This document shows, piece after piece, positions 1 to 64,000 of a stretch of DNA of 64,000 nucleotides. Under the pieces are notes generated by a model. The model worked only from the letters and a program-made list of their open reading frames with translations. It ran no database searches and was not told the DNA's origin. Numbering within the stretch: the stretch's first letter is position 1; each line of letters starts with the position of its first letter. The translations under genes were made by a program, and so were the position numbers. The DNA comes from an uncultured Chloroflexia bacterium (GTDB lineage: Bacteria; Chloroflexota; Anaerolineae; JAAYZQ01). The DNA is taken from contig CAVOXA010000014.1 of NCBI GenBank assembly GCA_963700285.1, positions 576,001 through 640,000 on the forward strand, written 5' to 3'.

Positions 1-129
1 ACACACCCTGGCATCATGTCAATTGACGTTTAAATTTTGTACTCTACTTTGATTCCCGCCGTACCCTACCCTCACGGCGGCCCAAGCGAGAATCACAGCT
101 CCTGCGTTGTGAATTGAGGAACGCGGCTC

Positions 130-291
130 GTGGAGCATTATCCGGCCTCAACTACCCTCGAGACGATAGCCACGACTCCAGATACGATTGCCCTGTTGGA
201 AAACCGGCATCAGGTGGACAACGCAATCTGCTTGTGGTATACTGGCTCTGGTGGGTCGTCTGGAAACAGCTGTGGTGAAGAGCTCATGTGA
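130..291 (+). CDS. Possible 53-aa small peptide (MEHYPASTTLETIATTPDTIALLENRHQVDNAICLWYTGSGGSSGNSCGEELM)
   Basis: GTG start with GAGGA 9 nt upstream; TGA 13 nt before the likely start of the next gene; below the ORF-track cutoff; weak GC3 bias, so it may be spurious. Confidence 0.25.
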   Translation: MEHYPASTTLETIATTPDTIALLENRHQVDNAICLWYTGSGGSSGNSCGEELM

Positions 292-304
292 CTGGGGGCG
301 AGGC

Positions 305-2770
305 GTGCAGATCAAGACCAGTCTACGGGTGCAGCAGGTCCTTGTTATGGGCTGTGGCCTGTTGGCCATGGCGCTCATCACCGGCAGTCTCGGCAACTTG
401 AGCGGAATGCTCAACGGGGCACTGGCAGCCGGCAGCCTGCTGGCAGTGGCCCTGCTTGTCCCCTGGCGACGACGGGACATCCCACTCTGGCAGTTGGCGA
501 TGGCGCTGGCGATCATGACCATCTCTCTGCCCATCACCGCCAGGGGCGGCGTTGTTGGGTTGATGGCAGCTTCCCTATTTTTCTTCGCCCTCTCCCTGGC
601 AACCTCGGAAAAAAACTCTAGCATGGCAGATACGCTGATCCCCGCGGCCTTGCTCTTTGGCTCCTATTGGATCGCTGTCGAATATGTGCCCCTTGCCTGG
701 CACAGCCAGCAAGCGCTGGCCATCAGCTTTTCCTGGCTCGCGGGATCCGGACTGAGACTCGGGCCCACGGCACTGGGCCTGCCGCTCCTGGTGCTATTCA
801 CCTGCTACGCCCTGAGCGTTTTCCTCCTTTCCCTCCACCGGGAACCGCTACCCGGAACCGCGGGAGAAACCGGCGACCAAAGAAGGATCTGGCGCAGGTT
901 GGGCGATCTGTTTGCATGGCTGCTGGCCCTGTTGCTGGCGGCCGTAGCCTACCTTTGGCTGCAGCCGCGCCTGGGAACCCTGGTACACGGCCTATGGCCT
1001 GCCTCCATTACCGCCTCGCCGGTACCGAGCAGCGCGCCTGACCTGACCTACCTAGCGTGGCTGCCGCTCCTGTTCCTGTTGCTGTGGCTGGTGTCTGCAC
1101 TGGCCAGCTTGTCCATGCGTCCAGCTCCACTGCGGCTGGGCCCACGGCCAGGAGCGGCCGGGTGGCTAGCCGCCGGACTGGCGCTGCTGGGCCTGGCAGC
1201 GGCCGTACTGACCCTCGAGCCCCCCTACCAGACGCGACGCGGAACCATTCTGTTCTACGATACCGGGCACCTGGAGTGGGGTCGCCCGGCCTTTGGCCAG
1301 TACGGCCCCCACAGCGGTGGCACCTTTGGTCTGTGGCCTGACTATCTGGCCGCTTTTGGCTATACGTCAAAGAGCGGCCTTTTGACGGCGCAAAACCTGG
1401 CGGAAGCCCAAGCCATAGTCCTGATCAACCTTCCCCAGAACCTCACAGACGGCGAAAAGGAGCGGCTACTGGCTTATGTAGCGTCTGGTGGCGCCCTCAT
1501 CATCTGGGGCGAGCATACCGGCGTGGGCCGCATCCGCGAGCCCATCAATGATCTGCTGGCTGGCCTGCCGGGCGCCCCCATCCACCTGCGCTTCGATTCA
1601 GCGGTACCTGTACGACAGGGTTGGGCGGAGGGGCTGGCGCTGCGGCCCCACCCGGCGACCCAGGGCATCCAGAACCCCATCGACCTGGTCATGGCCGTGG
1701 GTGCCTCGCTGCGCATCGAACCGCCGGCTGTGCCGCTCATCGTCGGGCGCTTTGGGCACTCGGACATGGGCGATGGCGGCAACCGCGCCCGCAACTATGT
1801 GGGTGACATGCGCTACAATCGTGGCGAGCAGCTGGGCGACGTTGTGCTGGGCGCCCAGCTTGCCTACGGCAGCGGACAGATCGTCGTGCTGGGCGATACG
1901 ACCCCCTTGGGCAGCGTCAATCTTATGACAGCCATGCCCTTTCACGCCCGCCTGCTCGACTGGGCCACGGCAGAGCGATCAGAAACCTGGGCTCTTTTTC
2001 TGCACAATGGCTGGCTGGCAGCTCTGCTGTTCGCCGGGGCCGCAGCTTGTTTGGTGGCCGGCAGGAGCCGGTTCGCCCTGGTCGCGGCGGCTCTGATATT
2101 GGGCTTGACCCTGACGCTGACGGGGAGGATCAATGCGGCCCAGAGTGCGCCAGTGAAGCCCCAGGGCGGCATCGCCTACGTCGATGTCTCCCACCAGGAG
2201 AGGTTCGACCGCTTGTTGTGGGAGACAACCTCCATCGGCGGGCTCAACTACAACCTGGCCCGAAACGGCGCCCTGCCATTGTTGCTCCACAAGATCGATA
2301 CTGACGCCCTGGACAGGGCAGACCTGCTGGTGGTCATTGCCCCAGGCGGCCGCTTTTCGGCGCAAGAGGTAGAGACCATCAACAGGTGGGTGAAGAAGGG
2401 CGGACAGCTTCTGGTATCGGCTGGCTTTGAGGAAAGTGAGGCCAGCGAGGCGCTGCTGGCGTCATTTGGCCTGGCGATCGGGCACATTCCGCTGGGGCCG
2501 GTCGAGTTGGAACGCGAGGCCGGTCCGGTCCGTTTCCACGAAGCCTGGCCTGTGAACGCCACGGACGAAGCAGCTCAGCCGATTGTGGAGGGCTATGGCT
2601 ACCCGCTGGCCGTCTACCAGCCGTGGGGAAGAGGAGGTGTGGTGCTCATCGGGGACTCGGCCTTCCTGCTCGGGGGAAGCCTGGAGGACCAATATTCGTA
2701 CCAGGAGGGAAACATCCTGCTATTGCGCGATATTCTGACCGACTACCTCGCAGTCGGAGACGCACCATGA
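305..2770 (+). CDS. Polytopic membrane protein with two GldG/DUF4350-like (class I GATase-like fold) soluble domains
   Basis: ORF 188..2770, likely GTG start at 305. Many TM helices, plus EKERLLAYVASGGALIIWGEHT, INRWVKKGGQLLVSAG and GRGGVVLIGDSAF motifs typical of these domains. Confidence 0.75.
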   Translation: MQIKTSLRVQQVLVMGCGLLAMALITGSLGNLSGMLNGALAAGSLLAVALLVPWRRRDIPLWQLAMALAIMTISLPITARGGVVGLMAASLFFFALSLATSEKNSSMADTLIPAALLFGSYWIAVEYVPLAWHSQQALAISFSWLAGSGLRLGPTALGLPLLVLFTCYALSVFLLSLHREPLPGTAGETGDQRRIWRRLGDLFAWLLALLLAAVAYLWLQPRLGTLVHGLWPASITASPVPSSAPDLTYLAWLPLLFLLLWLVSALASLSMRPAPLRLGPRPGAAGWLAAGLALLGLAAAVLTLEPPYQTRRGTILFYDTGHLEWGRPAFGQYGPHSGGTFGLWPDYLAAFGYTSKSGLLTAQNLAEAQAIVLINLPQNLTDGEKERLLAYVASGGALIIWGEHTGVGRIREPINDLLAGLPGAPIHLRFDSAVPVRQGWAEGLALRPHPATQGIQNPIDLVMAVGASLRIEPPAVPLIVGRFGHSDMGDGGNRARNYVGDMRYNRGEQLGDVVLGAQLAYGSGQIVVLGDTTPLGSVNLMTAMPFHARLLDWATAERSETWALFLHNGWLAALLFAGAAACLVAGRSRFALVAAALILGLTLTLTGRINAAQSAPVKPQGGIAYVDVSHQERFDRLLWETTSIGGLNYNLARNGALPLLLHKIDTDALDRADLLVVIAPGGRFSAQEVETINRWVKKGGQLLVSAGFEESEASEALLASFGLAIGHIPLGPVELEREAGPVRFHEAWPVNATDEAAQPIVEGYGYPLAVYQPWGRGGVVLIGDSAFLLGGSLEDQYSYQEGNILLLRDILTDYLAVGDAP

Positions 2771-5295
2771 ACTCTGTCCTGGCCTGGTTGAGCGTCTGGT
2801 CGCTGGCAACAGGCTGGCTGCTGCTTACCGGTTTTTTCCTGCCCCCCGATGGCAGGGGATGGGTCTTTGCGGGCTTTGGGATCCTGCTGGCAGTCTTGGC
2901 TGCGCGTAACACGCGCTGGCGGCGGGTCGATCCCTGGTTCTGCATTCTGGCGCCACCATTGGGGATTGCGTCCATCCTCTGGCCCTTCCCCTACCAGGCC
3001 GGTCCGCTGCTGGTTCTGGCTGGGTTGTTGGTCTCCCTGGGCCTGCGCCGCGCGCGTTGGCTCACCCCGCTCTGTCTGGGTCTATGCCTGACCGGCGCGG
3101 TGTGGATCGCTCAGGGCGGCGCTGTAGTGGCCTATTGGTGGTTGGGAGCCCGATACCACGAAGCCAATGCCCTCACGCCTGTGCTGTACTGGCTGAGCAG
3201 GGCTCTGGGCTGGACGGTGGGCAGCAGCCAGGGCAGTCTCTTCCTGCCCCACATCGAGGGCATGGTCCGGGCCACCACGACCTGGGAGCGCCTGGGCGCA
3301 CTGCCAGCCATGCTGTTGGGCGCTGGGGGTCTGATGCTTTTGCCACAGCTACTGCGGCGGTCAGCCCGCGATCTCTTGTTTCGGTTGTTCGCGGCTGGCA
3401 TCCTGGGAACCGGCTACCTGCTGCTCCGTTACCTGGTTCTGACCGCAATGGTAGCCATCAACAACAACCCCACGCTCTTCTGGCTGCCTCTGTCGATGGC
3501 CCTTACCTTCCTGCCCCTGGGCCTGCTGCTGGCCAGGGCGCTGCCCCTGCGTCCTGCTGTATCCGAGCCCGCTGCCCCTGACCGGCGCGATGCCGGCGGG
3601 CGTTACGTGGCTCTGGCGGGCCTGGCCTTCCTGAGCGGCATATCTGTCATCGCGTTGCTCACCTTCCCGGATCCGGGCAGACCAAAGGCGGGCCGGGTAC
3701 TCTTGGACGAGTACAATAGCAACTGGGAGTGGACTACCCAGGCCCTCGACACCGAGTGGTACGGCCAAAAGTCGGGCTACAACTACTACAGCCTGGGCCA
3801 GTGGCTCAGGTACTATTACCAGGTGGACACCAATTTCCGGCCGCGAACTCCAGAGATGTTGAGGAACTATGACGTGTTGGTCATCAAGACGCCGACAGCG
3901 CCCTTTGCCCCGGAAGAGATTGAGGCCATCACGGCCTGGGTTGGGGCCGGCGGCGGGCTCTTTCTCATCGGCGATCACACGAACGTGTTTGGCACCAGTT
4001 CCTACCTCAACCCCCTGGCTCGGCGCTTTGGGCTGCGCTTTCGCTACGATTCGACCTACGACCTGCCCACGCTGCGCGTGACCCAGTACGAGCGCCCTGA
4101 ACTGCTGGCCCATCCCGCCGTGCTGGAACTGCCGCCCTTTCTTTTCGCCACTTCCAGCACCCTTGAAGCGCCGCTTCTGGCTGGCAACGTGATGGTCGGA
4201 TATGGACTGCGAGCCCTGCCGGTCGACTATTCCAAGCGGGTGTTCTTTCCCGATAAGGAAAAGGAACAGGACTATCCCTTTGGCCTGTTCCTACAGTCGG
4301 CCAGCGTTCGCCACGGTCGAGGCCGGGTGGTAGCCTTTACCGACAGCACCGTCTTTTCCAACTTTACGATGTTTCTGGGCGGCAAACCCGAGTTCTTTTT
4401 GGGGGTGATGAACTGGCTCAACTACGCTGAACGCTGGCCCTGGCTGGACAGCGTTCTGGTAGCCCTGGCCCTGCTGACAGGTATTGGCGCTGTTGTCCTG
4501 GCGGGAACCCTGAACCGGCGGCGGGCCAGCATCGTGATTGGGGCCGTGCTGCTTCTTGCTGCAGCAATTGGACCCTGGGCCAGCCTGCAAGTGGCCGAGG
4601 CCAGATACCGTCTGCCGGATCCTCACAGGCAACCGATCAGTATTGCCTTTGAGGCCGAACACTCGCGCCTCCTGCTGCCCACCACTCCCGCCAGCGGGCC
4701 ACCAGAGGCCAGTTTCCAGACATTCTACGTCTGGACGCAGCGCCTGGGCTATGTACCTACCTTTGCCCCCACACTGGAAGAGGCGTTGAGAGCAGCCCAG
4801 GTCCTGGTCGTGATCGATCCCTTCAGGCCCTTTGATCCAACCGAGATTGAGGCCGTCAAGCAATTCATATACGACGGAGGGCGACTCCTCATGCTGGCAG
4901 AGCCCTCGGGCGAAGGTCCGCCGCCTATGGCAGGCGCCGATCTGCTGGCCCCCTTTGGGCTGGGCCTGGACGCACGCCGGCCAACGACGGGAGAGATCTA
5001 CAACACGGCTGGGGAGCGGCAGGGGCAGGTATTTGTGACGGGTGTAGTGAGCGGTGGAGAACCACTGCTCACGCTGGGCGGCCAGGCCCCAGTGGCAGCG
5101 GCGGCGCGCTACGGCGATGGACTGGTGGTCGCTGCCGCCTTTGCCCGGCCCTTTAGCGATGGGGAAATGGGCAGTACGGCAGTGGTTCCCAACGACCACC
5201 AGCGTTTTCTGTACGAGGTCGAGTTTTGGCTTCTACGTGGATTGGTGAGCGGCGAGTTCCCGCCACTGCGCAGGCCGGCCGGCGGTAGCCGGTGA
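2767..5295 (+). CDS. Paralogous polytopic membrane protein with two GldG/DUF4350-like domains
   Basis: ATGA overlap with the upstream stop; WVGAGGGLFLIGDHTN, GRGRVVAFTDSTVFSN and KQFIYDGGRLLML motifs; TM clusters. Confidence 0.75.
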   Translation: MNSVLAWLSVWSLATGWLLLTGFFLPPDGRGWVFAGFGILLAVLAARNTRWRRVDPWFCILAPPLGIASILWPFPYQAGPLLVLAGLLVSLGLRRARWLTPLCLGLCLTGAVWIAQGGAVVAYWWLGARYHEANALTPVLYWLSRALGWTVGSSQGSLFLPHIEGMVRATTTWERLGALPAMLLGAGGLMLLPQLLRRSARDLLFRLFAAGILGTGYLLLRYLVLTAMVAINNNPTLFWLPLSMALTFLPLGLLLARALPLRPAVSEPAAPDRRDAGGRYVALAGLAFLSGISVIALLTFPDPGRPKAGRVLLDEYNSNWEWTTQALDTEWYGQKSGYNYYSLGQWLRYYYQVDTNFRPRTPEMLRNYDVLVIKTPTAPFAPEEIEAITAWVGAGGGLFLIGDHTNVFGTSSYLNPLARRFGLRFRYDSTYDLPTLRVTQYERPELLAHPAVLELPPFLFATSSTLEAPLLAGNVMVGYGLRALPVDYSKRVFFPDKEKEQDYPFGLFLQSASVRHGRGRVVAFTDSTVFSNFTMFLGGKPEFFLGVMNWLNYAERWPWLDSVLVALALLTGIGAVVLAGTLNRRRASIVIGAVLLLAAAIGPWASLQVAEARYRLPDPHRQPISIAFEAEHSRLLLPTTPASGPPEASFQTFYVWTQRLGYVPTFAPTLEEALRAAQVLVVIDPFRPFDPTEIEAVKQFIYDGGRLLMLAEPSGEGPPPMAGADLLAPFGLGLDARRPTTGEIYNTAGERQGQVFVTGVVSGGEPLLTLGGQAPVAAAARYGDGLVVAAAFARPFSDGEMGSTAVVPNDHQRFLYEVEFWLLRGLVSGEFPPLRRPAGGSR

Positions 5296-5305
5296 ACCCG
5301 GGGTG

Positions 5306-6307
5306 CTACGGCCGGTACTCCTGTACCAGCTCTGCCATCGCGGGATCGTCGGCAATGGAAGCATCCATCCACACCGATTGCCATTGTTCCCCACTGAGGC
5401 TGCCATCCGCCTCCAGGGTTACCTGCAGTCTGCCAACCCTCCGTCCCGAGTGCTGTGGACTCGCCTGCTCGGCAGTGACCACCAGCGTCCCGGTTTCGGG
5501 TGCCCGTACAGCGACCTCGGGCAGTTGCCCAGGCAGAGCCGCGATGACCAGGTCAATACCCGCAACTTCCTGTGCCAGGGCCAGCCCAGCGCGATAGGTG
5601 AGGTTGGTCAGGACCACGACGGTATCTGCCTCTTTGGCCATCTCGGGTAGATATTGGGCCGCCGCTTCCTGCGGATCAAGGACTAGAAAGCCGTCGAGCG
5701 GCTCAGAGGGCAGCCGGGTCAGGCCGAGCACGCCCAGGCGGTGGTCGCCAACATCCAGGACCGTGTAGGGTTGGGTCAGCAACTCGCCGGTAGCGCTCAG
5801 CACTACGTTGGCCGACAGCACTGGAAAATCAGCCTCCCCCAATCGCCGGGTTAGCTTCTCGGCCCCCAGTTTCAGCTCCTGCGGGCCCAGGGCCATGGCA
5901 TCGTAGCTCATCATGTTCATGCCGGCGACAATAACTTCACCGTCCGTGAGGTCGCCAAGCCAGCCGCCCCCACCCAGAGCGTCACCGGTGTCGAGCAGGA
6001 GAAGATGCTCCGCGTCCGCTTCCTGCTGCTTCAAGTAGGTGGCTCGCCGGCGGAACCCGCCGGTAGAGTTTTTTCCTCAGCCGCAAGGCTCCGTCTCCCC
6101 CCAATTGTCGTTGGTATGGAGCACCAGCAATTGCGAGGGCGTCACCGGCGCCGTGGGGAAAGACTCGACAAGCGGGGAAGTGTATCCGCCAGATGCTGCG
6201 GCAGCGCCAGGCCCGTCAGCCTCAGGTGCCAACGCCCCGCAGCCTGCGGCCAACAGACAAAGGGCCAACAGCACAAGTACCGAGGATCTGCGAAAATGGT
6301 TGAACAT
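5306..6307 (-). CDS. UshA-like/5'-nucleotidase-family metallophosphoesterase lipoprotein, selenoprotein (C-G-U motif)
   Basis: ORFs 6077..6319 and 5306..6034 are in the same frame, separated by one TGA (6077-6079): LHTNDNWGETEPCG-U-GKNSTGGFRRRATYLK...LLLDTGD. Lipobox LLAAGC; hairpin after the UGA. Confidence 0.85.
6047..6063 (-). promoter_or_regulatory. Putative bacterial SECIS element of the UshA-like gene
   Basis: CCGGCG-GGTTC-CGCCGG hairpin; loop begins 19 nt after the UGA. Confidence 0.75.
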
Positions 6308-6315
6308 GGTCCCTC

Positions 6316-7419
6316 TCAAGCATTTTGGTCCCCCTCACCCCCGGCCTTTCGGCTGCGCAACAGGAGCCAGAGCGCCACGCCCGCCAACACCAGACCGACC
6401 AGGAGGGCTCCGACCGAGACGAGCAGCAGTAGCGGTCCCAGGGTTTCGTCCTGACTGCTGGCCGGCCCAGCGACCGCGCCCTGCCCTGGGCCCGTTGTAG
6501 GCACCAACCTAGCCTCCAGTTCAATGGTCGGCAGGGGTGTTCGAGTGGGCAACGGCGTGATGGTTGGAGGCGCTGGCGAAGGGGTACTCGTCCAGGTAGC
6601 GGTGGGCGACGGCGTTGGGGTCTGAGTGGGCGTGGGTGTGGGTGTGGCCGTTTCGGTAGGCGCCGGCGTTTCGGTGGGCGTCGGAGAAGGCGGAACCGCG
6701 GTGGGCGTCTCGGTCGGCGGCGCCGGAGTCGGGGTCTGCGTGGGCGGCCGGCGCGTCGGCGTGGGTGACGGGATTGGCGTCACGGTCGCCGCCGGCTGGT
6801 TCGGGTCGGGCCACAGACCCACAGCATCGACAAAGATCCAATCGTTGCCGTACGTGGTCGGATGATCGGTCCAGACAAACACGGTCATGGTTGGCCCTGT
6901 GGCTCTGGCCGAGACGGTCAGGTCGGGCCAGGAGTTGATCCCCCGTTCGGAGGGGCCCCATACCACCGTGGGTGCAAGAGGATCGGTGCCGCCGGTGGGA
7001 TCCAGGCCAAGTCTGCGCTCAAAGTTTGGTTGGGTAACAGCCGCCCAGCCCGCGTCTGTCTGGTATACGACGCCGGGCGTCACCCCGACCTGCTGGTAGA
7101 TGCCGCCCCGAAAGGGCACACCATCCGACAGCAGCCACAGGGACGGCGCCCCCCAGTAGGTATCAATGGAGCTGCGGAAATCCATGTTTCCGGCCAGAAT
7201 ATAGGGCTCCCAACCGTTGGGGACCTGTAGTTGCTTGCCCTGGTAGTCACGACCAGAAAAATGATCGAAGCCGCAGTTCTGGGTCAGGTTGCCGGGTTCC
7301 AGGCAGGGGTTTCTAGCCCCCGCCCTGGAAAGCACGGGCCTAAAGGTTAGTACCACCAAGGTCCCGAGCAACGCCCAGATACCCCAAACGATCAAGAACC
7401 TGTTATTCTTTGCGCTCAT
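6316..7419 (-). CDS. Secreted/surface protein: carbohydrate-binding-like domain, Pro/Thr-rich linker, C-terminal TM anchor
   Basis: N-terminal hydrophobic segment, N..FD..VPNGW domain, (TP)n linker at about 6540-6790, C-terminal TM followed by RSRK. Confidence 0.75.
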   Translation of the reverse strand: MSAKNNRFLIVWGIWALLGTLVVLTFRPVLSRAGARNPCLEPGNLTQNCGFDHFSGRDYQGKQLQVPNGWEPYILAGNMDFRSSIDTYWGAPSLWLLSDGVPFRGGIYQQVGVTPGVVYQTDAGWAAVTQPNFERRLGLDPTGGTDPLAPTVVWGPSERGINSWPDLTVSARATGPTMTVFVWTDHPTTYGNDWIFVDAVGLWPDPNQPAATVTPIPSPTPTRRPPTQTPTPAPPTETPTAVPPSPTPTETPAPTETATPTPTPTQTPTPSPTATWTSTPSPAPPTITPLPTRTPLPTIELEARLVPTTGPGQGAVAGPASSQDETLGPLLLLVSVGALLVGLVLAGVALWLLLRSRKAGGEGDQNA

Positions 7420-7647
7420 TGTCGACTCGTGCTGGCTTGGCCCTCCAGCGCGGCACAGTATAGCAAAGGGAACCTGAAAAGTCAAAGCCGGATCCTCTTC
7501 GCGGGAATGACAGGTGAGCTTGGGCAGTGTTTCCACCGAAATCGATACTCCACCCTCCGGGACGGTTCTTTGCGCACGGCGACAGCTATGGTACAATGAG
7601 TTAGACAACATAGAGTTGACTAAAAGCGTCACAAGGAGGAGACAACC

Positions 7648-8703
7648 ATGGGCCCTCGTGAGAGATTGTTGACGGCACTGGATGGCGGCGAGCCGGACCG
7701 CGTGCCCTGCGCGCTGAGCTTCTACCGGGTGGACCTCGAGCGATTGGCTCCCCCAGGCCAGGCCCAGGATGGTGCTGTGGATGTGCGTTTTGTGCGCTTC
7801 CCCCCATCAGCGGAGGAGGAGGAACTGCGCCGCCAGGCCCAGCCCTACGCTGGCGACACGCGCCTGGGGACCGTATCCCAGGTGACGACCTACAGCCAAT
7901 GGGAATATCGCCCGCAGACACCAGAAAACCGCAACCCCCTGGCCGGCGCAAAGTCGTTGGACGATCTGCGCGAGTTTCCCTTTCCGGACGTCAGCGCCCC
8001 CTACCGGGTGGATGGCTTGGCTCAACAGGTACACGATTTGCACGAGCGCGGCCTGGCCGCCGGCGGGAACCTGCCTCACCTGGGCGGTGAGCTGTTCGAG
8101 GCAGCCTGGCGGCTGCGCGGCCTGGAGAACTTTTTGCTGGATCTGATCGAGCGGCCAGATTGGGCCCATTTCCTCATCGGCCGGCTCACTGACCTGGCCC
8201 GCCGCAACGCCCGGGCCCTGGCCCAGGCCGGCGTGGATGTACTAGCTCTGGATGACGATGTGGGCATGCCCCGGACCATGATGATCGGTCCGCATACCTG
8301 GCGCGAGTTCTTCAAGCCGCGGCTGGCTGACATTATCCAGTCCGCCCGGGCCATCAAACCCGATCTGCGTGTCGTATTCCACAGCGACGGCTACTTTGAG
8401 CCCATCGTCGGCGACCTGATGGAGGTAGGCGTGAACGCCATCAATCCCGTGCAGCCCGATCACATGGATGCGGCCCACATCCGCCGCCGGTTTGGACCCA
8501 GTCTGGCGCTGTGGGGCACCATCGGGCACCAGACCACCTGGAGTTTCGCCACTCCCGCCGAGATACGCCAGGAGGTCAAGCTTCGGATCGAGACCTTGGG
8601 GCGCGCTGGCCTCATCCTCTGTCCCGCCTATGACATTGACGAGCCTGACATTCCATGGGAGAATATCGCCGCCTTTCTCAGCGCGGTGCGGGAGTACGGA
8701 TAG
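7648..8703 (+). CDS. Uroporphyrinogen decarboxylase-like (MtaA/CmuA methyltransferase family) protein
   Basis: EPDRVP, DDVG, FHSDG, INPVQP and GLILCPAY motifs; AGGAGG RBS. Confidence 0.85.
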   Translation: MGPRERLLTALDGGEPDRVPCALSFYRVDLERLAPPGQAQDGAVDVRFVRFPPSAEEEELRRQAQPYAGDTRLGTVSQVTTYSQWEYRPQTPENRNPLAGAKSLDDLREFPFPDVSAPYRVDGLAQQVHDLHERGLAAGGNLPHLGGELFEAAWRLRGLENFLLDLIERPDWAHFLIGRLTDLARRNARALAQAGVDVLALDDDVGMPRTMMIGPHTWREFFKPRLADIIQSARAIKPDLRVVFHSDGYFEPIVGDLMEVGVNAINPVQPDHMDAAHIRRRFGPSLALWGTIGHQTTWSFATPAEIRQEVKLRIETLGRAGLILCPAYDIDEPDIPWENIAAFLSAVREYG

Positions 8704-8807
8704 GCGTCAGGTAGCAAGCCGGCTGCAGTCTGCCATCGTCCAATTATGTCCAATGTTGTTCAGTTTCGCCAGGTTTGCCACGGCTATCTGGCCCAGTCTC
8801 ACAATAC

Positions 8808-8836
8808 TTGACAACCGATACAGTCTGTGATATAAT
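8808..8836 (+). promoter_or_regulatory. Consensus sigma70 promoter
   Basis: TTGACA (8808-8813), 17 nt spacer, TATAAT (8831-8836), with extended -10 TG. Confidence 0.85.
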
Positions 8837-8838
8837 CA

Positions 8839-8863
8839 AATCGCGAAACCGAGTTTCGTGATT
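8839..8863. promoter_or_regulatory. Palindromic operator overlapping the transcription start, likely IclR site
   Basis: AATCGCGAAAC-CGA-GTTTCGTGATT (11-bp arms, 1 mismatch) just downstream of the -10. Confidence 0.65.
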
Positions 8864-8943
8864 CGTGGCTTGTGCTCAAGCCCACATGTCGCAGCCTGAA
8901 ACCCGCTTGACTCTGACGTCGGCGTTCCCGGGAGGCAGGAAAC

Positions 8944-9760
8944 GTGCCAGGGAAGGGAACCTCTGAGCGTGCTAACTATCAGATCCGGTCCGTCGAACGG
9001 GCTCTGGATGTCCTGGAGTCGTTTACGGTCGAAGACCCCGCGCTGCACTTCGATGACCTCTGCGAGCGTACCCACCTGCCCAAGAGCACCGCTTTCAAAA
9101 TCCTCTCCGTTCTGGAACAGCGGGACTATGTGCAGAGAAGCCCGGAAGGCGGGAACTATCGCGTCGGCTTCCAGGCCTTCGAGGTCGGCAACAGGTACCT
9201 GGCCGGGCTGACCATGATCGAGAATCGTCCATCCTTTCTTGAAAAAACTAGTCCGCAGATTTCCCCAAAGTGCGGCCCACGTGGCCGTTCTATCACCCAA
9301 TGAGACCAAGATCGTTTATGTAGATGTCCTGACCCGGAACGCCTACCTGGTTCCTGCACCCATTGGCAGCCAATTGTGGGCCCACGCAACGGCCTTGGGC
9401 AAGTGTCTTCTGGCCGGGCTGCCTGAGGAGGCGTTGGAGCGCAGGTTGGCGTGCATCGAGATGCCCCAACTGACAGCAAAGACCATGACCGATCCACAGT
9501 TGCTCCGTGAGCACCTGAAGCAGGTATACGCCCAAGGGTATGCCCTTGACGACGAAGAGATAAGCCCTGGCAACCTCTGTGTGGCCGTCCCCTGCCGGGA
9601 CCGGCAAGGGAGGACGATCGCGTCTATCAGTACCTCGCACGTAAAGGAGGCCATGGCCGATGACACGGCCACCGTCATTGCTGAAATGTGTCAGGTCGCC
9701 AGAGATGTATCCAAGGCGATGGGCTATGCGCCACCGCCAGCCGAGACACCATGTCTGTGA
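8944..9760 (+). CDS. IclR-family transcriptional regulator (one +1 frameshift near 9223)
   Basis: SVERALDVL..LPKSTAFKIL HTH and AHATALGK..GYALDDEE effector domain. Removing one A in GAGAATC restores IEIVHPFLKKL. Confidence 0.85.
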
Positions 9761-9812
9761 GATATCGCCCCAGCAGCGGGGACAAACAAGATAGCATGTT
9801 TAGGAGAAACCA

Positions 9813-10838
9813 ATGACAGCACAGGAATACTGGCAACGCGCGTTGCAGGGCGGCAAGTGGCTGGCCGAGCAACAGAACCCCGACGGGAGTTGGAAGGAGT
9901 TGAGCGATCCCATGGTGGACGCCTTTTACAAGGGCGGCTGGCCCCTGGTCCTGACAGGCCAGACCGCCGCCGCCCACCGCCTGCTCACCTACGCCCGCGA
10001 TCAGTTCATGACCGCCGAAGGTGATTTTGTGCCGCGGTATCACCCCTGGCACACCAACGTGCATTATCTCTACCCTAACGCCTACTTTATCGTGGGCAGC
10101 ATGATGGCCGGCCGCTACGAGGTGGCCATGCCAGCAATGGGGTTCATGCTGGGCCAGCAGGACCCAGAGCACGGCGGGTTCTACACGCGACGTATCGAGC
10201 CAGGCCAGAGGCAGATGTGCGACACAATGTCTACCGGCGCGGCAGGCATGGCCCTGCTGGCCGGAGGTCAGGTGAAGGCCGCTAGGCGCGCGGCTGATTT
10301 CTTTGCCCGTCTGATCGAGCTCCAGCCCGACCCGCAAACTCGATTCTACGCCACGGTCGAGGCCGACGGCAGTCTGGGTACCGAGATGCAGGATGATACG
10401 GAACCATGGTGGCGCATCGTCGACACCCAGATCGAGAACCAGTGCTGGTACGCCGTGGGCCTGCCCTTTGCCTTCCTGGTGCGGCTCGCCGAGGCGACCG
10501 GGGAAGCACGGCATCGCGAGCTGGTCCAGTGGTTCTTTGATTTCCAGGAGCGCTGCGTCGACCCCTGGGACGGCGGCTCGAGTGGCAAGGCCGGCTGGGG
10601 TTGTTCCATGCTCTACCGCATCACCGGCGAGGAAAAGTATAAGGAGATCGCCCTGCACGTGGCCGGCAACATTGCCAGCCAGCAGGACGACGACGGCAGT
10701 TGGATCCTGAGGGCGGGCGGCTACAGCGAAGGGGATGAACGAACGCTGGCCAACGCCGCCTTTGACGTAACATCCGAGTTTACCCTGTGGTTGGCCGTGA
10801 TCGCGGCCAACGTCATGGCCCGCGACGGGGTCAGGTAG
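9813..10838 (+). CDS. Alpha/alpha-barrel protein with QxxDGSW (prenyltransferase/squalene cyclase-like) repeats, function unknown
   Basis: WLAEQQNPDGSW, GQQDPEHGGF and SQQDDDGSW repeats; GGAG RBS. Confidence 0.7.
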   Translation: MTAQEYWQRALQGGKWLAEQQNPDGSWKELSDPMVDAFYKGGWPLVLTGQTAAAHRLLTYARDQFMTAEGDFVPRYHPWHTNVHYLYPNAYFIVGSMMAGRYEVAMPAMGFMLGQQDPEHGGFYTRRIEPGQRQMCDTMSTGAAGMALLAGGQVKAARRAADFFARLIELQPDPQTRFYATVEADGSLGTEMQDDTEPWWRIVDTQIENQCWYAVGLPFAFLVRLAEATGEARHRELVQWFFDFQERCVDPWDGGSSGKAGWGCSMLYRITGEEKYKEIALHVAGNIASQQDDDGSWILRAGGYSEGDERTLANAAFDVTSEFTLWLAVIAANVMARDGVR

Positions 10839-10996
10839 GGGCTACGCTCGAATCTGTCATTGCGAGCGAAGCGAAGGTAGGGGCTACGCTCGAATCTGTC
10901 ATTGCGAGCGCAGCGAAGCAATCCCCACATAATCAAGAGAAACCTGCTTTTTTGCACAGAAAGGGATTGCTTCGTCGTTTCACTCCTCGCAATGAC
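10833..10996. repeat. 42-bp tandem duplication running into a REP/RPE-like inverted-repeat element
   Basis: 10833-10874 matches 10875-10916 with 1 mismatch; GTCATTGCGAG..CGAAGCAATCCC pairs with GGGATTGCTTCG..CTCGCAATGAC. Confidence 0.85.
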
Positions 10997-11200
10997 TGGG
11001 CAGCACAACATGCTGCGCAATGCATCATCGTCTTGGGATGCTGGTGAGGCATCGTGCTCCACTGGTGTCCTGGCACATGAAGAGAGGGGGTGATAGTGAG
11101 CCGAAAAGGTGGGTGGTGACGCCATGACCACCCGCGGTCTCGCAAGCCATGGCAACATGGATCAAGTCCTATCCAACAAACTGCTTAAGGAGGAGTCAAG

Positions 11201-12712
11201 ATGTCGCGGAAAATGTTGCTGAGCATCCTGAGTTTGATGGTCGTCCTGGCCATGCTGGCCGGCTGTGGAGCTGCGCCAGAGCCGGAGACCATCATCCAGA
11301 CCGTTGAGGTCGAGAAAGAGGTTGTCAAGGAAGTTGAAAAGGTCGTCACCCAAGTGGTCGAGGTCGAAAAAGAGGTTGTCAAGGAAGTTGAAAAGGTCGT
11401 CACCCAGGTGGTCGAGGTCGAGAAAGAGGTGATGGTCGAGGTCACCCCGGCGCCAGAGTTTATGGAGGACGTCACCCTGGTCTACTGGAGCGATCCCCGC
11501 TTCACCCTGGTCAAGGGCAAAGAGGACCAGACCCAGGTGATTGGTGACTATGAGATGCTCCTGGCCGAGCAGTTTATGGAGATGTACCCCAACGTCACCA
11601 TCGAGGTCGAGGCCCTGCAGTGGGCTGACCTGTCCACCAAAGTGACGGCTGCCATCGCCGCCGGCGCCCCGCCAGACGTCCTCAAGGACTACCTGGGCCG
11701 TACCTCCGGCTATGCCTGGCAGGATCTTCTGGAGCCGATGGAGGAACTGGTCCCGGCTGCAGAGCTGGAGGACTATTTGCCCGACTTGATCGACCAGTAC
11801 ACCATCAACGGCCACTTGCACGGGCTGCCGATCTTTTACTGGATCACGGCCATGTCCGGCAACAAGGCCATCTGGGATGCGGCCGGCGCCACCGACCTGC
11901 TGCCGCTGGACGACGGCGAGTGGACCTTTGAGGAGTTCGAGGCCGCCCTCAAAGCCGTGCAGAAGGAGGACGAGCTCTGGCCGTTGGGCCTGCAGGTTGC
12001 CTCCGAACAGGGCGACTATATGTACCTGGCCTATCCATGGGGCATGGGCGCCACCCTCTACCCGCCGGGCGACTATACCGTCTCGGCGCTCAACAGCCCA
12101 GAGGGCGTAGCTGGTGTGCAAAAGATCGTAGACTGGGTGGAGGCGGGCCTCATCGAGCCGGGCGCGACCACCATCATCGGCGACGATCTGAACAACATGT
12201 TCTACGCCGGCCAGACGGCCATCATGGGCAACAGTCTGGCGGCCAAGACATCGCTGGATATCGCCAAGCAAGAGGGACGCGTACCGGCAGAAGTTGACCT
12301 CTTCTTCACCATGTTCCCCCACGCCGAGGGCGTCAAGACCGGAGCCATGGCTGCCGGCCCCACCGGTGTCGTCGTCTTTAAGCAGGAGGATCCGGCCAAG
12401 CGCTACTGGGCCGCCCAGTTTGCCCGGTTCCTGGCCAGCCCCGACCTTCAGCGCGAGTACGCCGTCAACGCCAACCAGTTCCCCTCCCGCAAGTCGGTCG
12501 GCGTACCGCTGGCCGGCGACCCCGACTATGAGAAGCTGCTGGCCTGGGTGCAGGAATACGGCCTCAGCGACATGGGCCTGGCATCGCCCAACTACTATGA
12601 GATGCGGGTGCAGCTCTTCCCGCAGCTCCAGGCCGCCATGCTGGGTGAAAAGACCGCGGAAGAGGCCCTGGCTGACTATGAAGCGGCCGCCAACGAAGTC
12701 CTGAGCCGCTAG
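11201..12712 (+). CDS. Carbohydrate ABC transporter substrate-binding lipoprotein
   Basis: Lipobox MLAGC, tandem VEVEKEVVKEVEKVVTQV repeats (about 11300-11440), SBP_bac_1-like body; AAGGAGG RBS. Confidence 0.9.
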   Translation: MSRKMLLSILSLMVVLAMLAGCGAAPEPETIIQTVEVEKEVVKEVEKVVTQVVEVEKEVVKEVEKVVTQVVEVEKEVMVEVTPAPEFMEDVTLVYWSDPRFTLVKGKEDQTQVIGDYEMLLAEQFMEMYPNVTIEVEALQWADLSTKVTAAIAAGAPPDVLKDYLGRTSGYAWQDLLEPMEELVPAAELEDYLPDLIDQYTINGHLHGLPIFYWITAMSGNKAIWDAAGATDLLPLDDGEWTFEEFEAALKAVQKEDELWPLGLQVASEQGDYMYLAYPWGMGATLYPPGDYTVSALNSPEGVAGVQKIVDWVEAGLIEPGATTIIGDDLNNMFYAGQTAIMGNSLAAKTSLDIAKQEGRVPAEVDLFFTMFPHAEGVKTGAMAAGPTGVVVFKQEDPAKRYWAAQFARFLASPDLQREYAVNANQFPSRKSVGVPLAGDPDYEKLLAWVQEYGLSDMGLASPNYYEMRVQLFPQLQAAMLGEKTAEEALADYEAAANEVLSR

Positions 12713-12737
12713 TCCGCGCATCGATGCAAGTGTGCTT

Positions 12738-12771
12738 GCATGCTCCCGGCGGCCGTTCGCCGGGAGCATGC
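12738..12771. promoter_or_regulatory. Strong intercistronic hairpin (mRNA stabiliser or attenuator) after the SBP gene
   Basis: Perfect 14-bp stem GCATGCTCCCGGCG/CGCCGGGAGCATGC; a second hairpin at about 12778-12813. Confidence 0.7.
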
Positions 12772-12928
12772 CTAACCCCTGGCGGGGGAGGGTTCTGTGC
12801 ACCCTCCCGCAGGCCAAGGCGGTTCTTTCACCTACAAAATACACCCTTCCGCAAGACAGGATAGCAAGAAAGAGATCGATTTCCGGAATTGCGGGAGGGT
12901 AGTTGAAGAGACTTGCGGGGAAGTGTCT

Positions 12929-13813
12929 ATGGAAAAAAGCTTGGTCCGACGGATCATTGACGCGCGCTGGGCCTATCTGTTCATCCTACCAGCCTATATC
13001 CCATTCATCATCTTTATTGTATACCCCTTGATCAACGGGGTACGTCTGAGCTTCTACGATGCCAGCCTGAAGGGCCAGGAGTTCATCGGCCTGGAGAACT
13101 TTCGGCGATTGCTGCAGGACGAAGCCTTCCTGCGGGGACTTGTGAACACCATCTTTTTCGTCCTCGTGGTGGTGCCCCTGGCGCTCTTTCTCGCCCTCTT
13201 TGTCGCCATCATGGTGTTCCCGCTGCGCAAACACGTCCAGTCCTTCTTTCGCCTGGCCTTCTATCTGCCTGTGGTGGCCAGCGGTGTGATCCTATCCATG
13301 GTCTGGCTGTGGATCTATAGCCCCACCTTTGGCCTGTTCAATTACATCCTGATGTCCATCGGCCTGCCTCGCGTCACCTGGCTGGGAGGCACCACCACCG
13401 CCCTGCCCTCCCTGGCGCTGGTGGTCCTGACCTGGATCTTGGGAGTGCCGATCATCCTCTACCTGGCCGCCCTGGGCAACATCCCTACCGAACTATTGGA
13501 GGCGGCCCTCATCGACGGCGCCAACGCCTGGAAGCAGTTCTGGAAGGTGACCTTTCCGCTGCTGCTGCCGACGACGCTCTTTGTGCTGGTGACCCAGACC
13601 ATCGGCGTGTTCCAGGTCTTTGTCGTCGTCCTGTTGATGACCCGCGGCGGGCCAGCCTACTCGACGATGACCATCGTCTATGACATCTGGCAGACTGCCT
13701 TTGACTTTTACCACTTTGGCTATGCCTCGGCCATGGGCGTGGTCCTCCTGCTCATCGTCGGCACCATCGCCGTGATCCAATACCGCTTCCTGGGCCGCGA
13801 AGTGGAATATTAG
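12929..13813 (+). CDS. Carbohydrate ABC transporter permease (MalF/UgpA-like)
   Basis: EAA motif ELLEAALIDGANAW; six TM helices. Confidence 0.92.
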   Translation: MEKSLVRRIIDARWAYLFILPAYIPFIIFIVYPLINGVRLSFYDASLKGQEFIGLENFRRLLQDEAFLRGLVNTIFFVLVVVPLALFLALFVAIMVFPLRKHVQSFFRLAFYLPVVASGVILSMVWLWIYSPTFGLFNYILMSIGLPRVTWLGGTTTALPSLALVVLTWILGVPIILYLAALGNIPTELLEAALIDGANAWKQFWKVTFPLLLPTTLFVLVTQTIGVFQVFVVVLLMTRGGPAYSTMTIVYDIWQTAFDFYHFGYASAMGVVLLLIVGTIAVIQYRFLGREVEY

Positions 13814-13827
13814 CCTGGAGGAGAACC

Positions 13828-14724
13828 TTGAGTCAATCAGTCCGAGTATCCCGTCGTACCACGGGGCAGCGCAAAAAGCAGCTGAGCCTGAGGCCCCGCC
13901 TATCGCGAGGCATGTACTGGTTTGGCGTCCTGGTCGTGTTCGTTTTAGCCTTGGCCTCCCTGATGCCGCTCTATTGGATGGTGACCGGCTCTTTTAAGCT
14001 CCAGAGCAACGCCATGGCCATTCCACCCGAGTGGTTCCCGAAGGAGCCGACGCTGGAGAACTATCGCAAGCTGCTCTTCGCCAGTACCCCCACCTTCCGC
14101 TGGCTACTGAACAGCATCATCGTCGCTGGCGGCGTCGCGTTTCTTGCCGTGGCAACCAGTCTCCTGGCAGGCTACGCCTTTGGCAAGAAAAAGTTTCCCG
14201 GCAGGACCGTACTCTTTTGGTTGCTCATCATCACCATGATGATGCCCAAACAGATCTCGCTTATCCCGCTCTACATTCTGATGCAGAGGCTGGGCTGGTT
14301 CAACAGTTACCAGGGCATGATCGCCCCCTACCTGGCCTATCCCTTTGGCATCTTTCTCATCAGGCAGTTCATGCAGGGCATCCCCAACGACCTGATCGAC
14401 GCCGCGCGCATCGACGGCGCCTCGGAGCTGGGCATCTTTTGGTACGTGATCGTGCCCCTAGCCAAACCGGCCATCGGCGCCCTGGCCATCTTTGCCTTCA
14501 TGGCCGCCTGGAACGACTATATCTGGCAGCTTCTGATGATCACCAAGCGCCAGATGCTGACCCTGCCCGTGGGCGTGTCCAAGCTGACCTCCGCCCTGGG
14601 CCAGTACGACCTGGGCCTGGCCATGGCCGGCGCGACCTTTGCCTTTGTGCCCATGGTATTCATCTTTTTGATCTTTCAGGATTTCTTTGTCAAGGGCATC
14701 ACCGTCGGCGCGGTCAAGGGCTAG
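13828..14724 (+). CDS. Carbohydrate ABC transporter permease (MalG-like)
   Basis: DLIDAARIDGASE, WNDYIW and FVKGITVGAVKG motifs. Confidence 0.92.
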   Translation: MSQSVRVSRRTTGQRKKQLSLRPRLSRGMYWFGVLVVFVLALASLMPLYWMVTGSFKLQSNAMAIPPEWFPKEPTLENYRKLLFASTPTFRWLLNSIIVAGGVAFLAVATSLLAGYAFGKKKFPGRTVLFWLLIITMMMPKQISLIPLYILMQRLGWFNSYQGMIAPYLAYPFGIFLIRQFMQGIPNDLIDAARIDGASELGIFWYVIVPLAKPAIGALAIFAFMAAWNDYIWQLLMITKRQMLTLPVGVSKLTSALGQYDLGLAMAGATFAFVPMVFIFLIFQDFFVKGITVGAVKG

Positions 14725-14880
14725 GGAATCTGGCATGCCGCTGAGCATCTGCCTGCCCACAATGGGCGGACGTATTCCCATGCGCGGTCTACAACCAAGC
14801 CCAAACGACGGTAGTCAGGCAGCCTTGCCGAACAAGCATGTTTCTTTCAAGGCTACTGGGGCTGGCACCACAGACCAACC

Positions 14881-16209
14881 ATGAACGTCATCTGGTTTGT
14901 CCTTGACACCCTCCGCGCCGATCATCTGGGCTGCTACGGCTACTGCCGCCCGACCAGCCCCAACATCGACCGGCTGGCGGCAGAGGGAGTGCTGTTCGAG
15001 GATTCCTATGCCTCGGCCATCGCCACCGGTCCTGGCTTTACCAGCCTGTTCACCGGCCTGGCGGCCATCAACCACGGCTTCTACCTCACACCCTGGGATG
15101 TAGCCAATGCCCCGCTCCTGGATGATCGGATCCTCACCCTGCCCGAACTGATCCAGGCCTGCGGCAACTATACCACCGCCGCCTTTGACAACCTGATGAA
15201 CTTCCGGTCGCACATGAAACAGTTCGCGCGCGGCTTTGAGTATTACGTCAACGTCACCCGCTCGCCAGGCTGGTTGCACCACCATGTCATCGGCGAGGAG
15301 GTCAACCGCCGCCTGCTGCCCTGGCTGGAGGCACACGCGGAAGAACCGTTCTTTCTCTTTGTCCACTATTGGGACCCGCACATCCCCTACAACATGCCCG
15401 AGGGGTTTCGGGGCAGGTTTGACCAGCGGACCAGCGACCTGGAGGTACGGACGGCGCCCGATGGCTACGACTATATCCCGGGTTGGGGGCTAGCCGATCG
15501 CTTGCCCCGGCGTACTGAAGAACTGAACGTCGACATGTACGACGACGAGGTATTCTACGTCGACCACTGCGTCGGGCTCGTCAGGAAGAAGCTGGAAGCC
15601 CTCGGTCTATTGGATGACACAGCCATCATCCTCACCAGCGATCACGGCGAAGACCTGGATCTGCACGGCATCTGGGGCCATGCCACAGTCCACGAGACGA
15701 CAATTGCCGTGCCGCTAATCGTACGCGATCCAAGGAACCTGCCCGCGGGCGCTCGGGTCAAGGGCTTTGTACAGCACGCCGACCACGCGCCGACAGTCCT
15801 CGAGTACTTTCCCGAGCAAAGCCGGCCTGAATTCGACCGGGCAAAAGTAGCTGGCCACATGCCCGACATGCCCTCCAGCTTCGACGGGGGCAGCCTGCGA
15901 CAGCTGGCCCTTGGCCAGCGCCAGGCTCCCGAGGAGATCATTGTAGAGTCCGGCGAACACCGGGCCTGCATCGCGCCGCCCTGGAAGCTGATCTGGTACA
16001 GGGACGGGCGCCGGAGCGAACTCTTTCACCTACAGAACGATCCCCTGGAGCTGAATGATCGGGCGATGGAGGAACAAACGCTTGTAGTAGAACTTGAAGC
16101 GAAACTGCGCCTTTGGCTTGAACACCATCTGGCGGGCCAACGCACCGATCCTATTCTGACCAGCGACGGGGCGTGGACCTGCTACATCGGCAGGAGAGGA
16201 GACAGCTAG
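14881..16209 (+). CDS. Sulfatase-like alkaline phosphatase superfamily hydrolase with non-canonical T-G-P-G-F active-site motif
   Basis: DTLRADHLGCYGY, HYWDPHIPY and TSDHGE motifs; ATGPGFTSLFTG in place of CxPxR. Confidence 0.85.
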   Translation: MNVIWFVLDTLRADHLGCYGYCRPTSPNIDRLAAEGVLFEDSYASAIATGPGFTSLFTGLAAINHGFYLTPWDVANAPLLDDRILTLPELIQACGNYTTAAFDNLMNFRSHMKQFARGFEYYVNVTRSPGWLHHHVIGEEVNRRLLPWLEAHAEEPFFLFVHYWDPHIPYNMPEGFRGRFDQRTSDLEVRTAPDGYDYIPGWGLADRLPRRTEELNVDMYDDEVFYVDHCVGLVRKKLEALGLLDDTAIILTSDHGEDLDLHGIWGHATVHETTIAVPLIVRDPRNLPAGARVKGFVQHADHAPTVLEYFPEQSRPEFDRAKVAGHMPDMPSSFDGGSLRQLALGQRQAPEEIIVESGEHRACIAPPWKLIWYRDGRRSELFHLQNDPLELNDRAMEEQTLVVELEAKLRLWLEHHLAGQRTDPILTSDGAWTCYIGRRGDS

Positions 16210-16212
16210 GCA

Positions 16213-17328
16213 ATGCCATTATCTCACACTGAAATCGCACCGTTGCCGCCGGACTTGAAGCTGGACTGGGATCAGGTACGCATCACTCTATTGCGGCAAG
16301 GCGAGCCCGACCGAGTTCCGTTCCTGGAGGCGGGGCTCAGCCGCGTCCACAAGGCACGGGTACTGGGACGGCCGATAGAGACGCTAGCCGACGACCTGGA
16401 GGTCGCCAAACGGCTGGGCCAGCCTTTTTTGGTCGCCAACTTGGGGCTGCACACCTCCGACGCGGTGCTGGACGCCATGGAAGCCACCCACGTCGACATC
16501 GAGGACGGCCGCGACGGGGACGTCGGCTGGGTCAAGGGCTCGGAGCGTCGTTGGGCGCACGGTACCGCCGGTGTGATCCGGTCCGAGGCTGACTTTGAAG
16601 CGTTCCCGTGGCCCGATCCGGACAAGCTGGACCTGAGCGTCCTCGACGAAATGCAGGTACTCTTGCCTGAGGGCATGAAGGCCTACGTGGCCGTGGGCAA
16701 GATCTTTAACCTGGGCTGGTGGCTCATGGGCTTTGAGGACTATGCCTACGCCCTGGCCGACCAGCCGGGCCTCATCGAGCGTGTGCATGCCAAGATCGCT
16801 GACTACCAGACACGGGCGGTGGAGCGAGCGCTGGAATATCCCTGCGTGGGCCTGGTTTGGCACGCCGACGACATGGCCTACCGCACTGGCTTGATGGTCT
16901 CGCCGAAGGTGCTGCGCCAGCAGATCTTTCCTGCCTACCGGCGCATCAACGACCTGTGCCGCCAGCGGGACGTGCTTCGAGTATTCCACAGCGACGGCGA
17001 CGTGGGCCAGCTCATGGGCGACATCATTGACGCCGGCTTCAATGCCTTCAATCCCATCGAGCCGGTGGCCATGGACATCCGTGCCCTCAAGGAAGAGGTC
17101 GGGGATCGACTGAGCCTCATCGGCAACGTGGATCTGTCCTACACGCTCACGCGGGGCACACCGGAAGAGGTCAGGACCGAGGTGCGCGAACTAATGCGTG
17201 ACGTCGCTCCCGGTGGCGGCTACGCCCTTGCCTCAGCCAATTCCGTGCCCGAGTACGTGCCCTGGGAGAATTTTGTGGCGATGCATGCCGCCTGGGTCGA
17301 ATATAGCCGCTACCCAATCAACGTGTAA
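16213..17328 (+). CDS. UroD/MtaA-like protein
   Basis: GEPDRVP, ADDMA, FHSDG and GGGYALASANSV motifs. Confidence 0.85.
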   Translation: MPLSHTEIAPLPPDLKLDWDQVRITLLRQGEPDRVPFLEAGLSRVHKARVLGRPIETLADDLEVAKRLGQPFLVANLGLHTSDAVLDAMEATHVDIEDGRDGDVGWVKGSERRWAHGTAGVIRSEADFEAFPWPDPDKLDLSVLDEMQVLLPEGMKAYVAVGKIFNLGWWLMGFEDYAYALADQPGLIERVHAKIADYQTRAVERALEYPCVGLVWHADDMAYRTGLMVSPKVLRQQIFPAYRRINDLCRQRDVLRVFHSDGDVGQLMGDIIDAGFNAFNPIEPVAMDIRALKEEVGDRLSLIGNVDLSYTLTRGTPEEVRTEVRELMRDVAPGGGYALASANSVPEYVPWENFVAMHAAWVEYSRYPINV

Positions 17329-17440
17329 CGCCACGGCTCAAGCCGTTTCTGTGATCTCGAGGTCCTGCTGGAAAAGAGCGCCGGTCACGGATCGTTTCAG
17401 AGCAGAAGAGAGCAACAGAAGGTAACCTGAAGGGCGAACT

Positions 17441-17523
17441 GTTCGTAGTCGGTGCTTCAGCGCCATAGTGGGAGGCAGCATCAGTTGAGGTTAGAAAAGC
17501 GCGCTGAAGCGCGGACTACAAAC
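17441..17523. repeat. GTAG-type REP inverted-repeat pair
   Basis: GTTCGTAGTCGGTGCTTCAGCGC ... GCGCTGAAGCGCGGACTACAAAC (20/23 complementary); related pair at 29464-29536. Confidence 0.75.
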
Positions 17524-17556
17524 CAGAGCGCTGCTCCGGGAAAAAAGTGAAGAGAC

Positions 17557-19431
17557 ATGATCCAGGAGACAAACATCGAAACCGATCTGTGCGTAGTGGG
17601 CGGAGGCATTGCCGGCGTCTGCACGGCCCTGGCCGCAGCGCGCAATGGAGCACGGGTGGTGCTCCTTCAGGATCGTTCGGTGCTGGGCGGCAACGCTTCC
17701 TCCGAGGTGCGCATGCACATGGTCGGCGCCTCCTGCTCGGGCCAGCGCCCAGGCGCTCGCGAATCGGGCATCATTGATGAGCTGCGGGTCGAAGACGCCG
17801 TACGCAACCCACACCGCAGCCCGCACCTCTTCGATCTGCTGCTCTATGACAAAGTAGTCTCTGAGCCCAACATCACCCTGCTACTGGACACTGCCTGCAT
17901 AGGCTGCTCAGCCGCCAGTACACCTCAAGGGGATAGGGCGAAGCGCATCACCCAGGTCCACGCCCTTCGGAACAGTACAGAAGAGACCTTTGTCGTCAAA
18001 GCGCCCCTGTTCGCCGACTGTTCGGGCGATGGGAGGCTGGGGCTGGAGGCAGGCGCTAAGTGGCGGATGGGCCGTGAAGGCCGCGACGAGTTCGGCGAAT
18101 CTCTGGCACCAGAGCAGGCCGATGCCTGTACCCTGGGTAGCTCGATCCTGTTCATGGCCCGCGAATACGACCGTCCCATGCCCTTCCAGGCGCCCAATTG
18201 GGTCCGCCATTTTTCCGAGGAGGAACTCCGCCTGCGCAGCCATACCGAACTGGATTTTGGCTACTGGTGGATAGAGTGGGGCGGCCACCTGGACACGATC
18301 CGGGACAATCCCGCCATCCGCCACGAGCTGCTACGCATCGCCCTGGGCATGTGGGACCACGTCAAGAACCACTGTTCTCACGAGGAAGGCGTCCCCCGCG
18401 AGACCTACGACAACGCGGCCAAGGGCACGAGCTTTGCCGCTCAGGACCCAACCAACTGGGCTCTAGAATGGGTCGGCTTTCTGCCCGGGAAACGGGAGTC
18501 GCGGAGATTGTTGGGGACCCATGTCCTGACCCAGCAGGACATCCAGGCCGGCCGGGTCTTTGACGATCAGGTAGCCTATGGCGGCTGGTGGCTCGACATC
18601 CACCCGCCGCTAGGCGTTGATGCCATAGAGGAGTATCCCTGCATCCACCACCCAGTGGAGCACCTATATTCCATCCCACTGCGAGCGCTCTTTTCCAGAA
18701 ACGTCGAGAATCTGTTCCTCGCCGGGCGCAACATCAGCGCCACCCACGTCGCCTTCTCGTCGACGCGGGTCATGGCCACCTGCGCCCTCGCCGGCCAAGC
18801 GGCCGGCACGGCCGCCGCCATCGCGCTGCGCCGGGGTGCGAGCCGGGCAGCGGATCTCGTGGACCCGCCCCTGATCGAGGAGATCCAGCAGACGCTCCTG
18901 AAGGACGGCGCCTACCTGATTGGATTGGAGAATGCCGACCCCAGGGACAAGGCCCGTTCAGCCCGGGTGCTGGCATCGGACGAAATAGAAGACGGAACGG
19001 CCGCACAGGTAATCAACGGCGTGGTGCGGGCCACCAGCCCGGGGCTGCACCCTGACCTGGCCCAGGCCACGAACCGCTGGACTTCACGGACGATGCCAGC
19101 CTGGATCGAACTGCGCTGGGAGACACCGCAGGCGATCTCGGAGATCCACCTGACCTTTGACACCGGCTTTCAGCGCGAACTAACACTCACCATGAGCGAT
19201 AGATTCAGCGCCAAGATGGTACGCGGCCCGCAGCCCGAGACGGTCAGGGACTACCGTCTGGAGTTCGACGGCCGGCAAGGCGAAGGCAATAGCCTTCCCA
19301 TTCGCGACAACTATCAGGGGCGGCGGGTACACAGAATGCCCATGCCGGTCGTCACGTCCTCGCTCCGCTTGGTTGTCGAGACGACCCATGGAGCGCCGGA
19401 AGCCCGCGTCTTTGAGATCCGGGCTTACTGA
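17557..19431 (+). CDS. FAD-dependent oxidoreductase (FAD_oxidored family) with C-terminal discoidin-like domain
   Basis: VVGGGIAG, LGGNASSE, KRESRRL and SSTRVMAT motifs; C-terminal ARVFEIRAY. Confidence 0.85.
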   Translation: MIQETNIETDLCVVGGGIAGVCTALAAARNGARVVLLQDRSVLGGNASSEVRMHMVGASCSGQRPGARESGIIDELRVEDAVRNPHRSPHLFDLLLYDKVVSEPNITLLLDTACIGCSAASTPQGDRAKRITQVHALRNSTEETFVVKAPLFADCSGDGRLGLEAGAKWRMGREGRDEFGESLAPEQADACTLGSSILFMAREYDRPMPFQAPNWVRHFSEEELRLRSHTELDFGYWWIEWGGHLDTIRDNPAIRHELLRIALGMWDHVKNHCSHEEGVPRETYDNAAKGTSFAAQDPTNWALEWVGFLPGKRESRRLLGTHVLTQQDIQAGRVFDDQVAYGGWWLDIHPPLGVDAIEEYPCIHHPVEHLYSIPLRALFSRNVENLFLAGRNISATHVAFSSTRVMATCALAGQAAGTAAAIALRRGASRAADLVDPPLIEEIQQTLLKDGAYLIGLENADPRDKARSARVLASDEIEDGTAAQVINGVVRATSPGLHPDLAQATNRWTSRTMPAWIELRWETPQAISEIHLTFDTGFQRELTLTMSDRFSAKMVRGPQPETVRDYRLEFDGRQGEGNSLPIRDNYQGRRVHRMPMPVVTSSLRLVVETTHGAPEARVFEIRAY

Positions 19432-19510
19432 GATGGCGCCAGGAATGGCAGCCCTTCCGAGGACTACCATTCCTGGGCTGAATACCAACTGGGCCTAGCC
19501 CAAGGAGGAA

Positions 19511-20365
19511 TTGTTGACCAGTCCAATGTTGCACACGCTGCGGCAAGCCGCCGCACTCCGTCGCAAGTGGGAGACAGGCCGGGAGGTCTCCTTTCTGGGC
19601 TGGATCTCGATGCTTGATCCAGCCATGGCCGAGATCGGCGTCCAATGGGGCTACGACGGACTGATCATTGACACAGAACACGCTACCTTTGATGTCACGG
19701 CCCTGCGCACGACGATCATGGCCTTTCGCGGCACCGACTGCGTGCCCCTGGTCCGCGTGGGGGCCAACGATCAATACCTCATCAAGACAGCGCTCGATCT
19801 GGGCGCTGGGGGCGTGCTGATCCCCCAGATCCAGAACCCAGACGACGCGCGGGCCGCGGTACAACACTGCCGTTACCCACCCGAAGGTATCCGTGGCGTC
19901 TCGCCGCGGCGGGCCAGCGACTATTTTAGCGAGGGCAAAGCATACGTGACGGAAGCGAATGATTCGGTTCTGGTCATGGTCCAGATCGAGAGCTGGGAAG
20001 CCTACCAGAAACTCGACGCCATCCTGGAGGTAGAGGGCATCGACTGCTTCCTCGTGGGCCAGGTCGATCTGGCGGCGACGATGAACTACATGTGGCAGCC
20101 CGCCCACCCAGAGGTGGTCAGAACGACCGGAGATATCGTCCAGCGCTGCCGCCAGGCGGGACGCAGTGCAGCGGTGGCCGCAACGAATGACGTACAAGAG
20201 ATCAAGCACTGGCTGGACGCCGGGGCGAACGTGATCAGCGCTGGCAGCGATCTATCCTTCCTGCTGGACGGCTATCGCCACTTCAAGGCCAGCATGCAAG
20301 AAGCGCACCTGCCGTTCCCACCAGCTCCACGGCAGGAGATCAAGGACTCGACTCAAGGAGGCTGA
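19511..20365 (+). CDS. HpcH/HpaI-family class II aldolase
   Basis: IDTEH, RYPPEGIRG and QIES motifs. Confidence 0.88.
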   Translation: MLTSPMLHTLRQAAALRRKWETGREVSFLGWISMLDPAMAEIGVQWGYDGLIIDTEHATFDVTALRTTIMAFRGTDCVPLVRVGANDQYLIKTALDLGAGGVLIPQIQNPDDARAAVQHCRYPPEGIRGVSPRRASDYFSEGKAYVTEANDSVLVMVQIESWEAYQKLDAILEVEGIDCFLVGQVDLAATMNYMWQPAHPEVVRTTGDIVQRCRQAGRSAAVAATNDVQEIKHWLDAGANVISAGSDLSFLLDGYRHFKASMQEAHLPFPPAPRQEIKDSTQGG

Positions 20366-20368
20366 TAG

Positions 20369-22258
20369 ATGGCAGAACTCGGCGGTTATGTTGGGCAATT
20401 CCTGAACGTTGACCTTTCCACGGGTACGCTCTCTGATGAGCACCCCGATCCAGCCCTGTTGAGGGCCTTTATCGGCGGTTATGGACTGGGAGCCGCGATC
20501 CTGTACGAACGCGTGCCCGTCGATGCCGATCCCCTTGGCCCCGACAACATGTTGGGCCTGATTACCGGGCCCCTGACCGGGACACCGGCGATCATGGCCT
20601 CGCGCTACTGCGCCGTGGCCAAGTCGCCGCTGACCGGCGGCTGGGGCGACGCCAACTCGGGCGGTGATTTTGGCCCCATCCTCAAATACGCGGGCTATGA
20701 CGCGGTCTTTGTCCGGGGCATAGCGGACGAGCCGGTGTACCTGCTCATTGAGGATGGCCAGGCTGAGATTCGGCCAGCGGGCGACCTGTGGGGTCTGGAC
20801 GCCGTCGAGACCGAAGAAGCCCTGCAGGCGCGTCATGGCCCAGGAAGCCGCGTGGCCTGTATCGGTCCCGCCGGCGAACGCCTTTCCCTCGTGTCGTGCA
20901 TCATCAACGACCGAGGGCGGGCGGCGGGTCGTTCCGGCCTGGGCGCCGTGATGGGCTCAAAGCGACTCAAGGCGGTGGCCGTGGTTGGCACGCGCAAACC
21001 GGCCGTAGCTCAGCCTGACCAGGTGAATGCCCTCCGCAAAAAGTACCTGCCCGAATTCAAGGAAAACGATACCTCCAAGATCATGCGCGACTATGGGACA
21101 GCCGGCTTCACCAAGGCATTCACCGAAATCGGCCGGACGCCGATCAAAAACTGGGGCGGGGCCCATCCTGATAGCTATCCCGATACGGACGCGCTGGACG
21201 GTCCGGCCGTCGTTGCCTATGAAACGAAAAAGTATGCTTGCTGGCACTGCAACCAGGCCTGCGGCGGCATCATGCAATGGGAATCGGACGGCGAGATGCA
21301 CGAGGACCACAAGCCGGAGTACGAGACCCTGGCCACTTTTGGCACCTATGTGGGCATCACGGACGTCAAGGCTGTGATGACCATGAACGAGATGTGCAAC
21401 CGGGCCGGCTTTGATACCATCTCCGCCGGGGCGACCATCGCCTTTGCCATGGAGTGCCATGAACATGGCCTGCTCAGCGAGGAGGAGCTGGACGGCCTGG
21501 ACCTGACCTGGGGCAACGGGAAGGCAGCCATTGCCTTGCTGGAGCGCATGGTGGAGCGGCGCGGGCTGGGCGATGTCCTGGCCGACGGCGTCATGCGCGC
21601 GTCCCAGCGGATCGGCCAGGGGAGCGAGGATTTTGCCATCCACTCCGGGGGCCAGGAGCTGCCTGCTCACGACCCCAGGCACGAGGCAGACTTTGGGTTG
21701 GCCTACCAGATCTCGCCCACGCCCGGACGGCACACCCAGGGTGGCGTCGGGGCGGTCAATATGCCGCCCGAACAGATCGAGCTTTATGGCCTGGATGCCA
21801 AACTGAAGGAGGAAGACCCGGTACGCTTCCATGCCCAGGCTTACGCCGCCACCATGGCCTGGAAGAATGTGTTGAATGCGGCCGGCCTGTGCAGCTTTGG
21901 CTCCGTAACCATGGGGCCCGAGTACGTGCCAGAGTTCATCGCCGCCATCACCGGTTGGGATTTCGACATGGGCGAGTGCGTGGAGACGGGCGAGCGCATC
22001 GAAGACATGCGCCACCTGTTTGGCCTCCGAGAGGGCCACAACCCCCTCGAGACAGAGGTTGCGCCGCGGGCCATGGGCAATCCGCCGCTGGAGAGCGGTC
22101 CCAGGGCCGGCGTGACCGTCGAGATAGACGAACTGCTTCAGGCCTATCTGGAACGCATGGATTGGGATGCAGACACCGGCATGCCCAGCTCCGAGCGGTT
22201 GGCAGCGCTGGGCCTGGACGAACTTGCCTCATCTGAAGGAACAAGGAACTATGCCTGA
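20369..22258 (+). CDS. aor: Aldehyde:ferredoxin oxidoreductase (W/Mo-pterin family)
   Basis: KSPLTGG..ANSGG, GRSGLGAVMGSKRLKAV, CWHCNQAC, PEYET and DTISAG motifs. Confidence 0.92.
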   Translation: MAELGGYVGQFLNVDLSTGTLSDEHPDPALLRAFIGGYGLGAAILYERVPVDADPLGPDNMLGLITGPLTGTPAIMASRYCAVAKSPLTGGWGDANSGGDFGPILKYAGYDAVFVRGIADEPVYLLIEDGQAEIRPAGDLWGLDAVETEEALQARHGPGSRVACIGPAGERLSLVSCIINDRGRAAGRSGLGAVMGSKRLKAVAVVGTRKPAVAQPDQVNALRKKYLPEFKENDTSKIMRDYGTAGFTKAFTEIGRTPIKNWGGAHPDSYPDTDALDGPAVVAYETKKYACWHCNQACGGIMQWESDGEMHEDHKPEYETLATFGTYVGITDVKAVMTMNEMCNRAGFDTISAGATIAFAMECHEHGLLSEEELDGLDLTWGNGKAAIALLERMVERRGLGDVLADGVMRASQRIGQGSEDFAIHSGGQELPAHDPRHEADFGLAYQISPTPGRHTQGGVGAVNMPPEQIELYGLDAKLKEEDPVRFHAQAYAATMAWKNVLNAAGLCSFGSVTMGPEYVPEFIAAITGWDFDMGECVETGERIEDMRHLFGLREGHNPLETEVAPRAMGNPPLESGPRAGVTVEIDELLQAYLERMDWDADTGMPSSERLAALGLDELASSEGTRNYA

Positions 22259-22338
22259 GATCATCCCTGCGAAGATCTGTCCACCTCCGCAATATTAGGT
22301 TCAAAAACACTTTTCAACGCCAAGGGAGACCCAAGAAC

Positions 22339-23280
22339 ATGCCTAGCATTGAACACGTAAAAGCCATCGTCCGCGGCCCGATGCTACCCGTTATCACTAG
22401 TTTTAAGGATGACCTGAGCTTGGACCTGGATACTATCCAGGATAACGTCCGCTACCTCGTCGAAGGCGGGCTGGTCACCGGCAAGGGTACCATGCTTGCA
22501 ACCGGGGCCGGCGGCGATTTTCCTATGCTCTCCACGGAGGAGCGAAAACAGGTCGCCCAAGCCATCATCGAGGCAGCCGGCGGCCAGGCGACGGTATTCG
22601 TCGGCGTACAGCACACCAACCCCGCCGTGTGCCGCGATCTGGCCGAGCATGCCCAGGAGATCGGCGCTGACGGGATCCAGGTCAGCCCCACCTACTACTA
22701 TGAGCCCTCGGACGCCGATGTCCTCGCCTTCTACCAGATGCTCAATGACGCCATCTCTATTCCCATCATGATCTACAATACGCCCTGGCTGGTGGGCTAC
22801 GATCTGAGCTTTGAGATGCTGGATGCGCTGGCCGATATGGAGCAGGTGCTGGCCCTCAAATGGGCCTGTGACAGCGCCCATCAATACCTCCGGGCTATCG
22901 AGCTGTTTGCGAGGCGGCTGGCCATCGTCGACAATCTGGGATTGACGGTAATGGCCCACATGATGGGCGCCACCGGCTGGATCACCCACCTGGCCAACAT
23001 CTGGCCCGAGCACGAAGTCGCCCTGTGGGAGCAGATGGACGCCGGCGACTATGTTGGCGCTCAGGCCGAACTGCAGCGGGTCAACTGGCGCTGGCTCGAT
23101 TTCCGCGGCAAAATGGCTCGGAACACGGGCGGGGAAGCCAATGTGGTCAAAGCCGCTTACGATCTCATCGGGCGCCGTGGAGGGCCGGTACGGCCACCTA
23201 CGCGGAACATGTCTCCAGAGCACCGCACTGAGCTGAAGGCGCTGCTGCAGGAAATCGGTGTACCGGGCGTGTTGGCCTGA
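22339..23280 (+). CDS. Dihydrodipicolinate synthase/N-acetylneuraminate lyase family protein
   Basis: MIYNTP and ALKW (Schiff-base Lys) motifs; GGPVRPP. Confidence 0.85.
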   Translation: MPSIEHVKAIVRGPMLPVITSFKDDLSLDLDTIQDNVRYLVEGGLVTGKGTMLATGAGGDFPMLSTEERKQVAQAIIEAAGGQATVFVGVQHTNPAVCRDLAEHAQEIGADGIQVSPTYYYEPSDADVLAFYQMLNDAISIPIMIYNTPWLVGYDLSFEMLDALADMEQVLALKWACDSAHQYLRAIELFARRLAIVDNLGLTVMAHMMGATGWITHLANIWPEHEVALWEQMDAGDYVGAQAELQRVNWRWLDFRGKMARNTGGEANVVKAAYDLIGRRGGPVRPPTRNMSPEHRTELKALLQEIGVPGVLA

Positions 23281-23435
23281 GCCAGACAGCCGCTCGCTGG
23301 TGCCGTCTTTGCGGGACAAGTGGCTAGCTTGTCCTGTCCAAAGGAAAGATGCCATCTTGCCCTACAGGAGAGCTGTCCGGACTCGGTCGCAGACCTTCGC
23401 CCATCATGCAGCAGCAGAAGAAGGAGAACCGCTCT

Positions 23436-24197
23436 ATGAACAAGGACCGTTTTTCTGGCAAGGTGGCCATCGTCACCGGTGCGGGCCGGGGAATGGGCAA
23501 GGCTACCGCACTAACACTGGCCTGCGAGGGCGCGGCCGTCGTGGTCAACGACCTGCGCCCCGACTGGGCCGACGCAGTAGCCAAAGAGATAGTGCAGGCT
23601 GGCGGGCAGGCCATGGCCTACGTGGCGGACGTGACCAAGGAAGGGCAGGTACAAGCCATGGTTGAGGCCACGGTCAAGCACTTTGGCACGGTCGACATCC
23701 TGGTCAACAACGCCGGCCTGCTGCGATCCACGACCCCACTGGAGAACATCCCACTGGACGAGTGGGAACTGATGATGGTCGTCAACGTCACAGGAGTATT
23801 CCTGTGCACCAAAGCCGTCCTGCCGATCATGAAGGCCCAGCGCAGCGGCAAGATCGTCAACGTCTCATCGTCAGCAGGACGGGCCACCAGCACTTTTGGT
23901 GGGGCGCACTATACAACCTCCAAGGCGGCCGTGCTGGGACTGACCCGCCACACCGCTCGCGAGGCCGCGCCGTACAATATCAACGTCAACGCCACCGCGC
24001 CGGGCAGCATGGACACCGAGATGGTACGCGAGCTGGCAACGCCCGAGCACATGGCCCAGGAGGCGAAGAATAACCCTCTCCTCCGGCTGGGTACGGCCCA
24101 GGATGAAGCCGATCTGGTGGCCTTTCTCTGTTCCGAGGAGGCATCCTACATCACCGGGGCCACCATTGACCTCAACGGCGGGGATCTGATGATGTAA
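23436..24197 (+). CDS. Short-chain dehydrogenase/reductase
   Basis: TGAGRGMG, NNAG and YTTSK motifs; AAGGAG RBS. Confidence 0.92.
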   Translation: MNKDRFSGKVAIVTGAGRGMGKATALTLACEGAAVVVNDLRPDWADAVAKEIVQAGGQAMAYVADVTKEGQVQAMVEATVKHFGTVDILVNNAGLLRSTTPLENIPLDEWELMMVVNVTGVFLCTKAVLPIMKAQRSGKIVNVSSSAGRATSTFGGAHYTTSKAAVLGLTRHTAREAAPYNINVNATAPGSMDTEMVRELATPEHMAQEAKNNPLLRLGTAQDEADLVAFLCSEEASYITGATIDLNGGDLMM

Positions 24198-24233
24198 GAC
24201 AGGACTGCCAATCTGGAGGAAGGGAAAGCAACG

Positions 24234-25451
24234 ATGAATCACAGACAGAGGGTTCTGGCGGCTCTGCGCCACCAGGAGCCCGACCGGGTACCCATCGATC
24301 TTGGGGCGACGGTGGATAGTACGATCATGGCCACGGCCTATCAGGAACTCAGGCAAGAACTCGGACTGGGAAGCAGCCTGACCCGTGTGCTTGACATCGC
24401 CCAGCAGACAGCCGTCATCGAAGACGACGTGCGCCAGGCGCTGGGGGCCGACCTCGCACCCGTCTTTGATGAGCCGAGGGAATGGCGCCTTGGAACCCTG
24501 GCGGATGACTCTCCTGCCGAGATGCCGGCCAAGTTCCGACCGCAGCTCCAGGCCGATGGCTCCCGCATCGTGATGGACCAGGACGGGAACGTCGTGTTCA
24601 AGATGCCCAAGCGCGGGCATTACTTTGACCCCGTCCATGCCCCCCTTGCTCATGCTACCGGCACAAAGGACCTGGACAAGTACATCGACGACATCATCCA
24701 CTATGACACACCCTCGCACCTCGACAAGAACTACGAGGACCAGGCCAAAGAGGTCAAGGCCCTGCGCCAGAACACCGACTATGCCCTTGTGGGCTTTTTC
24801 GGCGGCCATGTCCTCCAGGCAGGCCAGGTTTTGCGCGGATGGGAAGAGTTTCTGATGGATCTCCTGAAAAACAAGACCTTTGCGCATGCACTCATGGAGA
24901 GACTGACGGAGGCCCACCTGGCGCGCTTTGAGCGCTACGCGACAACCATCGCCCCCCACGTCGATGTCATTCAGTTTGAGGAGGATCTGGGCATGCAGGA
25001 CCGCCCCCTCATGAGCCCAGAGCTATACCGGGAGATGATCAAGCCCTACCACCAGAAGCTTTTTGCTTTCGCCAAGTCCCGCTGTGATGCCTATCTTTTG
25101 CTCCACACCGACGGCGCCGTCGCCCCCTTGATTCCCGACTTGATCGATATGGGCGTGGACGCCATCAACCCTGTGCAGGTCACCGCGGCGGGGATGGATT
25201 CCAAAGCACTCAAGAAGGAGTTCGGAAAGGATATCACTTTCTGGGGCGCGGGCTGCGACAGCCAGGTAATTCTGCCTTTCGGTTCGCCTGAAGAGGTGGA
25301 GGACGAAGTAAAGCGGCGCATCGACGACCTGGCTCCCGGCGGAGGCTTTGTGTTTGCCCCGATCCACAACATCCAGGCCGGGGTTCCTCCGGAGAATGCG
25401 GTGGCCATGTTCAGGACGGCGCAGGAGTATGGCAGGTACGGCAGCCAATAG
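24234..25451 (+). CDS. UroD/MtaA-like protein
   Basis: EPDRVPIDLG, EEDLG, LHTDG and GGGFVFAPIHNIQ motifs. Confidence 0.87.
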   Translation: MNHRQRVLAALRHQEPDRVPIDLGATVDSTIMATAYQELRQELGLGSSLTRVLDIAQQTAVIEDDVRQALGADLAPVFDEPREWRLGTLADDSPAEMPAKFRPQLQADGSRIVMDQDGNVVFKMPKRGHYFDPVHAPLAHATGTKDLDKYIDDIIHYDTPSHLDKNYEDQAKEVKALRQNTDYALVGFFGGHVLQAGQVLRGWEEFLMDLLKNKTFAHALMERLTEAHLARFERYATTIAPHVDVIQFEEDLGMQDRPLMSPELYREMIKPYHQKLFAFAKSRCDAYLLLHTDGAVAPLIPDLIDMGVDAINPVQVTAAGMDSKALKKEFGKDITFWGAGCDSQVILPFGSPEEVEDEVKRRIDDLAPGGGFVFAPIHNIQAGVPPENAVAMFRTAQEYGRYGSQ

Positions 25452-25642
25452 CTGAAGGCCAGTATCTCACATCGTTTTACAGCAAGCGCAGGACCTTCAG
25501 CCCATGGTGACTCGGCAACCCGTTGCACTGCGGCACATACTTGGCGACTCCAGAACCCGAGATTCAACGCGTAGGCCCTGACCACCGCGTGGGAAACAGT
25601 TGGCAGTCGTGGTTGTTTCGGGTATAATAGGCTCTCCTTCCG

Positions 25643-27615
25643 GTGAAAAACACCCCGGGCAAGACGCCGGGTACGCACTTACAGCACAGAAAACTGCCCA
25701 GGAGGCTGGTTACGTTGGCTTCTGATGCCCAGGCATCCGACTATGACCTGAAAAACGCGGTTTCCGAGAATCGCCTGACCGGCATCTGGCACCTGATGAC
25801 CGGTTATCGCTTCACCTACCTGGTGGCGACGCTCAGCCTGGGCATCGCCGCGGTGGCCCGGACCAGCTCCATGCTGCTGCTGGGCAGGTACGCGGACGAT
25901 GTCCTGGGCCAGGCAGACATGGTACGCTGGCTGCCTCTGGTCGCGCTGGGCTTTGTCATCCTGGCCGTGATCCAGGGAGCCATGACCTTCCTCAGCGGAA
26001 AGCTGGCCGCCCGGACCGCCGAGGGCATTGTGCTGCGCCTGCGCAACTACGTCTATGACCACATCCAGCGACTGTCCTTCACCTACCACGACCGGACGCC
26101 GACAGGGGACCTGATCCAGCGCTGCACGTCGGACGTTGATGCCATCCGCCGTTTCTTTGCGGACCAGGCCATCAGCGCCGGGCGCATCCTCTTTCTCTTT
26201 ATCGTCAATCTGACAGCGCTTTTGTTCTTGAACTGGCAGCTGGCTCTGTTCTCTGTCATCGTCGTGCCCATCATTGTGATGATGTCGTTCTTTTTCTTCC
26301 GCAGGGTATCCAAGGCCTACGAGGCCTACCAGGAGCAGGACGCTGTCCTCTCCACCACCCTCCAGGAGAACCTGACCGGTGTGCGCGTGGTCAAGGCTTT
26401 TGCCCGTCAGGCCTACGAACGGGAAAGATTCGAGGGCAACAACTGGGAAAAGTACCTGCGGGGAAGGCGGCTTCTGATCATGCACTCCCTCTTCTGGCCG
26501 ATGTCGGACATTCTGTGCGGCTTTCAGATGCTGGCTGGCTTTTTCGTGGCCGCACTCATGGCCATCAACGGGACCATCACCGTGGGTACCTATCTGGCCT
26601 ACGCGGGCATGGTCATCTGGCTCATCTGGCCCATGCGCAACCTGGGCCGGCTGATCGTCCAGATGTCCACCGGCCTGGTCTCGTATGGGCGCGTGACCCA
26701 AGGTCATCAAGGAGGATCGCGAGCCCCTGGATGAGGGAATGGTTGAGGTACCCGATTGTGTCGACGGCCGCTTCGTCTTCGAAGATGTCTCATTCCAGTA
26801 CGATGACGACAGCCCGGTGCTGGAGGATATCAGCTTCCGGTGCGAGCCCGGCCAGGTCGTGGCCCTGCTCGGTTCCACCGGATCCGGGCAAGACGACGCT
26901 GGTCAACCTCCTGCCCCGCTTCTACGACTATACCAGCGGCAGCCTGACCCTGGACGGCGTCGAACTGAAAGACTATCCGCGCCATTTCCTTCGCCAGCAG
27001 ATCGGCATCGTCGAGCAGGAGCCATTCCTCTTCTCCCGCACCATCCGCGAGAACATCAGCTACGGCGCAGACCGGGAGGTAACGGAAGCCGAGATCGAAG
27101 CCGCAGCCCAGGCCGCAGCGATTCACGACAGCATCCTCTCTTTCCCCGAGGGCTATGACACGTTGGTCGGCGAGAAGGGCGTCACCCTATCCGGCGGGCA
27201 GAAGCAGCGAATCGCCATTGCCCGCACCCTGCTCAAGGACCCCTGTATCCTGATCCTGGATGATTCTACCTCGTCGGTGGACACCGAAACCGAGGCCGAG
27301 ATCCGTGGCGCTCTGGAACACCTGATGGAGGGCCGCACAACCTTCATCATCGCCCACCGCATCCAGAGCGTGATGAACGCCGACCTGATCCTGGTGCTGG
27401 ACAAGGGCCAAATCGTCCAGCGAGGCAAACACGAGGAGCTGGTGGCCCAGGAGGGCATCTACCGCCGCATCTATGACATGCAGGCCCGCATCGAAGTCGA
27501 GCTGAGGCAGGAGATAGCCGGCATCGATATACAGCCTTCCGAGCTCTCAGAAGAACCAAGATTGCGCACGTCAACGGAATTCCTGAGGGGAATCACGCGT
27601 GTCCGACGAGTTTGA
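25643..27615 (+). CDS. ABC exporter fused permease/ATPase subunit 1 (frameshifts near 26700 and 26886; start approximate)
   Basis: ABC membrane domain followed by GSTGSGKT, LSGGQKQR and LILDD across three frames. Confidence 0.88.
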
Positions 27616-29426
27616 GTTCGAAGAAGAAGAATTCTCATACCCAATTCAACGGCCGCACCATGCTGCGCATCCTGGCCCTGGCCAGGCCTCACTGGCGCTG
27701 GCTCGTCGGGCTTTTTGGCATGCCATTGCTCTGGTCTCCGGACTGGATTCCTTCTTTACCTTCCTCAGCAAGCAGATCGTGGACGAGGGCATCGTCGCCG
27801 GCGACAGGACAGCGCTGACACGGATCGTGAGCCTCTATGGTGCCCTCATCATCGTCCAGTCCATGGCCGTCTTTGGCTTTATCTACCTGGCCGGCATTCT
27901 GGGCGAGCGCAGTCCGCTACGACCTGCGCAAGACGCTGTTCAACCACCTCCAGGAGCTGTCCTTCTCCTACTTTGACCGGACGCCGGTGGGCTGGATCAT
28001 GTCCCGTGTAACGTCCGACACGGACCGCATCGCCGAACTGGTGACCTGGGGGCTGTTGGACTCACCTGGGCCCTCGATGAACATCGTCACAGCGATGTTC
28101 TTCATGTTGATCATCAACTGGAAGCTGGCACTCATCGTACTGGCCATCATCCCCGTGCTGGTCGTCGTGGCCGCCCAGTTCAAAAAGAAGATCCTGATCG
28201 AATACCGCCAGGTACGCAAGATCAACTCCAGGATCACCGGTGCCTACAACGAGAACATCAGCGGCGTGCGCGTGGTCAAGGCACTGTGCCGCGAGGACCA
28301 GAACCTGAATGAGTTTGGCGAGCTTTCGGGCGAAATGTACGGGGCCTCCTACCGGGCCGCCTGGTTGTCGGCGCTCTTTTTGCCCGTGGTGCAGCTCATC
28401 AGCTCCCTTGCCGTAGGCGCCATCGTCTGGTTCGGCGGACTGCAGGCCATTCAGGGGGACATGACCGTCGGCGGCATCATGGCTTTTGTCTCCTACGTCA
28501 CCTTTATGCTTTGGCCGGTGCAGGAGCTGGCGCGCGTCTACGCCGAGATGCAGAACGCCATCGCTTCGGCCGAACGGGTCTTTTCCCTGTCGGACGCCGT
28601 ACCCGAGGTCACAGACCAACCGGGAGCCATCGACCCGGGTACCATCCGCGGCGACATCGAATTCGACGCCGTCGATTTTTGGTACGAGCCCGACAACCCG
28701 GTACTCTCGGGCTTTGACCTCAAGGTCAAGCGCGGCGAAACAATAGCCCTGGTGGGAGCGACGGGCGGGGGCAAGAGCACCATCGTCAACCTGATCTGCC
28801 GCTTCTACGAGCCCAAACAGGGCGCGATCCGCATCGGCGGGCAGGACTATGAGGAACTCACCCTGCACGCCATCCAGTCGCGCATCGGCATTGTGCTGCA
28901 GACGCCCCATCTCTTTTCGGGCACGATCCGCGAGAACATCCGCTACGGCCGGCTGGAGGCGACCGACGAAGAGATCGAAGCGGCTGCCGACCTGGCCGGC
29001 GCCCACGACTTTATCAAGACCCTCGAAAAAGGCTATGACGAAGAGGTGGGCGAGGGCGGCGACCTGCTGTCGGTCGGGCAGAAGCAGTTGGTCAGCCTGG
29101 CGCGGGCCGTCCTGGCCCAACCCGAGATCTTTATCATGGACGAGGCAACCAGTTCCGTGGACACGCTGACCGAGGACCTGATCCAGCGGGGGATGGAAGC
29201 CCTGATGGAGGACCGCACCAGCTTTATCATCGCCCACCGGCTGTCGACTATCAAACGTGCCGATCGTATCCTGGTCATCGAAGCGGGAAAGATTGCCGAA
29301 ATAGGCAACCACGCCGAACTGCTGCGCGCCGGCGGGCACTACTACCGGCTCTACACCCAGCAGTTTCGCCAGCGCCTCGATCCGGACGTCGATCCGTTCC
29401 AGTTACCCGGCCTGGCGCCTGCTTGA
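27599..29426 (+). CDS. ABC exporter fused permease/ATPase subunit 2 (frameshifts near 27638, 27720 and 27910)
   Basis: GATGGGKST, LSVGQKQL, IMDEATS and AHRLST motifs; N-terminus split across frames. Confidence 0.88.
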
Positions 29427-29463
29427 ATCAGACGCCCAGCAATACGCCAGAGCGCAAACCATA

Positions 29464-29536
29464 GTAGGCGCCCTTCGTCTTTGCTCAGGACATGCTTCAG
29501 CGCCGTGAAATAGAAGTGCGCTGAAGGGCGCACTAG
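29464..29536. repeat. GTAG-type REP pair with a 22-bp insert in its left arm
   Basis: GTAGGCGCC-CTTC[GTCTTTGCTCAGGACATG-CTTC]AGCGC ... GCGCTGAAGGGCGCACTAG. Confidence 0.7.
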
Positions 29537-29663
29537 GAACAGATCTGCCAGTTGCTGGACCGAAGAATCGCGTACTAGGAACCTTTCCACTCCTGGCCGG
29601 GCCGCACAACTGAGGCTCAACGGCACCAATAGCCGCACCAACCATTCCCGGGAGGTCAAACAG

Positions 29664-30665
29664 ATGACGTCGCCTACCTCGCGCAGTCCCTTCAAGGTCG
29701 CTGTTGTCCAACACGCCCCGGTCTTTCTGAACCTGGAGGCCAGCCTGGCAAAAGCCTGCGCCCTGGTCGAGCAGGCGGCCGGGGCCGGAGCAAGAATCAT
29801 CGCCTTCCCCGAGACCTGGCTGCCAGGCTATCCGGTCTGGCTGGACTATGCGCCCAGGTCTGCGGAGTGGGACTATGCTCCTGCCAAGGCGCTGTACCGA
29901 TTGCTCTTTGAGAACGCAGTCGCCATCGATGAGCCCGCGGGCGGACCGCACCTCGAACCCTTGCTCTCCGTCGCCCACCGTACGGGTACCTATGTCGTCA
30001 TGGGCGCCCACGAGCGCGACGGTGGCACGCTGTACAACACCATCCTCTACATCGGCCCGGACGGGCACGAGTTCCAGATCCACCGCAAACTGGTTCCGAC
30101 CTACACCGAGCGCCTGGTCTGGGGGCGGGGAGACGGCAGCACGTTGGGCGTGATGGGCACAGGGTATGGCAACCTTGGGGCATTGATCTGCTGGGAGCAC
30201 TGGATGCCCCTGGCCCGGGCAGCGATGCACGCCCAACATGAAACGGTTCACGTGGCCCAGTGGCCGGCCGTCCGGGACCTCCACCAGCTTGCCAGCAGGC
30301 ACTATGCCTTCGAGGGCCAGTGCTTTGTCCTGGCCGCGGGCGTTGTTCTGAGCCGGGCTGATGTCCTCGACGGGATCCATTCTCTGGACCAGCCACCGAG
30401 CGAGGCGATCGAGTTTCTGGAAACGATTCCCGGCGAGGACAGCGACCTGCTCCTGCAAGGGGGCAGCGCCATCATCGCTCCCGACTCCACCTACGTCTCC
30501 GGGCCGGTCTTTGACGAACCTGCCATCCTCTACGCGGAACTCCAGCCGGAGCGCATCACCGAGAGCTATCTGACCATCGACACCCAAGGCCATTACTCCC
30601 GGCCCGATGTCTTCCACCTGAAAGTCAACGCCCATCCTCAGTCGAACGTGACCTTCAAGCCTTGA
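29664..30665 (+). CDS. Nitrilase (carbon-nitrogen hydrolase)
   Basis: E-K-C triad in FPETWLPGYP, HRKLVPTYTER and LICWEH; GHYSRPDVF. Confidence 0.92.
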   Translation: MTSPTSRSPFKVAVVQHAPVFLNLEASLAKACALVEQAAGAGARIIAFPETWLPGYPVWLDYAPRSAEWDYAPAKALYRLLFENAVAIDEPAGGPHLEPLLSVAHRTGTYVVMGAHERDGGTLYNTILYIGPDGHEFQIHRKLVPTYTERLVWGRGDGSTLGVMGTGYGNLGALICWEHWMPLARAAMHAQHETVHVAQWPAVRDLHQLASRHYAFEGQCFVLAAGVVLSRADVLDGIHSLDQPPSEAIEFLETIPGEDSDLLLQGGSAIIAPDSTYVSGPVFDEPAILYAELQPERITESYLTIDTQGHYSRPDVFHLKVNAHPQSNVTFKP

Positions 30666-30709
30666 GGCATCACCTGTCTCGGTGGAGAGGGCAAGGGCTG
30701 GAATACAAC

Positions 30710-30771
30710 AACGAATTGGGAATGAAACGAATCGCCCGACAGAAAGGAATTCGTTCCTTTCGAAATTCGTT
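30710..30771. repeat. Short ACGAAT/ATTCGT doubled inverted-repeat element
   Basis: AACGAATT..AAACGAAT ... ATTCGTT..AATTCGTT upstream of rho. Confidence 0.5.
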
Positions 30772-30794
30772 CTAGTACCTCAAGGAGAATCCAT

Positions 30795-31937
30795 ATGCCA
30801 GACAGCGTCAGCAGGCCCTCGAAAAAAGAGCCACAGGCCCAGCCTGTGCCCACCACGCAGGGCATCCTGAAACGCGCAAAAAAGGGGGGAGGTGTCCTGA
30901 TCGATCCCGCTCAGCCTTGGGACGAGGTCCGGGTTCCCACCGAGCTTGCGCGAGCGTATGACCTGGTCGAAGGCGCCACCGTCGCCGGGCCATTGCAAGA
31001 GGGCAGACACGGCCCGCAGCTTGCCGGTGTCGAGTCTGTCTGCGGTCTGGCGCCGGAGGATTTTCAGAAGCGCACGCCCTTCCGCCGCCTGGTGGCCATT
31101 GACCCACTGGAGCGATTCCGGCTGGGCGACACGGGCGACCTGAGCATGCGCATCGTCGATCTGGTCGCTCCCATCGGCATGGGTACCCGGGGCCTGATCG
31201 TCTCCCCGCCCAAAGCCGGCAAGACCATGCTCCTGGAAGGGATCGCCCAGGCCGTGCGGGCGACCGTCCCAGAGACGCGTATCATCATCCTGCTCATCGA
31301 CGAGCGACCTGAAGAGGTGACCTTCTTCCGGCGGGCGGTGCCAGGCGCCGAAGTTTTCGCCAGCTCCGCCGACCAGCGGCTGAAGGATCACATTGACCTG
31401 GCCGAACTGATGCTGGCCCACATCCACACCGAGCTGGAATGCGGCCACGATGTGGTCCTCCTCCTGGACAGCCTGACACGCATGACGCGCAGCTTTAACC
31501 TGAGCGGCTCGAGCAGGGGACGAACCCTCTCCGGCGGGCTGGAGGCCGGCGCCGTCGAGATCCCGCGCCGTTTCTTTGGCCTGGCCCGCAATATCGAGGA
31601 TGGCGGCTCGGTGACCATCATCGCCACCGTCTTGATCGATACCGGCTCGCGGCTGGACCAGGTCATCTTTGAGGAGTTCAAAGGCACCGGCAACAGCGAG
31701 ATCGTCCTGGACCGCGCCCTGGCCGACGCGCGCATCTTTCCGGCGATCAACATCACCGCCAGCGGCACGCGCAAGGAGCACCTGCTCTATGATCCCGGCG
31801 AGGGCCAGCGCATCGCCTGGCTGCGCCGCAAGCTGGCCGACCAGAAGCCCCAGGCGGCCCTGGAAGCGATGTTCCGGCTCATGGACAAGTATCCCACCAA
31901 CGAGGAACTGCTGCAAAACATCCCCCTGGGGAGATAG
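30795..31937 (+). CDS. rho: Transcription termination factor Rho, short form (probable paralog)
   Basis: RGLIVSPPKAGKT, LIDERPEEVT, LDSLTR, IFEEFKGTGNSE and SGTRKE motifs; 380 aa with a reduced N-terminus. Confidence 0.9.
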   Translation: MPDSVSRPSKKEPQAQPVPTTQGILKRAKKGGGVLIDPAQPWDEVRVPTELARAYDLVEGATVAGPLQEGRHGPQLAGVESVCGLAPEDFQKRTPFRRLVAIDPLERFRLGDTGDLSMRIVDLVAPIGMGTRGLIVSPPKAGKTMLLEGIAQAVRATVPETRIIILLIDERPEEVTFFRRAVPGAEVFASSADQRLKDHIDLAELMLAHIHTELECGHDVVLLLDSLTRMTRSFNLSGSSRGRTLSGGLEAGAVEIPRRFFGLARNIEDGGSVTIIATVLIDTGSRLDQVIFEEFKGTGNSEIVLDRALADARIFPAINITASGTRKEHLLYDPGEGQRIAWLRRKLADQKPQAALEAMFRLMDKYPTNEELLQNIPLGR

Positions 31938-32001
31938 CCGGCCTCCCCCGGCCGGGCACGAACGAGCCGCTTCACCCACCAGGGCAATCGCATCCCAACC
32001 C

Positions 32002-32044
32002 GTCGTTGCGAGCGAAGGCGCTTCTGCCGAAGCGAAGCAATCCC
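32002..32044. repeat. Half copy of the GTCATTGCGAG/CGAAGCAATCC repeat family
   Basis: GTCGTTGCGAGCGAAG..CGAAGCGAAGCAATCCC resembles 10898-10925. Confidence 0.6.
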
Positions 32045-32170
32045 ACTCTTACACAGGTGGGGATCGATTTTGCGGGATCTTGCGCCTGTGCAAAAAGGGC
32101 GTACCTATGCTATAATGCCGCCGCTTAAGGTACTCGCATCCCAGCAGACAGGAGCGCTCAGCGCAGCACC

Positions 32171-32986
32171 ATGACCCGACCCAGATGGTTCGTCGAACTC
32201 GTCAAGATTCCGTTCCGGCAGCGCTTTTTCTTTGCCGGGATGACCAAGCTGCCGGTCGTCGGCAGTCTCGTCGACCGCATGCTCTTCGATGGGGATGACA
32301 TTCTCTACCTGCCCATGGACAGAGTCATCGAGATCAACGAGGAGATCGACTGGCCGGAGGAAATGGTACTGCCCTCGCAGGTGGTCGAGCATTTCATCGA
32401 GCAGGCCAGCTACCACTGGATCATCGACCATTGCCTGTGCCGCGACGCATCTGACTGCCAGGACTATCCCGTCGAACTGGGCTGCCTCTTCCTGGGCCAG
32501 GCCGCGATGGGCATCAACCCCAAGATCGGCCGCCGGGTAACCAGGGAGGAAGCGCGGGATCACGTCCAGCGCTGCCGCGATGCCGGCCTGGTGCACATGG
32601 TCGGCCGCAACAAGCTGGACACCGTCTGGCTCGGCGTCGGCCCCGGCAACAAGCTGCTCACCGTCTGCAACTGCTGTCCCTGCTGCTGCGTCTGGCGCAT
32701 GCTGCCCAACATCACGCCCCGGATCAGCGCCAAGGTGAACAAGATGCCGGGCGTCAGCGTGGCCGTGACCGGTGACTGCCAGGGCTGCGGGCTGTGCACC
32801 CAGGGCGTCTGCTTTGTCGACGCCATCCACTTAAACGACCATCGCGCCGTGATCAGTGAGGCCTGCCGCGGCTGCGGCCGCTGCGTCACGGTCTGTCCCC
32901 AACAGGCCATCCAGCTTACCATCGAAGACGAACGGTTCGTCCAGAACGCCATCGACCGCATCGGCCCGCTGGTAGACGTCACCTGA
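32171..32986 (+). CDS. 4Fe-4S dicluster protein
   Basis: CLCR, CNCCPCCC, CQGCGLC and CRGCGRCVTVCP motifs; TGCTATAAT promoter element upstream. Confidence 0.88.
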   Translation: MTRPRWFVELVKIPFRQRFFFAGMTKLPVVGSLVDRMLFDGDDILYLPMDRVIEINEEIDWPEEMVLPSQVVEHFIEQASYHWIIDHCLCRDASDCQDYPVELGCLFLGQAAMGINPKIGRRVTREEARDHVQRCRDAGLVHMVGRNKLDTVWLGVGPGNKLLTVCNCCPCCCVWRMLPNITPRISAKVNKMPGVSVAVTGDCQGCGLCTQGVCFVDAIHLNDHRAVISEACRGCGRCVTVCPQQAIQLTIEDERFVQNAIDRIGPLVDVT

Positions 32987-33006
32987 AATAAAAGGAGATG
33001 CGAGTT

Positions 33007-33702
33007 ATGCACAAACCCATCGGCATCATCGGCGGCATGAGCCCCGAGTCCACAGTGGCCTATTATGAGTACATCACCCGCACCTACACCGAGCGCTATG
33101 GCGACTATGGCTACCCCGAGATCCTCATCTACAGCGTCAGCTTTCAGCCCTACGTCGACTGGCCGAGGGCCGATCGATGGGACCTGGTGGCCGCCGGGCT
33201 GAGCGAGGCCGCGCACAAGCTGGAGGCCATGGGCGCCGGCTGCATCCTCATCGCCACCAACACCATGCACATCGTCTTTGACGAGGTGCAGGCCAGCGTG
33301 GACGCGCCCATGATCAGCTTGCTGGACGCCGTTGGGGCAGCCATCCAGGAGCGGGGCCTGAGCAGGGTGGGGCTGCTGGGCACCGAGTTTACGATGGAAA
33401 AACCGTTCTACCGGGACGCCCTGGCGGAGCAGGGCATCGAGGTCCTGGTGCCGGGCGCCGAGGACCGCCGCTTTGTGAACGCGGTCATCTATGACGAGCT
33501 GGTCGCCGGGCAGATCCTGGACGCGTCGCGGGCCGGGTACCTGGCCGTCATCGAGCGGCTGGCCGGGCGCGGCGCTGAGGGCGTCATCCTGGGCTGCACC
33601 GAGATCCCGCTGCTGGTCAGTGAGGCGGATGCCGGGCTGCCGCTCTTTGATACGACGGCGATCCATGCGGAGGCGGCGCTACGCTTTGCGGTGGAGGGGT
33701 AG
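33007..33702 (+). CDS. Aspartate/glutamate racemase family, YgeA-type (Thr/Cys catalytic pair)
   Basis: IGIIGGMSPEST, IATNTMH and ILGCTEIP motifs. Confidence 0.9.
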   Translation: MHKPIGIIGGMSPESTVAYYEYITRTYTERYGDYGYPEILIYSVSFQPYVDWPRADRWDLVAAGLSEAAHKLEAMGAGCILIATNTMHIVFDEVQASVDAPMISLLDAVGAAIQERGLSRVGLLGTEFTMEKPFYRDALAEQGIEVLVPGAEDRRFVNAVIYDELVAGQILDASRAGYLAVIERLAGRGAEGVILGCTEIPLLVSEADAGLPLFDTTAIHAEAALRFAVEG

Positions 33703-33755
33703 GCGGCCCGCCCCAGGCGCATCAGGATATCCCGGCAGAATCCCCGCCCGGCGAT

Positions 33756-33797
33756 CAAAGATCAGAGGACAGGTTGCAGGGTCCAGGGCACAGGGTG
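33756..33797 (-). repeat. Six degenerate heptamers (NNNYYTG) after DGR target B stop
   Basis: CACCCTG TGCCCTG GACCCTG CAACCTG TCCTCTG ATCTTTG. Confidence 0.75.
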
Positions 33798-33798
33798 C

Positions 33799-36033
<2,235 letters not shown>

Positions 36034-36057
36034 GGTGCAGCACCTCCTGGTCGGCGG

Positions 36058-36281
36058 GTGGCCCCGCCCGAACGGTCGCCCGAGTCCCTTCCGGGACGGC
36101 TACTGGCTCAGGCGGGGCCGGTCCTCTTTGGCCGTCCTGACCTCCGGGTCAGGCTGTGATCCTGGGGTCAGGCAGCGACCGGGGCCGCGGTCTGGAGTCC
36201 CCTCAGAAAGGGTGGCGCTGGCCGCTGGTGAGGGATTGCTGGTCACCACCGGCATTCCCCTGGCCATCCTCCCGGCGACTG
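36058..36281 (-). ncRNA. Structured spacer 3' of the TR (probable 3' part of the DGR RNA)
   Basis: Apparently non-coding, with stems CCTGACC/GGTCAGG, GTCCC/GGGAC and GGCCCCGCC/GGCGGGGCC, in the position where the DGR RNA priming spacer lies. Confidence 0.55.
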
Positions 36282-36318
36282 CTGGCGACGCGAAACCCGT
36301 TGTTGTTGTTCCTGTTGT
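36282..36318 (-). repeat. DGR template repeat (TR), 3' 37-bp remnant
   Basis: AC AAC AGG AAC AAC AAC AAC GGG TTT CGC GTC GCC AG, AAC-rich and colinear with both VRs. Confidence 0.9.
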
Positions 36319-36668
36319 GTGGGCGCCCTTGCCCACGCGGCAGGCATAGCTGTCGTGGATCATGCGCGCTTCAAAGATGGGCCAGGTGACCTGCATCAGG
36401 GCGTGATGGACCACCCGGTCGCGGAAGGGCGCGGCAGAAATGCGCCGGGTCTTGGGCTCGCGGATGGTGAAATGGCGATAGGGGCCGGGCTGGTAGGTCT
36501 TTTCTCGCAGCTCCTCGTGCAGCGCCCAGAGGTTCTGCTCCAGGTCCAGCTCAAAGGCGGCCACCGTGGGCCACTTGCGCTTGCCGCCCCGCCGGGCGCG
36601 CCGCCAGGCCAGCCAGAGGTTGTCAAATCGTAGATCTTGGGATAGAGCCCCTTGAATGTCCGGGCCAT
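36319..36668 (-). pseudogene. DGR reverse transcriptase, N-terminal about 117 codons only
   Basis: MARTFKGLYPKIYD(F)DNLWLAWRRARRGGKR..FELDLEQNL..YQPGPYRHFTIREPKTRRISAAPFRDRVVHHAL..IHDSYACRVGKGAH, then an abrupt join to TR. No YxDD motif; one frameshift near 36626; GAGGT RBS. Confidence 0.9.
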
Positions 36669-36704
36669 GCGCTCTCTACCTCAAAAACCGCCAATTCCGA
36701 TCGC

Positions 36705-36724
36705 CTGGGGGGCACGCCCCCCAG
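36705..36724. promoter_or_regulatory. GC hairpin downstream of VR-A (DGR target-recognition-type cruciform)
   Basis: CTGGGGGG-CGTG-CCCCCCAG on the minus strand, about 65 nt past the target stop. Confidence 0.7.
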
Positions 36725-36739
36725 ACCCCCCAGCAGGGC

Positions 36740-36788
36740 CAGGATTCAAAGGACAGGGTACAGAGCGCAGGATACAGGAGACAGGGTG
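36740..36788 (-). repeat. Seven degenerate heptamers (NNNYYTG) after DGR target A stop
   Basis: CACCCTG TCTCCTG TATCCTG CGCTCTG TACCCTG TCCTTTG AATCCTG. Confidence 0.75.
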
Positions 36789-36789
36789 C

Positions 36790-36916
36790 CTATCCGAGGG
36801 GACCCCTGGCGACGCGAAACCCGCCGTTGTCGATCCTGACGTCCGGGTCGTCGCTGAAACGGAACGCGCACCGCACGGAGGAGGCGTCACTGTACCAGGC
36901 ACCGCCGCGCAGGACC
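36790..36916 (-). repeat. DGR variable repeat VR-A
   Basis: GTC AGG ATC GAC AAC GGC GGG TTT CGC GTC GCC AG versus TR; all mismatches at TR adenines. Confidence 0.9.
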
Positions 36917-39900
36917 TTGTACCGTCCCGATCCTGCTCCTCGCGGATCCCGGGCAACGGCATCAGCCGGCGACGGTAGGTATCCTCCGCATACCAATCGC
37001 GGCACCACTCCCAGACGTTGCCGGCCAGGTCCAGCAGCCCCTCGGCGCTGGCGCCGTCGGGAAAGATGCCCACCGGCGTGGTGCCGCTCCAGGCCCAGCT
37101 CCTCGCGTGTTGGCCCTGCCCGCCTGCCACTCGTCGCCCCAGGGGTAGCGGCGGCCCTCCGGCCCCCTGGCGGCCCGCTCCCACTCGGCCTCGGTGGGCA
37201 GGCGGTAGGTCGTGGCCGTCGTCCAGCGCCGCCGTCAGCCAGCGGCAGTAGGCGACGGCCTCGTACCAGGTGACGCCCACCACCGGCTGGTTGGGGCCGT
37301 TGAACCGGTCGTCGTCCCAGTAGGCCGGCCGGTCGCGTACGTCCCCGACCAAGTCCTTGACCGTGCCCTCAGGCAGCCAGACGCCGGCCGCCCTGGCCTC
37401 GGCCCACCAGCGCTCGTCGGCATAGCCGCCGGCCTCCACGAAACAGCGCGAACATGGCGTTGGTCGTCGGGTAGCGGGCCAGGGCAAAGGCGTCCAGCTC
37501 CACCTGGTGCCGCGGCAGCTCGTCTTGTACCAGTCCTTCTCGTCTCGCGCACCAGCCGCTCCACCTCTGCCTCGTCGCTGCCCATCCAGAAGCGGCCGCC
37601 GGGGATGGCGATGAACTCGGGCAGGCACAGTCGGGCCCGTGAAGCGGGGGTCGCCCAGGCGGCCCAGCACGTCGCCGGCCTCGACCCGGGCCGCCACCGA
37701 CGTCGCCGGCGGGTTCCGCCACAGCACCTCGACCAGGCGGCGGGCCAGCTCGTCGCGGGCGCCGGCGTGCCAGCCCACGCGGCGGGGCGGGATCTCGAGC
37801 AGGGCGCGCCCGGCCCAGGCCAGGCCGTAGGCCCGCGGCATCGCCCTCCCCGGGCAGGTCGCCCAGCTCGTCCAGCAGGAAACGCCGCGCCTGCTGCGGC
37901 CACTGCAGCAGGTAGCCGGCGACCAGCAGCAGCACCTCGCGCCACCAGCTCTGGCCCGGCGTGGGCCTGCAGAAATGCGCCCCACTCGGCCGCTGCCGCG
38001 CAGGTTGTCCACCAGGTAGTTGGCGGCCAGGAACTCCTGCACCGTCAGGTGGTCGCCAAAGCTGTAGCCCTCCTCGTGGGCATAGAGCAGGCCGCTGCGC
38101 TCGGCCATCAGCGCCGACAAAGTCGGCCGCCTCGCGCTCGGCGCCTGGCGCTCCTCCAGCCCCAGGTAGTCGGCCATAAAGGGGGCCAGGATGCGCCGCA
38201 CCAGGTCGCGCTCGTCGACCACGACCAGGCCCTGGCGCGCGGCCGCCGTTCCGCTCGCTGCCGCGGCCCCCTGGTGGACCTGGTAGGCGGCGTAGGTCAG
38301 AGGTAGAGGCGGCGGTCCTCCGGCGGGCCAGCGGTCGCTCGCGCAGGCGCTGGGCCGCCTCGGCGCTCTCCTCCTCGTGCAGCCGCTCGCCCAGCAGCAC
38401 GTCCACGTAGGCGTTGTACAGCTCGGCGCGCTGCTCGGGCAGCTCGCGGTCGGCATAGTGGATCAGGGTCGCCGTCCAGACCATCAGCGGCGTCTTGACC
38501 ATCTCTTGCAGCAGCGGCGCGGCGTCGATGCGCGCCAGCAGCAGGCGGGCCGCGCTCGGCGGCCAGCGCCGGGATCCGCCTCCAGCCCGGCGTAGAGGCG
38601 CTTCGACCATCGGCGCCCACTGCTCGCGGGTCAGGTCGCGCACGGTGGCCAGGTGAAAGCGCTCGTCGAGGCGGGTGTTGGCGCCGGCGTAGGCCGCCAC
38701 GCGCGCCGTGACCAGCAGCCGGTTGCCCGGAAAGGCGTCGGCCAGGCCCTCGATGACCTGGCGCATGGCGATGCGGTGGTCGAAGTCGGCCACCTCGTCC
38801 AGGGCGTCCAGCAGCAGCCAGGCCCGTCCCGCGCGCACCAGGCCGCTCGAGAAAGCCGGGCGGCACGCAGTCGCGGGTGCCAGCGCTCAAAGTGGTCGTC
38901 CAGGAAGCGCAGCAGGCCCTCCACGTCGCGGCGGTAGGTCTCCGGCTCGGTCTGGCAGGCGTGCTCGAAGTCGCGCAGGGCGACGATAGACGGGCAGGGG
39001 CAGTCGCCCGGCCCGCTCTCCAGGCCCAGCTCGCGCGCGGGCCAGTCCGGGTCCCGCCTCGGCCAGCACGCTGGCCACCAGGCGCAGCACGGTGCGTCTT
39101 GCCGCAGCCGGCCGCGCCGATCAGGACCAGGTGGCCCGGCGCGGCCAGCACCTCGGCCAGGTCGATGTCGGTGCGGGACAGGTCGCGCTCCACGGCCCCG
39201 AGCTCCGTCTCCTTGCCCCGCAGGCGGCTTTCCAGGTCGGCCCGGCTGAGGTGCAGGTCGAAGCGCAGCGGCACGTAGATGCCGGGCCGGCCCTCGTCCT
39301 CCAGCAGGGAAAAGCCCGGCGGCGCGCCGCGCAGCTCGGAGAGCTGGCGGTAGGGGCGGGTCTCCAGCCGCCCGCACTGGCCGCGCACCACCTCCAGGTA
39401 GGCGGCGACCAGGTCGGGATCCGGCCGGAAAGGGATATCGTCGGCCCCTGTGTCGAGATCAGGCTCAAGCGGGAGCCCGGCCGGAGGTGCCTCGGCCAGA
39501 ATCATGTCGCCCAGTCCCTCCGTGCGGGCCGTGGGTTCCTGAATCAGCCCCCCATGTTCCACGTTCCAGCGACGCAGGCCATCCAGCACGTGGAGCTTGA
39601 GGTCGTCCACGGTGACAAAACCCTTGCCATCACGGTCGGCCGAGCCGCTGAACCCGTCCAGGAGATAGTAGGTAAAGACGCCGTGCTCTTTTTCCTCCCA
39701 CTCCTGGGCAACCTGCTGGGAGGAACTGGCCGCAAGCAGGGCAAAGCCTTCGGCCAATTCGTAGGCGTTGCGGATGAACGCGGGATCGGCCAGGTCCCGG
39801 CCGATCTCAACGCCCGTGTGACAGGCATCGAAGGTGAGCACCAGCCGGCGCGACTTGCTCTGGCGCATTTGCCGCTCAACCCACGACAGCGGCAGGGCCT

Positions 39901-40582
39901 TCTCGGCCAGGGTTGACCTGCGCGTCTCGCGCGTAATCAGTACCGGTACCCCATTCACTGTTTTGCCGTGACAGGAAAAGTGGACCCACAGGAGATCGTC
40001 CGGCCCGGCAACCTGGCAGAGCCGGGCCAGCTCACCCTCCACATTGTCGCGGGTGGGCTGCAGGTGTTCCTCGGCCGCGGCGTCGTGCAGGGCAACGGTG
40101 GTGTAGCCCCGGGCCTGGAGCGCAGCCTCCATGGCCACGACGTCGTTGACACAGAACCGGAGATCAGGAATGGCAGGATCGATGAAATGGTTCACGCCCA
40201 CCAAAAGCGCCCAGCGGGCGCGGATGGGCCCGGCCGGAGTATCAGGCTTTGGCCAAGGAACAGGAGACAGCCGCCGGCCGCCAGGCGGATTTTGCTCCTC
40301 CTGCCCGGTACGGCTGTACAGCGCTGGCTCGAAGCGGGCGTACTGGAGGGGGTTCGCCTCCTTGACATCGGCAAGGAGATCGTCCCAAAGGAGCCGGGTA
40401 CGGCAGTAGTCTATGACCTCGTCGACCATGTCGTCCAGGCCGTGGCCAGGGCCGAATCTAACTACAATGGGTTGGAAGAGTAGACGGTCCTGACAAAACC
40501 GGCGCAGGTCCTGAGGGGTAAAGGCCGCTAGCAATAGCTCTCGGATGGCGCCAACATTGTAGGATGCAGTCTGGTCAGTCAT
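36790..40582 (-). CDS. DGR target A: EAD-like domain + caspase-like peptidase (C14) + NACHT/STAND NTPase + FGE/CLec domain (many frameshifts between 36.9 and 39.1 kb)
   Basis: [22 protein letters not shown] (EAD7-like, inferred); [20 protein letters not shown] (His/Cys dyad); [10 protein letters not shown] and LLLDALDEV (NACHT); [27 protein letters not shown] and VLRGGAW..GFRVA (FGE); GGGAGG RBS. Confidence 0.85.
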
Positions 40583-40738
40583 GGGGCCTCCCACATGCTA
40601 TGACTTTGCGGAGACGATGGGTCTCAACAGCGCCCAGGCTATCGAGTAGAATCGGAATACCACGGGCACCATCGCCACCCCGGTCGTGCCTCTGGCCGGC
40701 GAGAGCCGCGAGGTTTCTCTTTTCGTCAGGCACCCGGA

Positions 40739-40767
40739 ATTATATCATCGCTGATGGGAAAAAGCAA
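40739..40767 (-). promoter_or_regulatory. sigma70-type promoter for the DGR island
   Basis: TTGCTT, 17 nt spacer, TATAAT with extended -10 TG on the minus strand. Confidence 0.7.
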
Positions 40768-40823
40768 GCATCGTGTTGCAAGCCCGTTGGCAGGGGAAGG
40801 AGCGTAGGACTGCTGCAAGGTCA

Positions 40824-40925
40824 TCATCGCGAGCGTCAGCGCCTGTCCCGAGCCTGCCGAGGGAAAGCGATCTCTACCTGTGCCCTGGGGATTGCCACGG
40901 CGCAAACAGCGCGCCTCGCAATGAC
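40824..40925. repeat. REP/RPE-like inverted repeat of the 10.9-kb family with a nested insert
   Basis: TCATCGCGAGCG..[GCCTGTCCCGAGCCTGCCGAGG]..GCGATCTC ... GGGATTGCCACG..CTCGCAATGAC. Confidence 0.7.
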
Positions 40926-41111
40926 AGATCTGGCCGGCAGTGCATGTCGAGGGACAATGCAATAGCCCTGGGTGAACCCGAGAGCAGGGGAAGGAGCATG
41001 GTTCCGCCCTTGCTTGCAGCGCGCTACTATGCTATACTTACCTTCCTGGAATCGGCCAGCTTTGGGCAAGCTGGGAGTTTCCAGGAAGGTGTCAGTAGAG
41101 GAGGCTCAAAG

Positions 41112-43520
41112 ATGACCCAAACCACATCCCAGGCGCCGGAGGCTACAGCCCTTTGGTCCCCGGCCAGCAACCTCTCCCCCCGCGTCCAGCGGCTGCGAGA
41201 CCAGTACTGGGACTTTTACGAACGCGATTACACCAACGAGGTACGCGCCTACACCACCGGCACCTCCTGGGACCAGGTCTATGTCCCCTGGAACTGGACC
41301 AACGTCTCCGAGATGATGATCTTTTTCGCGGGAGCCAAGGCATACCTGCTGGCCGGCGCCAGCCCGATTTCGCTGCCGCCCGGCTTCTGGGACCTGCCGC
41401 TGGTGGTACGGCGGGCCGTCTTTTTCAAGCGCGTCGTGGAGGAGTACCTGCCGGTGCAGATCCTCGAGGGCGAGCTGGTTGTAGGCTCCCACTTTTCCAC
41501 CGCGCTCTCCCGCTCGCTGACCCGATCCGAGGCGCGCCAGTTCGCCAAGATGGAGAAGCGTTTCATAAAAGATGTCCAGCGGCTGGACAGGCTGGGCATC
41601 GGCAACTGCGGCGCCGTGCCCGGCCACCTGATCCCCGACTATGCCCGGGTGCTGCGGGAGGGTTGGCGGGCCATCAAGGCTGAGGCCGACGCCGCGGCCG
41701 GCGACCCGGGAGCAACAACCCAACGGCGGGAGCTGGCCCGGGCCATCTCTATCTGCGCCGATGGCGTGCGCGCCCTGGCCGAACGCTACGCCAGCCAAGC
41801 CGAGGCCTCGGCCAGGAACGAGGCTGACCCGCTCCGCCGGGCCGAGCTGGCCGAGACAGCGCGCATCTGCCGCAAGGTACCCTGGGAGCCCGCCGAGACC
41901 TTTCCCGAAGCCCTGCAAGCCCTGTGGTTGACTCACATGCTGGTCATGGTGGCCGAAGGCTACCCCGGTCCCGGCGTTTCCCCGGGCCGCATCGACCAGT
42001 ACCTCTACCCAACCTTCCGCGCCGGCCTGGACTCGGGCGAACTCACGCGGGAGCAGGCCAGAGAGTGGCTCCAGTGCCTGTGGATCAAGCACAACTATGC
42101 CTACGACTATCAGGGTTGGGTGGGCACCAACCAGGGGATCAACGCCTCTTTTGGCCAGCTCGTGACCTTGGGCGGCATCGATGAGCAGGGCGAGGACGCC
42201 AGCAACGAGTTGACCTTCCTGCTCCTGGAGGTCATCCAGGAGATGAACCTGTTGGAACCCAAGCCCAACGTGCGCCTCCACCAGAATACACCCGCGCCGC
42301 TTCTGGACCGGGTAGTGGACATGGTTGCCCAGGCCCAGGGCAGCCCATTCCTGCTCAACTTTGACGAAAAGTCAATGGCCGGGCTGCGCTGGCAGGGCCT
42401 GCCCGAGGCGGAGCTGTGGGACTATGCGCCCGTCGGCTGCCTGGAGAACACGCTGCAGGGCAACGACCGCTCGGGCACGGTCGACGTCAACCTGAACCTG
42501 GCCAAGGCCGTGGAACTGGCCCTGCACGATGGCCGGGACGCAGCCACCGGCGAGCAGGTTGGCCCGCGCACGGGCGATCCACGGACCTTTGCTACCTTTG
42601 AGCAGTTCCTCGCCGCGCTCAAGGCTCAACTGAGCGCCAGCATGGAGCTGCTGATCGCGGCCAACAATATCGCCGATAGGGGCCGGGCTCGATTCGAACC
42701 CACACCCTACCTGAGCGCGCTGGTAGACGGCTGCCTGGAGAACGGCCTGGACATCACCGCCGGCGGCGCCCGCCACAACTATCTGACCGTCGAAGGGGTG
42801 GCCCTGGCCACCACGGCCGACAGCGCCGCGGCCATCAAAAAGCTGGTCTTTGACGATGGGGCTGTGACCATGGACGAGCTGGTGCGCGCCCTGGACGCCA
42901 ACTTTGAGGGGCATGAAGCGCTGCGCCAGATGCTGCGCTACAAAGCACCCAAGTTTGGCAACGACGATGGCGATACCGACGCGCTGGCCTGCGACATCAG
43001 CCGCCTCTGGACGACAGAGGCGTTTGAGCACGTTGCGCCCGAGACCGGCAAGCGCTACCGGGGCGGCTATCTGTCCTGGAACTACTGGGTGGCCTACGCG
43101 CCCAAAACCGCGGCCACCCCGGACGGCCGCCTGCGCGGCCAGTTTTTGAGCAACGGCGTCTGTCCCGTGAACGGCGCTGACCGGCTGGGGCCCACGGCCG
43201 TGGTCAAGAGCGTGGGGCACCTGGGGCTGGAGACCGCGCCCAACGGCGGGTCGCACACCATGAGCTTCTCACCCAGCCTGCTACAGAGCCCGGAGAACCG
43301 GGGCAAGCTGGCGGCGCTGCTGCGGGCCTATGCCCACGTCGGCGGCACCTGCTTGCAGATCAACGTCGTCGACCCCGGCACCCTGCGGGCCGCGCAGCAA
43401 GATCCAGACGCCTATCGCAACCTGTTGGTGCGGATCACGGGCTATAACGCCTATTTTACGATGCTGGGCAAAGAGATCCAGGACGAGATCATTGCTCGCG
43501 AGAGCCACGGGCTGGGCTAA
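41112..43520 (+). CDS. Glycyl radical enzyme (PFL-like family, unknown substrate)
   Basis: SPGRIDQYLYP, PVGCLE (Cys loop) and LLVRITGY (Gly loop); GAGGAGG RBS; TTGCTT-17-TATACT promoter upstream. Confidence 0.92.
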   Translation: MTQTTSQAPEATALWSPASNLSPRVQRLRDQYWDFYERDYTNEVRAYTTGTSWDQVYVPWNWTNVSEMMIFFAGAKAYLLAGASPISLPPGFWDLPLVVRRAVFFKRVVEEYLPVQILEGELVVGSHFSTALSRSLTRSEARQFAKMEKRFIKDVQRLDRLGIGNCGAVPGHLIPDYARVLREGWRAIKAEADAAAGDPGATTQRRELARAISICADGVRALAERYASQAEASARNEADPLRRAELAETARICRKVPWEPAETFPEALQALWLTHMLVMVAEGYPGPGVSPGRIDQYLYPTFRAGLDSGELTREQAREWLQCLWIKHNYAYDYQGWVGTNQGINASFGQLVTLGGIDEQGEDASNELTFLLLEVIQEMNLLEPKPNVRLHQNTPAPLLDRVVDMVAQAQGSPFLLNFDEKSMAGLRWQGLPEAELWDYAPVGCLENTLQGNDRSGTVDVNLNLAKAVELALHDGRDAATGEQVGPRTGDPRTFATFEQFLAALKAQLSASMELLIAANNIADRGRARFEPTPYLSALVDGCLENGLDITAGGARHNYLTVEGVALATTADSAAAIKKLVFDDGAVTMDELVRALDANFEGHEALRQMLRYKAPKFGNDDGDTDALACDISRLWTTEAFEHVAPETGKRYRGGYLSWNYWVAYAPKTAATPDGRLRGQFLSNGVCPVNGADRLGPTAVVKSVGHLGLETAPNGGSHTMSFSPSLLQSPENRGKLAALLRAYAHVGGTCLQINVVDPGTLRAAQQDPDAYRNLLVRITGYNAYFTMLGKEIQDEIIARESHGLG

Positions 43521-43616
43521 ACCTCCCGCAGGCTTCACGCGGGAGGCAAGGTGGACGCGTCCAACGATCTTGATGGGCGTCGGGGGCCAGACTCGGCAGC
43601 AAGCCTGCGGGAGGTT
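43520..43616. repeat. Perfect 16-bp inverted repeat (REP-like)
   Basis: AACCTCCCGCAGGCTT (43520-43535) / AAGCCTGCGGGAGGTT (43601-43616). Confidence 0.75.
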
Positions 43617-43625
43617 GGGCTGGAG

Positions 43626-44960
43626 ATGACACAGCAACTGCACGCCGATGTCATTGTCGTCGGGGCCGGAACCACCGGCGCCTATTTCGCCTGGCGCCTG
43701 GGCCAGGCCGGCTTCCTCACCGTTGTCCTGGAGAAGAAGCGGCTCCTGGATCTGGGCCAGGACATTGACATCTTTCATATGGACGAGGTCCGCTTTGAGC
43801 AGTTTGGCCTGGCCCCGCCCAAAGGCGACGAGCTTTTGGGCCACCATCCTACCGGCCTGGCCTGGTCGCCCGACCTTCAGGTGCGCAACGAGGTCCCCTA
43901 CCCCTTTTATGTCATGTCCAAGCCCGCCTTCCACCGGCGCTTGCTGCGCAACGCGATCGAGGCCCGGGCCGAGATCCTGGAGGAGGTGACCGTCGTCGAG
44001 CCCATCATCGAGGAGGGTACCCTCACCGGCGTGCGGGCTGAGGCCGGTGGCGAAGCGCTGGAGGCCCGGGGCCGCATCGTGGTCGACGCTTCGGGCATCG
44101 ACGGCGTCGTGCGCACGCGGCTGCCGGAGGGCTTTGGCCTTGAGACCGATGCCATCTCTGACGATGACACGCTGTTCGTCTGCCTGGAATTCCGCGATGA
44201 CCTGGGCGAGGGATTTCCAAAAGGGCTCAATTTCTACCCCTATCACAAGGCATTCTGGAACCCCAGCCGGGGAACGGGCTCGATCCTGGGCATTGGGCAG
44301 CCGGGCAGCTACGACTATGCCTGGCAGAAACATGCCGAATGGCGGGAGGCCTACTTTGGCGATCCCGGCCGCGTGGTCAAGCGCACCCAGGGCCGCACAC
44401 CCTACCGCCGCTCCCCCTACTCGCTGGTGGGCGATGGCTTCATGGTCATGGGCGACGCCGCCTTCCAGACCAAGCCCTTTTCGGGGGAAGGCGTCACCTC
44501 CTCCTTCACTGCCTGCCAGATCGCGGCCGAGGTGGCGGCCGAAGCCCTTAGACGCAACGACGTAAGCCGCCGTGCCCTGTGGCCCTACAACGTCCGCTAC
44601 TTTCGCGACCAGGGGGCCAAGTTCGCCTCCCTGTTTGTCCAACTGCCGGCCGCCGCAGAGCTGTCGCGGCGCGAGGTGGACTACCTCTTTCAAAAGGACC
44701 TCATCTTCAGCAGCGAGGACTTTTTCCAGATGAATCTCAATTATGAGACCGAGATGAGCCTGGGCAAGACCCTGTCCATGGGCTCAAAGCTGCTGTGGGG
44801 CGTGCTGACCGGTCGATTCTCCTCGGCCAGCTTCAAGCGGTTGCTGGCCGTGTCCTCCACTGCTGACAAGATCAAATCCCTCTACCGGGAATATCCCGAG
44901 TCTCCGGATCAGTTTGAGCCGTGGCTGGCGCAGGTCAAGCCACTGTGGGGCGAGGCATAA
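43626..44960 (+). CDS. FAD-dependent oxidoreductase, geranylgeranyl reductase-like
   Basis: DVIVVGAGTTG, VVDASG and MGDAAFQTKPFSGEG motifs. Confidence 0.85.
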   Translation: MTQQLHADVIVVGAGTTGAYFAWRLGQAGFLTVVLEKKRLLDLGQDIDIFHMDEVRFEQFGLAPPKGDELLGHHPTGLAWSPDLQVRNEVPYPFYVMSKPAFHRRLLRNAIEARAEILEEVTVVEPIIEEGTLTGVRAEAGGEALEARGRIVVDASGIDGVVRTRLPEGFGLETDAISDDDTLFVCLEFRDDLGEGFPKGLNFYPYHKAFWNPSRGTGSILGIGQPGSYDYAWQKHAEWREAYFGDPGRVVKRTQGRTPYRRSPYSLVGDGFMVMGDAAFQTKPFSGEGVTSSFTACQIAAEVAAEALRRNDVSRRALWPYNVRYFRDQGAKFASLFVQLPAAAELSRREVDYLFQKDLIFSSEDFFQMNLNYETEMSLGKTLSMGSKLLWGVLTGRFSSASFKRLLAVSSTADKIKSLYREYPESPDQFEPWLAQVKPLWGEA

Positions 44961-45757
44961 TGGCCGCGTCCCTTGCTGACGAACCCATCCTGACTCCGCA
45001 GCACACATTGGCCCTGAGAGGCGTAGATGTGACGACGGTCCGCTTTGACCTGGCCGTGTTTTGCTTCCGCGGCCCGCTTGCGAGCAGGCTGGTGATCGAG
45101 GCTCTGGGGGCAGGCAAAGCGGAATGGCCCCTGCTATACGGTATTCCATGTCATAGCGCTACCATTGACGGTTTGCGTGTGGCCGTCCTGCCCCAAGTGA
45201 TCTATGGCGGGCCTGTGACGGCCATCTTGCTCGAAGAGCTGGCCTGCCTGGGGGTCAAGACAGCCATCGGCGTTGGTGCGGCCGGCTCGCTGATTAGCGA
45301 CGCCCACGTGGGCCAGGTTTTCATCGCCGAGAGGGCGGCCGTCCAGGACGGAACGTCGCGCGAGTATTCGCGCTCGAACAGCCACGAAGCGTGGGCGAAT
45401 CCCAATCCTCAGCTTCTGGCGTTGACCCAGGCGCTGGCAGCCAGGGAGAATGCGATTCCACTCCCGGGCGCAGTCTGGACCACCGACGCCCTCTACCAGG
45501 AACGCCCATCCAGCGTGGCGTGCTGGCAGCAAGCGGGCGCGGATCTCGTGAATCTCGAGTGCGGCCCCTTCTACGCCGTCGCCAGGGCGGTAGGTATCCG
45601 TGCCGTGTACCTGGGTCTGGTCACCGACCATGTGTCGGCGGAACGGGGCTGGCAGGCCAAACACTGGGGCCGGAAAAGTGCCGCCGACCCGCTGATTATG
45701 CGTGTCGTGTGTGGCATTGCGGACGCCATGGCAAGAGAGGAACACTCACATGTGTGA
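44960..45757 (+). CDS. Nucleoside phosphorylase family protein
   Basis: LEELACLG..GAAGS, DGTS and WTTDALYQE motifs; VNLEC. Confidence 0.8.
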   Translation: MAASLADEPILTPQHTLALRGVDVTTVRFDLAVFCFRGPLASRLVIEALGAGKAEWPLLYGIPCHSATIDGLRVAVLPQVIYGGPVTAILLEELACLGVKTAIGVGAAGSLISDAHVGQVFIAERAAVQDGTSREYSRSNSHEAWANPNPQLLALTQALAARENAIPLPGAVWTTDALYQERPSSVACWQQAGADLVNLECGPFYAVARAVGIRAVYLGLVTDHVSAERGWQAKHWGRKSAADPLIMRVVCGIADAMAREEHSHV

Positions 45758-47123
45758 CACCCTGGTCGCGGTTGGCGAGGCCACGGCAGACGGCAGCGTC
45801 ATCCTGGCCAAGAACAGCGACCGGCAGCCCAACGAAGCCCACCTGCTGGCCCACGTCCCCCGCGCCCAACACGCGCCCGGGTCAAGGGTCCAGTGCACCT
45901 ACATTGAGGTACCCCAAGTTGGCGAGACCTTTGAGGTGCTGCTGTCCAAGCCCTTCTGGATCTGGGGCTGCGAGATGGGGGCCAACGAGTACGGTGTGGC
46001 CATTGGCAATGAGGCTGTGTTCACCAGGGAGCCCTACGACAAGGGGCCCGGCCTGATCGGCATGGACTTTATCCGGCTGGCGCTGGAGCGGTCCGCTACG
46101 GCACGCCAGGCGCTGGACGTTATTGTCAATCTCCTGGCCGAACACGGCCAGGGCGGCAACTGCGGCTTCCACCACAAAGAATTCTATCACAACTCGTTCA
46201 TCCTCGCCGACCCAGGCGAAGCCTGGGTACTGGAGACAGCGGGCAAGTTCTGGGCCGCCGAACAGGTGCGCGACGTGCGCGCTATTTCCAATGGCCTGAC
46301 CATTGGCGCAGAGTGGGATCTGGCCTCGCCAGGGCTGGTGGCGCATGCCATCGAGAAGGGCTGGTGCCGGTCCCGGGATGACTTTCATTTCGCCCGCTGC
46401 TACTCCGACCTGGTGATGACACGGTTCAGCGCTTGCCGGACTCGCCAGTGCCGGTCAACAGAGTTGCTGGAAGCGGAAAGAGGCCGCATCTCTGTGGGTA
46501 CGATGATGGCCACCCTGCGCGACCACGGGCCCCAGGCGGAGCAGGATCCGGCGTGGAACCCAGGCCGGGGCTGGTTGATGGACACGATCTGCGTGCATGC
46601 CGGGTTTGGCCCGACGCGCCCCGGCCAGTCTACAGGAGCGATGGTCGCCCATTTGAAGCCTGACCTGCCGGCCACCTGGTTGACCGGAACCTCGGGCACC
46701 TGTACCGGTATCTTTAAGCCGGTGTACCTGGGTGGCAGCGGGCTGCCAGATCTCGGGCCTGAGCCTGAGGGCACCTTCGATACCGGCTCGCTGTGGTGGA
46801 GCCACGAGCGGCTGCACCGGGCGGTCATCCGTGACTATGCGGCGCGGCTAGCCCTCTACCGGGAGAGCAGGGACTCTTTGGAAGCTGCGTTCCTGTCCGA
46901 AGCGGCAGAGATGTACCTGCGGCACCATGGGCAGAGCGCGGGGGAACGCGTAGAGGCTCTGAGTGCATTCACCGCTGGCTGCTTTCACAGAGCCGCTGGG
47001 GCCACTGCCCACTGGGCTGAGGCTGTGTTGTCGAAACCGGTCCAACACCGGCCACCAATCCTGTTCGCCACGTCCTGGGACAGGTTCAACAGGCAGGCGG
47101 ATTTCGCCGAGGGCCTACGTTGA
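45750..47123 (+). CDS. Peptidase C69/secernin-like Ntn-hydrolase
   Basis: N-terminal MCDT, AKNSDRQPNE and EMGANEYGVAIGNEAV motifs. Confidence 0.88.
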   Translation: MCDTLVAVGEATADGSVILAKNSDRQPNEAHLLAHVPRAQHAPGSRVQCTYIEVPQVGETFEVLLSKPFWIWGCEMGANEYGVAIGNEAVFTREPYDKGPGLIGMDFIRLALERSATARQALDVIVNLLAEHGQGGNCGFHHKEFYHNSFILADPGEAWVLETAGKFWAAEQVRDVRAISNGLTIGAEWDLASPGLVAHAIEKGWCRSRDDFHFARCYSDLVMTRFSACRTRQCRSTELLEAERGRISVGTMMATLRDHGPQAEQDPAWNPGRGWLMDTICVHAGFGPTRPGQSTGAMVAHLKPDLPATWLTGTSGTCTGIFKPVYLGGSGLPDLGPEPEGTFDTGSLWWSHERLHRAVIRDYAARLALYRESRDSLEAAFLSEAAEMYLRHHGQSAGERVEALSAFTAGCFHRAAGATAHWAEAVLSKPVQHRPPILFATSWDRFNRQADFAEGLR

Positions 47124-47155
47124 TGCTTGACTCTTGAAGGGTTAGGGAGAACAGA

Positions 47156-48100
47156 TTGACCGAGATGACTCTGACAGGCACCACCTTCAACATCCAGCGG
47201 TTCAGCACCGAGGACGGCCCTGGCATCCGGACCACGGTCTTTTTCAAGGGCTGCCCGCTGCGCTGCGCCTGGTGCCACAACCCCGAGGGGATCTCACCCC
47301 GGCCGGAGTTGATGTGGTACGATGTGCGCTGCATTGCCGCCCGCGACTGCCTGAGCGTCTGCCCGGTGGATGCCCTGGATCTGACGCCGCAGGGCATGCG
47401 CATCGACCGCCAGCGCTGTGATGCCTGCGGCGCCTGCACCGACGCCTGTCCCGCCGCCGCCCTGGAGGTGATTGGCCAGAAGTGGACGCCTCATGAGCTT
47501 TTTTCCGAGGTGATAAAGGACCGGATCTTTTTCGAAACCTCCGGCGGTGGCGTGACCCTCTCCGGCGGCGAGCCGATGATGCAGGCTGATTATCTCCTGG
47601 AACTGCTGCCACTGCTCCGCGAGGCCGAACTCCATGTGGCGCTGGACACTTGTGGCGCGGCGGCCTGGCCCCGCTACGAGGGGATCCTGCCCTCGCTTGA
47701 CCTAGTCCTCTACGATCTCAAGTTCTTTGACCCGCGCAGCCACCTGGTCGCCACCGGCTTTGACAACGGCGCCATTCTGGACAACGCCCGCCGCATCGCC
47801 GCCGCAGGCATGCCCCTTTGGATCCGCACGCCCGTGATCCCGGGCTACACCGCCGATCCGGCCAATATTTCAGCCCTTGCCGACTTTATCAAGGCCGAAC
47901 TCCCTACCGTCGAGCGCTGGGACCTGCTGGCCTACACCAACCTGGGCGGACCCAAGTACCAGCGCCTGGACCTTGCCTATGCACTGGAGGGCATTCCGCT
48001 CCTGACACGCAACGAGATGGAGGCGCTGCACGCCGTGGCGGTCCAGCGCGTGCCCGTGGCCGTGTGGTCCGGCGCGACCCAGCAGGAATCGCTGAGCTGA
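47156..48100 (+). CDS. Glycyl-radical activating enzyme (radical SAM with ferredoxin insert)
   Basis: DGPGIRTTVFFKGCPLRCAWCHNPE, CDACGAC and GGVTLSGGEP motifs. Confidence 0.93.
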   Translation: MTEMTLTGTTFNIQRFSTEDGPGIRTTVFFKGCPLRCAWCHNPEGISPRPELMWYDVRCIAARDCLSVCPVDALDLTPQGMRIDRQRCDACGACTDACPAAALEVIGQKWTPHELFSEVIKDRIFFETSGGGVTLSGGEPMMQADYLLELLPLLREAELHVALDTCGAAAWPRYEGILPSLDLVLYDLKFFDPRSHLVATGFDNGAILDNARRIAAAGMPLWIRTPVIPGYTADPANISALADFIKAELPTVERWDLLAYTNLGGPKYQRLDLAYALEGIPLLTRNEMEALHAVAVQRVPVAVWSGATQQESLS

Positions 48101-48114
48101 AGGGAAGGAGTATC

Positions 48115-49086
48115 GTGAGCCTGAATCAGGCCGGACTACAACTGCTCGAGGCATTCGAACGGGGTCTGGACCCAAGGTACCCGGAGCGCAGCCAGATACC
48201 GGCCCACGTCCTGGGCTATGGCGAAATCAGCACCGTCTTTGCCATCCAGGCGGAGGGTCTAGAAGGTCTGGCCTTCAAACGCTTGCCCCTGTTCCAGGAT
48301 GCGGCAGAGGTGGAACGGTATCGCGCTGCTTATGACGAGTACAACCGCCTGCTCCAAACGGAGATTGGCCTGAGCCTGCCGGCTCACAGTTGCGTGGAGC
48401 TGGAGCATGGTGATCGCCCCATCTTGTACATCATCCAGCAGCAACTGCCCTCAGCCAGCATCGGACACCACGCGCTGCACGTGCTTCCCCGCGACATGGT
48501 GCGCTTTCTGGTCCGGCGCGCCCTCCAGGAGATGCGCCTGGTTTGGGACTTTAACCAGCGCCAGCAACGCCTGCAGGTGGCCCTTGACGGCCAGATCTCG
48601 AACTGGTCCATCCAGGGCTTTGATCCCCAGAACCCGCAGGTGGCCCTGGACACGAGGCTGGCCTACCTGGACACAAGCACGCCCCTCTTTCGCGTCGATG
48701 GGGTGGAACAACTGGATCCGGAGTTGTTTCTGAGGAGCGCGCCATCTTTCCTGGCCTGGATCCTGCGCCTCTTCTTTGTGGAAGATGTGGTGAACCGCTA
48801 CTATGATTTTCACCGGGTGGCGGTGGACCTCGTGGCCAATTTCTACAAGGAACAGCGACCGGAACTGGTCCCCGATATCATCATCGAGGTCAACGATTTC
48901 TTTGCGGGGGAAGCCGCCGCACTGGAGCTCGAGCCCCTCACCGAGGAGGAGGTCCATTCCTACTATCGTGAGGATGCCCTGATCTGGAGGCTGTACCTGG
49001 CCATGCGCCGCATCGACCGTGCCCTCCGCACACGGATCTTGGGAAAAGAGTATCCCTATATCCTGCCCGGACAGATCGCGAGATAG
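48115..49086 (+). CDS. Uncharacterised protein with kinase-like motifs (DUF6206-like)
   Basis: LGYGEISTV, AFKR, DGQISNW and YLDTSTP resemble the Gly-loop, Lys, catalytic-loop and Mg-binding motifs of the protein kinase-like fold. Confidence 0.65.
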   Translation: MSLNQAGLQLLEAFERGLDPRYPERSQIPAHVLGYGEISTVFAIQAEGLEGLAFKRLPLFQDAAEVERYRAAYDEYNRLLQTEIGLSLPAHSCVELEHGDRPILYIIQQQLPSASIGHHALHVLPRDMVRFLVRRALQEMRLVWDFNQRQQRLQVALDGQISNWSIQGFDPQNPQVALDTRLAYLDTSTPLFRVDGVEQLDPELFLRSAPSFLAWILRLFFVEDVVNRYYDFHRVAVDLVANFYKEQRPELVPDIIIEVNDFFAGEAAALELEPLTEEEVHSYYREDALIWRLYLAMRRIDRALRTRILGKEYPYILPGQIAR

Positions 49087-49106
49087 CAGCAGTGGGAGGC
49101 AACCGC

Positions 49107-49922
49107 ATGTCCCTGTTAGCGAACGAACCCGGCCTGCTTGAGGCCCTCAGCCATGAAATGACGCCCAAGTTTCTGGCCACCCGTTCCGCCAGCGGCGTGC
49201 CAAACATCGTACCCTGTACTTCCATCATGCCAGCCGGGGACACCGAGGACCGGCTGATCCTCGGCAATTTCCTCCTGCACAAGTCGGTGGACAACCTGGA
49301 CGCCGACCCGCGGGTGGGCATCCTGGTCATGACCACTGATCTTCAAGGCTGGGTGCTGCAGGGGAACTTTCAGGGCTGGCAGCGGGCGGGTGACTATGTG
49401 GATCGCCTCAACAACACTGAACTGCTGCGCTACAACGCTTATACCGGCATCCGCAACGCTGGCATCATCCAGGCGGGAGCGGTGCTGCGGCGCTTTCAGA
49501 TCTCCAAGCCGCGGGTCCTGGCCGACTATTTGTTGGCTCGTGCATCGCGCGTCCCGGCGGCGCTCGAAGGGGCCACGGCCATGCCCCTGCCGGTGCGAGA
49601 GCGATTTAGCCCCATGACCGCCGTGAGGGCGCTGGCCTTTCTGGATAGCCAGGGGTACCCGCTGGTCGCTCCCGTGCTTTCTCTCCAGCCGGCCGGGGAG
49701 AGCGCCCTGGTTTGTGCGCAAGGCCAATTTTCTGACCTCCTGGCCCCACTGGCACCGGGCGACCCCGTAGCCGCCTCCCTGCTGACGCTCGACGTCGTCT
49801 CTTTCCAGGCCAAGGGCCGATGGTTGGGGGAACACTACCTGCTCGGAGCCCGGCTGGGGGCCATGTCTGTGCAGGCCGTCTATGCCGGAGGGCCACCCAT
49901 CCCCGGCCGGCAGGTAGCCTGA
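49107..49922 (+). CDS. Pyridoxamine 5'-phosphate oxidase-like FMN-binding split-barrel protein (two repeats)
   Basis: KFLATRSASGVPNIVP..KSVDNLDADPRVGIL and a second AFLDSQGYP..SFQAKG unit. Confidence 0.7.
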   Translation: MSLLANEPGLLEALSHEMTPKFLATRSASGVPNIVPCTSIMPAGDTEDRLILGNFLLHKSVDNLDADPRVGILVMTTDLQGWVLQGNFQGWQRAGDYVDRLNNTELLRYNAYTGIRNAGIIQAGAVLRRFQISKPRVLADYLLARASRVPAALEGATAMPLPVRERFSPMTAVRALAFLDSQGYPLVAPVLSLQPAGESALVCAQGQFSDLLAPLAPGDPVAASLLTLDVVSFQAKGRWLGEHYLLGARLGAMSVQAVYAGGPPIPGRQVA

Positions 49923-50071
49923 ATGCAGACACGCCGTTCTTGGCCGGTGGGGCTTGCTTTGACCCGAGGGGCGCCTGGCCGTGAAAGGATTGGTAGACCG
50001 TTCACGGGCATTCAACGGGTGGAGGGAACTGTACGTAACCGCGTAGCACAGCATGCAGGAGGAAGCGCATC

Positions 50072-50563
50072 ATGAAAAGAGAACCCGGTCTTTCTACTTT
50101 TTCCATCGTCGGCCACGATCCAGGGGCCCAGGAGTGGGGTATCGCCGTCCAGTCCAAGTTCCTGGCCGTAGGAGCCGTGGTCCCCTGGGCGCGCGCCGGG
50201 GTTGGAGCCGTGGCCACCCAATCCTACGCCAACACCGCTTTTGGTCCAGAAGGCCTGGCCCTGATGGCCCGTGGGCTGACGGCTGAAGAAACGCTCGGTC
50301 AACTCGTCGCCGGGGATGAGCTGAGCCGGTGCACGCCAGAAATCCTGACACCCGAATCAGTCCGCCGCATCGTCACGCTCTGCGCGACCCATCCTCACTG
50401 GAAGCGGGAAGAAGTGTATCAACACCTGCAAGGCCAGAACGTGAGTGTTAGTCGGCGTCAAGCGCGCCAGGCCATGGAACGAGGTGCACCTCCTCGCTGG
50501 ACAAGCCTACGCCTGGGGATACAGCACCTAGCGGCGAGTGGGCCAGGCGCTGCAGGTCAGTGA
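50072..50563 (+). pseudogene. Truncated DUF1028 (Ntn-hydrolase) gene fused to an unrelated, possibly transposase-derived fragment
   Basis: [30 protein letters not shown] ends at about 50320; the rest is HTH-like ([18 protein letters not shown]). Confidence 0.7.
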
Positions 50564-50833
50564 AATGACCATCTACCCTCTACAACTGGCTGGGTACGAC
50601 CTAAGCCGCATGCCGATGACCTGGTTGTGTCGGGGATACAGCCTGGAACGGCCGATGAAACTGGACGGCGCAGATGTCCCCAGCCTGTGACGGTTCCCAA
50701 AAGGTCACTTTGCAGACGCCAGAGGCTGTGGTATAATGCCCCCCGTACCGGTGGCCCAGTTTTCCGCCGGCCAGGGTTCGCAGCTGCACAGGTTTGCATC
50801 AAAACCCGCATCAATCATAGGAGGAGAACGTCG

Positions 50834-51652
50834 ATGCTAGCAGAATGGTTCCTAAACCTCGATCCCATCATTCAGGCCCTGTTGGCAACCTGCTTCACCT
50901 GGTTCGTGACCGCTCTGGGTGCAGCGTTGGTATTCTTTTTCAAGACCATCAACCGCCGTGTCCTTGACGGCATGCTGGGCTTTGCCGCCGGGGTCATGAT
51001 CGCTGCCAGTTTCTGGTCGCTTCTGGCGCCTGCCATTGCCATGGCCGAGGAATCAAGCAGCCTCCCGGCCTGGGTTCCGGCGACCGCAGGTTTTTTGCTG
51101 GGCGGTGTCTTTCTCTGGGTTACGGACAAGGTGCTACCTCACATCCACGCCGGCTATCCTGACGAATCTGCTGAGGGTGTCAAGACAAGTTGGGAACGCA
51201 GCATCCTGCTGGTATTGGCCATTACCCTGCACAACATCCCCGAAGGTCTGGCCGTCGGCGTCGCTTTTGGGGCTGCGGCCGCGGGCTTTCCTGCTGCGAC
51301 GGTCGGCGCCGCTATCGCCCTGGCCGTGGGCATCGGCATCCAAAACTTCCCCGAGGGCGCCGCAGTCTCGGTCCCCCTCCGCCGGGAAGGCATATCGCGT
51401 CTGAAAGCTTTCGGATACGGCCAGGCGTCCGGGATGGTTGAGCCCATAGCCGGTGTGCTGGGTGCGGCAGCCGTGCTCCTTATCAGGCCCATCCTGCCCT
51501 ATGCCCTGGCTTTCGCCGCTGGGGCCATGATCTACGTTGTGGTCGAGGAGCTGATCCCCGAGGCCCAATTGGAGAGCATCAGCGACGTGGCGACGATCGG
51601 CGCCATGCTGGGCTTTGCCGTGATGATGACCTTGGACGTGGCTTTGGGCTAG
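50834..51652 (+). CDS. ZIP family (GufA-like) metal transporter
   Basis: [16 protein letters not shown] and ELIPE motifs; AGGAGGAG RBS. Confidence 0.93.
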
Positions 51653-51743
51653 GCAAGCGCGTCGCGCGCCAGACACGCGAGAACACGTTGGCGTCACCAT
51701 AAGCCGATGGCAACATGGCGACGCCTCGTCTGTCTCTGGAGGA

Positions 51744-52436
51744 ATGACGGTGATCCAGCGGATTGAGGTCCGGGAAACCAACTGCTACCTGCTGAAGGGC
51801 GAGGGGGGAACCATCCTTATCGATCCCGGCCCGCCAGGCGGTGCCTCGACTGTCGTGGCCGAAGCCGAAAAAGCTGGCGTTCAGCCCACGGACGTCCGAC
51901 TGATCCTCATCAGTCATGGGCACCTGGACCACTATGGCGCCGCGAAAGAGGTCAAGGCGTGGTGTGGCGCGCCCATCGCAGCCTATCACAGCGAACCAGC
52001 CTTCAGTCAAGACCGCCGCAATGCCCTGCCACCGGCCCAGACCCTGCGGGGCAGCGTGGTTCGCTGGCTCTACCTTCTCCTCTCACCTTTGGCCCACCTC
52101 CAGCCACTTGAAGCAGACCACCTTCTGGGCGATGGTTCGAGTCTGGCCCAGTTTGGTGTGGATGCCCGGGTAATGCTGATACCTGGCCACTCGCCAGGCT
52201 CCTTGGCCGTAGTCACTGGCGATGGCGACGCTGTTGTCGGCGATCTTGTTGTCAACTATAGCGTGCCCAGCCAGCCAATCTACCTCTCAGACCGTAAAGC
52301 CTGGCAGCAAAGCTACGAGCGCATTGTGGTGTTGAGCCCGCGCATGGTCTACGTTGGCCATGGCGAGCCTTTTTCAGGGGTCAAGCTGGATCCCATCCAT
52401 CCCGCCCGCTACCAACTGCGTTGGTGGGTGAGGTAG
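51744..52436 (+). CDS. Metallo-beta-lactamase-fold hydrolase
   Basis: SHGHLDH, PGHSPG, VGD and GHG motifs. Confidence 0.88.
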   Translation: MTVIQRIEVRETNCYLLKGEGGTILIDPGPPGGASTVVAEAEKAGVQPTDVRLILISHGHLDHYGAAKEVKAWCGAPIAAYHSEPAFSQDRRNALPPAQTLRGSVVRWLYLLLSPLAHLQPLEADHLLGDGSSLAQFGVDARVMLIPGHSPGSLAVVTGDGDAVVGDLVVNYSVPSQPIYLSDRKAWQQSYERIVVLSPRMVYVGHGEPFSGVKLDPIHPARYQLRWWVR

Positions 52437-52458
52437 TTATCCCGCGTAGGAGACATCA

Positions 52459-52737
52459 ATGTCCGATGGATTGCGAGTTTTTCTCAGTACCTTCGCCCTA
52501 CTTTTTGTCGCGGAGCTGGGTGACAAGACCCAATTGGCCGTGATCAGCATGACGGCCAAACACAAAATGCCCATCTGGGTCTTTGTCGGTGCAGCGCTGG
52601 CCCTGGTCGCAGTCACACTGCTGGGCGTCGTCGGCGGCGAGGTCTTGACCCGCTTCATCCCGGAGATGGTATTGCGCAAGGCTGCCGCCGTGCTCTTTAT
52701 CGTCATGGGCGTGCTGATGTGGTTTGAGATCCTGTAA
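52459..52737 (+). CDS. TMEM165/GDT1 (UPF0016) family transporter, single-repeat form
   Basis: AELGDKTQL motif; three TM helices. Confidence 0.9.
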   Translation: MSDGLRVFLSTFALLFVAELGDKTQLAVISMTAKHKMPIWVFVGAALALVAVTLLGVVGGEVLTRFIPEMVLRKAAAVLFIVMGVLMWFEIL

Positions 52738-52914
52738 TAAAAGTGCCCGTATGTGGTCTGGCTTGCATACAATGCAGCCCAAGCATTCTATGATCGAATC
52801 TATATTGGATAGCACAGGCACTTTTGTTCTGTCGCGCCAGTGCGCCACGGTTGGGTGATAGGACTGGTTGGTACAACACCTCCTGGCTGAGAGTGCGACA
52901 CGGAAAGGCGAATC

Positions 52915-53322
52915 ATGGCAAGAAATGTGACAAGAAGCGACAAAGAGTGGCGCGAACTGCTGGACGCGGAACAGTATCGGGTCACACGGCAGAAAGGGAC
53001 AGAGCGCCCTTTCAGCGGCCAATACTACCACCTCAAGGATCCAGGCAAGTATTTGTGCGTGGGCTGTGGCAACGAACTCTTTGATTCGGAGACCAAGTAC
53101 GAGTCTGGATCTGGGTGGCCGAGCTTTTGGGCGCCGATCTCGGAGGCGAATATCGATACGGAAAGAGATATCAGCCTGGGCATGACCCGGACCGAAGTGC
53201 TGTGTGACAGATGTGGCGCCCATCTGGGTCACATGTTCGAGGACGGTCCCCAACCAACAGGTCTCCGCTACTGCATCAATTCCGCCGCCTTGAGTTTTGC
53301 TGCCGACGATTCTAAGGAATAG
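52915..53322 (+). CDS. msrB: Peptide-methionine (R)-S-oxide reductase
   Basis: [21 protein letters not shown] and RYCINS motifs; two CxxC zinc motifs. Confidence 0.95.
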
Positions 53323-53333
53323 GAGCTGTTTGG

Positions 53334-54143
53334 ATGCAAAGTCCTGTGAGAATGGCGGTACTTCTTCTGGCAACAATGCTCCTTGCCGCTTGCACGACCG
53401 CTCAAGGAGGGAAAACTCTGGTGAACCTGTCCGGTAGTAACCAGCAGGTGGAAAACGTGAGCGAGAAAAACACGGTTACAGACGCGGCAGATGAAAACCC
53501 ACCCACGAACAAGGCAGAACCCATTCAGACCAGGACGGCAACCTTTGCGTTAGGCTGATTTTGGGGACCAGACTCCCGGTTCGGGAGCCTTCCAGGAGTA
53601 GTACGCACCCGCGTGGGCTATGCCGGTGGGACCAAAGCAGATCCCACCTATCGGAGTCTGGGTGACCACAGCGAAACGATTCAGATCGACTATGACCCGG
53701 CCATAATCTCCTACGAGGAGTTGTTGGCAGTATTCTGGAACAGCCACAGCCCCACGTCACGACCCTTTTCCCAGCAGTACGCGTCCATCATCTTCTACCA
53801 CGACGAGGAGCAGGAGCAGCTTGCCACCCAATCAAGGGCTCAGGAGTCCGCCAGGCGCGGAGAGCAAGTGTTCACCGAGATCCGCCCTTTCTCCGAGTTC
53901 TACCTGGCCGAGGACTACCACCAGAAGTACTGGCTGCAGCAAGCGCCGGATCTGATGGAGCAGTTTCGTACCATCTATCCTGACACCGCGGATTTTTTCA
54001 ACTCGACGGCTGCGGCCCGCATGAATGGGTACGCCGGCGGAAACTCCACAGCCGCAGATCTGCAGTCAGCCCTGGCCGAATCGGGTCTGTCCACAGAAGC
54101 GCAGAAGAAGCTGCTTGAAATCGTGTCCAACGGCAGGCGCTAG
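53334..54143 (+). CDS. msrA: Selenocysteine-containing MsrA lipoprotein
   Basis: ORFs 53334..53558 and 53613..54143 are in frame across TGA 53556-53558: ATFALG-U-FWGPDSRFG..VGYAGG..HSETIQ..AEDYHQKY; lipobox LLAAC. Confidence 0.92.
53573..53587 (+). promoter_or_regulatory. Putative SECIS element of msrA
   Basis: CTCCC-GGTTC-GGGAG; loop begins 19 nt after the UGA. Confidence 0.78.
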
Positions 54144-54260
54144 AGCCTCCGGCACTCGGGCCAGGAGTGGAGTCCAGTGACTCCACCCTGGCCAAAGCAC
54201 CTCCCATAGTACGCCATCCGGCAGTCCTGAACAACATCAAAGTGGTGGAGGCGATGGCCA

Positions 54261-55013
54261 ATGCATTTTGATATCCTGACCCTGTTTCCCAACCTGTTCG
54301 CTGGAGTATTCGAAGAGAGTATCACCCTGCGCGCCCGCGAGGTCGGACTGCTCACCATCAGCATCCACAACATCCGCGACTATGCGGCCGGGCGCCACCG
54401 CGTCACAGATGACACACCCTACGGTGGTGGGGGAGGCATGGTCATGAAGCCCGAGCCACTCTTTGCCGCCGTGGAAAGCATATTGGGCGACGGCATGGAT
54501 ACCACACCAATCATCATGCTCAGTCCCCAGGGGCGGCGTTTTACCCAGCAGGTGGCCCGTGAACTGGCTCGCCAGCAGGCGCGGCTACTGCTAATCTGCG
54601 GTCGCTATGAGGGCGTGGATGAACGGGTCCACCAGTATCTGGTTACGGACGAAATATCGATTGGCGACTATGTCCTATCAGGCGGCGAAGTGCCAGCCAT
54701 GGTCCTTGTCGAAGCGATCACCCGCCTGATCCCAGGGGTACTGGGCGACCCGTCGGCAACTTTTGAAGATTCACATGCAGAGGGGCTGCTGGAGTACCCT
54801 CAATACACCCGCCCACCTACTTTCCGCGGCCATTCTGTACCAGACGTCCTATTGTCCGGCCATCACGCCAAGATCGTACGCTGGCGGAGGCAGCAGGCAC
54901 TGCGTCGTACTCGAGAGCGCCGGCCGGACCTTCTGCAAAACGCTCGCCTTAGCAGCGAAGACCAGGCCCTTCTGTGCCAGATTGAGGCCGAAAGCGAACC
55001 ACCGGCCCAATAA
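54261..55013 (+). CDS. trmD: tRNA (guanine37-N1)-methyltransferase
   Basis: [33 protein letters not shown] and LEYPQYTRP motifs. Confidence 0.97.
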
Positions 55014-55014
55014 C

Positions 55015-55043
55015 TTGCCTTTTCGGACGATTCATGTTATAAT
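55015..55043 (+). promoter_or_regulatory. sigma70-type promoter
   Basis: TTGCCT, 17 nt spacer, TATAAT with extended -10 TG. Confidence 0.65.
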
Positions 55044-55081
55044 CTGCTTGTTTCCTACATCAGGTCAACGGCAGAAGAGAC

Positions 55082-56743
55082 ATGAAATCCACTGAGACCA
55101 AGGCGACGTCCAGGGGACCAAGACCAAAGGGATCAGGCCCCGACCGGCTGACCCTGATCCTGATTGGGCTGGCCATCTTTTTTTCTGCTGTGGCGGCACT
55201 GCTCACGCTTGACATCCTGCTTTCGTCCGAGCCTGATGGCCAGATAGTCAGATCTCCTAGCCCGGCCACGGACACGCTGACCTATAGTGCTCCCCCGGCA
55301 ACTCCGATGGCGACAGTCACACCCGGTACACCCCCTCCGTGCGTCGCGCCCCAGGATTGGGGCACATACGTTGTCCAAGAAGGCGACACGCTCTATTCCC
55401 TTGCTGAAGAATCGGGGACCGACTTTCAGACCCTCAAGCGCGTGAACTGCTTGCAGAGATCCAACATTTGGGTTGGGCAGGAACTCTATGTGCTCGGGCC
55501 GCTAGCGCTGCCAACCTTCGCGACAGCTACGCCGGGCCAAGCCGCTGCCATCAGTGCCCCTGGGACACCAGAACCCGAGGCCACGATGGGTTCCGAGCCC
55601 GAATCCCAACAGGCCTCAGTGGAACCCATGACGGCCTTTGAGATCGACATCCCGAACCGTTTTGTCAACATTGTACTGCTGGGCACCGATGTGAACTTCC
55701 GGCGCCTGGATGGTACCTGGCGGACCGACAGCATCATCATCGCTTCGATAGACGTTGAGGATGGTTCTGTCGGCCTGCTGCACGTCCCTCGCGACCTGTG
55801 GGTCTACATCCCCAACTATGGCTACAACCGGATCAATACGGCGGATCTGTGGGGTGAACTGGACAAAGAAGGTGGTGGTCCAGAGAGGGTCAAGGAGACC
55901 ATCGAGTACAACTTGGGCATCCCCATCGACTACTATGTCAAGATGCATCGAGAGGGCTTCAAGAAGATCGTTGATACGCTTGGAGGCGTGGACATTGACG
56001 TTGCCTGTCCCCTGCCGGAATTGAGCCTGGACGCGGGCATGCACCACCTGGATGGTGAGATGGCCTACGAGTTCGTGCACACTCGGGAAACCAGCAGCGA
56101 CTATGATCGAGGCCGTCGCCAACGAAAAATGCTGATGGCTCTTTGGGAACAGGCGCTCACACCGGACATCATCACCAAACTACCACAACTGTGGGTCAGT
56201 ATGGGTGACACCTTCGAAACCGACATACCCATGGATCAAGCCCTGAACCTTGCTCGATTGGGCCTGCAGCTCAACTTCGAGGATATCGATACCAAAGCCA
56301 TCTCCGGCAAGGAAACCAAGAATTGGACCACGCCGGAGGGCCTCATGGTCCTTTTGCCCCGCGAGGAAGAACTGAAGATCCTCTTACAAGAATTCTATGC
56401 CCCAGACAAGCAGCCGGGACGCCAGGAAAAACGCGGCAAGATACGCGTGCAGGTGTTAAATGGGACAAATCGCCCCGATGCCGAACAACTGGCTGCGTCA
56501 GAACTAAAGCGGGAGGGGTACAAGATTGTCGGCAAGGATGTAGCCAATCGGCGTGACTATCGCCGTACTCAGATCATCGTACGCAGGGGTGATCCGGCTG
56601 CAGGCGAGAGCATAGCGCGCCAGTTGGGTATTCCTGTCGATTCCGTCCAGGATGAGACCAATGTGCCAGATCCGCCCAACCCCTCAGACCAGGTGGATAT
56701 CAGGATGATCCTGGGTACAGACTACGATCCCTGCCAGCGCTAA
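55082..56743 (+). CDS. LCP (LytR-CpsA-Psr) family protein with LysM and LytR_C domains
   Basis: TM; YVVQEGDTLYSLA (LysM); LLGTD..RTDS..PRDLWV..DYDRGRRQ (LCP); VQVLNGT (LytR_C). Confidence 0.9.
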   Translation: MKSTETKATSRGPRPKGSGPDRLTLILIGLAIFFSAVAALLTLDILLSSEPDGQIVRSPSPATDTLTYSAPPATPMATVTPGTPPPCVAPQDWGTYVVQEGDTLYSLAEESGTDFQTLKRVNCLQRSNIWVGQELYVLGPLALPTFATATPGQAAAISAPGTPEPEATMGSEPESQQASVEPMTAFEIDIPNRFVNIVLLGTDVNFRRLDGTWRTDSIIIASIDVEDGSVGLLHVPRDLWVYIPNYGYNRINTADLWGELDKEGGGPERVKETIEYNLGIPIDYYVKMHREGFKKIVDTLGGVDIDVACPLPELSLDAGMHHLDGEMAYEFVHTRETSSDYDRGRRQRKMLMALWEQALTPDIITKLPQLWVSMGDTFETDIPMDQALNLARLGLQLNFEDIDTKAISGKETKNWTTPEGLMVLLPREEELKILLQEFYAPDKQPGRQEKRGKIRVQVLNGTNRPDAEQLAASELKREGYKIVGKDVANRRDYRRTQIIVRRGDPAAGESIARQLGIPVDSVQDETNVPDPPNPSDQVDIRMILGTDYDPCQR

Positions 56744-56969
56744 AGCTGGCAGCCGGGGAATTCCAACTCTCGGCGAAAAGCCGGCACGTGGACCTAACCA
56801 AAACGTGAACGCCACAGACATGTCGGCTCGCCGTCCTCAACTCCTCACTGTGCTTGCCCATTTATCCAAGTACGTAAGCAGCCTCCGAACGGCCTTCCGG
56901 ATTGCCCAATGGGGGCAATCTGTGCTATAATCCGCGCGTTTTCCAGGCCGGTCCGACCGCAAGGAAGGT

Positions 56970-59068
56970 ATGAGACTCATAGAACTCAGATCAAGCGATA
57001 GACAACCAAGGCCCAATGGTCGGCGCACGGACTGGATGACCTATTTGCTCATTGCGGCAGCCATTCTCCTGACGGCCGCGGCCGTGTTCATCGGTGCAGA
57101 TCTATGGATGCGCTCACCTTTCAGTAGGGCTATCGTCCAGGCGCTGGGTATGATAGATGCTCCTATCGCAGCCTCTGCCCAGCTCGAGGCAGGCGAGTCG
57201 CCAACCGCACAGGCTGCTTCGGCGGCGCCGCCTGTTGGCCAGCCTATCGTTGAACCTGGGATCGCCGGTCCCAACACTCCCCCGCCGTGCGTGCCCCCGA
57301 ACGACTGGGGCCTCCATATCGTCCAGAAGGGCAATACACTTCAAACCGTGGCAGATCGCTATGGCGCCGAGGTCAAGACCCTGATGCGAGTAAACTGCCT
57401 AAACACCCAGACCATCTTTGTCGGCCAGCGCCTGTATGTACCCGGCGGTCTGGCTTTCCCCATGCTGGAAACTCCCATGGAGGGCTGGCCCTTCACTCCC
57501 GACTCTGGCGGCGCAAAGCTGGCCAGCGCCGTGCCACCGGCGGACGCTCCCTCGGCGACACCAACGAGTACTCCAACCAGGACTCACGCGGCAATCCCGA
57601 CGACCCCGGCCGGATCGCGATCTGGACCCACAGCTACACCCAAACCTGGAGACTCTCGGATTAGCCCGACAACAGCCCCAGGGGAGACAGCCAACCCAGT
57701 CTCTTCAACCCCATCACCCATATCAGCCACGGATCTTGTGACAGCTACCTCGTCGATCCCCCTGGCCACCGATACCCCTGCCCCCACGGGCCCTCCGACT
57801 GCTATCGCGGCATCTGGGCTGGAGACAGGCATGCCGGACGCGCCGCTCCCCCCCTCGCCGGCTCAGCCGCAAGCGGACTCCAGCCGGCACCGCTGGCGCC
57901 TTCAGCCGAGATCAACATCCTTGCAGTCCAGATACCGACTCCAGCCGCCACAGCTACGCCCAAAAGCGCCTTCCAGGTCAATATCCCCAACCGTTATATC
58001 AACGTCGTCTTGCTGGGCTCAGACAAACGGCCCAACTCGGGCGCATGGCGCACAGACACCATGATTATCGCCTCACTGGACGTTGAGACCAACGTCGTGC
58101 GTCTCCTCTCCATCCCTCGTGACTTGTGGGTCTTTATCCCCGGGCATGGCTACAACCGGATCAACTCCGCGGAGTTGTGGGGCGAACTGGCCAGAAAGGG
58201 CAGTGGTACGGAGCGTGTAAAGCAAACGATCCACCATAACCTGGGGATCCCAATCCACTACTATGCTCGCGTTGATTTCAAGGGCTTTATGAAGATTGTG
58301 GATTTTGTCGGCGGCCTGGACATAGATGTGGCCTGCCCACTCCCTGATATCGAGCTCAAGCCTGGACTGCATCACATGGACGGACAGCAAGCTCTGCGCT
58401 TTGCCCGCTCCCGCAAGAGTACCAGCGACTATGACCGCGGCCGCCGCCAACGCAAAGTTCTATTAGCCCTCTGGGATCAGGCCCTTACCATGGACATGAT
58501 TCCCAAGCTACCAGGGTTGTGGGTGACCATGTCCGATGCGTTTGAGACAGATCTGCCGCTAGATCAGGTTCTCAATCTGGCCTACGTGGGTGTGCAGCTC
58601 AAGCCCCAACACATTCTTAGCAAAGCCATTACTCGCACACATGTCAAGGGCTGGAGGACGCCGGGAGGTGCCTCGGTCCTGCTGCCCCGCGAAGAAGAGA
58701 TCCGGACGCTACTGGAGAATTTCTATGCGCCAAAAGAACAGGCTGATCTCGATGGCGTGGACAAGGTTGGGGTTCAAGTTCTAAATGGGACAAGCCGCGG
58801 TCAAACCGCGGCCCTGGCTGCCTACGCCCTGCGTTGGGAGGGATTCAAAGTGATTGGTACCGGCCAAGCCGACAGCCAGGACAACGCCTACACGCAGATC
58901 CTTGTCCACAACGGAGACCTGGGCGCTGGAGAGGAAATAGCCCGACAGCTAGAGGTACCACTCACCGGCATTCAGGATCTGTCTGGCATCGGGGACAAGC
59001 CCGAAGTACCGGCATCGGTAAACATCCAAGTTATCCTGGGCAAAGACTATGACCCGTGCAAGAGGTAG
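56970..59068 (+). CDS. Second LysM-LCP-LytR_C protein with a long Pro/Thr linker (frameshift at about 57860-57900)
   Basis: ORFs 56970..58064 and 58010..59068 together are colinear with the upstream paralog (PPPCV.P.DWG, IPNRYINVVLLGSD, ILGKDYDPCKR). Confidence 0.85.
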
Positions 59069-59345
59069 GATGGGTAGCTGAATGCTTCGGACTGAGCACA
59101 TCCAGTCCAACAAGGATGCCCGTCCAGGGCTTCGTCCAAGCTGAACGGGCATCAGGATGAGAGGCCGGTTGGCGCCTACCCGCACCAGGATCCGGCTTCT
59201 CTTCACCAAGTATAACGCCACAATACAGTGAAAGGTTCACTTGGCTGGCATTGGCCTTTTGACGCCAGGTCGACCCATTAAGTCCACGCTGTCTGCGTTC
59301 TTGACAGACCACCGGACCCTCGCTATGCTGGCCCCGGAGGTGAAC

Positions 59346-60194
59346 ATGGTTGCTCAACCGGCACCCAACCAGAACCTGCTCCATAAAGAAGCCTATGCCG
59401 ACGACCGTCACCTGGATGTCCGCTACCGCACCCACCAGCTCTACACGGTCGACCCAATTGACTTTGGCCGATGGACACTGGAACAGCTTTGGTCAGATGC
59501 CACGTGGCGCAGGGGTGAGCGAGTGCTGGATGTAGGTTGCGCCCGGGGTGATCTACTCCGGGCCATGGCCAGCCAGCGCGAGGGCTGGGGCATTCTGGTG
59601 GGATGCGATCGCTCGCCAGGCATGATCGCCATAGGGCTCCAGTTGGTAGACGGTCTGCCCATCCAGCTATACGTGGGTGACGCCCAAGCCTTGCCGATGC
59701 CAGACAGAGCCTTCGACGTCGTGATGGCCCGGCATATGCTCTACCACGTACCGGACATCGACAGCGCGATCGCAGAGGCGGCGCGTGTGTTGCTGCCTGG
59801 CGGCCGCTTTCTCGTTACCACCAACAGCGCTCACACCATGCCCGAATACTGGGAAGTACGAGATCGGGCTGGTCACCGGTTCCCCGCCATGGCCCCCGTC
59901 GAGAACGTCAATGAGCGATTCTCCCTGGAGAACGGCGGGGCCTACCTGGAACCCTATTTCGATCAGGTTGAGGTACATAGCCTGTATGGCACCTTGCGCT
60001 TCCCCAGCGCCGGACCTTTTGTAGACTATTTCGCCAGCACCCGCGCGCTCACCATGCATCCGGACCACACCGATTCCGAATGGCAAGCCGTCGTCGACTT
60101 TGTTCAGGCAGAAGCCGAGGGGATTATTGCCCGAGAGGGACGATTGGACGTGACCAAGGTTACGGGCGCCATCGTGGCGGTCAAGGGAAGCTGA
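59346..60194 (+). CDS. Class I SAM-dependent methyltransferase
   Basis: VLDVGCARG, GDAQALP and HMLYHVPD motifs; GGAGGTG RBS. Confidence 0.88.
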   Translation: MVAQPAPNQNLLHKEAYADDRHLDVRYRTHQLYTVDPIDFGRWTLEQLWSDATWRRGERVLDVGCARGDLLRAMASQREGWGILVGCDRSPGMIAIGLQLVDGLPIQLYVGDAQALPMPDRAFDVVMARHMLYHVPDIDSAIAEAARVLLPGGRFLVTTNSAHTMPEYWEVRDRAGHRFPAMAPVENVNERFSLENGGAYLEPYFDQVEVHSLYGTLRFPSAGPFVDYFASTRALTMHPDHTDSEWQAVVDFVQAEAEGIIAREGRLDVTKVTGAIVAVKGS

Positions 60195-60274
60195 ACTTTG
60201 GCAGGATCTGTGGAACCAACCCCAGATCGCCTTGGCTGCTCCGCAGCGTGCGGGCACTTCTCAGGGCGGGTGGA

Positions 60275-62152
60275 ATGAATCTTCGCAAGGCTCGTTGGGA
60301 GACCTTGGGATTGGTCCTGATCCTCCTAGCGGGTGCAACATTGAGGCTGTACGGGCTGAACTGGGATGGCGGCCACTGGCTGCACCCCGACGAGCGGCAG
60401 ATCTATTTTGTCACGATTGACCTGGGCTGGCCAAGCAGTCTGGCCGAGGCTCTGAGCCCGGACAGCCCGCTCAACCCTGGTTTTTTTGCCTACGGCTCCC
60501 TGCCCTTCTACTTGCTGAAACTGGTGGCTGTCCTCCTAGCAACTCTTTGGCCCGCCCTCGGCGACCCCAACAACCTGCACCTAGTTGGACGCCCTATCGC
60601 CGCTCTCTTTGATCTAGGTACCATCTACCTCACCTACCGCTTGGCCTCGATGCTTCTGCCGCCCTCACGCAGGCGGGGTGGACTGGAGTCTGGCGCGCTG
60701 CTGCCGGCCGCTCTGGCCAGCCTGGCCGTCCTGCACGTGCAACTCGCCCATTTCTACACATCCGACCCTCTCCTCACCTTCTTTGTTTTGCTCACTTTGA
60801 ACCTGGCTGTTGATGTAGCCCGCGGCGGCAGGCGCGGGCGCCAGGCGGCATTGGGCATTGCCTTTGGGCTGGCCATGAGCACCAAGGTTGTTGCAGCCCT
60901 ACTGATCGTACCCATTTTTGCCGCCTGCTATATGCGAGCCACCAGGGGCAGGATACCAGAACCAGGAGAAGAAGCCCAACCATCGAGCCTTCTACCGCCC
61001 GTGTCTGCGGCCATCCGCTGCGCGATCCCGGGATTGGTCCTGGCAGCCTGTGTCTTTATCATCGTCCAGCCCTACGCGCTCATCGACTGGCGAACCTTCC
61101 TGGGGGACACAATGCGCGAGTCGCAGATTGCCTGGGGCTGGCTCGATGCCCCTTACACCCGGCAGTATGCCGGCACCCTACCCTATCTCTACTCCATGTG
61201 GCAGGCAGCGCTGTGGGGCATGGTCTTGCCCTTCGGCTTGGCCGCATGGGCCGCTCTGGGCGTAACCCTGATCCGCTGGATACGCGGTGGTGCTTGGGCC
61301 ACCGCCCAGCTTCTGGCCTGGGCCGGTCCCTACCTGGCTTTCACCGGGTTACTGTACGCGAAATACCTCCGATATATGCTGCCGCTCGTACCCATCCTCT
61401 GCATACTGGTCGCTCAAATTATCTCCACTCGCAAGCCCGAAGAGGCTTTGTCCGCAGAGCCCGCGCCCGCTATCCCTCCCCCATCGTCTGTTGTCCGCCG
61501 TCCGTCGTCCATCCTGCATGCTCCATCAGTTGTTACCGCAATCGTTGTACTGCTGCTTCTTGTCTCATTGGCCTACGCCCTGGCCTTCGCGAGTATCTAC
61601 ATCGAGCCCCACACCTGGATCACGGCTTCGAAGTGGTTCTACGAGCACGCGCCAGCAGACAGCGTGCTGGCCCTGGAGGAATGGGACACGGCGTTGCCAC
61701 TGCCGCTGGAAATCGACGGACAGTCGCGGCGCATTGAGGAGTATAACACACACACGTTGGCCCTCTATAGTGAACCAGACGATGATACAAAGTGGCAGCG
61801 GATTACGGCCAATTTGGCTCAAAGCGATTATGTCATCATCGCCAGCCGTCGCCTCTACGGTTCCATCCCCCGTCAACCCGCTCGCTATCCACTGACCACC
61901 CACTATTACGAACGTCTTTTTTCTGGTGAACTCGGCTTTGAGCTAGCTATGGAATTCACCCGCGGCCCAAGCTGGCTCAACCCGCGCCTGCCGCCACTGC
62001 CCGGCGCTGCCCCGCAGCTACTCCTGCCCGACGAGAGCTTTGTCGTCTACGATCACCCACGGACATTGATCTTTCACAACGTCGAGAACCTGCCAGCAGG
62101 GGAGCTGATGCGCCGGCTGCAGCGACCACTCTGGCGGGACAATTCGCCATGA
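60275..62152 (+). CDS. GT-C membrane glycosyltransferase (PMT/GT39-like)
   Basis: LHPDER, FFAYGSLP and KYLRYMLP motifs; multiple TM helices. Confidence 0.8.
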   Translation: MNLRKARWETLGLVLILLAGATLRLYGLNWDGGHWLHPDERQIYFVTIDLGWPSSLAEALSPDSPLNPGFFAYGSLPFYLLKLVAVLLATLWPALGDPNNLHLVGRPIAALFDLGTIYLTYRLASMLLPPSRRRGGLESGALLPAALASLAVLHVQLAHFYTSDPLLTFFVLLTLNLAVDVARGGRRGRQAALGIAFGLAMSTKVVAALLIVPIFAACYMRATRGRIPEPGEEAQPSSLLPPVSAAIRCAIPGLVLAACVFIIVQPYALIDWRTFLGDTMRESQIAWGWLDAPYTRQYAGTLPYLYSMWQAALWGMVLPFGLAAWAALGVTLIRWIRGGAWATAQLLAWAGPYLAFTGLLYAKYLRYMLPLVPILCILVAQIISTRKPEEALSAEPAPAIPPPSSVVRRPSSILHAPSVVTAIVVLLLLVSLAYALAFASIYIEPHTWITASKWFYEHAPADSVLALEEWDTALPLPLEIDGQSRRIEEYNTHTLALYSEPDDDTKWQRITANLAQSDYVIIASRRLYGSIPRQPARYPLTTHYYERLFSGELGFELAMEFTRGPSWLNPRLPPLPGAAPQLLLPDESFVVYDHPRTLIFHNVENLPAGELMRRLQRPLWRDNSP

Positions 62153-63271
62153 GTGACGAACAATGCTATAATTGGCCGCTTGGGAGGAGCTGTTTTGAAG
62201 AAAGCGCGTTTCTGGATAGGCATCCTGATCAGCGTCATTGCCCTGGCTCTGGCCTTTCGCCAGGTGAACTTTGCCGCTGTTCTGGCGGCCCTGGCAGGCG
62301 TCAACTACTGGCTGCTGGCCGCTTCCCTGGTGCCGCTGGTCCTGTTCCTGGTTCTACGAGCCTTTCGCTGGCGATTGTTATTCTACCCGAAGCAAGGGCT
62401 TCATATCCGCAACCTGTTTGCCGTCATTAACATCGGCTATCTCCTGAGCAACATCTTTCCCGCTCGCCTGGGAGATGTGGCCCGCGCCTATCTCATCGGC
62501 GATACAGAGGATGTAAGCCGTGCGTCCGCATTCTCGACCGTCGTCGCCGAGCGCGTACTGGATGCCCTGTGTGCTGTCGGTGGCTTTTTCATCATTCTGC
62601 CCTTTGCTCCTCTGCCCGACTGGATGATCCGAGGGGGTCTTGTCGTTGGGGCCGCGGCTGTGGTAGCCGTGGTAGTGTTTGTCATCCTGGTTCGCCGCAG
62701 GGAATGGACCCTTCGCCTGTTGGACCGCATCCTTCGCGCCCTGCACTGGCCGGGCTGCGATACGATGACCCTGTTCTGGGCCAGGCTGGGCGAGCGGACG
62801 CGTCTGGGCTTTGTCGCCCACCTCCCCTGGGCTGACCGGTCGCAATTGGGCAGCATGGCCGGCTCGCTCATCGACGGCTTCAGCGGCATCACAACCCTGC
62901 GGCTGGGCCCCCCTCTCCTCCTGTGGTCAGTCCTCATCTGGACCACGATCAGCGTTTACTACTGGATAGTCCTGCTGGCCTTTGAGTCAGGTCAGCCTTT
63001 TGTCGCCGGCCTCGCCGTCGCCTCGGTGACCGCCTTGGGCATGACCATACCAGCGTCCCCTGGCTACATTGGCGTATTCGAGTTCTTGACCCGCGAAACC
63101 CTGGTCCTCTTTGGTATGATGCCCGAGCTGGCTCTGGGGTACGCACTGGTGGCCCATGCTATCGTCTATATTGTGTACACAATCCTCGGCCTGTTGAGCA
63201 TGATCCAACAGAACCTGAGCTATACCGAAATCCAGCAGAAAATCTCTACGGAAGCCCAGTCGTCAACGTGA
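62153..63271 (+). CDS. Lysylphosphatidylglycerol synthase TM/UPF0104 flippase-like protein (start approximate)
   Basis: RAFRW, PARLGDVAR, ERVLD and PASPGYIGVFE motifs. Confidence 0.85.
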   Translation: MTNNAIIGRLGGAVLKKARFWIGILISVIALALAFRQVNFAAVLAALAGVNYWLLAASLVPLVLFLVLRAFRWRLLFYPKQGLHIRNLFAVINIGYLLSNIFPARLGDVARAYLIGDTEDVSRASAFSTVVAERVLDALCAVGGFFIILPFAPLPDWMIRGGLVVGAAAVVAVVVFVILVRRREWTLRLLDRILRALHWPGCDTMTLFWARLGERTRLGFVAHLPWADRSQLGSMAGSLIDGFSGITTLRLGPPLLLWSVLIWTTISVYYWIVLLAFESGQPFVAGLAVASVTALGMTIPASPGYIGVFEFLTRETLVLFGMMPELALGYALVAHAIVYIVYTILGLLSMIQQNLSYTEIQQKISTEAQSST

Positions 63272-64000
63272 AGATCCTGCTTGTTCTGACCTACTACCAC
63301 CCCCACGTCAGCGGACTGACCATTTATGTACAGCGGTTGGCCACAGCTCTTGCCCGCAAGGGACACCGAGTCACGGTGTTAACGTCGCACTATGACCCGG
63401 CGCTGCCTGCCGAGGAAGTGATCGACGGTGTGCATGTTGTGCGCGCGCCTGTACTGTTCCGGATCAGCAAAGGCGTGATTATGCCCACCTTTCCTCTGCT
63501 GGCTTGGCGCTACATCCGCCGGCACGACATTACAAGTGTCCACCTACCCCAGTTTGAGGCTGGCCTGCTCGGCTTGCTGGGACGCCTGGCGCGGAGGCCG
63601 CTGGTTCTCACCTACCATTGCGATCTCGAGTTGCCCAAGGGCCGGTTCAACCGTGTCGTAGATAGGGTAGTCTTTGCCAGCAACTATCTTGCCGGGCATC
63701 TGGCACAAACTGCGGTCGCCTATACCCAGGACTTTGCCCAACACTCCCTCTTTCTCTCGCGATTCCTGGACAAGGTACGCGTGATCGCGCCGCCGGTTAT
63801 CATGCCGGCACCGGACCTCACCAGCGTCGAAGCATTCCGTGCCCAACATGACCTGGTTGATCGCCAGGTCATCGGGATGGCCGCAAGGCTGGCCACGGAG
63901 AAGGGCGTCGAGGTGCTCGTCGGGGCCATGCCCCGGCTGCTGCAAGCCTATCCCCGACTGAAAGTACTCTTTGCCGGGCAGTACGAGTACGTGATGGGCG
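63268..64000 (+). CDS. Glycosyltransferase family 4 (runs off the window end)
   Basis: GTG start overlapping the upstream stop; MKILLVLTYYHPHVSGLTIY..GHRVTVLTS..ARLATEKGVE. Confidence 0.85.
   Translation, partial: MKILLVLTYYHPHVSGLTIYVQRLATALARKGHRVTVLTSHYDPALPAEEVIDGVHVVRAPVLFRISKGVIMPTFPLLAWRYIRRHDITSVHLPQFEAGLLGLLGRLARRPLVLTYHCDLELPKGRFNRVVDRVVFASNYLAGHLAQTAVAYTQDFAQHSLFLSRFLDKVRVIAPPVIMPAPDLTSVEAFRAQHDLVDRQVIGMAARLATEKGVEVLVGAMPRLLQAYPRLKVLFAGQYEYVMG

Follow-up and report, generated by a model that had tools for sequence, protein, structure and literature searches.

When the codons of a reverse transcriptase (RT) run without interruption into the tail of the template repeat (TR) of the same diversity-generating retroelement (DGR), the question arises whether the element is broken in the chromosome or only in its assembly, and whether the genes it served can still be diversified. 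Such a join is found in the window, the whole 64,000-nucleotide stretch analysed here (G000:C14:576001-640000), which belongs to a genome of 7.05 Mb in 22 contigs that is 89% complete. Our best explanation, to which we give a probability of about 0.7, is that a two-target DGR (target 1, RT, avd, TR, target 2) is switched off because the ~1.1 kb that separated RT codon ~116 from the final 37 nt of its TR are missing, most likely as the result of a single near-blunt deletion that really took place in the chromosome. The join is real in the assembly; it is probably real in the chromosome as well, and ordinary decay probably accounts for it.

The junction and the remains of the cassette

Read directly on the minus strand, the RT stub extends from an ATG at 36668 to the codons for KGAH, which end at 36319 (~116 codons), and directly adjoins an AAC-rich TR tail (36318-36299), after which comes a 17-nt IMH*-like stretch (36298-36282); this 17-nt element is also present at the 3' ends of both flanking target genes. 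An earlier note on this DNA had proposed that RT codons run into a TR tail at KGAH within 36282-36668, and this is confirmed by the sequence, by alignments and by the adenine-specific match between TR and VRs. Because Pfam returned no match for the stub alone, including RVT_1, its identity rests on alignment to intact RTs: 105/116 residues are identical to the intact RT of the metagenomic locus L207, with one -1 frameshift near 36628, and residues 12-116 share 64% identity with the intact DGR RT of the same genome. Compared with the stub, the contig of one relative carries one extra base at 36624.

What an active DGR would require is largely gone, and the locus looks like a former DGR. Only RT residues ~1-116 remain, without the catalytic YxDD of a DGR-type RT; there is no Avd accessory gene at the locus, the sole avd of the genome sitting on contig C10; and of a TR of ~75 nt, 37 nt are left, the upstream part being replaced by RT codons and the downstream spacer being kept. 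The absence of the YxDD region, avd and most of the TR, as claimed in the earlier note, extends to the whole assembly: neither these parts of the 36282-36668 cassette nor the missing ~1.1-kb segment was found on any contig of the genome. The fused ORF at 36564-36100 was considered as a new protein and rejected, its read-through consisting of out-of-register TR and spacer, which are non-coding in intact relatives.

The 37-nt tail can be recognized as a TR remnant because its differences from VR1 and VR2 fall at adenines only. It differs from VR1 at 6/13 adenines and 0/24 other positions, and from VR2 at 5/12 adenines and 0/24 other positions (scored on both sides of a 1-nt indel); judged from the sequence, this adenine-only pattern is a DGR signature and not chance. 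Both VRs contain the 17-nt IMH and both targets end in an FGE-sulfatase domain, so that the VRs lie at the 3' ends of CLec target genes. Compared with TR and VR1, VR2 lacks 1 nt at 33850-33870 and, ~25 nt away, seems to have gained 1 nt, which may be a consensus error or slippage in the AAC repeat. Position 36307 is A in the TR tail and in the closest relative, L207, and G in 8/10 relatives and in both VRs.

Among the candidate RNA elements (Table 1), the hairpin is clear after VR1 and weaker after VR2, and a similar one follows the VR of the DGR on C10; the 121-nt region around the post-VR1 hairpin folds no better than shuffled sequences (z 0.52). The post-TR spacer matches a profile built from 67 post-TR sequences of intact loci (E 1.1e-6), and the fold of 36040-36140 has a z of -1.75, with 6/200 shuffles as good. 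The earlier note took a promoter to be still in place; a scan of 35900-36900 for sigma-70-like promoters, which is uninformative for this lineage, gave 0 sites.

Table 1. Features of the cassette, in window coordinates
Feature	Position	Strand	Basis
Whole cassette, accessory island	33709..41135	.	Same-genus genome G001 has 298 bp between the flanks
Target gene 2: KAP NTPase with FGE-sulfatase (CLec) tip; frameshifted in assembly	33799..36033	-	Pfam
VR2 with IMH (33815-33831), 5' end approximate	33815..33885	-	Comparison with TR tail
Post-TR spacer (downstream part of DGR RNA), long GC-rich hairpin ahead of target 2	36036..36281	-	Profile match and fold
TR remnant: last 20 nt of adenine-rich part and 17-nt IMH*	36282..36318	-	20 nt identical to L207 TR; adenine-specific match to both VRs
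Deletion junction, ~1.1 kb missing (RT 3' part with YxDD, avd, TR 5' part)	36318..36319	-	10 intact relatives
5' stub of DGR reverse transcriptase	36319..36668	-	Alignment to intact RTs; ~116 codons, KGAH end
8-bp, 4-nt-loop hairpin, candidate target-recognition stem-loop, downstream of VR1	36705..36724	-	Centroid fold
Target gene 1: EAD7-like, caspase (Peptidase_C14), NACHT, FGE-sulfatase (CLec) tip; frameshifted in assembly	36790..40594	-	Pfam on ORF pieces
VR1 with 17-nt IMH (36806-36822)	36806..36876	-	Differs from TR tail only at TR adenines

Intact relatives, targets and the accessory island

A scan of JGI metagenomes with the RT stub gave 79 loci, and the 10 intact relatives considered here (L203, L205-L207, L209-L212, L216 and L274) are the complete set for which a position could be assigned on either side of the junction. 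They carry an RT, an avd and a TR of the same type, with the same short TR and IMH*, and the stub protein is 79-95% identical to their RTs. Between the positions matching 36319 and 36318 they hold the 1104-1207 nt (1104-1107 in six) that are absent from the junction, which supports the earlier proposal that one deletion took the RT 3' part, avd and most of the TR. The KAP-FGE gene adjoins the cassette in L206, L207, L209 and L216, and L207 has Pfam matches to RVT_1 and bAvd, a full RT and an unframeshifted ORF for the target tested. More widely, the order RT-avd-TR is found in 70/106 distinct full-length RT loci, another order in 14, and 22 are incomplete. All 12 of the 12 adenines in the 20-nt TR tail are unchanged relative to L207, as expected for a deletion at the DNA level.

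A 2-nt AC microhomology at the join had also been suggested, and as written it fails: the overlap is 0 nt in 8/10 relatives and 1 nt in 2/10, and the consensus shows two ACs, whereas microhomology at the join would leave one. It could hold only if the consensus carries a 2-nt insertion error; 3/32 of the target frameshifts described below are of the +2 type. Among public contigs, an RT contig agrees with the window as far as 36318, and four contigs depart from it past 36318 into TR-like sequence; none from the 4 public runs crosses the junction, the contigs of relatives continuing into an intact TR or an intact RT. As the contigs of these runs share only 7-9% of sampled words with the genome, they derive from other strains or species. 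A search of the JGI metagenomes for the exact 31-nt TR-tail pattern gave 0 matches.

Both targets are interrupted in the assembly. Aligned with an intact ORF in L038, target 1 is identical at 749/1098 residues and contains 23 frameshifts (18 +1, 3 +2 and 2 -1); its EAD7 and NACHT assignments are Pfam matches below curated cut-offs, the latter on a frameshifted piece. Target 2 is identical to the intact L207 ORF at 565/727 residues, with 9 frameshifts (8 called +1) and no stop. Together, the 32 frameshifts relative to intact homologues come with no nonsense codon at aligned positions, two stops lying in an unaligned linker, and the C10 RT, taken as a control, has 0 frameshifts. Because the frameshifts are dominated by insertions and lack stops, consensus error fits better than decay; they are likely sequencing-consensus errors, and both targets are, as predicted from these alignments, likely intact.

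The frequency of such errors varies along the genome. Frame switches, a count that includes ordinary gene overlaps, average 2.8 per 5 kb and reach at least 10 in 74/1399 bins; the bin holding the island has 13. Their density rises with GC, from 1.7 per 5 kb at 55-60% GC (479 bins) to 11.6 at 69-72% (5 bins); taken as the sole cause, GC content explains the frameshifts only partly, the genes flanking the island being free of them. The single other high-frameshift patch that was annotated is accessory too, with a SNF2/DrmD-like helicase, so that the comparison is confined to accessory DNA. The island appears poorly polished, and its consensus may rest on few or mixed molecules. Patches with 15-22 frame switches in 5 kb are scattered over the genome, that with the highest count (L200, G000:C15:60000-65000) covering a shattered SNF2/DrmD-like helicase, and pseudogene calls in this assembly need care.

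Comparison with a genome of the same genus, G001, shows that the cassette is an accessory island: its two flanks have counterparts on G001:C2, with 92% identity, and are neighbours there, 298 bp apart, the 7.4-kb cassette being absent from G001. From their motifs, we take the flanking open genes at 30795-31937, 32998-33702 and 40773-43520 to encode a short Rho-type factor, an Asp/Glu racemase and a glycyl-radical (PFL-like) enzyme, respectively.

Other DGRs of the genome and truncated RTs elsewhere

Three DGR RTs are present in the genome: that of a complete DGR on C10, the stub at 36319-36668 and an RT on C1. The C10 DGR (L002, G000:C10:225500-228900, plus strand) comprises an FGE target, an RT with YCDD, an avd and a short TR, and G001 holds an RT 90% identical to that of the C10 DGR, with avd and TR. 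A palindromic AACCTCCCGCAGG-type repeat, REP- or MITE-like, has several copies in the C10 DGR (G000:C10:227020-228950) and also occurs in the intergenic stretch at window 43520-43610. Another RT on C10 (L001, G000:C10:652823-653683, minus strand; RVT_1, in a 484-aa frame) is 26% identical to the DGR RT and is possibly of the group II intron type. The C1 locus (L003, G000:C1:1725060-1725953, minus strand) contains a second join of an RT to a TR tail; there the RT keeps YMDD and ends at residue 289, its GF codons have ~10 nt in common with the GFR codons of the TR tail, and neither avd nor any other part of the TR is left. Upstream of this join are two tandem FGE targets.

The search for joins of this kind covered 400 genomes from the class, 400 from the phylum, 60 relatives and 80 further genome loci. 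By hand, we selected from these 36 RTs that, away from any contig end, were either truncated or interrupted by an internal gap. Dropped before the count were L074 (N gap), L076, L123 and L186 (contig ends), full-length frameshifted RTs, L196 (insertion), L187 (degraded), L081, L082 and L092 (other subfamily) and the duplicates L006, L106, L121 and L143. Six of the 36 are joined to a TR on the same strand (this locus, C1, L068, L072, L077 and L098, the last by its spacer profile only); the rest comprise one join to an opposite-strand TR (L075), one to avd, three internal to the RT, two to the post-TR spacer (one weak) and 23 unplaced. Of nine additional truncations from metagenomes, two of which represent a single event, one is an opposite-strand TR join (L219) and none is a same-strand TR join. 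Overall, 6/45 truncated RTs are joined to a same-strand TR, two of them in this genome and the others in four other genomes. The lesion is, on these sequences, apparently not peculiar to the present assembly, because the same type recurs at C1 and in G142, G259, G290 and G371, three of these four being assemblies of 250-870 contigs.

Among deletion ends that fall inside the cassette, 6/10 lie in the TR, compared with ~8-15% expected by length (binomial p 4e-5 to 1.4e-3), and 4/8 do so when this genome is left out (p 0.002-0.02); hand-picking, missed short internal deletions and kinship weaken these statistics, and we consider the clustering of deletion ends in the TR a modest lead. L214, L075/L143 and L219 form a cassette family in which the TR is on the strand opposite RT and avd, and in two members RT deletions end at or inside the TR. 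An inversion as the cause of the reversed TR of L075 was rejected, since the intact L214 also has an opposite-strand TR. In L095 (G013:C613:94-570), RT residue 57 is joined in frame to avd residue 11, and the TR is intact.

Origin and consequences of the join

We propose that a single near-blunt deletion, presumably by ordinary illegitimate recombination or end joining, removed the RT 3' part, avd and the TR 5' part and would have killed the element in cis. Without the catalytic half of the RT, Avd and the RNA upstream of the TR, no mutagenised cDNA would be made for VR1 or VR2, and in cells carrying the deletion allele both sensor tips would stay as the last rounds of homing left them. An avd deletion, a TR deletion and a YMDD mutation are described as negative controls for the Bordetella DGR (PMC12875486).

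What may speak against a deletion in the chromosome is that no contig in the 4 public runs bridges the junction and that the island carries 32 frameshifts in the targets and one in the RT stub. The deletion could be real and yet represent one allele, part of the population keeping an intact cassette that still diversifies VR1 and VR2 and the assembler having written the short form. The error density of the island suggests low or mixed coverage, there are contigs of relatives with 97-99% similarity in the post-TR region, of which X4 record 25 (3 differences in 158 nt) continues past 36318 with non-RT sequence, and intact and degraded DGR variants are reported to coexist in one Thiohalocapsa population, DGR 3 and 7 of strain PB-PSB1 providing the precedent (PMC10907252); against this, the public contigs come from other strains or species, and we regard a mixed population as possible but unlikely. 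A pure assembly or chimeric-read artefact, the chromosome being intact, would be in line with the high indel rate of the island and the lack of an independent bridging contig. Collapse of a repeat by the assembler is unlikely, on the other hand, because the junction ends share no repeat (overlap 0-1 nt); moreover, the missing 1.1 kb is on no other contig, the errors seen are 1-2 nt in size and joins of the same type occur in other assemblies, which makes an artefact very unlikely. Finally, the targets might still be diversified in trans, as the earlier note envisaged, either from the template of the C10 DGR or by the C10 RT and Avd acting on the TR remnant. The search of the genome for an intact RT and a complete matching TR did yield the former, in an intact DGR (RT with YCDD, avd, TR) on C10, and the post-TR spacer and IMH* survive at the deleted locus; it yielded no TR matching VR1. 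Elsewhere in the genome, the sequence that most resembles a template for VR1 is the C10 TR, with 13 non-A mismatches in 71 nt (13/51 non-A sites) and a different IMH, which does not support service by another DGR. In Thiohalocapsa, service in trans is inferred for VRs that agree with a TR at every one of the non-A sites (PMC10907252); by this standard, as that source gives it, the targets would not be served in trans, because no complete TR in the genome, which is 89% complete, matches at all of them. It is likewise unlikely that the C10 proteins could rescue the remnant, because everything upstream of the last 37 nt of the TR is lost here and cDNA synthesis in Bordetella is reported to require 20 nt upstream of the TR (PMC6182149), a requirement that may carry over to this clade. 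A second cognate DGR could be missing from the incomplete genome; even so, we consider continued service in trans extremely improbable.

For a real deletion, two other origins may be considered. In the first, the DGR itself would have made the deletion: a short cDNA would anneal to the TR in place of the VR, after which its free end would jump to a cryptic site within the RT gene, and the TR would thereby be a hot spot of self-inactivation. The excess of deletion ends in the TR, the two further ends in opposite-strand TRs (L075 and L219) and the cryptic 5' integration sites known in Bordetella (PMC3240598) are in agreement with this. However, 0/12 tail adenines are changed, an outcome with a chance of 0.07-0.002 at 20-40% change per adenine, and about half of the available positions are reported to change per event in Bacteroides, less near VR ends (bioRxiv 10.1101/2024.11.15.621889). 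The overlap of 0-1 nt also compares poorly with the at least 8 nt of identity described for cryptic integration (PMC3240598), the C1 join is explained by the ~10 nt common to its RT and TR, the nine metagenome truncations added no same-strand TR join, and the loci behind the excess were hand-picked, with short internal deletions missed and kin not independent; a DGR-made origin is therefore improbable. Selection offers another route, by which the deletion would lock in useful VR variants, removal of the TR being the only way to freeze a target amid other DGR RTs. Both broken DGRs of this genome lost the TR while an intact RT remains on C10, and G259 and G371 also keep an intact RT; G142 and G290, on the other hand, have no other RT of this kind with the queries used, and the targets, both frameshifted in the assembly, may not be intact. 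We consider selection for frozen variants doubtful at best. The broader idea that DGRs switch themselves off, mis-homing of TR cDNA onto the TR or selection to remove the template making the TR a hot spot for deletion ends and the RT-to-TR-tail scars the footprint of a built-in route of freezing, is a similarly long shot.

Two-target DGRs with NACHT/KAP-CLec proteins in multicellular bacteria, including degenerate loci without RT or TR, have already been described (Dore et al. 2024, PMC10907252), and filamentous chloroflexi are named there among the hosts of clade 5D DGRs. Like the DGRs of Thiohalocapsa PB-PSB1 and clade 5D, the present one has two single-CLec targets with a central NACHT or KAP NTPase, some of those described also having peptidase effectors, and its genome contains several DGRs, some without RT or TR (PMC10907252). 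The likeness to clade 5D appears in the predicted target architecture, a single CLec with a central STAND or KAP NTPase. The damage described for Thiohalocapsa PB-PSB1, on the other hand, is by transposons and MITE arrays, some loci being served in trans (PMC10907252), whereas here a clean RT-to-TR join is found without a matching template. The adenine-specific relation of TR and VR, the IMH/IMH* pair, the stem-loop after the VR and the Avd family in intact relatives are shared with the DGR of Bordetella phage BPP-1 (PMC3240598, PMC6182149, PMC12875486); unlike in that element as it is described (mtd-avd-TR-brt), the order is RT-avd-TR, the TR is shorter (~75 nt), the targets are cellular NTPase-CLec proteins and the catalytic core is absent. 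Searches by title or opening lines, in mostly open-access literature, turned up none on RT-to-TR joins, and Figs S3 and S4 of PMC10907252 may show such breakpoints.

Together, these data describe an ordinary degenerate DGR in an accessory, defence-type island, of a kind for which degenerate loci with such targets are already published (PMC10907252). Its value lies in showing how such predicted defence-sensor proteins stop diversifying, with breakpoints that intact relatives resolve to 1-2 nt, and in pointing to a class of loci that pipelines requiring RT plus TR miss. If the excess of deletion ends in the TR held in a large unbiased sample, this would suggest that retrohoming has an undescribed by-product or that selection favors the freezing of variants.
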